Below, piece after piece: positions 1 through 64,000 of a stretch of 64,000 nt of DNA. The stretch comes from Candidatus Marinacidobacterales bacterium (GTDB taxonomy: Bacteria > Acidobacteriota > Vicinamibacteria > Marinacidobacterales > SMYC01). The stretch spans positions 5,984,001-6,048,000 of the forward strand of contig OZ250169.1 in the NCBI GenBank assembly GCA_965237955.1. The letters are read 5' to 3'. The number at the start of each line of letters is the position of its first letter. Position 1 is the first letter of the stretch. Position numbers and translations under genes: made by a program. The notes under the pieces were generated by a model. The model was given only the letters and a program-made list of their open reading frames with translations. It was not told the DNA's origin and did not search any database.

Positions 1-131
1 TGACTCATAGTTGTTGTGGACAATCGCCTTCATGTATCCCCGCCATCGTTAACTGGTCGAAGCGAGTCCCTCGTGAACGAGTTGGTCACTCGGTGGCGAT
101 CAGCCAGAGTCCGAGACATTAGGGAGCAAAG

Positions 132-1792
132 ATGGCTTACTCACGTCCCCATCATCGCAGAGGTCGTTCACGGATCGAGCCGGATGTTCAGGGAGCCCTC
201 GCTGTCATGAGTGCGGAGGAGCTTCGCTCGTTTGTCCAAGAGGCCCTCGAGCAACTCGACGACAGACCGCGGACCGCGCTCGTGGATGCCTTGATCGCGC
301 GTGCGGCGAAAGGTAACTCTGGCTGGAAGCCGTCCTCGCCAGGCAACGAGATCGTCCGCGAGGTCGAAACGTTCACCGCCGCCGTGCGCCGCATCGGGTA
401 CGCCGCGCCCGAGCAAATCGATGACTACCTCCGCCAGGGAATGAAGGCGTTTCTCGGAGGCGACTACGCGACAGCGCGGGCGATCTACCAAGCCCTCTTG
501 CCGCCGATCGCCGAGGCCGACATCGATCTAGGTCAGCATGAGTTGGTCGACGAGGTGTTGACCGTCCGCGTGCACGATTGCGCTGCCCAGTATCTGGTGA
601 CGGTTTACGCAGCCACGCCGCTCGAAGCCCGTCCGGAGGCTCTGTGGCGGGCCATTGGCGCGGTCGACGGCATCAGCACGTTCTGGGAGCCGCTCGGAGA
701 AATGGAGCGTGTCGCGCCCGAACCGCTGCCTGAGCTAGACGCCTTCCTTCCGCGTTGGTTGGCGCGCGTCGAGCGAGAGCCTAGCTCGGAGAACGAGTGG
801 GAGGACCATCGTGATCGTTGGCTGCGGGAGGCCGCGGAGCGCCTCGAAGGGGTGGCCGGTCTCGCACGGCTTGCACGCCAGACAGGAAGGCCCGAGGCAC
901 TTCGCGCTTGGTGCTCAGCGCTTGCCGACCGCGGAGAGTGGGCCGACGCGCTCGGTGCTTACAAAGAGGCTGTAGAGGTTGTTGGGAAGTCGCACTCGCG
1001 AGGTGGCTTTCTCGACGGTGCGGCGCTTGCTGCGCAGCAGCTCGGGCGGCGCGACGCCACCAAGTGTCTCGAGGCCGCGTGGCTCGGCGCGCCGTCTATG
1101 GTTCGCCTCCTGCGTTGGCTCGGCGCCGGGAGCCGAGCGCTTCGACGCTGGGAAAGCGCGTCGTAGCGGCGACCCAGAGTTGCCCTGCTGAGGCCGCGCG
1201 ACAACGCGGCCTGCTCCACATCCTGGCAGGCGATGTGAAGGCTGCGGCAAAGCTTCTTGCTAAAGCGCCGGGACTCGGGTGGTCGAGTGAGGACCACCCG
1301 GGTCCGCTGCTCTTCCCGGCATTCGCTGAGTTCCTTGCAGATGGAACCGAAGCGAAGCTCAGCAACGAGCTGTTCGACGGCCTGAAGGATACCCACGTCG
1401 ACATTTTCTCGATGGATTGGGACGATGGCAATGGGATATCCGCGAAACCCGAGCTCAGAACGCCGACGGTTGCGGAATTGATCGAGCTCGCCCGGCCAGC
1501 CGCGCGCATCGACCCAAACCACTTTGTCGTGATGCTCGAGGGCATGCAGTGCGCCGCCACGCGACGAACCGAGGGTGTCCTCGTCAACAAACGCCGTCGC
1601 CACTACGGCCACGCCGCCATGCTCATTGCCTGCTGCCTCGAGCTCGCGTCGATCGTGGGCCAGAAAGAGGCCGTGTCGGCCATGTCGGAATGGGTCGCTG
1701 AGCTCCGCCGTGCGTACAAGCGCTTTCCCGCGTTTCAGCGCGAGCTCGAGGACGCTCTTGCGATGCGGAGCACGAGGCAGCGATCGCGATGA
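132..1792 (+). pseudogene. Helical hypothetical protein split by a frameshift near 1130
   Basis: ORF 132-1166 reads as protein to ...LLRWLGAG; the protein-like sequence continues in ORF 818-1792 (EPSASTLGKRVVAA...). Could be a real frameshift or a sequencing indel. Confidence 0.6.
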
Positions 1793-2775
1793 GAGGCTTG
1801 CTCCCGGTGCTCGCTCCTCGGTCGAGCTCGGCTTTGACGGCATCGAAGTCGAATGCTCCGTACGAGAGCAATAGGCTATCCGCATACTCGATCGAAGGAC
1901 TGACCGGCGACTTCGTCACCGTTGAAGGATTTGCGTTCGGCTTTATCGATGAGACGCGTTGGGCACTCGTCAACGTCGATGCCGACGGGCTCGTCGTCGA
2001 GGAGATGGCGCTCGACGGGTCGAAGAGAACGGTGGCGTCAGGCCTCCCACACCTCCTGAGTATCAATTTCATCGTGGAAGGCGCTCGTGGGAGGTGGCGA
2101 CTCGAAGGCAGCGAGGGTGAGTCATCGGAGCTCGTCGTCGTGGATGGCTCGATCGGCTCGAGCGAAACCGAGATACTTCGATTCACCTACGACGAAGAGT
2201 CGACCACGGGCTACGGCATCGTCACGCCAGACGGCAGAATCTTTCAGACCACCTACGATGTTTCCGACGTCCAGAGACGAATCGATCTGTTCAGTGTTCT
2301 CCCGTGGCTTCTGCACGCACAGGGATCGTCGATGTCGATGCCGACGAGCCTCGGTATCAGAACACCCGACGGAGCTTTCGAGCGATTGGCGACCGTTTCG
2401 AAACTCGTTTCGTGTCTGGAAAGACCACCGAGCGACACCGTAATCTACTGCATCGGGTACGATTCCGAGAACACCGAGCTTTGGTCCTTCGCATCGGACG
2501 AAAAACACTTCGAAGCCATTGGAACGCTCTCCGGTGGTTTCTACCAGGGAGATGTGATCTCTGAGAACGAGATCGTACTGAGCTTCGGTAATCAGTTTGT
2601 CGTCGTGAGTCAGGACTCGAAGACTGCGGTGCGACTGCTCGTGCCTGAGGCGGATGAGGACATCGATTGGTACGCTAGCACGTTCCGCGCGGGAAAACTC
2701 GCGGTGTCCGGGACCGACGACGAATCCGGATCGAGCAAAATAACGGTGTACGAGCTGAAGCGAAACGAACCGTAA
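1789..2775 (+). CDS. Hypothetical acidic, beta-rich protein (possibly a C-terminal remnant)
   Basis: 328-aa ORF with ATGA overlap to the upstream stop; no recognised motif. Confidence 0.45.
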   Translation: MRGLLPVLAPRSSSALTASKSNAPYESNRLSAYSIEGLTGDFVTVEGFAFGFIDETRWALVNVDADGLVVEEMALDGSKRTVASGLPHLLSINFIVEGARGRWRLEGSEGESSELVVVDGSIGSSETEILRFTYDEESTTGYGIVTPDGRIFQTTYDVSDVQRRIDLFSVLPWLLHAQGSSMSMPTSLGIRTPDGAFERLATVSKLVSCLERPPSDTVIYCIGYDSENTELWSFASDEKHFEAIGTLSGGFYQGDVISENEIVLSFGNQFVVVSQDSKTAVRLLVPEADEDIDWYASTFRAGKLAVSGTDDESGSSKITVYELKRNEP

Positions 2776-3015
2776 GCAGCGACCGGGAGGACCGTGGATG
2801 GAGTCGAGGTGGTTCTACACATCACCGCTCAATCACGACAACAGCAACGAATGAGACGCGCTGTCTCAACGTCTCGGGATAGCGATCGAGGAAACGTGCC
2901 CAGGCGTTTCGCTAACACTCGGTAGAGAGCCGATCTTCGGGTACCGAGGGAGCACCATGCCTTCCCCCACCGGCGCTCGTTAGATCCTGCCGCCACGCGA
3001 CGCCATTCCATCTGT

Positions 3016-3044
3016 TTGCCATGTATTACGTTATACGTTATAAT
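3016..3044 (+). promoter_or_regulatory. sigma70 promoter of higBA with an overlapping HigA-type operator
   Basis: TTGCCA (3016-3021), 17 bp, TATAAT (3039-3044); imperfect palindrome GTATTAC-N7-GTTATAA at 3023-3043. Confidence 0.75.
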
Positions 3045-3221
3045 CGCCAGCGTAATCCGGTCCTTCACTGGAAAGGGCGCTCGAGATGTTTTTGACGGCG
3101 CCAGCTCATCGGCCGCACGGAAATGCTGTCCAATCGAGCTGTGGCCAGTTGCGCGGCGTAAGTTGGATCAGCTCAACCAGGCCCAGGTGCTTGACGATCT
3201 TCAAGTACCTCCGGGCAATCG

Positions 3222-4678
3222 GGAGATGTCCCGGCCGCTGTTGAATTTGGTCGGGTAGCGGCGGCACCTGTGAATACTCTTAGGCAGCAACCTCATCGCT
3301 GTCAAGAGATTTCTGTTTGCTTCTAAGCGCGTGAACGAGAGCGCCCATATGGCGATAGCCTTTGATACGGTGAAACTTTTTCTCCGCCGTGACGACGCCG
3401 AGAGCGGTCCATCGGCGAATCATGGAAGGACTCTTCCACCGCTTGACGTTTCTCGAGACTCTGCGGATGGTGCCGTTGAGATTCTCGATGGCGTTTGTCG
3501 TGGCCAGAGATTTGCGAAGTAACTCGGGTAGAGCGAGCTTCACAACCGTGAGGGTCTCTTCCATCCCTTCGCGAAGGCTTCCGGCAGCTTCGTCGTAGCC
3601 GTTTCGCTCGAGCCACGACACCAATGCCTGAAGTCGCTTGCGCGCCTTGTCGGCACTCTTGCATTTGTACGCTTCCTTCATTGTCTGGAGCACGTAGGCG
3701 TGACGGGACTTGGGAAGGTACGAGCGTAGATTTCGTAGTTTGTGGAGCTGGCATCTTTGGATAACCGCGAGATCCCCAAAAACGTCGACGAGTTCTTTGC
3801 GGATCCCTTTGCCTCCGTCCACTACGCAGAGAATCGATTCGTCGATCCGCAATCCCCGCTCGAGAAGGTTCTGCAACATCGCGGTGCACACCGAGTTTTC
3901 CGTCGAGCCCAGCCATATACCCAAGGGCACCTTCGTTCCATCTATTGTGATACCGAGAGTTACGACGACGGTCTGTCCGGCCACCTCAAGGCCATCCAGC
4001 ATCAGTGCCGCAAGCTCGAACTCCTCTAGCCGCCGAGACAGGTATTCCTCGAGCTTCTTAGTCGTCTGGCTCACGAGGTGACGGCTGGCGGCACTCTTGC
4101 TCGTGCCACGAGACTTCAACTTCGCCGAGGGTTTTGTCCAGACTCGATTCGTAATTTCGGGTCGATACCCCCACCAAGATCTGGTTCAGCACTCGCTCCG
4201 GAAGCGGGTCTTCTTCGCGGAAGGCTTCGAAGTGTGGAAGCGACGCCTCCTCGCCCGACTTCGAACGAACTCGAGGTCGCGACACTTGGATTCGACGACC
4301 GCCGAAGCTCAGCTCCCCATCCGTGCTCCCCCAGTGGTTATGAGTTCGCTCCTTCTCGTGCTTGCCCTTCGGCCCCGCGATCTTCTCCGCGTCCTCTCTC
4401 AGGAGTAGGTGCAATGCGGTCAGTCCTTGCTCGTACACCCATTCCGTCAGGTCCGCCTTCGTGGCCGCGATCCCAGCTATCATCGGTAGCAGTATCTGAC
4501 CGACTTGGCCAACTACCTTGCCCGTAGGCGAGTGCGTTTGCTTTCTTACTGGCTTCTTTGATTTCCTTGGCATGGTGGCTCCTTGTCCCCTCTGGAGACG
4601 GTTGGTTTGGCAGACCTATTCTTAGGCCGGCCAAGGAGCCGCCGCTACCCCAAATTCAACATCCGGCGGGACATCCCC
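3222..4678 (-). mobile_element. IS256-family element, copy 1 (1457 bp)
   Basis: Terminal IRs GGAGATGTCCCGGCCGCTGTTGAATTTGG / GGGGATGTCCCGCCGGATGTTGAATTTGG (25/29); 8-bp TSD GGCAATCG at 3214-3221 and 4679-4686. Confidence 0.95.
3280..4573 (-). pseudogene. IS256 transposase, split into two frames near 4130
   Basis: ORFs 4058-4573 and 3280-4119 carry LMLDG, VVDGGKG, QRCQLHK and TTNAIE motifs. Confidence 0.9.
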
Positions 4679-4829
4679 GGCAATCGGCTCGAACGATTAA
4701 AAGGAGATCGAAAGGGACAGTGTAGTATTCGCATCAATCAGCAGTACCGAGTCTGCTTCAAATGGACCGATCGGGGACCGGAAGACGTGGAAATCATCGA
4801 CTACCATCGGTAGGTCACAGGAGCTCGTT

Positions 4830-5135
4830 ATGACAACGTTACCGAAACATCGCGCGCCGACACATCCTGGCGAAATGCTGCTCGAAGAGTTTCTCGAGCC
4901 GTTTGGGATGACTCAGAGTAGCTTGGCAGAGCTCATTCACGTCTCCTACCCGAGAGTGAACGAGATCATCAACGGCAAGCGAGGTATTACCCCTGACACC
5001 GCCTTACGGCTGGCTCGACTGTTTGGCACGACTCCGGAGTTCTGGCTGAACGGTCAACGCAACTGGGACCTGTGGCATGCGATGCGATCACCGGAGGCAC
5101 GCGATCTCGACAAAATAAAGCCTGTATCCGCTTGA
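4830..5135 (+). CDS. higA: HigA antitoxin (HTH-XRE)
   Basis: PTHPGEML.EEFL...NEIINGKRGITPDTALRLARLFGTTPEFWLNGQ; Shine-Dalgarno AGGAG. Confidence 0.95.
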   Translation: MTTLPKHRAPTHPGEMLLEEFLEPFGMTQSSLAELIHVSYPRVNEIINGKRGITPDTALRLARLFGTTPEFWLNGQRNWDLWHAMRSPEARDLDKIKPVSA

Positions 5136-5343
5136 CCGGGGTCGGACTGACCAGACGGCTGTTTCATTTGTCGAACCGGCGGCGATCCGGTACATTCGTT
5201 GCGCGATGGCGCGATCGTTTCCCAGCCCGCCGCCCCACTTTAGGCGATACGATCCCATGAACTTCGGCGGGCCCTCCGGACAGACCGGCGGCAAACTCGT
5301 ACGCGCTTTGACCCATCCACCCGATGTCCAAGGAGCATGGACG

Positions 5344-5841
5344 ATGAGCAACGTGACATTGAATGTGAACGGTACGAACCATACCGTGGATATCGACCCT
5401 TCGACTCGACTGCTCTACGTCCTGCGAAACGATCTCGGCTTGCGGGGCCCGCGGTTTGGTTGCGGACTCGGCCAGTGCGGAGCGTGCACGGTGATCATCG
5501 ACGGTGTGGCGACTCGGTCGTGTGTCATGCCGACGTCCCGAGTCGAAGGCGAGATCACCACGCTCGAAGGACTCGCCCAAGACGGCACGCTGCACCCGGT
5601 GCAGCAGGCGTGGATCGACGAGCAGGTTCCACAATGTGGTTTCTGCCAGAACGGGCAGATCATGACGGCCAAGGCGCTTCTGGACCGAAATCCGAATCCG
5701 ACGGACGCCGAAATCCGTAAGGGTATGGCCAGAGCCCTGTGCCGGTGTATGACCTACTACCGGATCCAGAAGGCGGTCAAACGTGCCGCGGGAGGATCGT
5801 CGGCTGCTGACGCCAAGTCCGACAGTAAGGTGGTGGGCTGA
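5344..5841 (+). CDS. (2Fe-2S) small subunit of a xanthine-oxidase-family molybdoenzyme (CoxS/IorA-like)
   Basis: GCGLGQCGACTV, PQCGFCQNG and LCRC motifs. Confidence 0.92.
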   Translation: MSNVTLNVNGTNHTVDIDPSTRLLYVLRNDLGLRGPRFGCGLGQCGACTVIIDGVATRSCVMPTSRVEGEITTLEGLAQDGTLHPVQQAWIDEQVPQCGFCQNGQIMTAKALLDRNPNPTDAEIRKGMARALCRCMTYYRIQKAVKRAAGGSSAADAKSDSKVVG

Positions 5842-8267
5842 TGACATCCTTCACGAGTATCCCGAAAGCGATCCCCAAACAAATCAAAGACGCGCTGGAG
5901 CGGCGGAGCGCCGGGACCTCCCGGAGAGATTTCCTCAAGACGTCGGGTGTCTTTGTGTGGTGAGCTTCGGCGCGACGGCCGTCTCCCCCGCCGGCTCGCT
6001 CGTTGCCGCTGCGCAGGGTGAAGCGGCGAAAACCCAGGCCGCGGGACCGTATCCCGAGCCCGACTTCAGGCAACTCGATTCGTGGATCGTCATTCATGAG
6101 AACAATACGGCGACCTTTTTCGTTGGTAAGACGGATTGCGGCCAGGGGACGGGAACCGCGTTTCGGCAGATGATGTCCGACGAGCTGGATATCGCCTACG
6201 ACGACACCGACGTCATCATGGGCAGCACCGACGTCACCCCGGACCAGGGGGGATCCGGCGGCTCCGATGCGATACAGAGAGATGGTTGGCCGATGCGAAG
6301 GGTGGCCGCCGAGGCCAGACGCGTCTTGCTGGAGCTGGCCTCCAAGCGGTTCGGGGTGCCTCCCGAGAATATTGACGAGCTAAACGTCAGCGACGCGGTG
6401 ATCACGCTGAAGTCGGACCCCTCGAAGAGAGTCACCTACGCGGAGCTGATCGATGGGAAGCAGTTCAATGTCACGTTGACTGGCGATAACGTCAACGAGA
6501 CCACCGGCCGAGCCGTGGTCAAGCCGGTGCAAGAGCTCGAAAACGTCGGCCAGTCTCTAGAGCGCTACGACATTCCACCCAAGGTGGACGGGTCGCTGAC
6601 ATGGGCGGTGGATGTCAAGCTTCCCGGAATGGTGCATGCACGGAACGTCAGGCCGCCGGTGGTCGGCGCGAAACTCATCAGCATCGACGAGTCTTCCGTC
6701 AAGGAGCTGCCAGGATTCATCCGAGTGGTCAGCAAAGGCAACTATGTGGCGGTGGTCTGCGAGCGCGAAGAGCAGGCGATCGACGCCTCCAGAAAACTCA
6801 AAGTCGATTGGGAGAAGCCAGCGGCTGCGCCGTTTCCGACCTCCGAAGAGCTGTACGGGTACATGCGCGGCGCAACGCCCATGTCGAGCTTGGATCCGGA
6901 TGTGGTGGGAGATCCAGACGCGGCGCTCGAGAGCGCAGCGACGGTTATCGAAGCCGAGTACGACTTCCCTTTCCAAGGGCACACTGCCTTCGGTCCAGCC
7001 CATGCCCTGGCCGACCCGTCTGACGGTCAGATGACGATCTACTCCAACGACATGAAATCCTACGGCATGCGGCGCGGGGTCGCTGAGTTTCTTGGGATGC
7101 TAAAGGATCGGGTGCGCGTGGTGTGGATGGAAGGCCCTCAGTCCTACGGACGCACGGCCGCAGACGATGCCGGCTTCGAGGCAGCATTTCTGACGAAAGA
7201 GATCGGCCGGCCGGTTCGCGTGCAGTGGATGCGGGACGAAGAGACTGCGTGGGACACGAAGGGTCCCGCCTATACGTTCAGGTTACGTGGAGGGTTGGAC
7301 GCCGAGGGTAACCTCGTTGCGTTCGATTACGACGCTCAGAGCGCCGACTACAATCACGTCGGATACAACGAGGTCGAGACCGTCTTGATCTCACAACTCA
7401 TGGGAACGAGGCTAAAGACGCCGAACAGCGGCCGGGCGACAACACCCTCGGACTTGTATGCGATCCCGAACAGGCGCATGTCGGCGCAGGTCGTGCGCCT
7501 TCCCGAGGTCTGGGAAACGCCGCTTCGAACCGGGAACCTTCGGGATCCGAACGGACCCCAGGTGAGCTTCGCCTCCGAATCGTTCATGGACGAGCTTGCG
7601 GTGGCGGCGCACGCCGATCCGGTCGCATTTCGACTAGAGCTGCTCACCGCCAGCACCGACGACGACAGCGGGTTCAAACGAGCGCGCTCGATCGCGGTCA
7701 TTCGCGCGGCCGCGGATGCCTACGGCTGGGGATACCCGTGTCTCGCCGAAACCACGCGACGGTGACGGCGAAGCCATCTTGACGGGGCGTGGAATGGCGT
7801 ACTCCTACCGCAGCCAGACAGTGGTCGCGGAGATTGCCGAGGTCGAGGTGAATCGCGAAACCGGTCACGTCTGGGTCAAACGGCTCGTGTGCGCGCACGA
7901 CTGCGGCCTGGTCATCAACCCCGAAGGGTTGCGCGGCACGATCGAGGGCGGGATGCTCCACTCGCTGAGCCGCGCGCTCCACGAGGAGGTGCGCTTCGAC
8001 ACCGAAAGGGTCACGAGTGTGGATTGGCGTTCTCATCCCAGCCTCACTCATGCCGACACGCCGGCCGCGATCGACGTCGTCCTGGTCAACGGAGATCCCA
8101 ATCCGGACCGGCCCGATCTGCCGCACTACGGAGCCGGCGAAGCGGTATGCAAACCGCTGGTTGCGGCAGTCGCCAACGCCATCTACGACGCGACTGGAGT
8201 TCGTCTTCGCCGGGTTCCCTTCCGAGACGAGCGCGTGCTCGCAGAGCTCGAGGCCGCAGGCGTGTAG
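5841..8267 (+). pseudogene. Molybdopterin-binding large subunit (IorB/nicotinate dehydrogenase-like) with Tat signal; frameshifts near 5957 and 7733
   Basis: ATG 5841 overlaps the previous TGA and reads ...SRRDFLKTSG; continues in ORFs 5783-7765 (GKTDCGQG, ESFMDELA) and 7716-8267 (AHDCGLVINP, ANAIYDATGVR). Confidence 0.85.
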
Positions 8268-8497
8268 GCAAGTCAGGCAGATAAGTGAAGCGGACTGCGG
8301 CGTCTAGCCGTGCGGGCGCGACTATTACCTGAACACCGACCTGACGAGGGCCGTGTTCCCGCGCGGCCGGGATGATACAAAGGTCTTATTTCACGTCGGG
8401 GAGCCCGGAAAATGATGCTGAAAAACGACAGGAACAGCCCGGTTGCACGGCTCTAGCGTGGGCTCTAGACTGGAGCGAGACTGCATCGAGGACGCTA

Positions 8498-8734
8498 ATG
8501 CCCAGTGTTACCTATCCCCACATCGAAGTTACCTCCGAGGGAGTCGCCTATGTCGCAGGCACCCGGACGAAGGTGCTTGAAGTTGCGCTCGATCGCATTG
8601 CGCATCACTGGGACGCAGATGAAATCCATCGGCAGCATCCGCACCTGAGTTTGGGGCAGATCTACGCCGCGCTTGCTTATTACTTTGACCACAAGGGATT
8701 CGCTTTTCCCTGCCACCGAATCGCGTCGGTATGA
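8498..8734 (+). pseudogene. DUF433 (antitoxin-like) protein, 3'-truncated or fused
   Basis: VAGTRTKV...DEIHRQHPHLSLGQIYAALAYYFDH, then loss of similarity near 8695. Confidence 0.75.
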
Positions 8735-9104
8735 TAGTCGCCTCGAGGAACGCTTTGCCCGTGACATGGCTCGGATCGCGCCCGATTGGGACGAGATCCG
8801 GGAGCCCGAAGCCGTGCCCGCCGCGGGCAAGCTTGTTTTTCCCGACTTCCTTCTGCGCCACCGTCTGGATCCGGCCCGGGCGTGGCTCGTTGAGATTGTT
8901 GGGTTCTGGACACCAGACTACCTTTCCCGTAAGCTCGCGGGTCTGCGTGCTGCTCGTATCCCCAACCTCATTCTTTGCGTCGACGAAGAGCGGCAGTGCT
9001 CCGAAGCAGACCTTCCGGAGAACACCCCTGTCGTCCGCTTCCGGAGGCGAATCGACGTGGCAAAGCTGATGGAAGTTCTGGAGGCATCGGATGGTTGTAC
9101 GTGA
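8695..9104 (+). pseudogene. C-terminal PD-(D/E)xK part of a DUF790 family protein
   Basis: YDSRLEERF...REPE...VFPDF...VEIVGFWTPDYL; N-terminal part absent. Confidence 0.75.
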
Positions 9105-9372
9105 GTGGAGCGTTCATTATCGTTCGCTTCTGGCACGGCTCTTCCTCCCGAAACGCTACGTCGCCATCACGCTGTCGAACCACGTCCTCACGCGCGAGAC
9201 GAGCCTCGACGAGCGCGTCCTCCGCCACGAGTGGGTGCATGTGGAGCAATGGCGCCGTTACGGATTGTTTGGATTCCTCGTCCGATACCTCTGGTACCAC
9301 TTCAAGTGCGGCTACGACTCAAACCCGTTCGAAATCGAGGCACGCGAGGCGGAGAAGAGCCTCCCGGGTTAG
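9091..9372 (+). CDS. Small HExxH protein (DUF4157/eCIS-core-like)
   Basis: AITL...LRHEWVHVEQWRRYG...GYDSNPFEIEAR. Confidence 0.65.
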   Translation: MVVREWSVHYRSLLARLFLPKRYVAITLSNHVLTRETSLDERVLRHEWVHVEQWRRYGLFGFLVRYLWYHFKCGYDSNPFEIEAREAEKSLPG

Positions 9373-10940
9373 CGTCCGACGCGTGACAGGTAGGCCCGAA
9401 TCTCGTCGGCGCCCTGGGCGTTAGGGCGCATCTTCAAGTAGATCTCGAAGGCGTCCGTGGCGGCTTCGTGTTGGTCGAGCTGGTAGTACACGAGCCCGAG
9501 CTCGCGGTACGGATCGGCGAAGTTTCGGTCGGCGGCCGCGGCGCTCCGGAAGGCTTGGATCGCCTGCTCGGCCGAGTTGATCCCACCCGTATCCCACAGG
9601 ATTTTGCCTTTGTAGTAGAGCGCGGCTGCATCGTTCGGGTTGCGCTCGAGCTCGTTCGCGAACGCCTTCGCCGCGTTCTTGTACTCCCCGCGGTGGTAGT
9701 TGTCCGCAGCCACGTGTACGCGAACGCGCTCGACGACGCGCTGGTACGTTTCCTCGTTGCGGGTCATCGCCGCACCGTCGATCGTCCCTCGGTAGCGCGC
9801 GTTGATCTCGCGCGTCAAATTGCTGATGCGCGCGGCATGGGTCGAGTGATCGCTGAAAAAGAAATTTTGTACAGCGTTCTGATCTGCAGTGTAGCTATCG
9901 AACACCCGCCACACCTCGGGTGCCTGGAACGGGTCGTAGCCCGCATCGACCATGTAGTTCAGGCCGATGCGATCGGCTTCGTCCTCGAGCTTGCGTCCGT
10001 GGCCGTTGACCATCGCGGACACGGTGAGACCTGCGCCGAGCCCGGCGAGCGCGCCCGCCCAACCTTTGTCGGTGGCGGCGCCGACCGCGATCCCTCCGGC
10101 GATCGCGCCGAGCTGAAGCCATTTCATCTTGTTCTGCTTCTTGTAGCCGCGATAGCCGTGGCGATGCGTCGCGTGCGCAATCTCGTGTCCGAGAACCGTG
10201 GCGAGCTGCGCTTCGTTTTCGAGAATCGCGAGCAGGCCCGTATGCACGACGACGCTTCCGTCGGGGAGCGCGAACGCGTTCAAGCTCGGATCGTCGATGA
10301 CGGTGAAGTTGAAGCCGAGCTCGTTCGGATCGACCCACGCGGGTACGAGGCTGTCCCCCACTTGGCTGACATAGCGGACCAGCTCGGCGTCGTCGTAGGG
10401 CTCGAGAGCATCCTTCAACTTCGCCACGTCCTGCCGGACCAGATTCATGAACTTCGCTTCGTCTTGATTCAAGCCCTGGGCTCCAACGTCTACCTCGGTA
10501 AGCTGCACCGAGCCGTCATCGAGCACGGTGCCCTTTCCCTTGAGACGCATGCCTGGCTCGAGCGCCGGTCTTTGCATCGTGCGTGGCCAGAACATCTCGA
10601 GGCCTTCGACTTCGATCGACGCATCGGAGACGGTCTCGATGAAGCCTTCGACTTTGACGTTCTCGTTCTTTTTGTTGCGGACTTTCAGCTTTTTGGCGAC
10701 GAAACGATCGCCGCGCCGGTCACCCTCGACTTCGACTTCCCAGCCGATACGAAGATCGGTTGCGGAGATGTCCTTCTGATTTTTGCGCTCGATCTTGGCG
10801 TCGGACCGAAGCTCGACGGAGATACCTTCGACGACGAAATTGCGGCCGTGAACGTCCCAGAGGTAGCCCTTGAACTTTTAGGCGTGAACGCTGGCCGCCA
10901 CCAACAGAACACACGCAAAGAAAAACAAACGTCTGTGCAT
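9369..10940 (-). pseudogene. M48 metallopeptidase with N-terminal DUF5666-like and C-terminal TPR domains; in-frame TAA after the signal peptide
   Basis: ATG 10940 is in frame with ORF 9369-10595; TAA at 10880-10878; NAFALPDG, GHEIAH and EDEAD motifs. Confidence 0.85.
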
Positions 10941-10949
10941 ACGGCGACG

Positions 10950-11618
10950 CTAGCGAGCATTCGGGTCGTTGTCAACTGGGAAAGACGCGCGGCGGAGGTA
11001 GTGCTCGTAGTGCTCGAGCCCGGCCGCGAAGCCGTCACGGCCGAACCCGAAGCGCACGTGTTTATCGCCGTAGCTGAGGAAAGAGCTCGGCAACAACACG
11101 ACGCCTGCTTCTTGCGCGAGGGTGTGGCAGTAATCCGTGGCCGAGGGTACGTCGACGCCCACGAGAGCCACCTGACCGGCGCGAGGCGCGCGCCATTGAA
11201 AGAGCTCGTCCCAGCGCTCGAAAAACGCTTTGCCGCGCGCGAGGTTGCTCTCCACCCGTCGGCGGTTTCTCGCGAACAACTCGTCCCGGGCATCGAAGGC
11301 AGCTAGCGCGAGAAGCTCGACCGGCGCCGGCGGACAGATGCTCGTGTAGTACTTCCAGTTCAGAATGTTCTCGCGAAGCGCCTGGTCCCGGACCACAACC
11401 CACCCGCTGCGAAGCCCTGGCAAGCCGTAGGACTTGGAAAGCCCGGCGAGCACGATACTCCGCTCGTAGATCTCCGCTGCCGTGGGGAGCGCCGTCGTGC
11501 CTTCGAGCTCGAGCCCTCGGTACATCTCGTCGCTGAAGAGCCAGACGTCGCGTTCACGTGCGCGCTCGACAATCTCGGAAAACTCCCCCGGCGTCGGCAT
11601 AAACCCGGTCGGATTGTA
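10950..11618 (-). pseudogene. Class I/II PLP aminotransferase, C-terminal half only
   Basis: NPTG, DEMYRGL and SKSYGLPGLRSGW motifs; N-terminus replaced by another gene. Confidence 0.8.
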
Positions 11619-11782
11619 GTGAAATCAGTAATATCGCCATCGCCGTGGATCTTCCGAAGGATGTACTGTCCGCGGTTCCCTGCCACCGAGCGGTACTCCT
11701 CGATGCCGGTTCTTTTGACGTATTGGAGATAGTCGTCTGCCTTCTCGGCCGGTGTTCTCCCGTGCCAAATGCGGGCGATCAT
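11612..11782 (-). pseudogene. Antibiotic-biosynthesis-monooxygenase-like protein, N-terminal part
   Basis: MIARIWHGRTPAEKADDYLQYVKRTG...GNRG with strong SD GGAGGAG; ends abruptly. Confidence 0.7.
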
Positions 11783-11828
11783 GGACTCCTCCTCACCTAA
11801 CTGGTAAACTACATTACGTTGGTTAGAG

Positions 11829-12248
11829 ATGAAGCACAACAGTTACCCGTGCCTCGATTTCGTCAACTCGGGATCGCCACGCGCACAAGAGCTCAGGGAC
11901 GCGCTCTTCGAGATCTTTGCGGCCGAAGCTCGCGGTCGTCGTGCGCCCCGTCGTGCACTGCGTGCTCTCGAGGAGAAGTTATCGGCGTCGTATCGACAGC
12001 CGCTGCTCGAACGGAACGACGGTCGCTACCAGCTCACCTGGGAGTCGAACGCCAGAATGGGTGACATCGTCCGCTCCACCGTCGAGCTTTTGACATCCGA
12101 CGATCTCGGGCGGCTGCGTCTGTGCGCGGCCGATGACTGCAACGGGGTATTTCTGGATCACAGCAGGAACGGATCTCGCCGGTGGTGTGACATGAACGTG
12201 TGCGGCAATCGCGCCAAGGCCCGACGTTACTACGCGAGGTGGTCATGA
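11829..12248 (+). CDS. ABATE/CGNR zinc-finger regulator (short, possibly internally deleted)
   Basis: CLDFVN...C..DDC...FLDHSRNGSRRWCDMNVCGNRAK. Confidence 0.85.
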   Translation: MKHNSYPCLDFVNSGSPRAQELRDALFEIFAAEARGRRAPRRALRALEEKLSASYRQPLLERNDGRYQLTWESNARMGDIVRSTVELLTSDDLGRLRLCAADDCNGVFLDHSRNGSRRWCDMNVCGNRAKARRYYARWS

Positions 12249-12724
12249 GTGGTGAGACGGAATGGTTCCTTCCCTTTCTTGGATGCGTCATCGTTGTGCT
12301 CGTTCTGTTGCTTCTGCATTCGCGTATCGAGATGGAGCAGCGGCTCCAGCGCCGTCTCGACGAGTGGCGAACTAGTGAGCTCGAATCACGAGCGGCAGAG
12401 CTTCTCGAACGATGGAAGCTCGAGGCCGAACCGGATATTCGCCGCGACGCTGTCCGCCGCTCGCGGGCGGCGGTGACCGGCAAGGTCACCGAGCACCTCG
12501 TTCCGCTCATGGGCAAGTTTCCTTACAACCCCAAAGATGTGCGCTTTCTCGGAACGCCGGTCGATCTAGTCGTCTTCGACGGCATGGATGAAGACGATTT
12601 GAGCGAGATCGTGTTCGTCGAAGTCAAGACAGGCGCGTCGGCAAGTCTGAGTACGCGAGAAAGGCGCATTCGTGATGCCGTCCGCGCCGGCTGCGTTCGC
12701 TGGCACGAGCTTCGTATTGACTAG
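12245..12724 (+). CDS. Holliday junction resolvase-like endonuclease (Endonuc_Holl) with N-terminal TM segment
   Basis: RRDAVRRSRAAVTGKVTEHLVP...PKDVRFLGTPVDLVVFDG...FVEVKTG. Confidence 0.85.
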   Translation: MSGETEWFLPFLGCVIVVLVLLLLHSRIEMEQRLQRRLDEWRTSELESRAAELLERWKLEAEPDIRRDAVRRSRAAVTGKVTEHLVPLMGKFPYNPKDVRFLGTPVDLVVFDGMDEDDLSEIVFVEVKTGASASLSTRERRIRDAVRAGCVRWHELRID

Positions 12725-12727
12725 TGG

Positions 12728-12840
12728 CTAGCGCAAGCCCATGCGATCGAGAAGCGCCTGGAACCGAGGCTCGGATTTGAGATCGACGAGAAATATATCC
12801 GGAATTGCCTTCGCGTAGATCAGTAGAGGCATAGAAGGAA
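12728..12840 (-). pseudogene. Orphan C-terminal tail of a TPR/Ser-Thr kinase-type protein
   Basis: Reads FVDLKSEPRFQALLDRMGLR*. Confidence 0.5.
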
Positions 12841-12843
12841 TCT

Positions 12844-13284
12844 CTACCCTTTTCCCGAGCGTTCGCTCCGCGAAGCCGCCTCCTCGAGCAACCAAAGCGG
12901 GCCGACGAGGAGTTGTTCCAGGTTCTTGAAAAAGGCCGGCGACTTTTTTTCGTAAACGAAATGCCCGACGAATTGAAGGAGCCAGCCCCCCAGGAATCCA
13001 GCCCAGAGGATCGCGGTGGAGACCGCCGGCGCCACCACGAACGCGAGCGCAATGAACCCGGCAAACGGTAACGTCAGCTTCACGCTGAGCCGCAGGTCGT
13101 AGAGGACCGCCGCGACTGCCACTGGCACCGCCAGGCTGACCGGCCCCAGAGAAATCCGGGAAAGCAGTCCGACGAGCGTGACGATAATCAGCGGAACGCC
13201 GACGTAGTGAGTCATCTTGTTCGCCGGATGCCGATGATAGGCGCCGTAGTCCTCGAAAAGTTTGGAAAGCTCTGGACTCGCCAC
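12844..13284 (-). CDS. Mpo1/DUF962 family membrane protein
   Basis: YGAYHRHPANKMTHYVGVP...QFVGHFVYEKKSPAF...LLVGP. Confidence 0.88.
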   Translation of the reverse strand: MASPELSKLFEDYGAYHRHPANKMTHYVGVPLIIVTLVGLLSRISLGPVSLAVPVAVAAVLYDLRLSVKLTLPFAGFIALAFVVAPAVSTAILWAGFLGGWLLQFVGHFVYEKKSPAFFKNLEQLLVGPLWLLEEAASRSERSGKG

Positions 13285-13387
13285 AACTACCTATCGTCTC
13301 ACGGCGGGGGGACTTTCGACAAGAAGCCCCCGTGCTATGATGGCCCCCGGGAGCTCGAAGACGAGACGGTAGAGGAGGTTACCACTC

Positions 13388-13792
13388 ATGGCGAAGGATT
13401 CGGAGGTCGCAAACACGGAGGCACACATTCCCGGCATCGATTACGACCCCGGCGCTCGGGAACGCCCGGCCTCGTATTCGATGATCGAGCCGCGCCTGAA
13501 GAACATCTACGCGCAGTTCTACAAAGCGACGTATTTCTCCGACGACAAGGCTCTCGACGGGAAGACCCAGGAGCTGATTGCGCTCGGGTGCTCGCTAGTG
13601 GCGAAATGCGATGGATGCATCGAAGGACACATCAAGAAGGCACTGAAAGAAGGCGCGACCAAAGAGGAGATCAGCGAAGTGATCGTCATCGCCGTGGGCA
13701 TCAACGCTGCTGCCATCGTGGATATGACGGATAAGGCAGCGATCAATCTAGGGTTGGACCACTTCCCCTCCAAGGCCAAACGGAAGGACTAG
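13388..13792 (+). CDS. Carboxymuconolactone decarboxylase/AhpD family protein
   Basis: LDGKTQELIAL...CDGCIEGH...GATKEEI. Confidence 0.88.
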   Translation: MAKDSEVANTEAHIPGIDYDPGARERPASYSMIEPRLKNIYAQFYKATYFSDDKALDGKTQELIALGCSLVAKCDGCIEGHIKKALKEGATKEEISEVIVIAVGINAAAIVDMTDKAAINLGLDHFPSKAKRKD

Positions 13793-14622
13793 AACGTTTC
13801 CATCCAATCCGAGTAGCTCCCAAGGCGTTGAGCGAGAACGCCGAGGGACGCGGATGGTGTGACTCCCGCCTCGGTGATGATTCCCGCGAACAGCTGGGGC
13901 GGAGTCACTTCGAAGAGCGGCACCTCCGACGTGTCGGTAGGCTCGAGCTCGATAGCCTCGGTGCTCGAGACTTTGTCTTCAGCGCAAACCGCATACATGG
14001 CGATGTCCTCCTCACGCGCGGCCAACGCGAGAAGACGAGTTCCTACTTTGTTGACCACGGCTCCCGAGGGCAGTACCGCATCCGCACCAACGAGGATAAC
14101 CTCGACCTGGAAGTTGACGACCGCGGCCGCGATCGCCGCGTCTGGGACGAGCGTCACCCCAATCCCGGTCTCTCGCAATGTGTCAGCTACGACGCTCCCC
14201 TCGCCTCCGGGCCGTGACTCCGCGACGCCGACCCATGGCGGTCTCGCATGGAGAAGCGCGTCTGTGACCGTTTCCGAGCGGGACAGCGTAAAGACTCGTC
14301 GCTCTCGCACCAGCTCGCCTGCCTGTCGCGCAGCGCGCCCGTCGGCAGTCGCGGCACGCTCGATGGCAACGCGCGCCTCGCGCTCCGCGGCACCAACGTC
14401 GCCCCGCGCCGCGTGCATCGTCCGGTGGATCCGGTTCGCGATGACGACCATGGACGGTCTCACTCGCGCGAGCTCCCGCGCGAGAGTTGCGAGCTGGCCC
14501 CAGGTGCACTCATCCGAGCGCGCGCGTTGCCTCAGAATCTCGAGCGCCCGAATCGATAAATAGGTCGAGCCGCGGGTTCGATCTTGTGCGATCGCTTCGA
14601 CGGACCACCCGGATTCCGTCAC
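13789..14622 (-). CDS. eIF-2B/IF-2B family protein
   Basis: RPSM, TLSRS, AESRPGGEG, LVGADAV, VVNKVGT, FEVTP and ITEAG motifs. Confidence 0.85.
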   Translation of the reverse strand: MTESGWSVEAIAQDRTRGSTYLSIRALEILRQRARSDECTWGQLATLARELARVRPSMVVIANRIHRTMHAARGDVGAAEREARVAIERAATADGRAARQAGELVRERRVFTLSRSETVTDALLHARPPWVGVAESRPGGEGSVVADTLRETGIGVTLVPDAAIAAAVVNFQVEVILVGADAVLPSGAVVNKVGTRLLALAAREEDIAMYAVCAEDKVSSTEAIELEPTDTSEVPLFEVTPPQLFAGIITEAGVTPSASLGVLAQRLGSYSDWMETF

Positions 14623-15101
14623 GCTTTACCGAGGACCGCGACCAGCCGTTCCGCCTCGAGGCTTCCGATCAGAAACCTCTTGGTGCGAAAACCCGAGACC
14701 CGTTGCTCCTCCGCGAGCTCGAGGAGCACGCCCGTCGTCCCCCGGACCGTGTAGACTGATGTCGGCTCGCCGTCGAGTCGACCTGCGCGGATCCCCCAAC
14801 CCCCGAATTGCAAAATCGGGCGGTACGACACGACGCGCGCGCGCACGATATTGGTTATCGGCACCCGCTGTATCGGCCAACCGAGATGGCCGAACTCGGC
14901 TGTCAACATGTCTGCATCCATCCGAATAAGGAGTCGGCCGAACATCAGCGGTAGTAGAACGAGCGGCACGCCAATGACGGCCGGCACCCACGGCAGCGTT
15001 GGCACGGCAGCAGCCTGCGCCCACACGACTCCTGCCACGCCCAGCAGATACAGAAACTGTACGAGCGGGTGGAACGAAACCGTCTCCTCGTACCGAAACA
15101 T
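14619..15101 (-). CDS. Membrane protein (two TM helices plus FGGWGIR motif)
   Basis: 160-aa ORF coupled to the downstream gene by overlap. Confidence 0.7.
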   Translation of the reverse strand: MFRYEETVSFHPLVQFLYLLGVAGVVWAQAAAVPTLPWVPAVIGVPLVLLPLMFGRLLIRMDADMLTAEFGHLGWPIQRVPITNIVRARVVSYRPILQFGGWGIRAGRLDGEPTSVYTVRGTTGVLLELAEEQRVSGFRTKRFLIGSLEAERLVAVLGKA

Positions 15102-15144
15102 GGGTCTGCGGACGGCTACGCCATCAGCCGTCGGCCGTCGGCCA

Positions 15145-17205
15145 TCAGCTTCCCTTGCGCTTCCCGTTCAGCAATCCCGCCATGAGGCTTTCGAATTGCG
15201 GGAACAACAACGCCTGAGGCCCATCGCTGAGCGCTTTTTCCGGCTCGGGATGGATCTCGACCATGATCGCATGAGCACCCACCGTCTTGCTCGCGAGGGC
15301 CAGCGGCGCCACGAGGTCGCGCTTGCCGGCGGCGTGCGACGGGTCAACGATCACCGGGAGGTGCGTCCGACCGCGCAGAACGGGAACGGCGCTCAAGTCG
15401 AGCGTGTTCCGGGTGGCGGTCTCGAACGTTCGAATCCCTCGCTCGCACAAAAACACTTGCTGGTTCCCGCCGGCGAGAATGTACTCGGCTGCCTGGAGCA
15501 GCTCGTCCAGGGATGAGCTCATGCCCCGCTTCAGCATGACCGGCCGACGCACGCGCCCCACTTCCGAAAGCAGCGAGAAGTTCTGCATGTTGCGCGCGCC
15601 AATTTGAAGGATGTCCGCCTTCTCGGCCACGCGCGCCACGTCGTCGGGTGACAGGACTTCGGTGACCACGGGAAGGTCGTACTTCCGCCCGGCCTCGACG
15701 AGCATGTCGAGGCCCTCGTAGCCCAGTCCCTGAAAGCTGTACGGCGACGTGCGCGGCTTGAAACATCCGCCCCGCAGGATCAGCCCACCGTGCTCCTTGA
15801 CCTCGCGTGCGCATGCCATGATCTGGTCCATCGATTCGACCGCGCATGGCCCGGCAATGACGACGAGGTCGTCGCCCCCGAGTCGTGCACCCTTCACTTC
15901 GATGACGGTGTCCTCGGACTTGTACTCGCGACTCGCGAGCCGGTACCCAGATGCTTTCCGTTTGTCGTGAACGGGTTTGAATACCGGTTCCGCCGCGCTT
16001 TCCGCTTCGCCATCGGCCTGGGGCGCGACGCTACCCCGCCCCGACATTGGTGCGCGCAAGTCCTGCGACGGGTAGCAACCCAAGACTTTGATGAAACGCA
16101 CGCTCCGGGTCACTTCGTCCAGCCCATTTTGAATCTTCTCGTCCGCTAGGTTCCCTTCGAAGTCGAGATAGAACATCTCCTCCCAAGGATTTTCGAGAAT
16201 CGGCCGCGATTCGAGCTTGGTGAGGTTGATGCCGTGGTCGCGGAAAACGAGGAGCGTCTCGAGAAGCGAACCGGGCTGGTTTCCGGTCATCATGACGATC
16301 GACGTTTTGCACGGGATACGAGGATCCACCTCGATGGCTTTCCTGGACGCGACGAGAAAGCGGGTGAAGTTGGCGCTCTGATTCGAGATCCCGCGCTCGA
16401 CAACGCTGAGCCCGTAGAGGCGGGCCGCCTCTGCGCTGGCAATAGCGGCCTGAGTCGCATTCCCGTCCTCGATAATTTTCTTCCCCGAAAGCGCGGTGTC
16501 GGTGAAGTACTCGATCTTCAAGTGAGGGAGCTCGGCGAGGAAGTCACTGCACTGGAGCACCGTTTGCGGGTGGCAGTAGATGGTTCGGATACTTGAAAGG
16601 CTCGCGTCCGGCAAGCCGAGCAGGCAGTGCTCGACTTTGAACTTGACCTCCCCCACGATCGAGAGCTGCGCGTGGAGCAACAGGTCGTAGACGTCGTTGA
16701 TCCCGCCCGATGTCGTGTTCTCGATCGGGAGAATGGCGAGGTCGGCCTTCCCCTTCTCGACTGCATCGACGACGTCTTTGAATTGGGAGCGCCCCAGGTA
16801 GAATATGCTCGCGCCCTTTCGCGAGAAATATTCCTGTGCGGCGAGATGGCTGTAAGAGCCTTCGATGCCCTGGAACGCGACACGGATGACGCCGGGACCT
16901 TCGTTGGCTTTTTCCTGGTAGTACTCCTGCTGAACCCGGATCGAATCGTCGACAACGTCCTGGAAGACGCTGGTGACGTAGTGAGAGTCCAGCCCTAGCT
17001 TTTGGCCGAGCTGAATGCGGTCCGCCAGAAGCTCTTGTTCGCGGTTTTCGTCGCGAAACCAATCGGGCCCTACTTCCTTGGCCTTCGCGGCTTCGATACT
17101 ACGTTTGCGACGCTCGCCCAACAGGGTGAGCAGCTCTTTGTCGAGCGCGTCGATGTCTGTTCGAATCTCGCGGATGTCTCGACCGCGCGCCTTGTCATTA
17201 GACAT
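15145..17205 (-). CDS. pheA-aroF: Trifunctional chorismate mutase / prephenate dehydratase (ACT) / DAHP synthase
   Basis: AroQ (IRTDIDALD, RDENRE), PDT (PIENTTSG, CHPQ, TRF, KLESRP) and DAHPS (IAGPCAVES, KPRTSPYSFQG, CERGIRTFE, DPSH) motifs. Confidence 0.93.
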   Translation of the reverse strand: MSNDKARGRDIREIRTDIDALDKELLTLLGERRKRSIEAAKAKEVGPDWFRDENREQELLADRIQLGQKLGLDSHYVTSVFQDVVDDSIRVQQEYYQEKANEGPGVIRVAFQGIEGSYSHLAAQEYFSRKGASIFYLGRSQFKDVVDAVEKGKADLAILPIENTTSGGINDVYDLLLHAQLSIVGEVKFKVEHCLLGLPDASLSSIRTIYCHPQTVLQCSDFLAELPHLKIEYFTDTALSGKKIIEDGNATQAAIASAEAARLYGLSVVERGISNQSANFTRFLVASRKAIEVDPRIPCKTSIVMMTGNQPGSLLETLLVFRDHGINLTKLESRPILENPWEEMFYLDFEGNLADEKIQNGLDEVTRSVRFIKVLGCYPSQDLRAPMSGRGSVAPQADGEAESAAEPVFKPVHDKRKASGYRLASREYKSEDTVIEVKGARLGGDDLVVIAGPCAVESMDQIMACAREVKEHGGLILRGGCFKPRTSPYSFQGLGYEGLDMLVEAGRKYDLPVVTEVLSPDDVARVAEKADILQIGARNMQNFSLLSEVGRVRRPVMLKRGMSSSLDELLQAAEYILAGGNQQVFLCERGIRTFETATRNTLDLSAVPVLRGRTHLPVIVDPSHAAGKRDLVAPLALASKTVGAHAIMVEIHPEPEKALSDGPQALLFPQFESLMAGLLNGKRKGS

Positions 17206-17285
17206 TTTCTTTCCTCTTCTTTAGGGGTCGCCAATAAACCAATATCGGAAAAACGTAGGGGCGGGGTGGTGTAATAGTAGGCGCG

Positions 17286-17354
17286 CTAGGCGCCGAAATA
17301 GAAAAAGAAAGCGGCGCGGAAGGTAGGACGTGTTTTGACGCTCACCACTCTCAT
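17286..17354 (-). promoter_or_regulatory. Phe/Tyr-rich leader peptide MRVVSVKTRPTFRAAFFFYFGA
   Basis: 22-codon ORF with an FFFYF run, ending 80 nt upstream of pheA-aroF. Confidence 0.7.
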
Positions 17355-17546
17355 CTTCTCTAATCCAGAGTTCAGATTGTCCTTCAAAAATCGTACGGCG
17401 TCAAGCCACCCCGTACGAATTTCGGATGATTGCCAGCCGATGAACTCGGGCGCCGAGTTACGCAACTTTAGCGTTTTCAACTACTTGAGATTTTGCGCGC
17501 CGTGTCACGCTTTCTGCAAAAGCGTTCTCCGAAAAGGAGATTTACC

Positions 17547-18011
17547 ATGAGAACGACAAGCAAGACTACAGGCGTTGCGGTCTTCCTGCTCGGCGTCATG
17601 GTGAGCTCGTCGGTGCTGGCAAGGCAGAACGGGAAATTCCTCGCCCGGAGTATCAACATGCCGGTCGAGCTCAGATTGTGTGAGCACCTGGAGGACGCGA
17701 TCTTGTACGAGAACGACTTGCCGACATCGGCCATGCCAGCGGAGCGGACCTTCCAATTCACCTACTACCCCGACCTCGGGGTCCTCTTGCCCGAGCAAGT
17801 ACGTGTCGAGGTGGCGGGAAAGTACAAAGAGGACGACGAGCCCTTCGTCACACGGTTGGCGGTCACGATCGACGATGCCGCCGGCACGCGCGAGCAAGCC
17901 AAGAAAAGCCCAAAGCTCGACATCCGCCTGGAGCCAAAGTCCCTCGTCTTCGCGTGCGAACGATACTGCAAGCGACTCGCTCCCGTGCCCCATACCTCTA
18001 CGGAGCAATAG
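17547..18011 (+). CDS. Secreted hypothetical protein, paralog 1
   Basis: SD AGGAG and signal peptide; close paralog of 18320-18808. Confidence 0.75.
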   Translation: MRTTSKTTGVAVFLLGVMVSSSVLARQNGKFLARSINMPVELRLCEHLEDAILYENDLPTSAMPAERTFQFTYYPDLGVLLPEQVRVEVAGKYKEDDEPFVTRLAVTIDDAAGTREQAKKSPKLDIRLEPKSLVFACERYCKRLAPVPHTSTEQ

Positions 18012-18020
18012 AAAAAAAGA

Positions 18021-18148
18021 CAACGCAAAGTCGCAAGGGCGCGAGGGCGCAAAGTGAGGCGCCTTCGGCGCTGATTCTCTCTTTGCGTCTTTGCGTTGAA
18101 AAAACAGGCCGTTGCTTTTCTCTGCGCCCTCTCCGTTCTCTGCGGTGA
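18021..18148. repeat. Intergenic palindromic element with 8-9-nt periodic repeats
   Basis: CAACGCAAAGTCGCAAGG (18021-38) pairs 16/18 with CTTTGCGTCTTTGCGTTG (18081-98); inner cUUCGg hairpin at 18059-71; CTCTGCG-type repeats at 18118-48. Confidence 0.65.
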
Positions 18149-18268
18149 TCCTGTGTATCGTTACGGAGGCGCTACAGTTTTCGTAGTGTCGCCGGCGCGG
18201 ATACAGTTCGGGTCGAGTTGGATTCGCGCAACTCCCCTTTCTGCACTCATTTAAATCTTCCGTTCTCG

Positions 18269-18283
18269 TGGCACGGTTCATGC
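18269..18283 (+). promoter_or_regulatory. sigma54 (-24/-12) promoter of paralog 2
   Basis: TGGCACG-GTTC-ATGC; degenerate equivalent TGTCACG-CTTT-CTGC at 17503-17517 before paralog 1. Confidence 0.6.
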
Positions 18284-18319
18284 CTTCGTTCGTCTACACA
18301 AGAAAGAAGGAGAGTTGCC

Positions 18320-18808
18320 ATGAGAACGACAAGAAGGACACGGGGGCTTTGGATCTTGATGCTCGGCGTCATGGTGAGCTCTTTGGCCGACGCGGAGCAG
18401 AAGAGGAAACTACTCAACCGCAGTATCTACATGCCAGTGGAGTTCCGACTGTGCGAACATCTCGACAGTGCCATCTTCTACGAGAACGATCTCCCCACGT
18501 CGACGATGCCCGCAAAGCGGATCTTCCAGTTCACGTACTATCCCGATCTCGGTGTCGTGCTTCCCGAACAAGTGCCGGTCCGCGTCGAGGGCGCCTACAA
18601 GGAAGACGACGAACCCTTCGTCGCAAAATTGGCAGTCACCGTCGACGGCATTCACACCGCAAGGCGCTTCCGCTCGGCCGGCACCAAGGAGCAGGTCGAA
18701 AAAAAGCTCCACAAAGTCGACATCCGCCTGAAGCCGAAAGCACTGAAGCTCAAGTGCAAGCGCTACTGCACCAAACGTGTCACGACCGTAGCCGCAAACG
18801 ACCCGTGA
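18320..18808 (+). CDS. Secreted hypothetical protein, paralog 2
   Basis: SD AAGGAG and signal peptide; shares RSI.MPVE.RLCEHL..AI.YENDLPTS.MPA.R.FQFTYYPDLGV with paralog 1. Confidence 0.78.
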   Translation: MRTTRRTRGLWILMLGVMVSSLADAEQKRKLLNRSIYMPVEFRLCEHLDSAIFYENDLPTSTMPAKRIFQFTYYPDLGVVLPEQVPVRVEGAYKEDDEPFVAKLAVTVDGIHTARRFRSAGTKEQVEKKLHKVDIRLKPKALKLKCKRYCTKRVTTVAANDP

Positions 18809-18841
18809 CAGAGCCGATGGCAACACCGCTCGCGCGCTGGA

Positions 18842-19699
18842 TCAGTACAAAAGGCGCGCGAGCTTAGTTCTATAATCATCCGCCAGCTCGCTGCGGACAC
18901 CGATCACGTGGAAGATGTCGACCATCATCGTCTTCGCTTTTCCCTTGGCGAGATCGCGGTCGAGCTCGGCTGCTCGCAGAAGCGACTCGAGCGCTTCGGG
19001 GTATCGTTTTTCGGCGGCGAGGAGCTGGCCGATCTGGAGTAGCACGCTCCCCTGCTTGGGATTTCCTTCGAGTTGTCGTCGTAGCTGGTCTTCGGTCACA
19101 TCGGGGCTCAGCCCATGAAGCGAAAGTCCCGAACGTAAGTGCTCGAGACGCTCCGCATGCGTTCCGGAAGGCGGCCAAAGCCTGTCAACGATGGTGCGGA
19201 CCTCGTCATCCACACCTTTGGCCAACAACACTTCCGCCAGCCCAATACTCGCGCCGTCATGATCAGGGCTCGTCTTGAGGACCTTCCGGTAAAGAGAGAC
19301 GGCTTGGTCCGGGTCATCGGCTTGCAACTTATCGGCGCGCTCCACCATAAGCTCGATCTCCGAAGGCGACAAACGCGCTAGAAACTCCCGTACTGATTCT
19401 TCCGGGAGCGCCCCGGAAAACTCATCGGCGGGCTCGCCGTTCTTGAACGCGATCACGGTCGGTATGCTGCGGATGCCGAAAACTTGAGCGAGTTGTTGGG
19501 CTTGGTCGGTGTTCACTTTTGCGAGCAGAAACTTGCCGTTGTATTCGGCTGCGAGCTTCTCGAGCGTCGGTCCGAGAACTTTATAAGGACCACACCACTC
19601 CGCCCAGAAATCGACGACCACGGGAAGCTCGTGCGAGCGTTTCAGCACTTCCTTCTCGAACGTTTGATCGGTGACGTCGACAACCCATTCCGCGCTCAA
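18842..19699 (-). CDS. cnoX: Thioredoxin-TPR chaperedoxin (CnoX/YbbN-like); active site reads WCGPY
   Basis: VVVDFWAEWCGPYK, IRSIPTV and C-terminal YRTKLARLLY; probable TTG start at 19699. Confidence 0.88.
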   Translation of the reverse strand: MSAEWVVDVTDQTFEKEVLKRSHELPVVVDFWAEWCGPYKVLGPTLEKLAAEYNGKFLLAKVNTDQAQQLAQVFGIRSIPTVIAFKNGEPADEFSGALPEESVREFLARLSPSEIELMVERADKLQADDPDQAVSLYRKVLKTSPDHDGASIGLAEVLLAKGVDDEVRTIVDRLWPPSGTHAERLEHLRSGLSLHGLSPDVTEDQLRRQLEGNPKQGSVLLQIGQLLAAEKRYPEALESLLRAAELDRDLAKGKAKTMMVDIFHVIGVRSELADDYRTKLARLLY

Positions 19700-19721
19700 A
19701 TTTCCTCCTCTAACCTCTATG

Positions 19722-20831
19722 TCACCGTGCAAGCTCGAACACGCCGAGCGTTTGTCCGGCTGGGTCCGGCTGAAATCGCTCCACGCTCTCGAGCGCTTTT
19801 TTCCCGGCGGCGTCGACTTCCGCTTCGACCTCGCGTTCAGCTTGCTCCAACACTTCGTAGTTCGAGAGCGTTTCGGACAAGGATAGCTCCGCCTCCCCCA
19901 AGTAGGCCTCGTACATGCCTACCGGATCCCTCTTGCCCCAGTAGACGAAGTCCTCGTCGGGAAGGATCTTGCGCGACTCGCCCTCGTCGTGGGTCGCGTG
20001 TCCGCCCATGCGGAACGTCTTCGCGGTGATCACCACCGGCCCCTTGCCGAGACGAGCGAGCTCGCCGGCAAGCGCGGTCGTGGCGTAGACGTCGAGGACG
20101 TTGTTTCCGTCGCAGACGTACTTCGTCGCTGCGTAGATCGTGGCGACGCTGTCCATCGGGGCAGCACTGTGCTGCGCCCGCGGCGTTCCGAGCGCTATGT
20201 GATTGTCCTGCACGAAGACCAGCAACGGAAGCGAGAGCGCCTTGGCGCACATGACACCCTCGTGAAACGCCGTGGTGCGGGTACTACCGTTCCCCACCCA
20301 CGTGAGCGCGATGTTGTCTTTGTTCTGGATCTTGAAGGAAAGCGCAATCCCCGCGAGAACGGGCACGAGCGAGCCCACCATACTGATGGGCGAGACCACG
20401 CCCTTCGACAGATCGCCGAAGTGTAGGTCGCGTCCCGCGGTGGGAGAGTCCGCGGTACCCAAATACGCCCGCAGCACGTCGACGAGCGGCATTCCCATCT
20501 CGTGGCACGCGCCAGCGTTACGGATCATTGGACCGACGACATCACCTTTCTGAAGAGCGTGCACCGCACCCACGGTAGTCGCTTCCTCACCGGTTCCGAG
20601 CCATGCCTTCGAGATCACACCTTGCCGTACCCATCGCTTCAGCGCGATGTCGTGAAGTCGATTGCGGACGAGCCCTTTGTAGAGGGCCACGTGTTGCATG
20701 GGCGTGAGCGCCGCGACGACGCTCTTGCGGATGGGGTCTTGCGACACCCGCGCGCGGAACTCCGCCATCACCGATGGTTCGGGCGTCCAACTTTGGTACT
20801 CGGGCGGATCGTAGGCAGCGTAGCGTTTCAT
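19722..20831 (-). CDS. TPP-dependent 2-oxoacid dehydrogenase E1 alpha subunit
   Basis: GTGEEA, GRDLH and RMGGHATHD motifs; TPP motif reads GNG...DN rather than GDG. Confidence 0.88.
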   Translation of the reverse strand: MKRYAAYDPPEYQSWTPEPSVMAEFRARVSQDPIRKSVVAALTPMQHVALYKGLVRNRLHDIALKRWVRQGVISKAWLGTGEEATTVGAVHALQKGDVVGPMIRNAGACHEMGMPLVDVLRAYLGTADSPTAGRDLHFGDLSKGVVSPISMVGSLVPVLAGIALSFKIQNKDNIALTWVGNGSTRTTAFHEGVMCAKALSLPLLVFVQDNHIALGTPRAQHSAAPMDSVATIYAATKYVCDGNNVLDVYATTALAGELARLGKGPVVITAKTFRMGGHATHDEGESRKILPDEDFVYWGKRDPVGMYEAYLGEAELSLSETLSNYEVLEQAEREVEAEVDAAGKKALESVERFQPDPAGQTLGVFELAR

Positions 20832-20850
20832 GCAGGTGCGAGGTTCTTCG
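20714..20850. repeat. 137-bp direct repeat, copy A (5' end of E1-alpha)
   Basis: Matches 27007-27143 with 4 mismatches. Confidence 0.92.
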
Positions 20851-21073
20851 AGCCGTCGGCATTCATGATCCACAGAGCCGTCTCCCAACGGTCGTGGATC
20901 GCGTCGACCCAACGGCGCTCGTAGACGATCTGTTTGCCGTCGGGCGAAAGCTGCGGGCGAGCGACGTCTTCCCAGTCCAGGTAACGATCGACGGTGAGTC
21001 GGTTCTTGGCTGGCGCAGCCAGAGCAGAGCCAGCGAACAAAACGAGCGAAAGCGCGAGCAGACGGACGCGCAT
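20828..21073 (-). pseudogene. N-terminus of an S9 (prolyl oligopeptidase-like) peptidase, truncated
   Basis: Signal peptide plus LTVDRYLDWEDVARPQLSPDGKQIVY...WIMNADGSK, joined to a borrowed LAPA* tail. Confidence 0.75.
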
Positions 21074-21248
21074 GATTCCCTCCCAGGAGGGTTCAGTCTA
21101 CGTATTACAGAACGCCGTGCAAGCTCCTGCCCTTGACTCGGCGAAAGACTCCCCTCCTTTACTGCGACGCCGTAGCGGCAGATAGCGAGTTCGAAGGGGG
21201 GTACCAGCCCCCCCATGGGCAAGACAGCTCCCGACCACCTCGGGACTC

Positions 21249-22430
21249 TCATCCGCTGCTACCCCCGCGCCACCACCAGCTTGCCGCTTTGCGCTCCCCG
21301 AACCGGAGAAGCATGTCGAGCTTCAACATCAAGCTTCTCAGAGGCGTTCCGGCAAGCCATAGCCCGAGACGATTCCACCATTTGGAGAAGTCCTTGTTGT
21401 ATGGGCAGACCCGGATGCAGATGGAGCAATCGCTGTTCTGCCCGACCCAGAAGCCGAAGCACTTTTCCGCATCGACGCTCCACTTGGTGACTCCGACGAG
21501 GTTCGAGCGGTTGTAGACACGCTCGCTCGGTGCGTCGAACGGGATCGCCTGCGCGGGACAGGCCTCCGCACATCTGCGGCACGTGTCGCAGAACTCTTTG
21601 ACGCCGAAGAAGCGGGGCCGGTCGTGCACGAGCGGCAGGTCGGTGAAGATCTTCCCGAGTCGAACCCGCGGACCGAACTCCTTCGTGATGAGCAGACCGA
21701 GGCGGCCGTACTCTCCGAGACCTGCCTGGATGGCGAAGGGCACGTCGAGCGCAGTGTCGTTCAAGCTCTCCACGGCCCGATACCCGAGATTCCGAATGTA
21801 CTGGCCCAGTGAAAGCAGGAGCACCGTGTCTTGCGAGTAGCCGAGCCCGGTGGCGGCACCGCTGAGCGCTGAAGGTACGGTCTGGATCAGGTCGTAGTCC
21901 ATGCTCGTTGCGATGACGATGACGTTGTCGAGCCCCTCGGGAAGCTCGTTCGGCTTCTCTTTCTCGGTCTGTGCGCTGTACTTGTGGCTGTATACCCATC
22001 GCTCGTCGAAGGCGGTGACGCCGACGAGGCTGGCGCCGAACGCTCGGGCGACGCGTTTGATCTCGGTGGTCGTCTCCTCCGGCGAGGATGAGGCCTGCTT
22101 CTCGTCGGCCGCGCCGCGGAGGACGGTGAACTCGTCGAGGAAACCCTCGCGGCGGTCGTTCTCCTCGAATCGCTCCGCAAAGATGTCGGTCACGTACCAG
22201 GAAGCGTTCCGCACCGAATAGTCGCTCTGCCGGTAGCCATCCACCTGGCGGAAATGTTTGAGCGGCGTGCGATAGGTCTCGTAGAAGATCTCGGTCTTCT
22301 CGGACCGAACCTCGGGGTCCCAGAAGGAACGGCAGAAGATGTCGTTCCGCTGGCTGAAACGGTGGAAGCCCTCCTGGATGATGAAACCGGCGGCGCCATC
22401 TCGCTCATCGCGCGCTGGGGGTTTCGGCAT
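21249..22430 (-). CDS. Reductive dehalogenase-like cobalamin/2x[4Fe-4S] protein, no Tat signal
   Basis: GASLVG, AGLGEYGRLG, GPRVRL..IFTDLPL, FCDTCRRCAEACP and CSICIRVCPYNK motifs. Confidence 0.85.
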   Translation of the reverse strand: MPKPPARDERDGAAGFIIQEGFHRFSQRNDIFCRSFWDPEVRSEKTEIFYETYRTPLKHFRQVDGYRQSDYSVRNASWYVTDIFAERFEENDRREGFLDEFTVLRGAADEKQASSSPEETTTEIKRVARAFGASLVGVTAFDERWVYSHKYSAQTEKEKPNELPEGLDNVIVIATSMDYDLIQTVPSALSGAATGLGYSQDTVLLLSLGQYIRNLGYRAVESLNDTALDVPFAIQAGLGEYGRLGLLITKEFGPRVRLGKIFTDLPLVHDRPRFFGVKEFCDTCRRCAEACPAQAIPFDAPSERVYNRSNLVGVTKWSVDAEKCFGFWVGQNSDCSICIRVCPYNKDFSKWWNRLGLWLAGTPLRSLMLKLDMLLRFGERKAASWWWRGGSSG

Positions 22431-22442
22431 CAGGCGGGTTGG

Positions 22443-23078
22443 CTAACGCTTGGAGACCGAGCCGGAACCGGTAACGGTAACTGCCACTACCGGATTACCG
22501 ATATATTCTACTCTGCCCGAGCCGGTCACGTTGAGGGCAACCACCGAGCTGACGAGGTTCTCGGCCCGATACTGTCCGGAGCCGGTGATGTTGAGTGTCT
22601 GCCGATCGGTTCGACCCTCGAGGGTCGCAGTGGTGGAGCCCGAGAGGTCGACCGTGAGCGCATCGGTGTCGATGCTGGAGGCGCTGACCGAGAGCGATCC
22701 TGCGGCCGTCAAGGCCCGAAGCTCGTCGGCGGTGATGTCATGGCGGATCGGGGATCGGGTCGTGAAGCGCGTGCCCTGCCGGGGGCCCACCACCAGAGTT
22801 CTGTCGACGACGGTGGATTCGAGAAGAGGCAGGATGTTGTCGTCGGCGGTGATAGAGAGGGACTCGGTGCCCGTTCTGTCGATGAGGACCTCGCCGGGCC
22901 CGGATGCGGAGACTGCATCGAAGCCGCTGACATCCCGCGACTCGGTGGCGGGGTTGCCGGATCCGACGATCTGGTCTTCCGTGTCGTCAACTCCGTCCGG
23001 CAACGTCGTACTGTCACTGCACCCAGCGAGCCAGGCGGCAAGGAGGAGACAAACGAAGTTGAAAGTACGGTCAGACAT
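22443..23078 (-). CDS. GIN/DUF2807-domain lipoprotein
   Basis: Lipobox LAGC; GSGN..TESRDV, ADDNILP and repeated GSG motifs. Confidence 0.85.
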   Translation of the reverse strand: MSDRTFNFVCLLLAAWLAGCSDSTTLPDGVDDTEDQIVGSGNPATESRDVSGFDAVSASGPGEVLIDRTGTESLSITADDNILPLLESTVVDRTLVVGPRQGTRFTTRSPIRHDITADELRALTAAGSLSVSASSIDTDALTVDLSGSTTATLEGRTDRQTLNITGSGQYRAENLVSSVVALNVTGSGRVEYIGNPVVAVTVTGSGSVSKR

Positions 23079-23225
23079 TCGTCGACGCCAAACCGCACGT
23101 TAGCGCCCGCGCGCATACAAGTCAAAATTTGTGGATTTCGGGCAGTTTCTGTTGCCCGGAGGGTGTTTCGTGTTACACTCATTTGTGTATGTTGTCAAGT
23201 AAATTCGGACCGATGCGTCCACAGG

Positions 23226-23459
23226 CTAAGAGACTGAACCCAGCCGCTTGATAATAACCTTCGAGCCCTGACAGAGACAGGCGGCTTCATCTTGCCACTG
23301 GGAGCGGATCCCACCCGGGCAAACACTCGTCGCCTTGGATGCCAAGTAGTCCTTCTCCAATAGAACGACGCCGTGACACCCGAGCTCGGTGAGGTGGTAG
23401 GCAATGGACGCGCCGGTGATCCATCCACCGATGACCACACAGTCCGCTCGTGCACTCAT
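23226..23459 (-). pseudogene. FAD-dependent oxidoreductase (sarcosine oxidase beta-like), N-terminal remnant
   Basis: DCVVIGGWITGASIAYHL...VVLLEK; GxGxxG motif damaged; stops after 77 aa. Confidence 0.8.
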
Positions 23460-23475
23460 CTTCTTATTCGGGAGG

Positions 23476-24972
23476 TCAGGTCGAGTAGAGCTTGTCGAGA
23501 TCGACTCCGGCGCGTCGGAGTCCTGTCCAGCGGATCAAGAACAGCAGCGACACCGCGCCGACCGCGACCAGGTATGCCCAGGTCGAGCGATAGTACCAGT
23601 CGTCCACGTCGGCCCGGAGATCCTTCATAACTTGAGCAACGAGGAGCACGCTGAGGAGGAGCGCCCCGCTCCCGCCCAACAGAATCTGCGCCCACCGAGA
23701 CTTCATGAGCCGCAATTCCGCGGCCAGGGAGGGATTTCGCTTGGCGAGGAAGACAAGCGACAGGCATACGAGAATGAAGTTCACCAGCATTCCGATGACC
23801 AAGACGTCGACTCCGAGGAAGAAGTCACCGGCAAGATGACACCCGAAGATGCCGACCGTCGCGATGCAGCTGCTGAGCATGATGGCAACGTGGGGCGTGC
23901 GCCAACGGGGGTGGATGGCGGACGCGGAGCGAAAGAAGATGCCGTCCTCCGCCCAGGCGAACATGAGCCTGGAGACGGCAAGCATCATCCCAGGCAAACT
24001 GTTGAAGAGGGCGAAGGTGGCCGCACCGACGATCGCGACCGTCCATGCCGGCGAGAGGAGATACCCAAGGAGTCCCGGCGCCGTGAGGTCGGTGGTGGCG
24101 GCGCGTTCAGCGATGAAGTACCACGGCACGGCGTGGTAAACCGCGCCGGTGAACAGGAGATAGTAGGCACTGACGATGAGGACGGAAATGCCGGTCGCCA
24201 GGGGTAGCATGACGTTGGGATTCTTGGCCTCGCTTCCGGCTTGTGCGATCGAGTCGAACCCGATGAATGACGCGAAGAGGATGGCGATCGCTGCCAGCCA
24301 GTGAAACGTGTCCAAGGGGCCGGCCGTCACTGGAGCAATAGTCACGCCTTCCGCCCGTGCGACGGCGGCCGCGAAATCGGCATGGTCGTACATGAAGCCA
24401 GTTGGGATCACGATGGCACCGCCGACGAATCCAAGGAACATCAGGCCGATCATGGCGCGCTCGTAGATCTTGATACCGAAGAGGTTGAGCGAGCTGGCTG
24501 CCCAAAGGAATACGAGAGCCAGCGTCACGCGAACCGGACCGGTTTCGAGGGCGGCGGCGAGCTCCTGAAAGCTCAGGGACGACGCGATGTCACGGATGAA
24601 CGGAACCAGGACGTACGCCACGACGCCCATACCTACCGAGAGCCCGAAGCATTGAGAGAAACTGGCGAGGAATCCAAAATAGGCGTGTAGGCTTCGGCTC
24701 GCGTACACATAGCTTCCGCCCGCGCGTGGCATCGCCGATGCCATGGCCCCGTAAGCAAGGGCTGCCAAAATGACTGGCACTATCGAGACAACGAACGCTG
24801 GCAGGACGTTGGGGCCAATCCCCGGGACGTTCCGCTGGAGCATGATGGGGACGACGTTGATGGCGCCACCAATCATGGAGCAGATGCCGGTGGCCACCAG
24901 GCCTAGCAAGCCCATCTCCCGCGCGAGCGTGACACCGCCGCGCTGGTCTTTGCCTATGCCGGCCTCTACCAT
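23476..24972 (-). CDS. APC family amino acid permease
   Basis: LAREMGL, MPRAGGSYVY, FIGFD, EAKNP and SRLMFAWAEDG motifs; many TM helices. Confidence 0.9.
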   Translation of the reverse strand: MVEAGIGKDQRGGVTLAREMGLLGLVATGICSMIGGAINVVPIMLQRNVPGIGPNVLPAFVVSIVPVILAALAYGAMASAMPRAGGSYVYASRSLHAYFGFLASFSQCFGLSVGMGVVAYVLVPFIRDIASSLSFQELAAALETGPVRVTLALVFLWAASSLNLFGIKIYERAMIGLMFLGFVGGAIVIPTGFMYDHADFAAAVARAEGVTIAPVTAGPLDTFHWLAAIAILFASFIGFDSIAQAGSEAKNPNVMLPLATGISVLIVSAYYLLFTGAVYHAVPWYFIAERAATTDLTAPGLLGYLLSPAWTVAIVGAATFALFNSLPGMMLAVSRLMFAWAEDGIFFRSASAIHPRWRTPHVAIMLSSCIATVGIFGCHLAGDFFLGVDVLVIGMLVNFILVCLSLVFLAKRNPSLAAELRLMKSRWAQILLGGSGALLLSVLLVAQVMKDLRADVDDWYYRSTWAYLVAVGAVSLLFLIRWTGLRRAGVDLDKLYST

Positions 24973-25276
24973 TTGAGCCTTCTCTGTATCCCCTCTTGAC
25001 GGGAGCAACGGTGGCGAAGTATACGCTAGGCAAACCGGTCGCGAGACACCATTGAGACATCTTCCACCAGGTTTGAGACAAGACAATGAGGACCATCAGC
25101 GCTAAGCATCCCAAGGGCCAGGAGCCGCCCCGTACCTTGGGGGACAGTGTGAGACTCCTTCACCGCATTTTCTCCACCGGGGTAGAGTACTTCGTCAAGG
25201 GTAGAAGGATTCGTGGGGAGTTCTACCAAAAACAGAAAATAAAAGAGAAGATCTACATCGACGAAATCGACTGGAT

Positions 25277-26261
25277 ATGAGCTTCAAGTCAAAAGAAGTC
25301 AACTCCCACACGACCCTTGCGTATCGCAAGCCGCCTATTTCTGGCAACATCATCAACGGCTTGGGTGAGAAGGAATGGAGGCAGGCGTCTCACGTCTTCC
25401 ACAATGACGGGGACGATGTGCTGCCGTGGGATCGACTCGACAACATCTTTGCCTACGTCAATCCGTGGCAAGTTGTGCTCCGCATCATGAGAAACATCTG
25501 GAACCTGAGGAAATCGGTGGGACCTACTGCGACGACCCGCCGTCCGGTCGAAGACCCCGCGGCGATGACAAGCGAGATCAAATCGCGCGCCAGGGCTTTG
25601 GGCGCTGGGCTGGTGGGTGTGACGCGCATCAAACCGGGCTACGTCTACGAAGGCCTCGAGATCCCGTACGAGAACGCCATCGCGATCGGGGTCGTCATGG
25701 ACCGCGACAAGATGAAAGAAGTCCCGGGCGTGGTCTCCGCAACGGAGGTCATGCACATCTATGCCGAGGTGGGGAGGATTACGTCCCAATTGTCGGAGGA
25801 GATCCGAGCGATGGGCTGGCCGGCTCGCGCCTACGGCAACCCCAACAGCGGCGACCTGCTGCACATCCCAGTGTCCATCGACTCCGGCTTCGGGCAACTG
25901 GGCAAGCACGGCTCCTTGATCTCGAAGGAGTACGGTTCGAATTTCCGTTTGGGGACCGTCGTCACCGACCTCCCGCTCGTGGCAGACGTTCCGGTGGACA
26001 TCGGGGTCGATGACTTGTGCACTCGGTGCAATATCTGTGTCCGCGAGTGTCCTGTGGGATGCGATCTACGACGACAAGCAGCCGGTGCGCGGCGTCGAGA
26101 AGTGGTACGTGGATTTCGACAAATGCATTTACTATTTCACCGAGACCGCCGGCTGCGGGATTTGCATCGAGGTGTGCCCCTGGAGTGAAGAGGGAAGGGG
26201 TCCTTGGCTGTCGGAAAAGCTACTGTCTAAGAGGACAGTGGCCGGCACCTCGCTCGATTGA
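25277..26261 (+). pseudogene. Second reductive dehalogenase/QueG-like 4Fe-4S protein; frameshift near 26055
   Basis: GAGLVG, GFGQLGKHG, VTDLPL and CTRCNICVRECP, then CGICIEVCPW in the next frame. Confidence 0.8.
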
Positions 26262-26430
26262 TTTCACGCCGGCGGGCACGGCCGGCGGAGTATACTTGGC
26301 GCAAACTGTGGTACATGCCATCCTTTTCAGGAGGTGAGTTCCATGTCTCTATTCGGTAAGAACCTCCCCGATTACCTGCGATTCGTTCGCATCGGTATCA
26401 TTGCCATACTCGCGATGGGAGTCATTCGCT

Positions 26431-27006
26431 TCATCGTTGTTCGGTAATGAACGCGATCACGCGGAGTTCGCCGCCGCGCTCACACTTCAAGGGGTCGGTA
26501 AGATAGACCCGTCGAATGAGGCGCGCCCAGCTTCTTCTCAGAGCGGCGCGCTTTTGCGGTGAGAGTGGAGGCTCATCCTGAGCGGCCTGGGTATCCTTCA
26601 GAGCGAACGATTGCAGCGTGAGCTTTGTTTTTGCCCGGCAAGCTCGCGCTTTCGAAGAATAGGCACCGAAATAGTGAATGCCATGCTTGCGAGGCTCTGG
26701 AATCTGCGTCAGCACGCGTGCGATGAACTCGAAGATGTCTAGCGTCTCTCCTTCCGGATGTGAGTAGAGAGGGTCGTCGTGGGCGGCCTTCGACGCGTAG
26801 AAAAGCGTCTTGGCTCCCGGGGTCCAGTGACTCCGCGACAGACTCACCGGGCAGCGAAGCAGATAACGGCAAAGCCTTTCGAGCCCTTGCGTGTCTTCGG
26901 GCCATACCGTGGGAGACGTGTCGACGGAGAATCCGCTATGGCGAGAAAGGACGTGAGAAGCTCGATACGTTCGTCGCTCAACAGCCCCTCGCTTTTGAGG
27001 AACCGA
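26431..27006 (-). mobile_element. IS91-family (Y2) transposase remnant
   Basis: EFIARVLTQIPEPRKHGIHYFGAYS...RRSWARLIRRVY..DPLKC...LRVIAFIT; frameshifted and truncated. Confidence 0.8.
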
Positions 27007-27143
27007 CGACGACGCTCTTGCGGATGGGGTCTTGCGACACCCGCGCGCGGAACTCCGCCATCACCGATGGTTCGGGCGTCCAATTTTGGTACTCAGGCGG
27101 ATCGTAGGCAGCGTAGCGTTTCAAGCAGGTGCGAGGGTCTTCG
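27007..27143. repeat. 137-bp direct repeat, copy B (end of the aminotransferase V gene plus a truncated E1-alpha start)
   Basis: Matches 20714-20850. Confidence 0.92.
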
Positions 27144-28332
27144 TCGTTGCCAGCAAGTGGTTGATGTCCGACTTGGTGTTGAAGAGCGCCGCGCCGGCCC
27201 GTATCTCGGTGCCGTTCTCGCGAAAGCCGACCACGATGTTCTCTTTCTCGAAGAGCGACTGCGCCGCCTTCGGGTCCGCGCCGTGGTAAAAGGACACGAT
27301 GGCGGAGGCGTTTCCCTCCGGAGTGCGCACCTTGAGGCCCTGGTCAACGAGTCCGGCTCGCATGTAGGACGCTAGACCCACCGTATGAGCCTCGATGCTC
27401 TCGAGACCAACATCGGTCAGGTACTTCAGTGCTGCAACCAGCTGATAGAGCGAACCAAAGGTAACCGTCGCGTACTCGTACTTCCTCGCCGTTTCGTGGA
27501 GACGAAACTCGTGCCCGGGAAGCGTCTCTTGAATCGAGAGCCAGCCCAACCGATCGGCGGGGATGCGCTCGAGATGCTCCTCACGAATGTAGAACGGAGC
27601 CACACCGTATGCCGCGAGAAGCCACTTGTACGTGCCCGAGGTCACGAAGTCGACGCCCTCGTCATGGAGGTTCGTCTGGAACATGCCGAGTGCTTGAATC
27701 CCATCGGCGTAGAGGTAGGCGCCGTGTGCGTGAGCGAGCTCGGCGAGACCTTTCAGATCGTGGCGAAACCCGTTCTTTTGGGAGACCCACGAGACGGACA
27801 CGATCCGCGTTCGGTCATCGACGAGAGGTTCGAAGCGTTCCGGGTCGGCGCGACCGTCCACCGAGCGCGCCACGCGGACCTCGATGCCCTTCGTTTTTTC
27901 GAGAGCCTTGTACAAGACGTAGGTCGTCTCGAAGTGCAGGTCGTCGACAACGACGTTATCGCCGGCCTTCCAATCGAGCGCTGCCGCCACGATGTTCTCA
28001 CCTTCACTGGTGGTAAAGAGAAACGCGACTTCCTCGGTTTTGGCGCCAAAGAGCGATGCGAACAGGCCGCGCGCTTCATCGGTTGTCTCGAACATGGAGC
28101 CGTGGGTGCGGCGAGCGGTCGTCTTTGCGCGCAGGAACGCAACACCCGCCTCCTCGACCGAGCGAGGTGGCGGCGAGATGAACGGAGTGTTGAGGTATGT
28201 GCAGTTCGTAGCAGCGGGAAAGTCCTTCCGTACGCCGAGAGGATCATCGCCGGCCGAAACCGTCAACGGGCGAGAAGCGGCGGCCAAGCCCGCGGCACTG
28301 GATGCCAGGAACGCTCTTCGGTCGAGTTTCAT
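27121..28332 (-). CDS. Class V PLP aminotransferase with Tat signal
   Basis: LDRRAFL signal; YLN, DGIQALG and SGTYKWL motifs. Confidence 0.88.
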   Translation of the reverse strand: MKLDRRAFLASSAAGLAAASRPLTVSAGDDPLGVRKDFPAATNCTYLNTPFISPPPRSVEEAGVAFLRAKTTARRTHGSMFETTDEARGLFASLFGAKTEEVAFLFTTSEGENIVAAALDWKAGDNVVVDDLHFETTYVLYKALEKTKGIEVRVARSVDGRADPERFEPLVDDRTRIVSVSWVSQKNGFRHDLKGLAELAHAHGAYLYADGIQALGMFQTNLHDEGVDFVTSGTYKWLLAAYGVAPFYIREEHLERIPADRLGWLSIQETLPGHEFRLHETARKYEYATVTFGSLYQLVAALKYLTDVGLESIEAHTVGLASYMRAGLVDQGLKVRTPEGNASAIVSFYHGADPKAAQSLFEKENIVVGFRENGTEIRAGAALFNTKSDINHLLATTKTLAPA

Positions 28333-28892
28333 GATTTCACCTCCAAAGACTTCACCATTCTAAGCGCACGCTGCCCGGCTGGGTACACGCCTACCCCGTC
28401 TCGGAGACGAAATCCGTGGCGCGCGAAAAACCGTTGCGCCTTCGAGTTCCCCTCGGCGACCACGAGCCACACTTCGCACGCCGGCGGATCCGCGTTTGCG
28501 GCGAGAGAGAGCGCGTGAGCGAGCAAGCGTTTTCCGACACCACGCGATTGATATTCCGGTTCGACCGCAATCGCAACGAGATCCGCGACCAGGCCTCCGG
28601 AACCTTCCGAGTCCCGGTAGGTCGTGAGCATGAAAAACCCGGCACGGTTGCCGTCGAGCTCGGCGACATAGCTGGAAACAGCATCGTTCTCGAACCAATC
28701 CCTGAGGTAGTTGTCATAACTCCCGTAGGCAAGGAACGCTTTGTGAGCGACGGATCGTACGAACGCCGCGTCATCCTTGGACGAAGCCCCCGTCCTCCGG
28801 AGCACGATATTCTCGTCGCGGGAGGTTTGCTTTCGAGCCTTTTGGGCCTTTCGGGCCCTTCGGGGAAGTCTAGAACGGTCCGGGGAGGGCAT
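28329..28892 (-). CDS. GNAT N-acetyltransferase
   Basis: IAVEPEYQSRGVG...N.KAQRFFARHGF. Confidence 0.85.
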   Translation of the reverse strand: MPSPDRSRLPRRARKAQKARKQTSRDENIVLRRTGASSKDDAAFVRSVAHKAFLAYGSYDNYLRDWFENDAVSSYVAELDGNRAGFFMLTTYRDSEGSGGLVADLVAIAVEPEYQSRGVGKRLLAHALSLAANADPPACEVWLVVAEGNSKAQRFFARHGFRLRDGVGVYPAGQRALRMVKSLEVKS

Positions 28893-29301
28893 CCGTGATG
28901 ACCCGAAAATCCTGAACCGGCGACGTCACCACACGCTGACCTTCGGTGGAAAGCTCGCAGCAAAGACCGACGCCTATCCACGCAACCTTCAAGAGGGTCC
29001 CCCCGAAGCCCGAGCCACACAGGTACGCGAGCCGCTCGGTGGGGAAGAATCGGCCGCCTTGTACCAGCACTTTCCAATCCCTAGGCTCGACCACCGTGAT
29101 CTTGTACTCGGTGTTGCGTGTCGTCACCGCGAGGCGCGTCACCGGGGCCAGGCTACCGACATGGAGTCCTTTGAGTTCCGAGGTTGCTTCGGTGAAGCCA
29201 GAAAGCGTGCAGTGCCGGGGCACGAGGATTTCACCGCTCTGTTCCGTTTCGAGCGACGTCGTCGTGACCCAATCTGATTTCTGCATGCTGTTCGTGCTCA
29301 A
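28870..29301 (-). CDS. Hypothetical protein
   Basis: 143-aa ORF overlapping both neighbours in an apparent operon. Confidence 0.6.
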   Translation of the reverse strand: MSTNSMQKSDWVTTTSLETEQSGEILVPRHCTLSGFTEATSELKGLHVGSLAPVTRLAVTTRNTEYKITVVEPRDWKVLVQGGRFFPTERLAYLCGSGFGGTLLKVAWIGVGLCCELSTEGQRVVTSPVQDFRVITDALPGPF

Positions 29302-30725
29302 TAATCTAGAAGTGCGCGCGCGAATTCATCTTCCACGTGATCGGCTCGGTACTGACGACGAATCCCATTGGTCACGACGGAGAAGACCATCGGTCTGCGG
29401 CGCTCCGAAAATGCGAACCCAGATAACGAGCTTACGTTCGCGAGGCTACCCGTCTTCGCAATGATACGACCCATATGGTCCTCGTTCAAGAACCGCCGTG
29501 CGAGCGTACCGTCGACGCCCCCGAGAGCGAGCGAGCAAATGACGTCGGTCCGGAGCTCCGGCGCCTTGTAGAGCTCCTCCAAGACCCTCACCAGGATCGC
29601 GGCGCTGAGAAAGTTGTCGTAGGAGAGTCCCGAGCCGTCATCGATGCGAAAATCGTTCTTGCTGAAGCCGAGCCCGACGAGGTATTCGGCCACGGCGCGT
29701 CCGCCCGATTCGAAGCTCCCGGGCTCGCCCCAACGGTGAGCACCGAGTGCCTTCAACATCTGCTCCGCCGAGAAATTGTTGCTGTACTTGCCGAGCGCGC
29801 TCAGCACTTCGACGAGCCGCGCCGAGGTATGCACATACAGCGGTTGAAGATCTTTGCCTTCGACACGCCCGTTCACTACCAGGCCGGGGACGGAGACGCC
29901 TTTTTCGCGAAGCTTGCCGACAAGCGCGGCGGCAAAGTACTGCGTCGGATCGGGCGCGATGAAGCTTCCGATGCGCTCTTCCTCATCACCTTGGATGACG
30001 CGGCCTCTCACGATGACACGGTCACGTCGCAGCTTTTGGACCCGCATCCACGGGCGTCCTCTCGTGGCCGTCGTCACCCGGTTGAGAACGTCAAAGTAGC
30101 CGTAGCCTCCGTCGTGGATTTGTGCGCGGCTTCCGGCAGCGCCCGGCATCGCTTTGATCTCGACGCGATTGAAGTTGTAGGAAAGAGCGCTCTGGATCGG
30201 AAGACCTTCCTTCAAAATGTTGTCGTATGACGCCGGTCCCCGCAGGCGATCGTCGAAAAAGCTGTCGTCGAGGATGATATTGCCTTCGATCGCGCGCACG
30301 CCGCGCTCTGCCAGCGAGTGGGCGATGTAGTCCATCTCATCACTCGTCAGCGACGGGTCGCCGCTGCCGTGCACGTACACGTTGCCCTTGACCACACCGT
30401 CCTCGAGCGGTCCGTCAACGAGGAACTCGGTCGGAAACCGGTAGTTCGGGCCGAGGTAGTGGAGGCTCGCACCGATGATCGGGAGCTTCATCCCGGATGC
30501 GGGCACGAACTTCTTGTCCGGGTTGTGCTCGTAGATGGTCGCTCCGGTCGTCATATCCTTGACGACAACGCCGATGGCCCGCCTGAGCCTGAAGCGTCTG
30601 CGGATTCCGTCGAGCTTTTTCGCGAGCTCTTTATCGACGTCGTTGGCGGTGAGCGAGGGGGGAGAAAACAGGAGCGCGAGCAACAGCCAGAGTACCCGTG
30701 TCCCGAATCGCCCCAAAACCTGCAC
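29298..30725 (-). CDS. dacB: D-Ala-D-Ala carboxypeptidase/endopeptidase (PBP4)
   Basis: PASGMK (SxxK), SNN and KTG motifs; GSGDPSL and DGSGLS. Confidence 0.92.
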   Translation of the reverse strand: MQVLGRFGTRVLWLLLALLFSPPSLTANDVDKELAKKLDGIRRRFRLRRAIGVVVKDMTTGATIYEHNPDKKFVPASGMKLPIIGASLHYLGPNYRFPTEFLVDGPLEDGVVKGNVYVHGSGDPSLTSDEMDYIAHSLAERGVRAIEGNIILDDSFFDDRLRGPASYDNILKEGLPIQSALSYNFNRVEIKAMPGAAGSRAQIHDGGYGYFDVLNRVTTATRGRPWMRVQKLRRDRVIVRGRVIQGDEEERIGSFIAPDPTQYFAAALVGKLREKGVSVPGLVVNGRVEGKDLQPLYVHTSARLVEVLSALGKYSNNFSAEQMLKALGAHRWGEPGSFESGGRAVAEYLVGLGFSKNDFRIDDGSGLSYDNFLSAAILVRVLEELYKAPELRTDVICSLALGGVDGTLARRFLNEDHMGRIIAKTGSLANVSSLSGFAFSERRRPMVFSVVTNGIRRQYRADHVEDEFARALLDY

Positions 30726-30875
30726 CCCTTTTAGGTGGTTACACTTGCAATTCTATACCAATCATAGCGCTCTCCCGAAACCGATCAAGGCTCGTCCCGA
30801 CCCACGGTCTCGATCGCGTCGACAAGGCTCGATTCGGATTGGCTGCCGAGGAGCTCGACGGGTTCCACCTTGGGT

Positions 30876-31453
30876 TCAGGAGGCGCGGAGTGGGACCGGT
30901 GGCACAACTTGGTTGATCGTCCCGTTGCTTACGTCGTAGACGAAGCCGGAGACGACCAGTTGGTCTGGCGTTCCGGGAGTGTGGCGGAGTCGTTCGACAT
31001 CGTCTTGCACAGACGTCGTAGGGTCGTTGATTGCCATCGCCGATACTTCGTCGACACTGAGGCCGAGCCGTTTTGCCACCTGTCCCTGGATGGCCGGGTT
31101 GGTGAGACGAGACATTCCGCAATCGGTGTGGTGGATAACGACAAGTTCCGGCCGCATAGGACTGGTTCCTGGCTGGCTGACGGCGGCGGCCAGAACGCCG
31201 AGAATACCGAGATCTCGCATCACGGCGGGAGTGATTCTACCGCCTGCGTTACGTATGACGAGTGCGTCGCCGAGTCCGAGCCCGAAGAGGTGTGCAGGAT
31301 CGACGCGGGCGTCGAGGCAGGTCAAAGGATCGTTGACATACGGGGCGAAATCTTAAGGTCTCCTGCCGCGAACTGCTCAGCAAAGCTACGGTTGCGATCC
31401 AGTAGCGTGGTCAGGTCCGCCGTCGCTTCCCCTGTTGTCTGCTCCTTAGTCAT
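30876..31453 (-). pseudogene. Beta-class carbonic anhydrase; frameshift near 31328
   Basis: CLDAR, RNAGG and HHTDCG motifs; N-terminus (LLDRNRSF) lies in another frame from ATG 31453. Confidence 0.85.
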
Positions 31454-31488
31454 TCTGTCTTCCTCCTTCCTGAACGTATTTCCGTACC

Positions 31489-32535
31489 CTATTCATGCTC
31501 CGCCCTCCATTCTTTGTTTTGGTAACAAAATTCAGGGTTCTTCAGTGTGGGATGTCCCTGCACGTGGTGGTAGGTCTCTAAATCAGGAACGCGGGTCAGC
31601 ATGACCTCCATTAAATTCTTGAGGGCCCTCACTTTATTCACTACAGAAGGCGTTGCGACGGAACTCTCCGCAATATAGCGCCGGGCAATCGTTTCAAAAT
31701 CCTCCGGATCTCTCCCGACGATGTCCTTCACCACGCTGGTCGGCGCGCTTACTTCCATGGTTCCGTTGAACGCTTCCTCGTTGTAATCCGCGACCTGGGA
31801 ATACGTATAGATTGGGAGTCCGGCCGCCTTTACCGCCTTTCGAAACATTTGTTTGGACATTTTCTGAACCACAACCTTTCTTCCCAGGATCTTCCCGATA
31901 ATGTCCGCCATTTCCTGCGTCGAGAGGATCTTGGGTCCGGTCGGGCGATAGGTTTTTCCTGTGTGTTTTTCTGGGTCCTTAAGGATATGGGCCGCCACCG
32001 CGCCCATATCCTCATTGGACGGGAGGGCGTTCTTTCCCATGTCAGGCATGATTCCCATTTGGGCAATGAGCTCTAAGGACAGAAAGTAGACAAAAGGGAA
32101 GGCCCAGCTTGGGTTGATGATGGTGTATTTCACCGTTGGGGACATCATGACGATCCGGTCCGTAAGCCAATGTTCACGCGTCGTTAACGAGGGGTGGGTA
32201 CTGGAAGAAAAGAATTGGGTCATGGAAACCACATGCTCCAGCTGCATCTCCTCTGCGGCCACGGCGAAAGTCATTCCCGTGAAAAGACTGTACGGGGCAT
32301 AGGGCTGGCACAAATAGGCTCTCTTGATCCCTTCCATCGACTTCCTCACATCACGTACGTCGTTCATGTTTCCGGCAAGGATTTCTGCCCCCAGCCTTTT
32401 AAGCTCTTTCGCGTTCTGCTTGTTCGGGTCGCGGACAAAGGCTCGGACTGGAAAACCGAGTCCCAACAGCTCTTTTGCCGCCGGGAACCCCGTATGGCTG
32501 TTCGCTGCCGTGATCAAGATCTTTTCCCTAGTCAT
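31489..32535 (-). CDS. NmrA-family NAD(P)-binding protein
   Basis: KILITAANSHTG, VRAFVRD and EDMGAVAA...GKTY.PTGP; lower GC than flanks. Confidence 0.85.
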   Translation of the reverse strand: MTREKILITAANSHTGFPAAKELLGLGFPVRAFVRDPNKQNAKELKRLGAEILAGNMNDVRDVRKSMEGIKRAYLCQPYAPYSLFTGMTFAVAAEEMQLEHVVSMTQFFSSSTHPSLTTREHWLTDRIVMMSPTVKYTIINPSWAFPFVYFLSLELIAQMGIMPDMGKNALPSNEDMGAVAAHILKDPEKHTGKTYRPTGPKILSTQEMADIIGKILGRKVVVQKMSKQMFRKAVKAAGLPIYTYSQVADYNEEAFNGTMEVSAPTSVVKDIVGRDPEDFETIARRYIAESSVATPSVVNKVRALKNLMEVMLTRVPDLETYHHVQGHPTLKNPEFCYQNKEWRAEHE

Positions 32536-32778
32536 AGTGGTTCTCCGTTCGGCATTCTACATCCTGGATTCCAAGCGGAATGAGAAGCCTGCCCGCTGGC
32601 TAGCCGGACTCCGCTCATACTGTTCTCTGGGCTACGGCTACCTGCGCCACACCGCCGTGCACAGTAGAGGGTATGATCGCCGGACGCTCGTCGGCAGGAA
32701 GGTCGAGTGCCAAACGCTGCAGCGTGGGCACATGTTCGAGGAGCTTCGGGGCCGTGGACGGATCGTCCTCGCTGCTCT

Positions 32779-32994
32779 TCGAAAAAGCTCGCAAATCACG
32801 TCGCGGCCTCCGCCTTGTTCATCAACTTCTACAATCTCTGCCGTATCCACACCAGCCTGCGTGTCACGCCCGCGATGGAAGCTGGTGTATCCGATCACGT
32901 GTGGACCGTCGAAGAAATGATCGGCCTCCTTGAAGAGACCGAAGCGAAACAGCCTCGAAAACATGGACCCTACAGAAAGAAATCGAAGAGCTAA
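32779..32994 (+). mobile_element. IS1-family transposase C-terminal remnant
   Basis: SKKLANH...YNLCRIHTSLRVTPAMEAGVSDHVW. Confidence 0.75.
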
Positions 32995-33182
32995 TTCTGG
33001 CAGTAGGTCAGTTTGATTTTTTCCGCCGCCTGGGCGGCTTTGGCGGCTCTCAAATAATTGGGCGCGAATCCGTCTCTCCTGCATCACTACATGGCTTGCG
33101 CCGAGCGCGAGAAGGAGTCTCTCGGGCCTTGCTTTCCCGCTAGTTTTTGCTGCGTTCTGAAACGGTTCACGGCGTTCCTCCC

Positions 33183-33557
33183 TCAGGGGTGCAGATGGAA
33201 GACCTTGTTCATGATCTTCCACTCCCCGTCGACTTTTAGCAGCGTGAACATGTCGGTGTACCGACTACCGGTCCAGTTGTCGAGTTCGAGCCGTACGGTG
33301 GCGACCGTGCCAATGAGGTCGATGCTGGCGATCCGTGCTTGGAGCCTCGTCGCTGGATCGTTCTCGTCAACCCAGTCAAAAAGCCGCTGGATATGGCCGG
33401 CGAACAAGTCGGCACCGGCATAACCGAAGATCGTCGCGTCCTCGTGGAAGGCGGGCTTCATGTCGTCGCCTACGCCGGACTTGGCGCCATCGATGTAGTG
33501 CTGGACGACGTTGGCGATCACGTCGTACTCGCTCACGTTTAAAGTTGCAGTACTCAT
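33183..33557 (-). CDS. NTF2-like (putative lumazine-binding) protein
   Basis: VQHYIDGAKSG...AFHEDA...YTDMFTLLKVDGEWKIMNKVF. Confidence 0.88.
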   Translation of the reverse strand: MSTATLNVSEYDVIANVVQHYIDGAKSGVGDDMKPAFHEDATIFGYAGADLFAGHIQRLFDWVDENDPATRLQARIASIDLIGTVATVRLELDNWTGSRYTDMFTLLKVDGEWKIMNKVFHLHP

Positions 33558-33891
33558 GAGTTCACTCCTTACCTATTGACGATTAGCCATTCACTTGTGC
33601 GCCGATGGTCCTCACTCCCGAGATCTGGACCATCCTCTTCAAAATGCTCTTTAAAATATTGCATTCAAAGTGTTTCTTGCTTTAGAGATACGATCGAATC
33701 AACACCATAAGTTAGGGGGTTGCCTCAACAAGACCTCCCCAGTGGCGCTTGTACCCGTCCATGGGGCCTCCTCGGAATTGGGGAAAGTCGTCCAGTTCAA
33801 ACGAACGGGGCAGTTAGGAAGCGAACTAACACAACGAATCACTCAACGCAAGTTGAGAGGGCGAAACCAGACCACTACCGAATAAAATTAA

Positions 33892-35610
33892 GGTTCTCCT
33901 GTCGTTTCGGGGGATCTGATTTGTGTTGGAGGGCATGGCCTATGGACGGTGCCGCGATTGTGGAAAACGCCGGAAACTCCGGGCGAGAGAGGCGTTTAGG
34001 GAAAGGTTGTGAGCACGTACAAACGTGGAGCGGCGTTTTCCACAATCGCTTGGAAAACGCTTCGCGTTTCCCACGAGCGCCCACAGGCCCCTCCTGATAT
34101 ATATACAAGAAAGATTAATTCATATGGAATAAGGAAGGGGGGGCTCGATTAGTGGAGGCTATGGAAAACGCCCTTCCAGGCTTCGAAGAGAACTCAGCCG
34201 TGAGCAAGGTCTGAACGACCAGAACCGTGGGGGCGTTTCCCACAGCCTCGTCTCCCGCTGAGGGGCAGTGGCATTTGGTGAGGCCCGTGGGTTGAGAGGG
34301 TAAGCCATGTGTAGATGCGCATCGGCGAGAACGCTAGAATCTTTTTTTCCGAAAGAGAAAAGAGCGTTCCCGCGATGCGCGTTACTACGTTAGTCAACAA
34401 GCTCATCGGATTGCAAGGCCTGTGGGTCCGAGGTTTCCACTTCCAGGCGGACAAAGCCAGAGTGGTGGTGGATGTAGTACCACGGAGGAGGAAGCCTCTG
34501 TGCGGGATTTGCGGACGAAAGGTCCGCAAGAACAAAGATCGCTACAATCGCTACTGGCGGCACTTGGACCTGTTCGGAGTCCGGACCTATCTTCGCTACT
34601 CGATCCGACGAGTGGTATGTCGGCGGTGTGGAGTGGTCAGAGAAAAGGTGCCTTGGGCCGACAAGGGAAGCCGCTTTACCAAAAGCTTCGAACAAGAGGT
34701 AGCGTGGCTGGCACAGAGGACGGACGTCAGCGCCGTAGCGAACTATTTCCGAGTGACGTGGCGTTCGGTGCGACGGATCATCCAGCGAGTGGTTGCCGAG
34801 CAGCGGGATGAGCGGCGCGAGCTCGATGGATTGCGGGTGATTGGGATGGACGAGATCAGCTACCGCAAACGCCACAAGTACTTAACAGTGGTAATAGACC
34901 ATCTCAGCGGCCGGGTCGTCTGGGCGGGAAAGGAGCGCAAGGCCAAGACGCTGCTGCGGTTTTTCCGCAAGCTCGGACCACAAAGAGCCGCGGAGCTCGA
35001 AGCGGTCAGCATGGACATGTGGGAGCCGTACATAACTGTCGTCGGCAAAAAGGCTCCTCAGGCACGGGTGATCTTTGACCGCTTCCACATCGTCAAGCAT
35101 CTGAACGAGGCCGTGGATAAGACCCGGCGCGAGCTGGTGCGCGAGCTCAAAGGGACTGCCCGGCGCAACCTCAAGAACACCAAGTTTCCCCTTCTCAAGG
35201 CCAAACACAACCGCAGCGCGAAAGACAAACGGGTGCTCCGCGAGCAGGTGCGAGCTAATCGTCGCCTCTACCGCGCCATGCTTCTGCGCGACGACTTCAT
35301 GGACCTCTACACCTACAAAACCGAGACATGGGCCAAGAAGTTTCTCCGAGGATGGCTGCGGCGCGCTATGAGCTCGAGGATAGAGCCCGTCAAACGCGCG
35401 GCGAAGATGATCCGCAGCCACTTCGATGGCGTCATCGCGTGGGTCACGTGGAGACTCAGCAACGGCCGACTCGAAGGAATGAACAACAAAATCCGGCTGC
35501 TGAGCCACCGCAGCTTTGGACTCCACTCTGCCGAAGCTCTCATCAGTCTCGTCTACCTAAACTGTGGCGGTCTCACCCTCGAGAGGATCCACTGAAATGG
35601 CAGGAGAGGC
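33892..35610 (+). mobile_element. ISL3-family element, copy 1 (1719 bp)
   Basis: IRs GGTTCTCCTGTCGTTTC / GCCTCTCCTGCCATTTC; 8-bp TSD AAAATTAA at 33884-91 and 35611-18. Confidence 0.93.
34375..35595 (+). CDS. ISL3 transposase (intact)
   Basis: Two CxxC zinc-ribbon pairs; GMDE, SMDMW, DRFH and SNGRLEGMNNKI motifs. Confidence 0.95.
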   Translation: MRVTTLVNKLIGLQGLWVRGFHFQADKARVVVDVVPRRRKPLCGICGRKVRKNKDRYNRYWRHLDLFGVRTYLRYSIRRVVCRRCGVVREKVPWADKGSRFTKSFEQEVAWLAQRTDVSAVANYFRVTWRSVRRIIQRVVAEQRDERRELDGLRVIGMDEISYRKRHKYLTVVIDHLSGRVVWAGKERKAKTLLRFFRKLGPQRAAELEAVSMDMWEPYITVVGKKAPQARVIFDRFHIVKHLNEAVDKTRRELVRELKGTARRNLKNTKFPLLKAKHNRSAKDKRVLREQVRANRRLYRAMLLRDDFMDLYTYKTETWAKKFLRGWLRRAMSSRIEPVKRAAKMIRSHFDGVIAWVTWRLSNGRLEGMNNKIRLLSHRSFGLHSAEALISLVYLNCGGLTLERIH

Positions 35611-35629
35611 AAAATTAAAAAGACCCCAC

Positions 35630-35815
35630 TACCGCCGTCGTCATCCACGCCGAGGTGCAGCTTCTGCCACACCCGACGCGCCTTCGAACTCTTGTGCCTG
35701 TGGGCGTGCCACTCACCGGCACCGGAGATTTGGAGTCCTGTAGAGTCGACGAAGATGGATCGGGCCATCATGCGTTTTGGAGGGAGAGGGCATGTCGATG
35801 TTCCGTGTTTCGCCG
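35630..35815 (-). mobile_element. IS5-family transposase remnant
   Basis: VDSTGLQISGAGEW...RRVWQKLHLGVD. Confidence 0.75.
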
Positions 35816-35848
35816 CGACAGCGTGGTGTGATCCGGTGATTTCCTCTG

Positions 35849-36531
35849 GTGAACTTGCGCGCGGCCATGGTTACCACGGCACTGCTCGAGGACTTGGTCG
35901 AGCGGGGCTTGAATCCCGAGCGGCCGCGTCTGTTCGTGATCGACGGTTCGCAGGCGTTGCGCCGGGCCATCGATGCGGTGTTCGGCTCTCGGAACAAAGT
36001 GCAGCGATGTAGAAAGCACAAGGAGAGGAATGTTCTCGGCTACCTCCCCGAGGAGCTGAAGCCGCAGGTGCAGTCGACCCTACGCTCGGCGTGGCAGTTA
36101 CCCCCGGCCAAAGGGAAAGCGCGCCTCGAGAAGCTGGCCAAGTGGTTCGAGGACGAGTACCCGTCGGCCGCGGCAAGCGTGCGCGAAGGTCTCGACGAGA
36201 TGTTCACCATCAACGAACTCGGGCAGCCTGCAACCCTGCGGCGTTGTCTCGGTTCTACGAACATCATCGAGTCCGGCTTCAGCGGTACCAGGGGTCGAAC
36301 TCGACGAGTGACCAACTGGAAAGATGGTTCCATGGTTCTGCGATGGGCCGCCTCCGCCTTGCTCGCAACCGAGAAGAACTTCCGGCGCGTCCTGGGTTTC
36401 GAGTCGCTGCCCATCTTAGAAGCCAAGCTCAAGGAGCTCGCCCTAGGCAAAGACATTGTTCGTGAGGAGAAGGTCAGCTAGAATAACGATGACTGGAGCC
36501 GCCAACCTTCAACTGCCTCCGGGGCATCTCC
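35849..36531 (+). mobile_element. Second IS256-type element, 3' remnant with right IR
   Basis: VIDGS, VQRCRKHKERN and STNIIES motifs; ends TTCAACTGCCTCCGGGGCATCTCC. Confidence 0.8.
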
Positions 36532-36639
36532 CTCGGTCGGGCTGAACAGAGAGGGTGGCTGTGACGCCGGGTCTGCAACGCGTCCAATTTGACTATATCG
36601 ACGTTCTCGGTTATAGCCTCCAAACTAAGGAGGTGTAAT

Positions 36640-36984
36640 ATGCGGAAGTTAGCCCTGCTAACTTTAGGTTGCGTTGGACTGGCCGGTGTCCTTCTCGCTT
36701 TACAGCAAAAGTACCCCAACGCGCCGGCAGAAGTGGTTTTTGAGAACGATAAAGTGGTTGTACAGCGCCTCATCTCGGAGGCGGGTAAATGGACCGGTGA
36801 GCATTCCCACGCAGGTAAGCAACTTGTCGTGAGCCTAAAAGGTGGCACTACAACCTTCAAAGAGGGTGGCGAGGAGAGGGAGCAAACGAGTAAGGCCGGA
36901 GACGTGTTGTGGGTGGACGCGGTCGAAGCCCACGATCACAAGTCGGACACCGGCGGCGAAGCCATTCTGATCACCATCAAATAG
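36640..36984 (+). CDS. Secreted cupin-like protein
   Basis: SD AAGGAGG; promoter TTGACT-17-TATAGC (36589-36617); VFENDKV and HSH...H motifs. Confidence 0.75.
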   Translation: MRKLALLTLGCVGLAGVLLALQQKYPNAPAEVVFENDKVVVQRLISEAGKWTGEHSHAGKQLVVSLKGGTTTFKEGGEEREQTSKAGDVLWVDAVEAHDHKSDTGGEAILITIK

Positions 36985-37230
36985 TCGCTCGCGAATCATG
37001 GAAAGGGGGTAAGGGTCGGACCGACAATCCGGCCCGCCCAACCTGGTAGTGCCAGATTCCAGGTGGCATCAGTCCACTCGATTGCTCCCACCAGTCCGAA
37101 AATCGCATATCGAGTTTTATGGAAGGGACAGGATACCGAGCGAGGATCACCGCTATGCGGCACTTCTGGACGGAAAACCGGGTTCCGATTACCATCATCC
37201 TTCACACCATGCTTCTAGCGACCCTGTAAG

Positions 37231-37307
37231 TGGTACGCCTGGCGGGACTCGAACCCACGACCTATGGATTAGGAATCCATCGCTCTATCCTACTGAGCTA
37301 CAGGCGC
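37231..37307 (-). tRNA. tRNA-Arg(CCT)
   Basis: Cloverleaf GCGCCTG...ATGGA-TTCCTAA-TCCAT...GGTTCGAGTCC...CAGGCGT-ACCA. Confidence 0.97.
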
Positions 37308-37547
37308 GCACTCGCTTGCGTCGCTCACTAGCGTAGGCAAACGCTCTTCGCTTGTCCAGTACCGCCATATGCCCCTCCCCGCAATGCGTGCGATGGCGCA
37401 CACTTGCTTCCGACCATCACGTGGTACTACTATGCGCTCGCTACGGTTTCTCTGGCGCTGAAACCGCTCTCGCGTCCGTCCCCGCGCCTGCGGGCAATGC
37501 GTTCCTATCTCTTTCTTGGGACGAACGCTCTTCTTGGAGAAAAGCAT

Positions 37548-38087
37548 ATGCGGAATAACAGAGGTTTCACCTTAATCGAGCTACTCATCGTCGTCGCCAT
37601 CATCGGCATCATCGCCGCGATCGCGATTCCGAGTCTTCTCCGCGCCCGGGTCTCCGCCAACGAGGCTCAAGCGATCGGTGATACCCGTTCGGTGATTTCC
37701 GCTGAGCAGACGTACGCGTCCGCCAACGGTGGAATGTTCTCGAACTTGGTCAACCTCTGCCGGAACGGCGGCAACTGCGCCGGCATCGGCATCCCGAACT
37801 ATCCGACCGCCGCTCCGGAGTTCTGCGGTGGCGACCTCGGCCGCACTTCGCCTTACACGAAGTCCGGCTACTCGCGCCAGTGGACTGCGGGTCAGGCTCC
37901 GACCAGCGTGTCGACGAACTTGGATCCGGCCAGCGTGCTCGACTACTGCTACGACTCCTCGCCGGCCAGCCTTGGTCTGACGGGTGCGCGTTCGTTCTCG
38001 GGCTCGGCTACCGGTGCGCTCTACGTGGATCCGTCGGGTGCACAGGTCGCTTGCCCCATCCCTGCTGCGACCGCGTTTCTAGAGTAG
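37548..38087 (+). CDS. Type IV pilin-like protein
   Basis: MRNNRG/FTLIELLIVVAIIGIIAAIAIP class III signal peptide. Confidence 0.92.
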   Translation: MRNNRGFTLIELLIVVAIIGIIAAIAIPSLLRARVSANEAQAIGDTRSVISAEQTYASANGGMFSNLVNLCRNGGNCAGIGIPNYPTAAPEFCGGDLGRTSPYTKSGYSRQWTAGQAPTSVSTNLDPASVLDYCYDSSPASLGLTGARSFSGSATGALYVDPSGAQVACPIPAATAFLE

Positions 38088-38178
38088 CCGCGGTCGCCCT
38101 CAGCCGTTCAGCCTTTCCGTACGAGGCGGCAGGGTCGGCGGGTTCACCACCTCGGCCCGGTCCGGGACGCGGCTCGAC

Positions 38179-38586
38179 TCACGCCTGGCGCCGGGTGCGC
38201 GAATCGGTGTCCTGAACTTCCTCCCAAGCGCTTCGAATCTTGAGCCGCAGTTTTTGGCGGGCGTCGCGCTCCGCCATCGTCAAGAAGCTGTAGGACGACT
38301 TGGTGAGTTTCTGAAGGAACGAGATCTCTAGCTGCGTGAGGAAGAGCTCGACGCCGCCTTCGGAGCTTCCCGGCAGCGTGATATCGGACAGCTTGCGACC
38401 AAAGGCTTGGCGCGCATGGCGTTCTTCTTCAGTAATGAAGTGGTATTCCGATCGAAGGAGCTTCTGGACGAACGTGAGCTCCTGATGCGTCAGCCGAATG
38501 GTGGCTCGTCGATTGTTCCCTATCGGCATGGTGTCCTCTGTTACGTCGTAGTTGTCTTTCATAGAATTCTGCGCGTCGAGGTTCAC
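38179..38586 (-). CDS. Hypothetical protein with a tandem internal repeat
   Basis: LTHQELTFVQKLLRSEYHFITEEERHARQ versus LTQLEISFLQKLTKSSYSFLTMAERDARQ. Confidence 0.7.
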   Translation of the reverse strand: MNLDAQNSMKDNYDVTEDTMPIGNNRRATIRLTHQELTFVQKLLRSEYHFITEEERHARQAFGRKLSDITLPGSSEGGVELFLTQLEISFLQKLTKSSYSFLTMAERDARQKLRLKIRSAWEEVQDTDSRTRRQA

Positions 38587-38688
38587 GCAGCCTCAATTTT
38601 GTAATGGTTCTGCTCGTCCGGAGTGCGGTCGTAGCTACGAGAGTGTGCCGTGGCCTGCTCGTACACTTCCTCCTCCGAAGAGCCAGAC

Positions 38689-40145
38689 GGAGATGTCCCG
38701 GCCGCTGTTGAATTTGGTCGGGTAGCGGCGGCACCTGTGAATACTCTTAGGCAGCAACCTCATCGCTGTCAAGAGATTTCTGTTTGCTTCTAAGCGCGTG
38801 AACGAGAGCGCCCATATGGCGATAGCCTTTGATACGGTGAAACTTTTTCTCCGCCGTGACGACGCCGAGAGCGGTCCATCGGCGAATCATGGAAGGACTC
38901 TTCCACCGCTTGACGTTTCTCGAGACTCTGCGGATGGTGCCGTTGAGATTCTCGATGGCGTTTGTCGTGGCCAGAGATTTGCGAAGTAACTCGGGTAGAG
39001 CGAGCTTCACAACCGTGAGGGTCTCTTCCATCCCTTCGCGAAGGCTTCCGGCAGCTTCGTCGTAGCCGTTTCGCTCGAGCCACGACACCAATGCCTGAAG
39101 TCGCTTGCGCGCCTTGTCGGCACTCTTGCATTTGTACGCTTCCTTCATTGTCTGGAGCACGTAGGCGTGACGGGACTTGGGAAGGTACGAGCGTAGATTT
39201 CGTAGTTTGTGGAGCTGGCATCTTTGGATAACCGCGAGATCCCCAAAAACGTCGACGAGTTCTTTGCGGATCCCTTTGCCTCCGTCCACTACGCAGAGAA
39301 TCGATTCGTCGATCCGCAATCCCCGCTCGAGAAGGTTCTGCAACATCGCGGTGCACACCGAGTTTTCCGTCGAGCCCAGCCATATACCCAAGGGCACCTT
39401 CGTTCCATCTATTGTGATACCGAGAGTTACGACGACGGTCTGTCCGGCCACCTCAAGGCCATCCAGCATCAGTGCCGCAAGCTCGAACTCCTCTAGCCGC
39501 CGAGACAGGTATTCCTCGAGCTTCTTAGTCGTCTGGCTCACGAGGTGACGGCTGGCGGCACTCTTGCTCGTGCCACGAGACTTCAACTTCGCCGAGGGTT
39601 TTGTCCAGACTCGATTCGTAATTTCGGGTCGATACCCCCACCAAGATCTGGTTCAGCACTCGCTCCGGAAGCGGGTCTTCTTCGCGGAAGGCTTCGAAGT
39701 GTGGAAGCGACGCCTCCTCGCCCGACTTCGAACGAACTCGAGGTCGCGACACTTGGATTCGACGACCGCCGAAGCTCAGCTCCCCATCCGTGCTCCCCCA
39801 GTGGTTATGAGTTCGCTCCTTCTCGTGCTTGCCCTTCGGCCCCGCGATCTTCTCCGCGTCCTCTCTCAGGAGTAGGTGCAATGCGGTCAGTCCTTGCTCG
39901 TACACCCATTCCGTCAGGTCCGCCTTCGTGGCCGCGATCCCAGCTATCATCGGTAGCAGTATCTGACCGACTTGGCCAACTACCTTGCCCGTAGGCGAGT
40001 GCGTTTGCTTTCTTACTGGCTTCTTTAATTTCCTTGGCATGGTGGCTCCTTGTCCCCTCTGGAGACGGTTGGTTTGGCAGACCTATTCTTAGGTCGGCCA
40101 AGGAGCCGCCGCTACCCCAAATTCAACATCCGGCGGGACATCCCC
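38689..40145 (-). mobile_element. IS256-family element, copy 2 (1457 bp)
   Basis: Near-identical to 3222-4678, with the same frameshift; TSD AGCCAGAC at 38681-88 and 40146-53. Confidence 0.95.
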
Positions 40146-40324
40146 AGCCAGACACCATGTAAGGTTTCGTCACGTTGGGATGCGTTACGTCGACGAGCAC
40201 CACGCGGTCTCGGAACCGCACCAGGTTCCACGCATGGCGCCTTTGAAAATGTAGAAGCGGAGATTTCCCTTCACGAGACGGCAGTCGATGCCCGCTTCCT
40301 GCAGATACAGTTGGAAGAAAATAG

Positions 40325-42043
40325 GGTTCTCCTGTCGTTTCGGGGGATCTGATTTGTGTTGGAGGGCATGGCCTATGGACGCTGCCGCGATTGTGGAAAA
40401 CGCCGGAAACTCCGGGCGAGAGAGGCGTTTAGGGAAAGGTTGTGAGCACGTACAAACGTGGAGCGGCGTTTTCCACAATCGCTTGGAAAACGCTTCGCGT
40501 TTCCCACGAGCGCCCACAGGCCCCTCCTGATATATATACAAGAAAGATTAATTCATATGGAATAAGGAAGGGGGGGCTCGATTAGTGGAGGCTATGGAAA
40601 ACGCCCTTCCAGGCTTCGAAGAGAACTCAGTCGTGAGCAAGGTCTGAACGACCAGAACCGTGGGGGCGTTTCCCACAGCCTCGTCTCCCGCTGAGGGGCA
40701 GTGGCATTTGGTGAGGCCCGTGGATTGAGAGGGTAAGCCATGTGTAGATGCGCATCGGCGAGAACGCTAGAATCTTTTTTTCCGAAAGAGAAAAGAGCGT
40801 TCCCGCGATGCGCGTTACTACGTTAGTCAACAAGCTCATCGGATTGCAAGGCCTGTGGGTCCGAGGTTTCCACTTCCAGGCGGACAAAGCCAGAGTGGTG
40901 GTGGATGTAGTACCACGGAGGAGGAAGCCTCTGTGCGGGATTTGCGGACGAAAGGTCCGCAAGAACAAAGATCGCTACAATCGCTACTGGCGGCACTTGG
41001 ACCTGTTCGGAGTCCGGACCTATCTTCGCTACTCGATCCGACGAGTGGTATGTCGGCGGTGTGGAGTGGTCAGAGAAAAGGTGCCTTGGGCAGACAAGGG
41101 AAGCCGCTTTACCAAAAGCTTCGAACAAGAGGTAGCGTGGCTGGCACAGAGGACGGACGTCAGCGCCGTAGCGAACTATTTCCGAGTGACGTGGCGTTCG
41201 GTGCGACGGATCATCCAGCGAGTGGTTGCCGAGCAGCGGGATGAGCGGCGCGAGCTCGATGGATTGCGGGTGATTGGGATGGACGAGATCAGCTACCGCA
41301 AACGCCACAAGTACTTAACAGTGGTAATAGACCATCTCAGCGGCCGGGTCGTCTGAGCGGGAAAGGAGCGCAAGGCCAAGACGCTGCTGCGGTTTTTCCG
41401 CAAGCTCGGACTACAAAGAGCCGCGGAGCTCGAAGCGGTCAGCATGGACATGTGGGAGCCGTACATAACTGTCGTCGGCAAAAAGGCTCCTCAGGCACGG
41501 GTGATCTTTGACCGCTTCCACATCGTCAAGCATCTGAACGAGGCCGTGGATAAGACCCGGCGCGAGCTGGTGCGCGAGCTCAAAGGGACTGCCCGGCGCA
41601 ACCTCAAGAACACCAAGTTTCCCCTTCTCAAGGCCAAACACAACCGCAGCGCGAAAGACAAACGGGTGCTCCGCGAGCAGGTGCGAGCTAATCGTCGCCT
41701 CTACCGCGCCATGCTTCTGCGCGACGACTTCATGGACCTCTACACCTACAAAACCGAGACATGGGCCAAGAAGTTTCTCCGAGGATGGCTGCGGCGCGCT
41801 ATGAGCTCGAGGATAGAGCCCGTCAAACGCGCGGCGAAGATGATCCGCAGCCACTTCGATGGCGTCATCGCGTGGGTCACGTGGAGACTCAGCAACGGCC
41901 GACTCGAAGGAATGAACAACAAAATCCGGCTGCTGAGCCACCGCAGCTTTGGACTCCACTCTGCCGAAGCTCTCATCAGTCTCGTCTACCTAAACTGTGG
42001 CGGTCTCACCCTCGAGAGGATCCACTGAAATGGCAGGAGAGGC
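40325..42043 (+). mobile_element. ISL3-family element, copy 2; transposase has a nonsense codon
   Basis: Near-identical to 33892-35610; TGG to TGA at 41354-56; TSD AAAATAG at 40318-24 and 42045-51. Confidence 0.93.
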
Positions 42044-42809
42044 CAAAATAGATAGGTGCCGGCACACCCCGAGCCCTTTCTCGAGGTATTCGGACAGCAC
42101 GATGCTCTCGTTTCCGAAATCACGCGACAACTTCTCGACGCCCGATTCGTTGAACTCGATATCACGGCGAACACAGTCGTAGTACCACGCAAAGAGTCGG
42201 TCACGATCGACACCCTTGGCCACTCCGCGCCGCTTGCACTCCGCGAGCCGGGTTGTCATCCGGACCTTGTCCACCTTGATCTTCTCTCGGCCCGCGCGCT
42301 CGGTCGGTGACGCCTGGGTGCCCATGTCGGTGTAGCCGTGCATCAGGTACTCGGGGATGCCCCGGTAGACGCGACCGTCGTTCAGCCAGCTCTTTTGATC
42401 CATGAGGATCTCGAGCTCCACCGCGGCCTGGACATAGCGATTGCGTCGCCCCGAGTCGGGAATGGTCGCGATCGCCTGGTTCATCGCACGGATGCACTCC
42501 ATCGGCGCCACTCCCCAGCTGGCAACGAACCCTGCGAGCTCGTTGGGCTCGAGCTCGTGAGCGATCCGCTTCCCCGTCTTGGGATCGAGATAGTACGAGT
42601 GGCTCAAGTACTCCGCGTCCATGAGCGCGACCGCGCGAGCGAGCGATGACTGTTGCGCGCTGAGCCGATCCATCAGCTCGCGCATCTCCTTCGAGCCGAG
42701 TGCGCGCCGCGACGGCGAGACCCGGGTAACCGACGCTTGAGAGTCGTCGGACACAGCTCGAGCCTTCGCGCGCTCGTCGGCGTCGGAGCGAAAACTCAAG
42801 AGTGTATCC

Positions 42810-43328
42810 TCATCCGTAGTTCAACACGGTACAGATGTCGTAGTCCGCGAGCTTGTCGCGGCCGTTCAGGAAATCGAGCTCGATGAGAAAGCTCAGCGCT
42901 TCGACTTTGCCACCGACTTTCTCGACGAGATCAACGACGCCGCGCGCGGTGCCGCCGGTGGCGAGGACGTCATCGACGATGACGATGCGCTGGCCGGATT
43001 GGATCGCATCCGCATGCATCTCGAGGCTATCAGTTCCATATTCGAGCTCGTAGGAAACCTGCACGGTGTCCGCGGGGAGCTTGCCCGGCTTCCGAACGGG
43101 AATATGGCCTTTGCCGAGCTCGTACGCGAGGGCCCCCGCGAAGATGAATCCGCGGCTCTCGATGCCGATGAGCGCATCGAAGTCGCGGGATTTGAGAGGC
43201 TCAGCCATATAGTGGATCGCTTTTTTGAATGCTTGCGCATCGCCGAGTAGCGGCGTGATGTCCTTGAACACGATTCCTTTTTGGGGGAAGTCGGGAACGT
43301 CTCGAATGATCTGGCGTAGTTGCTCCAT
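42810..43328 (-). CDS. apt: Adenine phosphoribosyltransferase
   Basis: PDFP..GIVFKDITPLL, ESRGF, RKPGKLP and VDDVLATGGT motifs. Confidence 0.96.
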   Translation of the reverse strand: MEQLRQIIRDVPDFPQKGIVFKDITPLLGDAQAFKKAIHYMAEPLKSRDFDALIGIESRGFIFAGALAYELGKGHIPVRKPGKLPADTVQVSYELEYGTDSLEMHADAIQSGQRIVIVDDVLATGGTARGVVDLVEKVGGKVEALSFLIELDFLNGRDKLADYDICTVLNYG

Positions 43329-43336
43329 ATGACTCC

Positions 43337-43609
43337 TCAAAAGCGCACGCTGAATGAAGTCAGCTCAGAGTCCGCGGAAACCAGAGTCATATCGAAGTCC
43401 TCGCTGTGGGCAGCGCCGGGGCCTTCTCGCAGCCGCTCGCAAAACGACGCGAGCGTGCTCTCGTCCCCTTGCGCGAACACCTCAACGCGGCCGTCTGGTA
43501 AATTGCGCACATAACCGCACACATCACGCGCTCGAGCTTCCTTTTCGGTGAACCACCGGAATCCTACGCCTTGAACGCGACCAGATATGAGAACTACGTA
43601 TGCTTCCAC
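43337..43609 (-). CDS. acyP: Acylphosphatase
   Basis: GRVQGVGFR and [13 protein letters not shown] motifs. Confidence 0.93.
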
Positions 43610-43734
43610 GAGTTCGACACTAGCTGGCCACGCGCTATCAGCCCGTTGGCACCGGAAGGCCGCTTTAGCGTCGCGAAACGCCGGATAGCCTTCCCATTTC
43701 CTTGCTGACTTGGCGATTATACCAAGAAGCCGCG

Positions 43735-44952
43735 TCAATCGCCGTTCCACCGCTCGAGCGCGAGGACGGCGTTGAGACCGCCGAACGCGAACGAGCTCGA
43801 AAGCGCCCGGCGGATCGGCTGTTCGCGGGCCTCGTTGGGCACGACGTCGAGATCGCAGTCGGGGTCGGTTCCGAGATAGCCCGCTGTCGGCGGGACAACG
43901 CCGTTTTCGAGGGCAAGCGCCGTCGCGGCGCACTCGAGCGCCCCCGCGGCCCCCAACGCGTGCCCGTGCATCGACTTCGACGAGCTCATGAGAAGACGCG
44001 TGGCATGCTCACCGAAGACCGTCTTCACAGCCCGGGTCTCGGTCGCATCGTTCAGGGGCGTTCCCGTTCCGTGGGCGTTCACATAGTCCACGGAGTCGGG
44101 CGTCATCGATGCGTCGCAAAGCGCGCCCTGGAGGGCCCGGCTCGCCCCGCGCTCCGATGGCTTGGTAATGTGGCTCGCGTCCGACGACAAGCCGAAACCT
44201 TTGATCTCGGCGTGGATGTGGGCGCCCCGTGCGCGCGCGGCCTCGAGCTCTTCGAGAACGAGCGCGCCAGCGCCCTCGGCCAAGATCAACCCTTTCCGGT
44301 CCCGTGAGAACGGTCGGCAGAGGTCGGGCGAGATCACGCGCATGCTGTCCCACGCCTTGAGGTGTCCGAGGCTGAACGGCGCTTCGCTACCTCCTGTCAA
44401 CGCCACTTTGGATGCGCCCCGCGACACCATCCAAAATGCAACGCCGATCGCGTGGCTCGACGACGAGCACGCCGTCGATACCGTCATGCCGGCCCCTTCG
44501 ATTCCGAACTCCATCGATGCCAGACTCGCGCCGGCGCTCGCCATGATGCGTGGGACCGCGAACGGTGTGAGACGCCGCCGTCCGTCCCGGTAGAGATCCC
44601 GGAAGAGCTCGTCCTGGGTTGTTTGGCCGGCAACCGCGGTGCCGGTCACAACGCTGGCATCGACGAGCGAAGCTGGCTCGATGCCACTCGAAGCGACGGC
44701 CTCGCGGGCTGCGAGCATCCATAGCCGCGCGAACCGGTCTAGCGCCCCCGCATCCGCGGATGCGAACATCGCTTCCAAGTCGACGTCGCGCACCTCACCG
44801 CCGTAGTGAAACTGCAGGCTCGATGTGTCGCAGAGCGCGATTTCAGCGAAACCGTGCCGACCCGTGCACAGAGATTCCCAGAAGCTCTCACGGTCGCGCC
44901 CGATGGCCGACACGACGCCGATGCCGGTGATGACGACGCGGTGCGGCCCCAT
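43735..44952 (-). CDS. fabF: Beta-ketoacyl-ACP synthase II family
   Basis: TACSSS, NAHGTGT, KSMHGH and SFAFGG motifs. Confidence 0.9.
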
Positions 44953-44959
44953 AGGGTTT

Positions 44960-45208
44960 TCAGCTGGGAGTTGGGAGGAGCGGTTTCACACACTCCAAGA
45001 CGTCGCGGACGGTGGTGATTTCGCGGGCGTCGTCGTCCGGAATGATAATCCCGAGCTCTTCTTCCAGGTCGCACAACAAATCGAAACCGTTCAGGGAATC
45101 GATGCCCAGATCCTGGAACGTACTGTCGAGCGTAATCGCCCCGGCCGGCTGGTTGCCTTTCTCAGCGATTGCGGCCATGACCTTCATCGTGAGCTGACTG
45201 TTGTCCAT
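44960..45208 (-). CDS. Acyl carrier protein
   Basis: DLGIDSL phosphopantetheine site; acidic composition. Confidence 0.88.
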   Translation of the reverse strand: MDNSQLTMKVMAAIAEKGNQPAGAITLDSTFQDLGIDSLNGFDLLCDLEEELGIIIPDDDAREITTVRDVLECVKPLLPTPS

Positions 45209-45253
45209 ATCGGGCGAGTCTACCACAACGTCGATCGGTTACACTCCCGCGCG

Positions 45254-45450
45254 ATGAACGCCCTGTGGGTTCCGCTCGCTCTCGCTGCCGGCGCCCTCCA
45301 GAGCGTCAGAAACGGCTTTGCGCGCAGTCTTTCGGGAGCTATCTCCCCTGCCCTCAACAGTTGGTCGCGCTTCTTTTTCAACCTTCCGTTCTCGTTCTTG
45401 CTGTTCTCGGCGCTCGTCGCCGCGAACGGGTTCCCTTCGGTCTCGCTACC
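45254..45450 (+). pseudogene. DMT/EamA transporter N-terminal remnant
   Basis: MNALWVPLALAAGALQSVRN...WSRFFFNLPF, then breaks; runs in frame into the YheU gene. Confidence 0.65.
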
Positions 45451-45499
45451 GGTATCATCGTGTTGTGGCTCGCAAGCTGAAAGACTAGGCTTCGACTCC

Positions 45500-45727
45500 G
45501 TGGATTCCGAAACGCGCTTCGTGGACGTCGACTACCGTACGCTCAGCACGCAAGCGCTCCGCGGCCTCATCGAAGAGTTCATTACGCGGCAAGGCACCGA
45601 CTACGGCGTGCGTGAAGTCAGCCTCGACGACAAAGTCACAGACGTCGAGCGCCAGCTCAAAAACGGCGAGGCGCGAATCGTGTTCGACACCGTCAACGAA
45701 TGCGCGAACATCGTGCCGCGCACTTGA
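45500..45727 (+). CDS. YheU (UPF0270) family protein
   Basis: LSTQALRGLIEEFITRQGTDYG..EVSLDDKV. Confidence 0.85.
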   Translation: MDSETRFVDVDYRTLSTQALRGLIEEFITRQGTDYGVREVSLDDKVTDVERQLKNGEARIVFDTVNECANIVPRT

Positions 45728-45730
45728 CTA

Positions 45731-47263
45731 CTAAGACAGGAAGAGACGGAACGCGGCGTTGTTCGGCTCGAGCGTGTAGGGGTAGCCGAGTCCGTCGAGA
45801 AACGCTTGGAACTCCTTTCGTTCGTCGGGTGGGACCTCGAACGCGGCCAGAACCCTGCCGAAATCCGAGCCGTGATTCCGGTAGTGGAACAAGCTGATGT
45901 TCCACCGGCCTCCGAGCGTATCCAGGAACTGCATGAGGGCTCCCGGCCGTTCCGGAAAACGAAACCGACACGGCCACTCGTGCTCGACGTCTCGAGCGCG
46001 ACCACCAACCATGTGACGGACGTGCACCTTCGCCGTCTCGTCGTCGGAGAGATCGAGCGTCTCGTAGCCGAGACCGCGCAAATGCTCCGCGAGCGACGTC
46101 GCGTCGTCACGGGATTCGACGCTGATGCCGACGAAGATGTGGGCCTCGGCGCGGCCGCTGAGCCGGTAGTTGAACTCCGTCACCACACGACGGCCGATCG
46201 CCTTACAGAACTCGCGGAAGGCCCCCGCCCGCTCGGGAATCGTCACCGCAAAAATCGCCTCGCGAGCTTCACCGAGCTCCGCGCGCTCGGCAACGAACCG
46301 CAGCCGGTCGAAATTCATGTTCGCACCGCTCAGGACCGCGACCAGGCGCTGGTCTCGTGCCCCGTTGTCTTCGACGAACCGCTTGAGCCCGGCAACGGCC
46401 AGCGCCCCCGCGGGCTCCATCACCGTCCGCGTGTCATCGAACACGTCTTTGATGGCGGCGCAGATCTCGTCGTTCGTGACCCGAACGACCTCGTCGACGA
46501 CTTCTCGAGCTATCGTCAACGTAAGGTCAGAAACTTCCCGAACGGCGACGCCATCCGCGAAAATGCCGACGTGGTCGAGGCGCACTTTTTCCCGCCGCGA
46601 GAGTGATTGGTACATTGCGTCCGCCTCGAACGGTTCGACCCCGACGACCCGGGTCGAGGGCTTGAGCGTTTTCAAGATCGTGCCGATGCCTGCGATCAAA
46701 CCGCCACCACCTACGGGGACGAACACCGTATCGAGCTCGCCCTTGGCGTGGCGCAGGATCTCGTCGCCGATGGTTCCCTGCCCGGCGATCACCAGAGGAT
46801 CGTCGAACGGGTGCACCAACGTGAGTCCCCTCTCCTCACGCAGCTCCTCGCACCGCACCTCGGCCTCGGCGTAGGTGTCACCCGCGAGCTCGACGGTCGC
46901 GCCCATACTGCGGACAGAGTCGACTTTGATGGCCGGTGTCGTCCTCGGCATGACGATGGTGGCCGCGATGCCAAGATGACGTGCCGAGAACGCCACACCC
47001 TGAGCGTGGTTTCCGGCGCTCGAGGCGATCACGCCTCGTACGGTCGCTTCTCGCGGCAAGCTGGCCATTTTGTTGTATGCACCGCGAAGCTTGAAGCTGA
47101 ACACCGGGTGCATGTCTTCGCGCTTCAACAGCACTTCGTTCCCGAACCGCGCGCTCAGCTTGTGCGCATTCTCGAGCGGTGTCTCGTTCACCACTTCATA
47201 GACACGGCTCGAAAGAATGGAGCGGAAGAGCGAACCGAGATCGTGTTGGTCGTCTTGTGTCAT
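45731..47263 (-). CDS. ilvA: Biosynthetic threonine ammonia-lyase
   Basis: SFKLRGAYN, SAGNHAQG and PVGGGGL motifs; two regulatory domains. Confidence 0.96.
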   Translation of the reverse strand: MTQDDQHDLGSLFRSILSSRVYEVVNETPLENAHKLSARFGNEVLLKREDMHPVFSFKLRGAYNKMASLPREATVRGVIASSAGNHAQGVAFSARHLGIAATIVMPRTTPAIKVDSVRSMGATVELAGDTYAEAEVRCEELREERGLTLVHPFDDPLVIAGQGTIGDEILRHAKGELDTVFVPVGGGGLIAGIGTILKTLKPSTRVVGVEPFEADAMYQSLSRREKVRLDHVGIFADGVAVREVSDLTLTIAREVVDEVVRVTNDEICAAIKDVFDDTRTVMEPAGALAVAGLKRFVEDNGARDQRLVAVLSGANMNFDRLRFVAERAELGEAREAIFAVTIPERAGAFREFCKAIGRRVVTEFNYRLSGRAEAHIFVGISVESRDDATSLAEHLRGLGYETLDLSDDETAKVHVRHMVGGRARDVEHEWPCRFRFPERPGALMQFLDTLGGRWNISLFHYRNHGSDFGRVLAAFEVPPDERKEFQAFLDGLGYPYTLEPNNAAFRLFLS

Positions 47264-47302
47264 TGCAAACTATCGTTAGTTTCGCCTGGCAAACCGGCGC
47301 GT

Positions 47303-47346
47303 AAAGAAAAAGCCGGTCCGGCCGTAACGCCACGACCGGACCGGCT
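47303..47346 (-). terminator. Intrinsic terminator between the NHL gene and ilvA
   Basis: AGCCGGTCCGGTCGT-GGCGTT-ACGGCCGGACCGGCT-TTTTCTTT. Confidence 0.85.
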
Positions 47347-47366
47347 CGTCAGAACAGACTATTACC

Positions 47367-47967
47367 TTAGTCGTCCGTGGTCGGCCAGACGACTCCCTGA
47401 TCTTTCTTCTTGATCGGTCCCATGCCTTTGTACATGAACTTCTGGACGCGCTTGCCCTCGTAGGTTTCCACCGTATAGATGTTGCCTTTCGAGTCAGTCG
47501 CCAGGTTGTGGACGGCAAAGAACTGTCCGGGCGGGCGTCCACCGTCGTCGAAGCTCGTCAAGATCTCGAGCGACTCGCGGTCCATGATATACACCTTCAT
47601 GTTCTTGCCATCGGCATTAGATGTATTTCTGGTCGGCGTCTTTCGAGAACGCAATGTCCCACCGCGCCGTCGCCGAGCGTCTCCTTCGCGATGCGTTTTT
47701 CCTTCACGAACGTTCCGTCGAGCCTGAAGACCTGAACCCGATCGTTCGGACGATCGCAGACGGTGACACCAATGGTCGAGCCCATGACCCAATGGTGGGG
47801 AGCGGTTTCGACCACATCGGATCGACCTCGAACATTGGCGCTTCACCGTCCGCGACGGAAGCCGACGCCGTCGTCTCCAACATCGATTGGCCCATGGCAA
47901 GTACGATGAGGACGGCCAGAAAGGCCGCGCCGATTAGAAGATTCTTTTTGTGCTTCAAGCTCTTCAT
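47367..47967 (-). pseudogene. NHL-repeat secreted protein collapsed by internal deletions and frameshifts
   Basis: FEVDPMW, HWVMGSTIGV, VCDRPNDRVQVF and HNLATDSKGNIYTVETYEGKRVQKF occur in different frames. Confidence 0.8.
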
Positions 47968-48099
47968 CCTTTCCTCTCTTCGTCCGGACCCGGTGGGCGC
48001 CCTCAGAATGCGCGCAAGTATACGCCACCGGCCAGGCACTTGTCATGCCAAGGAGGACGCAACTATTCTTACTCTCGCAGACAAACCCTTCAATTCGCA

Positions 48100-48462
48100 G
48101 GCTCGCACTTCACGACGTCGCTTCTCGCGTTCAATGTCGGTGTCGAGCTCGGGCAGTTGCTGGTGCTCGTTCTGACCATCCCGTTGCTGAACGCACTGGT
48201 CCGCTTCGGCGTCTCGGAACGGATCGGAACGATCTACCTGTCGGCGTTGATCACCCACTCCGCGTGGCACTGGATGGTCGAGCGCGCCGAACAGCTTCGG
48301 CAGTTCTCGTGGCCCGCTCTCGATGCCGCTCGCCTGGCGAACTTGATGCGCCTTTCGATGCTCTGGGTTTTGTTTGCAGCTCTCGTGTGGCTGGCGTCGG
48401 TTCTCAAGCCGCCGCCGGACTCGAGCGCAGACGAGGAAGCTTCCGCTGGAGCGGACCGCTAA
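48100..48462 (+). pseudogene. HupE/UreJ-family membrane protein, C-terminal remnant
   Basis: LLAFNVGVELGQL...LSALITHSAWHWM. Confidence 0.7.
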
Positions 48463-51210
48463 CTATCCGTCGACGTCGTCACCAACCGCCGCCAGCCAAG
48501 CCGAAAACTCTGCATCGCGAAGCTCGTCCGCCAGAACGCTCGCTGCACGAGCTTTGCCTGCGAGCATGAGGGCAAGGATACGAAACCGCGCGAGCTCGGC
48601 GCTCGTCGGATCGTTCATCTGGGCCCGCTCGAGATGCGCTGCCGCCAGCTCGTAGTCGCGCGCGGCGAACGCGTGGGCCGACAAGAGGAACTCGAGCATG
48701 GGATGGTTCACGCCACTCGCTTTAGCCTTTTCGAGGATGACCCGATCTTCCAGATCACTGGCCATGATCATCAGCGGCAGCGCGACCAGCGATGATTGCG
48801 TGAGCACGTGGTGGAGCTCAGGGATGCCCGCGCCACCGTGCGCGAGGTGGCGGTTGATGATGTCCTGGTAGGCGAAGTAGTCGAGTGTGCGCTCGCGTAG
48901 CTCCGGCGGCCAGATGTCCCGAATCCACGCGCTCTCGCTGAACCTGCGACGGGACTCCGATGCGTCCATGAGCCGGAGGAACTCTGCCAAGTCAGCGCCT
49001 CCGTTCGTCTCACTCTGGTGGAAGAGTGCGGCTTGGATGCGATGAGGAAAGTTGTCGCGAAGCGGAAGCGCGTCGCCGGTCCACTCCTCGAGAAATGCGG
49101 AGTCTCCGATGAACAATGCCCCGAGCTGCTCAGGAGTCTCGACCCCGATCGTCGAGAACCCGGTTGCCACGTCGCGCCATGGACGATCGAAATCGGCGGC
49201 GTCGACGGGGCCGTCGAGCCCGCGCGTCCCCACCAACATCCACTCGGTGCCGGCGCCTGTCCAAAGCGAACAGTCCGAGAACGCTCCACAAAAACCGTTC
49301 ACGAGTGACTTCGCCTCACTCGCTTCGAGCTGATACACGGGGAGCCAGTACGTCACCACGCCGCGGGGAGCGAGTCGCTCGCGGAGAAGGGTGAAATACT
49401 CTTCGCTATAGAGATTGACGATGCCGGCGTTTTTCGGCGGAGGCGGCTCTGCAGTAATAATGTCGAACCGCTTTTCGGTGGTTTGCAGAAAGAACCGTCC
49501 GTCTTCGATGTGAACGCGCACCCGCGAATCCTTCAAAGGGTGTCCGTTCGCAAAGATGTCGACCTCGAGGCTGAGATCGATCAGATCGCGCGAGATATCG
49601 ACGACATCGATGGACTCCAGGCTCTTTTGCTCGGTGAGCGCGTTCGCAGTGACTCCGACACCATAGCTAATTAGGAGCGCGTTTTTCGCATCCGGGTTGA
49701 GCGCCATCGGCCAGTAGGCATAGAGCCGCATGTAGCGCTTCGCCCGGTAGGTCGTCGCCGACATCGCGAACCCGTTGGTAACGAGCCGGTGATAGCGCGG
49801 CTCGCCGAACAAGTCGTTCCTCAAGTAGAACGCTGCCTCGGTGACCCCTTCGCGCATCGCAATGACGTACGAGCCGTCGGCAAGATACGGGGCAAGGACG
49901 CGCGGCAGATGGTGGTTTTGCATCAGGCCGGAGGGAAAGAACACGAGGCCGAGAACGAAACCGACGCCCGCGACGCTCATGCCCAAACGCTCCGCACTTG
50001 CGACGCGGAGCTCTCGACGCCGCGCATAGGCGACCACGATGGCGATGGCGCCATAAAGCGCGGCGAGCACGAAGAACGAGCGTTCGAGTCCTAGCCTCGG
50101 GATCAAAACGAATTCCGCCACCAGGGAGCCGAACATAGCACCGAGCGTATTCGACAACGTGAGCCCCGCGGCCGAGAGCGTCTCGTCGCCGAGCTCGTCG
50201 TTGAGGGCCCGTCCGATGAACGTAAACAGGATTCCGGAGAGGAAGCTCACCGGCGCCGCCGAGAGAAGCCCCATCGAATCGACGAAGCTGAAATAGGTGA
50301 CGATGACCACGATTCCCGACGTGAGTGCCACCACGCCGACGTAGCGGTGAGCCTCTTTATCCTGGCGCAGCCACCAGGACGCGACGAAGCCGCCGGACGC
50401 GATACCGAAGAGCACGACCGAGAGCATCAACGAGAAGACAAGACTCGTGCTGTTCCGAAAGAGCAACATGAAACGAAACCACACCACTTCGAGCCCGAGC
50501 AGGGCGGCTCCGGATAGGAATGCGGCACTGAGGATGACGAGCGCGGGCGCTTTGACCAGTGCGCGCCAGGAGACGTGACTCGCGGGAATCTCGACCCCTA
50601 TGGTTTTGCGCGCGAGCAAAATCACCAGGAACGCCGCGGCCACGTTCAAGACGGCGGCAACAACCCCCGTGCCACGGACTCCGAACGCTCCTATCAAAAC
50701 CAGCTCGGCGGAGAGCGCACCGGCGACCGCGCCGAGCGTGTTCCACCCGTAGAGGCGTCCAAGAACGCGACCGAAGTTCTCGTCGTAGCGCGACAATGTG
50801 CGGACGAGCAACGGAAGCGTCGCGCCCATCGCGGTTGCCGGAACCAGGAGGAGCGCAAACGCGATCGCGAGCCTCATGGGGTTGAGCACCCACGGTTGCT
50901 CGAGAAACGGCCGGAACAGGGGGGCCAGCCAGGACGCAAGGCTCGGCAAGAGCAGGACGAGCCCAAGGCCCGTCGCGCCGATGACCAGTTCCAGAATCGC
51001 GTACACCCGCAGCGGGCGCACCCACCGCCCTCCGTGGCGCGCCACGACCAGGCTCCCGAGCGCGAGCCCTCCCATGAAGCTTGCGAGCACGAGACTCGAC
51101 GCCCACACGCTGTTGCCGAACGCGAGCCCCGCCATGCGAAACCACAACGTTTCGAAGATGAGGGCGGACGCGCCCGAGAGAAAGAAGATGAGACAAAGTG
51201 CCAGTTGCAT
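48463..51210 (-). CDS. Fused membrane / spermidine-synthase-like methyltransferase
   Basis: FFLSGASALIFE, LYGWNTLGA, YGVGVT, EDGRFFL and EPPPP...LYSEEYF motifs. Confidence 0.88.
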   Translation of the reverse strand: MQLALCLIFFLSGASALIFETLWFRMAGLAFGNSVWASSLVLASFMGGLALGSLVVARHGGRWVRPLRVYAILELVIGATGLGLVLLLPSLASWLAPLFRPFLEQPWVLNPMRLAIAFALLLVPATAMGATLPLLVRTLSRYDENFGRVLGRLYGWNTLGAVAGALSAELVLIGAFGVRGTGVVAAVLNVAAAFLVILLARKTIGVEIPASHVSWRALVKAPALVILSAAFLSGAALLGLEVVWFRFMLLFRNSTSLVFSLMLSVVLFGIASGGFVASWWLRQDKEAHRYVGVVALTSGIVVIVTYFSFVDSMGLLSAAPVSFLSGILFTFIGRALNDELGDETLSAAGLTLSNTLGAMFGSLVAEFVLIPRLGLERSFFVLAALYGAIAIVVAYARRRELRVASAERLGMSVAGVGFVLGLVFFPSGLMQNHHLPRVLAPYLADGSYVIAMREGVTEAAFYLRNDLFGEPRYHRLVTNGFAMSATTYRAKRYMRLYAYWPMALNPDAKNALLISYGVGVTANALTEQKSLESIDVVDISRDLIDLSLEVDIFANGHPLKDSRVRVHIEDGRFFLQTTEKRFDIITAEPPPPKNAGIVNLYSEEYFTLLRERLAPRGVVTYWLPVYQLEASEAKSLVNGFCGAFSDCSLWTGAGTEWMLVGTRGLDGPVDAADFDRPWRDVATGFSTIGVETPEQLGALFIGDSAFLEEWTGDALPLRDNFPHRIQAALFHQSETNGGADLAEFLRLMDASESRRRFSESAWIRDIWPPELRERTLDYFAYQDIINRHLAHGGAGIPELHHVLTQSSLVALPLMIMASDLEDRVILEKAKASGVNHPMLEFLLSAHAFAARDYELAAAHLERAQMNDPTSAELARFRILALMLAGKARAASVLADELRDAEFSAWLAAVGDDVDG

Positions 51211-51287
51211 CGGAAACGTTACGCGATCCGCGAGTTTTTAGAGTGTTCTAGGATTGTAAGGGGGCCAGGTGGACGCTGCAACTAGAT

Positions 51288-51830
51288 CTAGTTGGCGCGT
51301 GAATAGACACTGCGAATGACGAGGGGTGCTTTGAGTTGTTTGTCCTCGAGACGCACCGTCAACACCATTTCGTTGCCACCGGAGGAAAGCTTGTACGTCT
51401 CGAAGATCTTGGCGCCGTCGCTGGTTTTCATCTCGATGTCAATCTGACTGCCCGTCGGTGTCGCCTTCGTTTCGAGCCGTGTCCCGTTCTGCATCTGGCG
51501 TTCGTGCTTCTGGCCGTCCAGATAGTAGATGCGCAGATTGTCACCGCCGTCGTCGACAACGAGCTCACGGCTGTTCCGCTCGATGTCGAGCTCGTCCGCG
51601 TACTGCACGAATCGATCGAGCACTTGATTCAGCCGCTGAACGAATCGCGGGTCGACGTCCTCGACGGTGTCGCGCCCCCGACTCATCTTTTGGATGAACC
51701 CTTCGATCGTCGCTTCGAGCTTGGGCTCTGGATCATCGCTCTTGTCGCCATCGCGATACCAAAGGCCCGTGTACCCTGACTGTGCTATCAGCAATCCGAT
51801 GGTGGCAAGCGTCGTGACGAGCGTTCTCAT
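51288..51830 (-). CDS. Secreted hypothetical protein (lipocalin-like)
   Basis: Signal peptide and Y.G.W motif. Confidence 0.65.
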   Translation of the reverse strand: MRTLVTTLATIGLLIAQSGYTGLWYRDGDKSDDPEPKLEATIEGFIQKMSRGRDTVEDVDPRFVQRLNQVLDRFVQYADELDIERNSRELVVDDGGDNLRIYYLDGQKHERQMQNGTRLETKATPTGSQIDIEMKTSDGAKIFETYKLSSGGNEMVLTVRLEDKQLKAPLVIRSVYSRAN

Positions 51831-52400
51831 ATCGCGACTCACGCTAGGAGGGATGAACGCTCGCGGTCCCTTTTGTCTGCGCCTCCGGGCCGTGGGCTCG
51901 CGTCGCCCAGTGATGCCGAAAATACGTGACGACCGAAGATACGGCAGCCGCACTGGCCACCGCCACGGGGAGCTAGTCCCCTGTATCAGAACAAACTAGA
52001 TAAAGCAGAGCTTGCCGAAACCCTTCTAAGTGCATGAATCTTATGAATCTTATGGGCTGGCGAAAAGCCTAACTTTGTATAGTAATCAAAGATCCAGGGG
52101 ACTAGCTCGAACATCAATGCCGACATCATGACGAGAGTCGTGTTCAACCTTCGTACGCCTTCGAACTCATCAGTACATTCCCAAGTCGAATGTTACTGCA
52201 CCGATCTGCTGCCGTCCATCGGCGTCGTCAAGAGGCCGGTCCACCCGAAACCTGCGGCGATGGCGTGCTGCGTCCTCATCGGGTCGAACACCCCGAGCGC
52301 GACGAACGAACCAAGGGCGAACACCTCTAAGAGACGAGAGACGAGATTTTCCCCTGGAGGCCTCCCTGTTCGGAAGACTTTTTGCGGGACGGCGGGAGTG

Positions 52401-52543
52401 AAAACGGAAAAAGGCGAGGCCGGAACACCCAACCACTAGAACACCGAATGTGTTCCGTTCCGGCCTCGCCTCTTCGCTCCGTTCCATATTGAAACGGGAC
52501 CCCCCTCGAGATCGGCCCGTTTCGAAACGGTTTGAACGAACGA
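52401..52543 (-). ncRNA. Putative sigma54-dependent structured small RNA, copy A
   Basis: Paralog of 53601-53731; conserved stems and U-tailed terminator; ends are inferred. Confidence 0.65.
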
Positions 52544-52553
52544 TGGAGAGTAG

Positions 52554-52569
52554 TGCAATCGCGATGCCA
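52554..52569 (-). promoter_or_regulatory. sigma54 promoter
   Basis: TGGCATC-GCGA-TTGCA. Confidence 0.8.
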
Positions 52570-52719
52570 GATCTGGCCGCCGGGCGCTCGATTGCACGTC
52601 CCTGAATTCAGGTCGACCGAGCGTCGCGTTCGAGCTCGCTTCCGGCACGCTGGTCGTAGAAATCTTCCACTATCGTCTACTCGAGGATGCCGCCGGGAAA
52701 TGTCGTCAACGACGAGTGG

Positions 52720-53329
52720 TGCGTGGTGGAGGATCCCGCTCGAGCGTCTGGCGACCAGCGTTCGTCTCATTGCTCGGGCTGGCGACGACCGACGCGCCCC
52801 AGCTTTGCATCATCGACCGGCGGTAGGGTTTCTGCTCGTAGCTCACCTTCACCATGTAGACTTTGCATTCCAGGTCGAAGAAGTTGCACGAGAACGCGAG
52901 CGCACTTCCCCATTGCCCGGCCCCGGTCTCCGTGGTCAGACGAGCGACGCCTTCCTGCTGGTTGTAATACGCCTGAGCCACCGCCGTGTTCGGCTTGTGA
53001 CTCCGGCGGCGCTCACACCTTCGTACTTGTAGTAGATGCGCGCAGGCGTCTCGAGAGCTTTCTCCAGACGTCTCGCACGGTACAACGGTGTCGGCCTCCA
53101 CTGGCGGTAGACATCGAGAACCGGACCGGGAACGTCGATGTAGCGTTCGGTCGAGACCTCCTGTTCGATGAGCGCCATCGGAAACAGAGGCGCGAGGTCG
53201 CTGGGACCAAGGGGCTCTCCCGTTCCTGGATTGAAGCATTGGCTTGACGGGGTCGGGGAGATCGGCCTGGATGTTGTACCAGGCCGTGGGAATATCTTTC
53301 TCAGTCAGCAAAAAATTCGTAGGTTCCAC
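52720..53329 (-). pseudogene. trpB2: TrpB2-like (tryptophan synthase beta-like) protein, frameshifted and truncated
   Basis: PTAWYNI, WRPTPL.RA..LE, YYKYEG, SHKPNTA and TETGAGQWG spread over several frames. Confidence 0.88.
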
Positions 53330-53389
53330 GGCGACCTCCAGGCGTTTTGTTCCTTATAGTTCCGGACCGTGGATTTCGTAAGCGTTCTA

Positions 53390-53510
53390 CGTTATATAGC
53401 TGCTTGCCGACGATGGCGCCGCGATAGTCGACGATCATTGAGTTGCCTCCTCCGGCGTCGATCGGTATTTCCTCTTCCGGATCGACCGCATTGTAAGGAT
53501 CGATCATGAT
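53390..53510 (-). pseudogene. Nitrilase-family fragment
   Basis: PIDAGGGNSMIVDYRGAIVG. Confidence 0.5.
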
Positions 53511-53600
53511 AGAAATCTCCGAGCTTTGCCGATTTAGAAAACGCGGCAGTCGAACTCAGAGAGAATGGGTAGGAAAAGCTGAGTCCCACCAGGACGGTGG

Positions 53601-53731
53601 AAATGAAAAAGACGAGACCGGAGCTCCCAACCAACTGGAACACCGAATGTGTTCCGTTCCGGTCTCGCCTTTACCCTTTTGAAACGGGCCCCCTCGAAAT
53701 CGGCCCGTTTCGAAACGGATTTCCTGAACAG
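53601..53731 (-). ncRNA. Putative sigma54-dependent structured small RNA, copy B
   Basis: Paralog of 52401-52543 with a compensatory G-C/A-U change in the terminal stem. Confidence 0.65.
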
Positions 53732-53741
53732 CCGAGAGTAG

Positions 53742-53757
53742 TGCAATAGCGATGCCA
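53742..53757 (-). promoter_or_regulatory. sigma54 promoter
   Basis: TGGCATC-GCTA-TTGCA. Confidence 0.8.
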
Positions 53758-54070
53758 GAACCGCACCGAGCGACTCCGTCTGGACGGGCTCGGCCACTCC
53801 TCCGCCGAGCGGCGGCGGATTTCGTCGATTGCGTTCAAAACGACACGAATCTCGGTCGGTGGATTGTCGACGCGCTGAATCATGACGAATGTCTCGGACG
53901 GCCAGCGGTTCGTCATGATCGAAGCCGCCGACGAGGACGAGACCTGAATCCGCGTCGTCGTGAACTGGCACGAAGAGCCCGAGCGCCTCATGACCGAATC
54001 CCGCTCACGTTCACGGTGATCTCGAGAAAAGGAGAGATACGGGCTCGACATCTGTACGCCGTGAACGTGC

Positions 54071-55366
54071 CTAGTCTTCCGCATAGTCGGCCGGACTTCG
54101 GAGAGGAAGGCGGATCGTCACCGATGTGCCCCGGCCGGGCTCGCTTTCGACCTCGATACGCCCACCGTGGTCATCGACGATCTTGCGAGCGAGGAACAGG
54201 CCGAATCCCATTCTGACTCGTGATTCCTGCCGGAAAACGAAATCGAATATTTTCCTCACCACCTCCGGCGGCATCCCCGATCCCGTATCGGTGATTCTTA
54301 TCTCGATATCGCTCTTCATCATTTCCGTCGTGATTTTGATGCTCCCCTCGCCTTCGATCGCCTCGATGGCGTTTCGGACCACGTGCATGAACACCTGATT
54401 CATCTGAGCCGAGGCGCAATACAGTGGATCGATCGTGCCATATTCCCGCTCGACAGCGATGCGACTTCCGATCTTCGATTGCAGTAATGCCAGCGCACTC
54501 TCGATCCCCACGTGCACATCGACGGTCTGATAGGTGGCCTGGTCGACACCTGCGAAGCTCATCAAACTGCCGACGATCGTTTCCACGCGATCCGTCGCGG
54601 TGGTGATGGCTTTCGTGGAATCGGAAATGATGTCGAGCACAGCGTCGAGTCCATTCCCCTGCGCGGTTTCTTCGGACACGGTCGCCTTCAGCTTCTTTGC
54701 CGCCTTGAGCACCGTGTCATGCCCAGCGGTGAGCGCACCCAGTGGTGTATTCAGCTCGTGCGCCACGCCCGCTACGAGATTGCCGAGTGACGCCATCCTC
54801 TCTTGCACGAGCATCCGGCACTCCAGCGCCCTCATCTTTTCGGTGTAGCGAAGTCTCTCCTCCATTTCATTTTTGAGCTCTTGCTCCATCTGCATCTGTC
54901 GCATCTTGCCCGAGAACAGATGGGATGCCAGCGAGAGGAACTTCACATCGAGCGCGTTGAAATCGTGGGCCGTCCCGTAGATGAGCACGCTTTGTGTCCG
55001 GTCATGAGCGAACTGGGGACAAACGTACACGCGGGCCACCGATAGTCCCTGAAAGGCCGATGGCAAAGTCGGACGGATCGTGGCAAGTGCGTCGCCTTCG
55101 TAGACGTGCGAGCCCGGTATGTCCAGGATCGCGGGCTCGACATCTCGATCCACTCGAGAAATCGCGGCCTGCCCGCGCTCTCCGTCCACGACCATTCCCG
55201 AGTCCAGGTACCGCCAGCACAGGACATCGCCGATGTACTTCAGCTTCCGGGCGAAGATCTCGGCGGTGGCATCCACGCCGCTCGAGCGATTAAGCTCGTC
55301 GGATAATTCGACGAGCGATTCATAACGGGCTAATCTCGAGAGCTCCTGAAGCGCGGTCATCGGCAC
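54071..55366 (-). CDS. Cytoplasmic sensor histidine kinase (GAF-like, HisKA, HATPase)
   Basis: GVAHELNTPL, NQVF...NAIEA, DTGSGM and GFGL motifs. Confidence 0.9.
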   Translation of the reverse strand: MPMTALQELSRLARYESLVELSDELNRSSGVDATAEIFARKLKYIGDVLCWRYLDSGMVVDGERGQAAISRVDRDVEPAILDIPGSHVYEGDALATIRPTLPSAFQGLSVARVYVCPQFAHDRTQSVLIYGTAHDFNALDVKFLSLASHLFSGKMRQMQMEQELKNEMEERLRYTEKMRALECRMLVQERMASLGNLVAGVAHELNTPLGALTAGHDTVLKAAKKLKATVSEETAQGNGLDAVLDIISDSTKAITTATDRVETIVGSLMSFAGVDQATYQTVDVHVGIESALALLQSKIGSRIAVEREYGTIDPLYCASAQMNQVFMHVVRNAIEAIEGEGSIKITTEMMKSDIEIRITDTGSGMPPEVVRKIFDFVFRQESRVRMGFGLFLARKIVDDHGGRIEVESEPGRGTSVTIRLPLRSPADYAED

Positions 55367-55369
55367 TCA

Positions 55370-55884
55370 CCTCCTCGGATGGTGGAAAAGGACGTTCCGG
55401 TGGGATGTCGTAGATGGCGACGATCGTGTTCATCATGACGGCGAAGTCAGCCAGGGCCATCAACTCGTCGATTTCCCACTCCCCGTAGCCCTCGTCCTGC
55501 AGGTCCCGTCACGATCTCGATGGCGACCCAGTAAGATCGCGGCAGTGCTCGAGCGCCTCGCCCTCGGTCAAGCGCATCAGATCCTCGCAGGTGAGGGTTT
55601 TGCAGCTCGAGCGCGGCATGGCCATGGAGAGCAGTGCAGTAGTGGTTGCCCGCGCGAACGGAAATGTTGAAAAGAACGAGCTGCTTGAGCAGCATGGGCA
55701 CGTCGCCGGCGAGCACCGCGTATCTGAGCTTGCCCCACGTGGCTCGAAGAACGTTCTCGTTCACACCGAGCGCTTTGAGAAAGTTCGGGACATCGGGCGC
55801 ACCGGAGACCTTTTTCACTTCGTCGTAGATCGCCCGCACTTGCGGCGATGCCTCGGCATATTCAACAACGCTTCGACGTTTCAT
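55370..55884 (-). pseudogene. AhpD/CMD-like peroxidase-related protein, frameshifted
   Basis: YDEVK...VPNFLKALG...LKQL...NHYCTALH; C-terminus in other frames; end approximate. Confidence 0.7.
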
Positions 55885-55945
55885 GATCGAGCTCCCAGAA
55901 AGGAGAGGCGCAGGCCCGACCGGGACCTGCGCCCTCGTTGAATTC

Positions 55946-56478
55946 CTACTTCTTTCTAAACCGGCTGTCGATGGGAACATGATGTGAGCGTACGGTGTGT
56001 CGGGCCACATGACCCAAGGACCTCCGTTGCGGTGGTCGGTGGACATGTTCTTCAACAGGCTGTGGTCCGGCACGACGATCATCATGTGGGCGTGTAAGTC
56101 AGTGACCCAGTCCTCGGGACCGGTGGCCTCGGTGGCATAGGGGTCCTTGTTACTGACAGGTGTATCGCCGGCCAACATGTAGGCGAAACCCATCTCTGTG
56201 TAGCTCGGCTCCGTCTTGTTGATGTAGGCGTCCAGAAAGTTCATCCACGGCTCGTTGACGCACCAAGGATCGACGCCCGGCGTGTCCGGCCGGTCGGGCA
56301 GACAGGTCCATCCATTGCTGCCTTCGCGAAGCGTGTTCATGTTCCAGTCCTTGATGGTGGCATTGGCAGCGATGGAATCGGGTCCCGCGCTCATCGCGCT
56401 TTCGATGGACTCCTCGTTCGTAGCTGTCAATGCGGTGGCAGACACGAGGGCACAAATTCCGAGAGTGACGATCTTCAT
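55946..56478 (-). CDS. Secreted hypothetical protein (frameshift near the stop fuses it to the next ORF)
   Basis: Signal peptide; AMSAGP, LREGSNGWTCLP and PWVMWPDTPYAHIM. Confidence 0.7.
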
Positions 56479-56502
56479 TGGTTTCCTCCTTTTCTTGCTG
56501 GA

Positions 56503-57155
56503 TTAGGCGGCGTGCAAAGTGCGGACGGCGTCCTCGGTGGTGAGGACGGCGTTCGCGATGAATCCGAAGTTCGTGAGTGCCGTCGCGTAGCCATCGCCGA
56601 GCTCGGGATGCTTCGCGGCCGCGGTGGCGTCCTTGACGACGGAGACCTCGAAGCCTTGCTCCAAGAGCTCGCGCAGGTGGCTCTCGAGGCACAGATTGGC
56701 CGACATCCCGCAGAGCAGCACTTTGGAGATGCCGCGTTTGCGAAGCTGCAGCACGAGGTCATTGCTCTCGGGCCCGTACACCTTGTGCGGGCTCACGACG
56801 ACGGTCTTGCCGTCCTCGATGTAGGGCTTGTACACCTCGAGCCAATCGGCACCCGACCCCTCGAAGCCCTCGACCGAAAGGGCCCCGGCGCGATCGAACA
56901 TCTTGATCTCGTGCATCAACTTTTCGACGGTGCCGCCGAACTGCCAGCCGCGGTCGGTCGGGTAGTAGTAGTGGGGCGAGACGAAGACCTCGCAGCCGGA
57001 CTGCTTCGCGGCCTTTAAAAGCGCCTCGATGTGCTCGACCGTCCCGTTCTCCTGAACGCTCTCGCCGACGAGGCCCCACGTGACCCCCGAGGGACTGAGA
57101 AAATCGTTCTGTGGATCGGTGATGACGAGCGCGGTTGCCTGCTGTTCGTGTCCAT
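56503..57155 (-). pseudogene. Isochorismatase-family cysteine hydrolase (frameshift in the first codons)
   Basis: TDPQNDF, PHKVYGP and ANLCLESH motifs; ATG 57155 with SD is out of frame. Confidence 0.85.
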
Positions 57156-57306
57156 GACTCTCCTCCTTGGTTTGATTTGCACTCTTGTGCTTTCGACCAT
57201 GGGGATACAGTGCCGGCAACCATGTGCGATAGGGTCCGGATGACGTGCTAAATCGTCTCGATCCAGCCGCTTTGAACCGCAGCCCGTCTTCGAATAGCAT
57301 GGCGGC

Positions 57307-58227
57307 ATGCTGCTGGAGCGCCTCTTCGAGAATTTAGCTCTGTCCGTCGAGCCCTTCGCAACCTGCCGGGTGGCTCCCGGGTGGAGGCTCCGGCTCCCTC
57401 TCCGTGACTGGGTGATTCTTCACTTCGTCTTGCAGGGCGAGGGGGCGCTTCGTTTCGGCACTAACATTAGCGGAGGCGGGGAGGTCCATGGCTTGCCCAG
57501 GAACTGTCTTGCGGTGATGCCCCCGAGCCTTCCGCACGCCGTCGAGTGCGGTTCGGACGTGCGTCACGAGGCCGAAGTCCGGGGCGACGAGACTGGAGCC
57601 CCCCTGTGCGTGCTTGGCGCAGGCCCCGCCGAAGAACTGGGTGTCGTCGTGGCTTGCGGTCGTGTCCAAGTCACCTACGGCGGAGGCCCGGGCCTGTTCG
57701 ACCTGCTTAGAGAGCCCATCGTTCTCGATTTCTCCGACTCGCCATCGATGCGCGCGACCTTCGAGTCTCTGGTCGGCGAGTATCGAGCCGGCGAAGCGGG
57801 CAGCGCCGCCATGATGGCGGCGCTCATGAATCAATGCTTGATCTCCGTCTTCCGGCGTCTGAGCGATCAACCGGACAGCCAGCTGCCGTGGCTCGCGGCG
57901 CTCGACGACCCCAGCCTCGCGCGCGTCCTCGACGACATCCTCGCCCGGCCCGAGCGCCCGCACTCCGTCGACACGCTTGCGGAGCTCGCCCACATGAGCC
58001 GATCGGTCTTCGCACGGCGCTTCCAAGAGTGTTTCGCCTGCACTCCCATGGACTACGTCCGGGACACACGGCTCCGGCGGGCCGCGCAACTATTGCACCG
58101 AGGAGAGCGGTCGGTGAACGACGTCGCGACGCGCGTGGGGTTTGCGAGCCGCAGCCATTTCTCTCGCGCGTTCCAGGCGCACTTTGGTTGCCCGCCTTCG
58201 AAGTTTCGCGTCGCGGACGAAGCGTAG
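57307..58227 (+). CDS. AraC family regulator (cupin plus HTH)
   Basis: HFVLQG; MSRSVFARRF...VGFASRSHFSRAF; divergent from the hydrolase operon. Confidence 0.92.
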   Translation: MLLERLFENLALSVEPFATCRVAPGWRLRLPLRDWVILHFVLQGEGALRFGTNISGGGEVHGLPRNCLAVMPPSLPHAVECGSDVRHEAEVRGDETGAPLCVLGAGPAEELGVVVACGRVQVTYGGGPGLFDLLREPIVLDFSDSPSMRATFESLVGEYRAGEAGSAAMMAALMNQCLISVFRRLSDQPDSQLPWLAALDDPSLARVLDDILARPERPHSVDTLAELAHMSRSVFARRFQECFACTPMDYVRDTRLRRAAQLLHRGERSVNDVATRVGFASRSHFSRAFQAHFGCPPSKFRVADEA

Positions 58228-58323
58228 TGGCGTGCGCCATCGCCGGACGACCGTGCAAATAACCCTTGCCGCCATACGGTTGTCGATACGAGTGCCTACA
58301 GGATCGACGTGCGCGCTGGCGAG

Positions 58324-58776
58324 CTACTTTTCGAGTGAGCTGATATCGAGCAATGCGTCTTCGATCGCGATGCGGGTCACCTTCGTACCCTTGGGCACCC
58401 GGAACGAAAAGTTGCAGGTGTAAGCATCTTGCGAGCTCACGTCACGAAACGACTGAGCAGTTTTGTATTCCTTGCCCGCGTCGTCGTAGAGGAGCGGCTT
58501 CGGAATCTCTCCACCCTCGAACGAGGGCAGAACCTTCACGTCGATTTGGATCGTCGCGAACTCGTTGTCTTCGGTCGGCCGGATGACGCCTCTGACGATA
58601 TTTGCGCCGGGGGTACAATCTTGCAGGCTCACCCTGGTGGCACGCTCCACACCTTTCGCCGTCAGTTCCAGTCCCTTGTATGACGTTGAGTCGTCGGCAC
58701 CCGCCATCAACGCGCCACTGACGAGCGTGGCAATCACGAGCGCCAGGAGGCTCAGACGAGAGACACTCATGCTCAT
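58324..58776 (-). CDS. Secreted Ig-like hypothetical protein
   Basis: Signal peptide; LYDDAGKEY and FRVPKG. Confidence 0.6.
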   Translation of the reverse strand: MSMSVSRLSLLALVIATLVSGALMAGADDSTSYKGLELTAKGVERATRVSLQDCTPGANIVRGVIRPTEDNEFATIQIDVKVLPSFEGGEIPKPLLYDDAGKEYKTAQSFRDVSSQDAYTCNFSFRVPKGTKVTRIAIEDALLDISSLEK

Positions 58777-58806
58777 GAAACGACCCCCTTCCAAGAAAAT
58801 CCTGCT

Positions 58807-59619
58807 CTACAGTCGTCGATCGGGCTGAATCATCGAGCGCCACATGTGCGTCGACGGCGAGTTGTCCCAACCGAGCCCTTCTTCGGGCTGCTTGAAGTGG
58901 CGAGCGACGATCTCGAGGAACGGTTCGATCGAGACTTTGGCGCTCCGGTCGAACGAGTAGAGGTCGTTCACGGTCACCAGCCTTGGGTACTCGTACCATT
59001 TGTGGTTCCTGACCCAATCGTGCGTCTTCTGGAGATACGGCTCCGGTACGTAGTCTTCGCCGAACGACCGGAAGTAGCTTTCCGGATATTCGTATCCGTA
59101 TTCCGTGTCCGGAAAGAACCGCAGGCACTGATGGTAGCGGATCGCGAACGTCGTTTTCTCGGGAACGTACGGCTCGACGAGCTGCGCGCCCCACCAGCCG
59201 TGATCCGGCCCGATCAATGCGAGGACCACGTCGTGTAGCAGGCACGCCAGGACGATCTCCTCCGGCATCCCGGTGGTGAGCGCCCGGCTCGCGCTCTGGA
59301 GCACGTGGCTCGCCGGCGCGAAACGATACTCAAAAAAGTCCTCAAGCGTCGGCTTCTCCGGCATTGCCGGAAGCGCTTTGAGCTTACCGTCACGCCCCCG
59401 TCTGAAGAGTGCTCCGGTGCCGTTGCGGTAAGGCCGATCGAGATCCGCGTTCTTCGCCTCGAGCTCGGCGACCGTCGGATACTCGGGCTCGTCCGCCGCG
59501 GCGTTGAGCTGCTCTTCCATGTAGTGCTCGAGCGCATCGGCTTTTTGATCCGGTGTCATCAGGGCAACCGCGGCCGCCCCACCAAGACTTTGAAACAAAG
59601 CGCGACGATCAATTTCCAT
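58807..59619 (-). CDS. HD-domain phosphohydrolase with an RR-type N-terminus
   Basis: DRRALF; HVLQSA, CLLHD, DHG and YHQ motifs. Confidence 0.8.
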   Translation of the reverse strand: MEIDRRALFQSLGGAAAVALMTPDQKADALEHYMEEQLNAAADEPEYPTVAELEAKNADLDRPYRNGTGALFRRGRDGKLKALPAMPEKPTLEDFFEYRFAPASHVLQSASRALTTGMPEEIVLACLLHDVVLALIGPDHGWWGAQLVEPYVPEKTTFAIRYHQCLRFFPDTEYGYEYPESYFRSFGEDYVPEPYLQKTHDWVRNHKWYEYPRLVTVNDLYSFDRSAKVSIEPFLEIVARHFKQPEEGLGWDNSPSTHMWRSMIQPDRRL

Positions 59620-59871
59620 AGCACATCCTCTCGTCCATTGCGGGACAACACCTCGATGCTCCGCCGGCGCCGCCACAGTCGCGCCGGCCACGTTGTCGCC
59701 GAAAGCATATGCCGCGCTTGCCCTGGAGTCAACGACCAGGTATTATCCCCGGCTACGGTTGCCTTTCGCTGGCTCGTCCCGCGACATCACGCTGACTACG
59801 ACCGACTGTTATCCGCACGCCAGCGATTCTCGATGACGCCAGTCCGAGGTGACCTGAATAGGAGGGAATCA

Positions 59872-60531
59872 ATGCGGACTGTTCAAATCCTCGTTATGTC
59901 TTTTATCGCAGCGGTCGGTCTTTCGTGTACGGGTCAGCCCGGGGAACGGGAGCTGACCACCTTCGGAAACGCAGTGCAAGCGGGCGACGAAGCCACGGCC
60001 GCGCAAGTCTCCCTCGTGGAGTTCCCCGGAAAAGTCTCGACGTGGGAGATCGTGACGATCGGTCCGGAGTCGAGCGAGCCGTTTCCGCTCGTCAAGCTTC
60101 TGGAAGAACGAACGGCGATGGTGAAAGAGCTCGAGGCTATGTTCGACGCGAACGATACTTTCATCCAAGACAACGTGGAGTTGTACGACAAGTACAAACC
60201 GCGCAAGGCCAAAGACCCGGACACGAAGTTCACCGGGGAACTGAAAGAGTTCGCCGAAGAGCTCGGTGCTCGGCTGGAGAAGCAGGCGGCTCTAGATCAG
60301 AAGATCAGGGACGCTGGCAAAATCATCGATGCGGTCAAAAAGGCAGCATCTCTTTCGACCAACACCCCGGGGTTGGGCTCGAAATACGAAGGTGATGTCC
60401 TCGAGAAAGAGGCGAAGGTCAAATTCGACAACAAAGACTATACCGTCACGTTGAAGCAGTACGCGCTCATCAACACCGAGCACAACATAAGACCGATGGC
60501 GCGCTGGATCATCACCGATATTCAGGAATAA
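59872..60531 (+). CDS. Lipoprotein with coiled coil
   Basis: SD GGAGG; lipobox VGLSC. Confidence 0.75.
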   Translation: MRTVQILVMSFIAAVGLSCTGQPGERELTTFGNAVQAGDEATAAQVSLVEFPGKVSTWEIVTIGPESSEPFPLVKLLEERTAMVKELEAMFDANDTFIQDNVELYDKYKPRKAKDPDTKFTGELKEFAEELGARLEKQAALDQKIRDAGKIIDAVKKAASLSTNTPGLGSKYEGDVLEKEAKVKFDNKDYTVTLKQYALINTEHNIRPMARWIITDIQE

Positions 60532-60534
60532 CGG

Positions 60535-60900
60535 GCGACAGGTTCGACAAATCCAGCACCAGCGTCTAAAAGGCTTGTCGCTCCCCGAGCGCCTGCGCGC
60601 ATAGGTGGACTCGACCGCGTCGTGGTCTTGATCGAACGCGGCTGTCTCGATGCCCCGCCTGAGCGCTCGCTTTTGTACCTCGAGGGTCGCGAGCGCTCCG
60701 TCTCTCAGCTCACTGAAACACACATTCAATATGGGTAAGAGATGAACGGGATGCGCTCGGGCCGGATGACTTTGTAGACGTCTTCGGTGACGGTGAGCTC
60801 GGCCGCCGCCGCTTCGTGTGGAACCAGCAAACGGGGGTCGTCGAGAATGTACAAAACTTTCGCGATGCGTGCCATCCGCACCCCTGGCGCAGGTCTGCTC
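60535..60900 (-). pseudogene. NoeA-like SAM methyltransferase remnant
   Basis: IRPERIPFISYPY/(E)C.FSELRDGALATL joined directly to AFDQDHDAVE; large internal deletion. Confidence 0.65.
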
Positions 60901-61124
60901 GCCACCAGGCAGCGGGCCACGTCCCCTTAATCCCCTTCACGCGGCGCCTTTCGGTATCTCCTGCCCCATGTTATATTCGTCTATACTTAAGCAATCGCAC
61001 GAAGATCCGAGCACACTCTCGGTGACGTCTCTCCAAATGTAATCGAATCGCGTAGGGCCAGGTCTCTCACGAGTGACGAAGCCGCACCCCCAAACACCGC
61101 CCAGCATTTCGCTGCTCGCGCTTT

Positions 61125-63362
61125 TTGTTTGCACGGAAGTTGGCAACGCCCGACACGCGCGCGCGAAACTGGATAGGTTTCTCGCTGGCGCTTTCCGGAC
61201 TCTGCGTGCTTCTGACGCTCGAAGTTTGGGACGAGATCCCCGCAGTTTTTCTATTGTTTGCGAACGCCTCACCGAGCTTCGCGCTCATGGAAGGTGTCCG
61301 GTTCCTGGTTGCGCTCTTCCTCATGCTCCTTCCAACCGCTGCGTTCGGGATCGCCTTTCCGCTGATTCTCCACTGCGCGTCCTCGCGTCGAGACGGTTTC
61401 GGAAAGCACGTGGGGCAGGTTTATGCGGTCAACACCATGGGAGCCGTCCTCGGCGCCCTCTCCGGGCCCTATCTGTTGTTGCCGACGCTCGGGAGCTTGT
61501 CGTCTCTAAGAGTGCTCGGCTCACTACTGCTTGTTGCCGGAGGGCTTGCCATTTACGTCTTGGCAGACATTCCGAAACGGCGCGCCGTCGCCGCCGTCTG
61601 TGTATCCGCAATTCTATGGGGCCCGTTCGTGCCGGTCAGCTGGGACTTCAATGCGCTGAACATGGCCGCAGCCATCTACCTCGGAGACTCCGCTAGCACT
61701 CGCGGCGAGATCCTGTATCTTCGCGAAGACGCGACCGGGGGTCTCACCAGCGTCGTCGAAGAACGTGGGGTACGGACCTTGCTCACGAACGGGAAGTTCC
61801 AAGGTGACAACGCCGAGGAGATTCCGGTCCAACATCGAGCAGCCAATATCCCAACGCTCTTCACGAAAGAGCGCGAGCGCGCGCTCGTGATCGGACTGGG
61901 AACCGGCGTCACGCTCGCAGCGCTGGCCGCTCACGGGTTCGACGAAGTCGTCTGCGCAGAGCTGAGCGAGCCGATCATCGAAGCGGCGCGCGAGTATTTC
62001 GCCGACGTCAACGGCGACATTTTGAACGCTCCCGAGCTTAGGCTCATCCAAGAAGACGGCCGTAGCATCCTGCTCGAACTTCCGGATCGCTACGACGTCA
62101 TCACTGTCGAAGTGTCCAGTATTTGGTTCGCCGGGGTTGGTTCGATCTACAGCCAGGAGTTCTACGAGCTCGCGTCCAGCCGCCTGCGGCGAAACGGTGT
62201 GCTCCTGCAGTGGTTCCCGATCCACCACCTTTCTGCAAGAAACCTCTTTATCGTCGTTAACACCGTTCGCTCGGGTTTTCCCCACGTGAGTTTGTGGACG
62301 CACCGGCATCAAGCTTTCGTGGTCGCGAGCAACGAGCCTCTTCGACTGGATCTCGAGTCCGTGCGCTCCGACCAAGAGCGGACATCGATGGCCTCTTACT
62401 TGAGGGAGCTCGCGTCCGGCTCACCGCTCGAGCTTCTGAGCGATCTCGTCGTGACCGATGACGACATGGGCGGCTTCCTCGACTCCATGGCCCTGCTTTT
62501 GCGAACGCGTCGAAGCGTGGTCTCGACCGATTCCTGGCCGACCCTCGAGTATGAAACGCCGAAGGACGTCCTCAAGAACTTTTCGTACTTCCAGAACCGT
62601 GCCACGTTCAAGCGTTTTCGCAGCGTCGCGCCGTTCCCTTTTCGAGGTGAGCCGACAAGCGGAGAGATTGCTCTCGCGAACGCGGCGTTCAGTCGCGGTT
62701 GGGACGACCCGCGTGCGCTGCCGCGTCTCGCGCGGCTCTGGTCCGAACAACCCGAGCTCTCCGACGCTGCGAGCCAATGGCTCTACGATGAGCTTACCGG
62801 CGAGGACGCATTCGGATCCGACTTCCCATCCGATCCCGTGATCGAGCTGCGCTCCGAGCTCGACGCGTTGAGCCGTCTGGTTCGGTCCGCGCAAACAAAA
62901 ACCGCCTGCGAACCGATCCCTCGCTTTGTGTCGCGCGTCGAGAACGTTCCTCTTCACGTTCTCTGTTTTTCGGGGCAGAGCCTCGACGGAACGAGCCCTA
63001 TTGATGCCGTCGACGGCAGTTTCGACCCCGAGCTCGACAAGGGATGGCGGGTGCGCCCCACCGGCCGACCGGTGTTTCTGGATGTCTCGTTCGAGACGCC
63101 AACCTCCATCGACAAAGTCCATCTCATCGTTAGACCCGTGGACGGTCGCGTCGTCCGCGCGCAACTCCTAGGACGGGACGAGAGCGGCGCTTGGCACCCC
63201 CTCGCAAGCGGCGGTCAGGAGACCGACATCGTTTGCCACGGTCGTCGAAGTTTCCAACTGAGCGCCGGAACACCCAAGCTGACAGGCCTGCGTGTCGAAT
63301 TCCAAGGCGAGGGTAACTCGTTCCGCATCGCTCTCTACGAGCTCTGGGCAGAGGCCCTTTGA
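61125..63362 (+). CDS. Fused membrane/spermidine-synthase-like protein, probably 5'-truncated, with a C-terminal beta domain
   Basis: YAVNTMGA, NGKFQG, IGLGTGVT, EDGR and IYSQEFY motifs; lacks the first TM block seen in 48463-51210. Confidence 0.8.
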   Translation: MFARKLATPDTRARNWIGFSLALSGLCVLLTLEVWDEIPAVFLLFANASPSFALMEGVRFLVALFLMLLPTAAFGIAFPLILHCASSRRDGFGKHVGQVYAVNTMGAVLGALSGPYLLLPTLGSLSSLRVLGSLLLVAGGLAIYVLADIPKRRAVAAVCVSAILWGPFVPVSWDFNALNMAAAIYLGDSASTRGEILYLREDATGGLTSVVEERGVRTLLTNGKFQGDNAEEIPVQHRAANIPTLFTKERERALVIGLGTGVTLAALAAHGFDEVVCAELSEPIIEAAREYFADVNGDILNAPELRLIQEDGRSILLELPDRYDVITVEVSSIWFAGVGSIYSQEFYELASSRLRRNGVLLQWFPIHHLSARNLFIVVNTVRSGFPHVSLWTHRHQAFVVASNEPLRLDLESVRSDQERTSMASYLRELASGSPLELLSDLVVTDDDMGGFLDSMALLLRTRRSVVSTDSWPTLEYETPKDVLKNFSYFQNRATFKRFRSVAPFPFRGEPTSGEIALANAAFSRGWDDPRALPRLARLWSEQPELSDAASQWLYDELTGEDAFGSDFPSDPVIELRSELDALSRLVRSAQTKTACEPIPRFVSRVENVPLHVLCFSGQSLDGTSPIDAVDGSFDPELDKGWRVRPTGRPVFLDVSFETPTSIDKVHLIVRPVDGRVVRAQLLGRDESGAWHPLASGGQETDIVCHGRRSFQLSAGTPKLTGLRVEFQGEGNSFRIALYELWAEAL

Positions 63363-63376
63363 AAGCCGCCAAAGAC

Positions 63377-64000
63377 ATGAGAGTCGCGACTCTATCGGGC
63401 GCGGTGTCGGCTTCCGGTCTGTGGCTTATCGATATCACTCGGCTGTCGGGCCTCGAGTTCGCCGGCGTATCGGACGCCGAGGCGGCGACGCGTGTGCTCG
63501 AAGTCACTGAGTCCGCTCTCTTGTCGATGGAAGCGAAGCTCCTTCTGATCCACATCGTCCTCGGCGCACTCCTGGGCGGGGCAGCAGGTGCATTCTTTCG
63601 CGGTCGTTTCACGTCGGTTCGGCTCGCCGCGGTGTCATCGCTGTTTACCGTCGCGATCGCGCTCTCATCTCTCTTCGGCATGGTCGCTCGCTACCCACAG
63701 CTATTCGCAGACCGGTGGTGGCTCTCAGGCGGCGCGCTTGCCTCTCTGCAGCGCGTGTTGACGCACGGTGTCGGAGCGAACGTGCTGGACGCGATTTCGG
63801 TAGCACTTCTCGTCGGTGCCGTGGCGGTGCCGTCGTTTCGCGTGCTCCGATACCGGAGGACGCTCTCGAAGAAGCTTGCCGTGGCCGCCGGCATTTTCGC
63901 CGCGATCGTAACCGTACGATCGGCACGATCGGACCTCGGCAACGGATCCAAAAGCGTACTGATCATCGCTACCGACTCGCTGCGTACGGAGAGCATCGAA
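63377..64000 (+). CDS. Membrane-anchored sulfatase-like hydrolase (runs off the window)
   Basis: TM helices, then SVLIIATDSLR in frame with ATG 63377. Confidence 0.7.
   Translation, partial: MRVATLSGAVSASGLWLIDITRLSGLEFAGVSDAEAATRVLEVTESALLSMEAKLLLIHIVLGALLGGAAGAFFRGRFTSVRLAAVSSLFTVAIALSSLFGMVARYPQLFADRWWLSGGALASLQRVLTHGVGANVLDAISVALLVGAVAVPSFRVLRYRRTLSKKLAVAAGIFAAIVTVRSARSDLGNGSKSVLIIATDSLRTESIE

Follow-up and report, generated by a model that had tools for sequence, protein, structure and literature searches.

A modular family of structured small RNA candidates in Marinacidobacterales with a predicted GGUUGGG pairing seed

The Qrr RNAs of Vibrio depend on both sigma54 and Hfq, and the GlmY/GlmZ RNAs of Enterobacteriaceae possess a functional lateral bulge that is read by RapZ. 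In the available text of PMC4211561, Qrr1-5 are described as several, partly redundant siblings, and a reference cited there names sigma54 and sigma70 promoters for the sibling sRNAs GlmY/GlmZ. The LhrC1-5 RNAs of Listeria, as presented in the accessible part of PMC4132741, are also multicopy and block translation via short repeated motifs, and the CsrB/RsmZ decoys comprise another multicopy group. For the Pxr RNA of myxobacteria (RF01812), the portions available of PMC5684412 and PMC5568312 report a predicted sigma54 promoter, a multi-stem-loop RNA of ~110 nt and tandem paralogs in some species, and the direct Pxr targets are given as still uncharacterized in the accessible text of PMC11928866.

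The window analyzed here is a stretch of 64,000 nucleotides, in which the sequence-only reading had described two non-coding minus-strand blocks with a common layout as a pair of sigma54-driven small RNAs. All five elements of this layout (promoter box, 5' palindrome with an overlapping stem, linker, long stem with inner hairpin and bulge, and U-tract) were located where it had placed them on the minus strand, both in copy A and in copy B (table 1). The two copies exhibit 80% identity across 166 columns (E 1.6e-36) and fold with z-scores of -5.6 (A) and -4.8 (B), none of 200 shuffles being equally stable. The reverse strands also fold well (z of -5.5 and -8.5, respectively), and folding alone therefore gives no strand. 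The compensatory G-C/A-U swap reported for the outer stem is real, although one outer-stem pair of B is an A-C mismatch.

Table 1. Coordinates of the analyzed features, given on the window unless a host-genome (G000) position or another locus is named
Feature	Position	Strand	Remark
Sigma54 -24/-12 promoter box, copy A	52555..52569	-	Sequence; box kept in homologs
Palindrome, copy A	52517-52530	-	
First stem, copy A	52516-52523/52491-52498	-	
5' domain (palindrome + G-rich hairpin), copy A	52491..52530	-	Subfamily-specific; helix 1: 82.8% of cells paired
Outer stem, copy A	52457-52471/52412-52426	-	
Inner hairpin, copy A	52439-52455	-	
GGUUGGG bulge, copy A	52428..52434	-	Predicted pairing seed; predicted unpaired probability 0.93-0.99; target ranking
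U-tract, copy A	52407-52412	-	
3' module (outer stem, inner hairpin, bulge, U-tract), copy A	52407..52471	-	Family-defining
Predicted RNA, copy A	52404..52543	-	~140 nt; 5' end inferred from sigma54 spacing
Sigma54 -24/-12 promoter box, copy B	53743..53757	-	Sequence; ortholog in locus L159
Palindrome, copy B	53705-53718	-	
First stem, copy B	53704-53711/53681-53688	-	
Outer stem, copy B	53656-53670/53610-53624	-	
Inner hairpin, copy B	53638-53654	-	
GGUUGGG bulge, copy B	53626..53632	-	Predicted unpaired probability 0.75-0.98
U-tract, copy B	53605-53610	-	
Predicted RNA, copy B	53602..53731	-	~130 nt
PALP-family pseudogene	52706..53329	-	Frameshifted, truncated
Carbon-nitrogen hydrolase remnant	53301..53507	-	Internally deleted; first 8 residues alone kept vs intact ortholog
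Remnant of PD40-repeat gene 3' end	53790..53889	-	Earlier upstream neighbor of B
Histidine kinase	54071..55366	-	Neighbor only; absent beside ortholog of B
Copy C	G000 C1:2095840	+	Sigma54 box
Copy F	G000 near C1:2707785	+	Sigma54 box
Copy D	G000 near C1:5762122	-	Sigma70-type promoter
Copy E	G000 near C1:4537302	+	Sigma70-type promoter
Sigma70-type 5' hairpin carriers	G000:C1:5762122	-	
	G000:C1:4537302	+	
	L211, L212, L215, L216, L230, L233, L235, L237, L238		

The claim of a family new to Rfam was borne out: the whole window produced zero matches at the gathering level of Rfam 15 and, at E up to 10, sub-threshold miRNA, snoRNA and ctRNA models only. The 18 homolog loci likewise gave no Rfam match, and the models for Qrr, GlmY/GlmZ, LhrC, CsrB/RsmZ and the Acido motifs matched neither these loci nor the window. 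The Pxr model matched 0 of 19 genomes of the host's family in a search that also matched 0 of 14 control genomes and so had no positive control. An identity of A and B with the host 6S or SRP RNA was rejected, as both housekeeping RNAs lie elsewhere in the host genome. In the literature on small RNAs, sigma54 and Hfq of Acidobacteriota or on the motif, where subscription papers fall mostly outside coverage, no description of the family was found.

The differences to the described systems extend beyond the models. Unlike Pxr, which lies downstream of pxrK/pxrR in Cystobacterineae, the new family has no conserved neighbor; positions 13-33 of Pxr end in a C-run, according to a primer in the available text of PMC5568312, whereas in the new family the motif is G-rich and the bulge that carries it belongs to the final stem. 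The Qrr RNAs come from another phylum, and the new family differs from them by its predicted bulge seed, differing 5' domains and two promoter classes. Unlike GlmY/GlmZ, it has up to six siblings and a bulge with a conserved mRNA complement. LhrC carries CU-rich sites and binds its targets without requiring Hfq (in the accessible part of PMC4132741), whereas the predicted target of the G-rich motif is a C-rich leader without a Shine-Dalgarno sequence. The proposed mode of action, base-pairing by siblings, is that of Qrr, LhrC and the csRNAs as portrayed in the available text of PMC4211561 and PMC4132741, and with Pxr the family shares the predicted promoter type and the occurrence of paralogs; it is a member of none of these groups by model, neighborhood or motif.

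The host genome (G000, 98% complete) belongs to one family of Marinacidobacterales (f1), next to a sister family (f2) and a third family (f3). A blastn search with copy A against 60 relatives gave no homolog; homologs were thus found by covariance models only. In a check that the sequence-only reading had proposed, a model built from the two copies found homologs in related genomes, and these covary. This first model (R1) detected full-length homologs in 4 of 18 f1 relatives and 3'-only matches in two more, and the second (R2) reached 13 of 18 f1 relatives, 1 of 8 f2 and 0 of 28 f3 genomes and added a third G000 copy. The 3' module alone (R3), together with a 19-letter pattern, extended the range to 16 of 18 f1 relatives, adding G008, G005, G015, six published f2 genomes and the G000 copies D, E and F. 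By covariance models and pattern, members are present in 17 of 19 f1 genomes (host included) and in 6 of 7 published f2 genomes, the unpublished G027 being excluded from the family census and alignments and counted only in f2 tallies. G018 conserves a truncated remnant only, and no member was found in G003 (84% complete) and G023. The supposed pair is therefore two of six G000 paralogs, two of which bear sigma70-type promoters.

Beyond these two families, R3 on 11 f3 genomes gave nothing better than E 0.017 (one match inspected), and three f3 pattern matches were rejected for lack of stem and promoter. Outside the order, R2 detected no member in 103 class genomes (18 candidates scored per genome, under strict filters), and the R3 matches in 5 of 39 Hfq-selected class genomes and 5 of 150 phylum genomes were rejected, the 11 inspected all being plain hairpins without bulge or promoter; as the class and phylum searches scored only the best candidates per genome, these results mean "not found" and not "absent". 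In a genome collection, the pattern returned 36 loci, of which 12 were scored full-length by R2 in pattern orientation, all in Acidobacteriota records, and the true matches carry record names of Acidobacteriota, Vicinamibacteria and Marinacidobacterales. Viral contigs gave one chance match in one scan and zero in the others. Judged by sequence comparison, this is a real, previously undescribed structured RNA-like family, larger and more modular than first perceived.

The constant part of the family is the 3' module, which consists of a GC-rich, covarying outer stem of 11-17 bp, an inner hairpin very variable in length and the GGUUGGG bulge on the 3' side. In the MAFFT alignment of 24 members, 99.6% of the stem cells were paired, against 35-52% in slid controls, and double-sided changes occurred in 4 of the 11 outer-stem pairs. 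RNAalifold found the same outer stem unaided, and a model-fitted alignment of 23 members agreed on it, with a weaker 5' hairpin (82.8% paired); the relatedness of the sequences inflates the shuffle tests on alignments. The 5' palindrome and the inner hairpin, the latter called invariant in the sequence-only reading, are indeed present in A and B, but they are only subfamily features, and it is the outer stem and the bulge that define the family. GGTTGGG was conserved in 23 of 23 R2 matches, 17 of them outside the training set. A rule-based census of 57 loci, in which GTTGGG was the search anchor and is hence invariant by construction, found 58 modules and missed six loci. A strict sigma54 box stands upstream of 38 of these modules, 11 follow a sigma70-type 5' domain and nine have neither. 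Of the nine, four carry, ~15 nt ahead of the stem, a variant box that keeps the sigma54 spacing, an indication that the module can occur by itself; two others are the second copy of a tandem arrangement. Because the base before GGUUGGG can be U, A, C or G, we rejected a T-box-like pairing with the tRNA CCA end.

Several architectural variants were observed among the members. In L426 (G007) and L427 (G017), two 3' modules occur in tandem behind a single sigma54 box. L230, L211, L212 and L215 harbor a minimal second member, the 3' module alone, located 220-440 bp after a sigma70-type member and preceded ~15 nt upstream by a variant TGGTCC-N5-TTGC box. The sigma70-type 5' hairpin is distinct and conserved, with an A-rich internal loop and no Rfam match, and may be a conformational switch. 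This hairpin and the loop of the 3' module are complementary. Full-length D is predicted to fold by this pairing, with the seed masked, and in full-length C and D the seed is predicted to be partly paired. The 3' stem is followed by a U-tract in A, B and most short sigma54 members; the tract is weak or absent in the sigma70-type and some long members.

Sigma54 polymerase recognizes a -24/-12 consensus, and boxes of this kind lie upstream of most members and are conserved in homologs, the remaining members including those with sigma70-type promoters. The metagenome pattern contained no promoter, so that the boxes serve as an independent test: of the 120 metagenome matches, 15 were preceded by a strict sigma54 box at a distance of up to 130 nt. 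The stems of these 15 were without exception stable and fully paired, and the imperfectly paired matches had no box (0 of 55), at a background of about 0.0005 per 85-nt window. Another 31 matches were paired and stable without a sigma54 box. G000 encodes RpoN and, by motif, about 15 enhancer-binding proteins. The RNA-labelled runs, which consist of contigs, yielded no usable expression signal: those over copy A in X20, X21 and X22 cross the promoter box and may consequently be DNA, and X16 has no listed contig piece over either predicted RNA body. We consider it very probable that the members are transcribed as discrete RNAs: A, B, C and F by sigma54 polymerase with an enhancer-binding protein, and D and E from promoters of the sigma70 type.

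The genes flanking the members are unrelated between genera and often convergent, which marks the members as standalone units, and the comparisons establish conserved promoter boxes, a covarying stem, a conserved bulge and this standalone position. The sequence-only reading had named a conserved downstream coding sequence as the sign of a 5' UTR or attenuator, and none is conserved among homologs. It is thus quite improbable that the members are cis-acting leaders, attenuators or elaborate terminators of a downstream gene: B does precede an intact hydrolase gene in L159, A an ortholog of the 51288-51830 gene in L100, and the members in G001, G010 and G014 a cNMP-MshEN-ATPase gene, but the downstream genes differ between genera and are convergent at numerous loci, among them G006, G011, G004, G009/G013, G012 and most sigma70-type members. 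We regard as even more remote the reading as DNA-level repeats or mobile-element ends, for which one could invoke the wealth of IS elements and MITEs in this genome, the good folding of both strands and the deletions that the region suffered. The low copy number, the U-tracts, the upstream promoter boxes with their single orientation, the G-U pairs preserved when the minus strand is read and the orthologs retained across genera all speak for RNAs instead.

The decay of the neighboring genes, already noticed in the sequence-only reading, was confirmed by the frameshifted and truncated PALP-family gene, which we take to be TrpB2-like, and the hydrolase remnant, both between A and B. The contig of run X2 is identical to the window over 52702-54168, so the gene breaks are real and not assembly errors. 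A strain represented in runs X5 and X8 lacks 52430-52707, and with it most of copy A, and conserves B; the redundancy once proposed for the copies is plausible in this light, although with six paralogs it is not that of a pair. Copy A also has an ortholog, 95% identical, in L100. In L159, the ortholog of B sits between a PD40 gene and an intact hydrolase gene; the window retains the end of this PD40 gene, from which it follows that the histidine kinase became a neighbor by deletion. The suggestion that this kinase provides the input is consequently not supported, as it is a recent neighbor and the L159 ortholog of B has the PD40-domain gene upstream. No conserved neighboring kinase or activator was seen beside family members, and the absence of a response regulator from the window holds, with zero receiver domains among the 72 window ORFs scanned. 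Elsewhere in the window, positions 51973-52106 comprise a 134-bp non-coding MITE-like element with CTAGTCCCCTG ends, present in 116 near-full-length copies in G000, and 48463-51210 and 61125-63362 encode two large proteins with spermidine-synthase-like domains.

The predicted target of the bulge is the leader of a DUF4388 (PATAN) gene heading a DUF4388-miaA-hfq cluster; comparison of orthologs of the hfq region brought out a C-rich site, CCCA(A/G)CC, in this leader. It measures 18-30 nt (51 nt in G014), lies behind a TTGACA/TAGCAT promoter and lacks a Shine-Dalgarno sequence, with the site for the most part 7-13 nt upstream of the start codon. When all 16,384 heptamers are scored for pairing with G-U permitted, GGTTGGG comes first across 19 orthologous leaders, and likewise over all 24 leaders and over 13 genomes, one per genus. 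Among 93 ortholog sets, a small share of the conserved genes taken from nine blocks in 5-6 genomes that had been selected for their contiguity, only DUF4388 ranks GGTTGGG at 10 or better, the next set standing at 76 and the median at about 1,600-2,050. Scores of 5.5 or more of 7 were reached by 17 of 24 leaders and scores of 5 or less by the other seven, and most site changes retain G-U pairing. The predicted duplexes with the G000 leader range from -11.7 to -20.8 kcal/mol, with 10 contiguous bp between copy F and its cognate leader. Between 0.4 and 6% of G000 start windows pair equally well, and the duplex in G000 alone is unexceptional; the evidence for the target is therefore its conservation and not its strength. 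No enrichment of the seed complement was detected near G000 starts. G023, where no family member was found, has a perfect site in the leader. Among other candidates, lpxA, clpC and a DUF6982 gene were rejected for lack of conservation; the last has a 3 nt-exact G000 site, and 2 of its 22 orthologs contain CCCAAC. The bamA site, which ranks 27 and lies within codons 2-3, is still a candidate. The DUF4388 paralogs in G000 are mostly without the site.

That the RNAs act by base-pairing through the bulge appears likely, and we lean, with less assurance, toward the DUF4388 leader as their true target. Recognition of the target was post hoc, the genes compared having been chosen because they have C-rich sites close to their starts in G000; in the five held-out leaders alone the seed ranks 24, with two of the five scoring 6 or more in the window of the search, a third of the leaders match poorly and only 93 gene sets were screened. 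These points would suit base-pairing siblings with targets other than this leader, a reading which we nevertheless hold to be unlikely, because GGTTGGG stays first among 16,384 when each genus contributes a single genome and when an empirical null is applied, and because most leaders retain the site at 8-13 nt downstream of the -10 box.

According to the favored model, six sibling genes, A and B among them, likely encode trans-acting small RNAs, each of which would present the GGUUGGG seed on the bulge of a rigid 3' stem and pair with CCCA(A/G)CC in the DUF4388 leader, likely with the help of Hfq and likely blocking translation. A ribosome footprint covers a site located 7-13 nt before a start codon, and repression is accordingly the expected outcome. 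More speculatively, a type IV pilus/polarity protein might thereby be the meeting point of several signals, and miaA and hfq might be subject to polar effects. Sibling base-pairing sRNAs repressing the DUF4388 gene are, on present comparative grounds, the best reading, which we adopt with modest confidence.

The family shows traits of Hfq-dependent trans-encoded sRNAs, namely own promoters, standalone genes and an Hfq in the host, where hfq follows miaA; computationally, a conserved accessible seed and a conserved complement near a start codon were also predicted. Hfq was found in 14 of 14 f1, 6 of 6 f2 and 0 of 27 f3 genomes and tracks with the family within the order, as read from gene content. 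Likewise, the DUF4388 gene was found in none of 22 f3 genomes, nor beside miaA at any of 20 outgroup loci. The co-loss with Hfq and DUF4388 in f3 is a single event in reduced genomes, and Hfq is common outside the order, where no family member was found. A second Hfq-like gene, G000:C1:7684527-7684853 (-), lies beside smpB and occurs in all 20 f1 and f2 genomes surveyed.

A different function, as decoys that titrate an RNA-binding protein in the manner of CsrB/RsmZ or GlmY, with the bulged helix as protein site and the leader match due to chance or another constraint, seems doubtful to us and yet remains a real rival, because modules occur in tandem and the long type is almost invariant. Like CsrB/RsmZ, the family is multicopy, and in G007 and G017 the module is predicted to be repeated within one transcript, behind one sigma54 box. 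Moreover, the helix that contains the motif is rigid and more conserved in sequence than pairing would demand, the long-type module is near-invariant across genera, and a presumably RapZ-like gene adjoins rpoN in G000. Unlike the hosts of CsrB/RsmZ, however, G000 has no detected CsrA, and the folds of members exhibit no GGA-loop array. Opposite the bulge and within the inner hairpin, both length and sequence are highly variable, and an exact complement in a conserved leader is not predicted by titration.

It speaks against the favored model that a seed is seldom placed in the bulge of a stem. Should the prediction prove right, it would describe a sibling-sRNA circuit with a named target in an uncultured Acidobacteriota lineage, found by comparison alone, and would combine an unusual seed display, from a G-rich bulge in a terminal stem, with regulation of a leader that has no Shine-Dalgarno sequence. 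The DUF4388 protein bears two RLGxxLxxxG motifs, presumably MshEN-like, and has weak matches to PilB/PilF N-termini; Pfam made no MshEN call on it. PATAN, equated with DUF4388 in the available part of PMC12448109, is linked to type IV pilus control in the accessible text of bioRxiv 10.1101/2021.06.11.447907, through which the circuit would parallel myxobacterial Pxr. As a more tentative and rather doubtful extension, the family might form a modular superfamily, in which a seed-display domain is shuffled behind both promoter classes and different 5' domains, the sigma70-type switch masks or exposes the seed, and all members converge on the PATAN-miaA-hfq leader. If true, several signals would be tied to pilus polarity and Hfq level in uncultured Acidobacteriota.

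Some further observations concern the surroundings of the members and related sequences. In genus g2, the members of L025, L026 and L030 lie directly upstream of a cNMP-MshEN-ATPase (PilB-like) gene, and copy C in L040 (1372-1445) and a tRNA gene are arranged head to head. Upstream of G000:C1:5276004-5277785 (-), a further DUF4388 paralog, the leader contains GGTTGGG and a near-complement six bases apart and is hairpin-capable. Finally, structured intergenic stretches with G-rich loops were observed in L043 (G013:C2:968808-969100) and in G000:C1 near 5709300-5709560 (-); the L043 stretch is located behind a sigma54 box, and the two have the GAGCTGGGGGGAT motif in common and may represent a further sRNA family.
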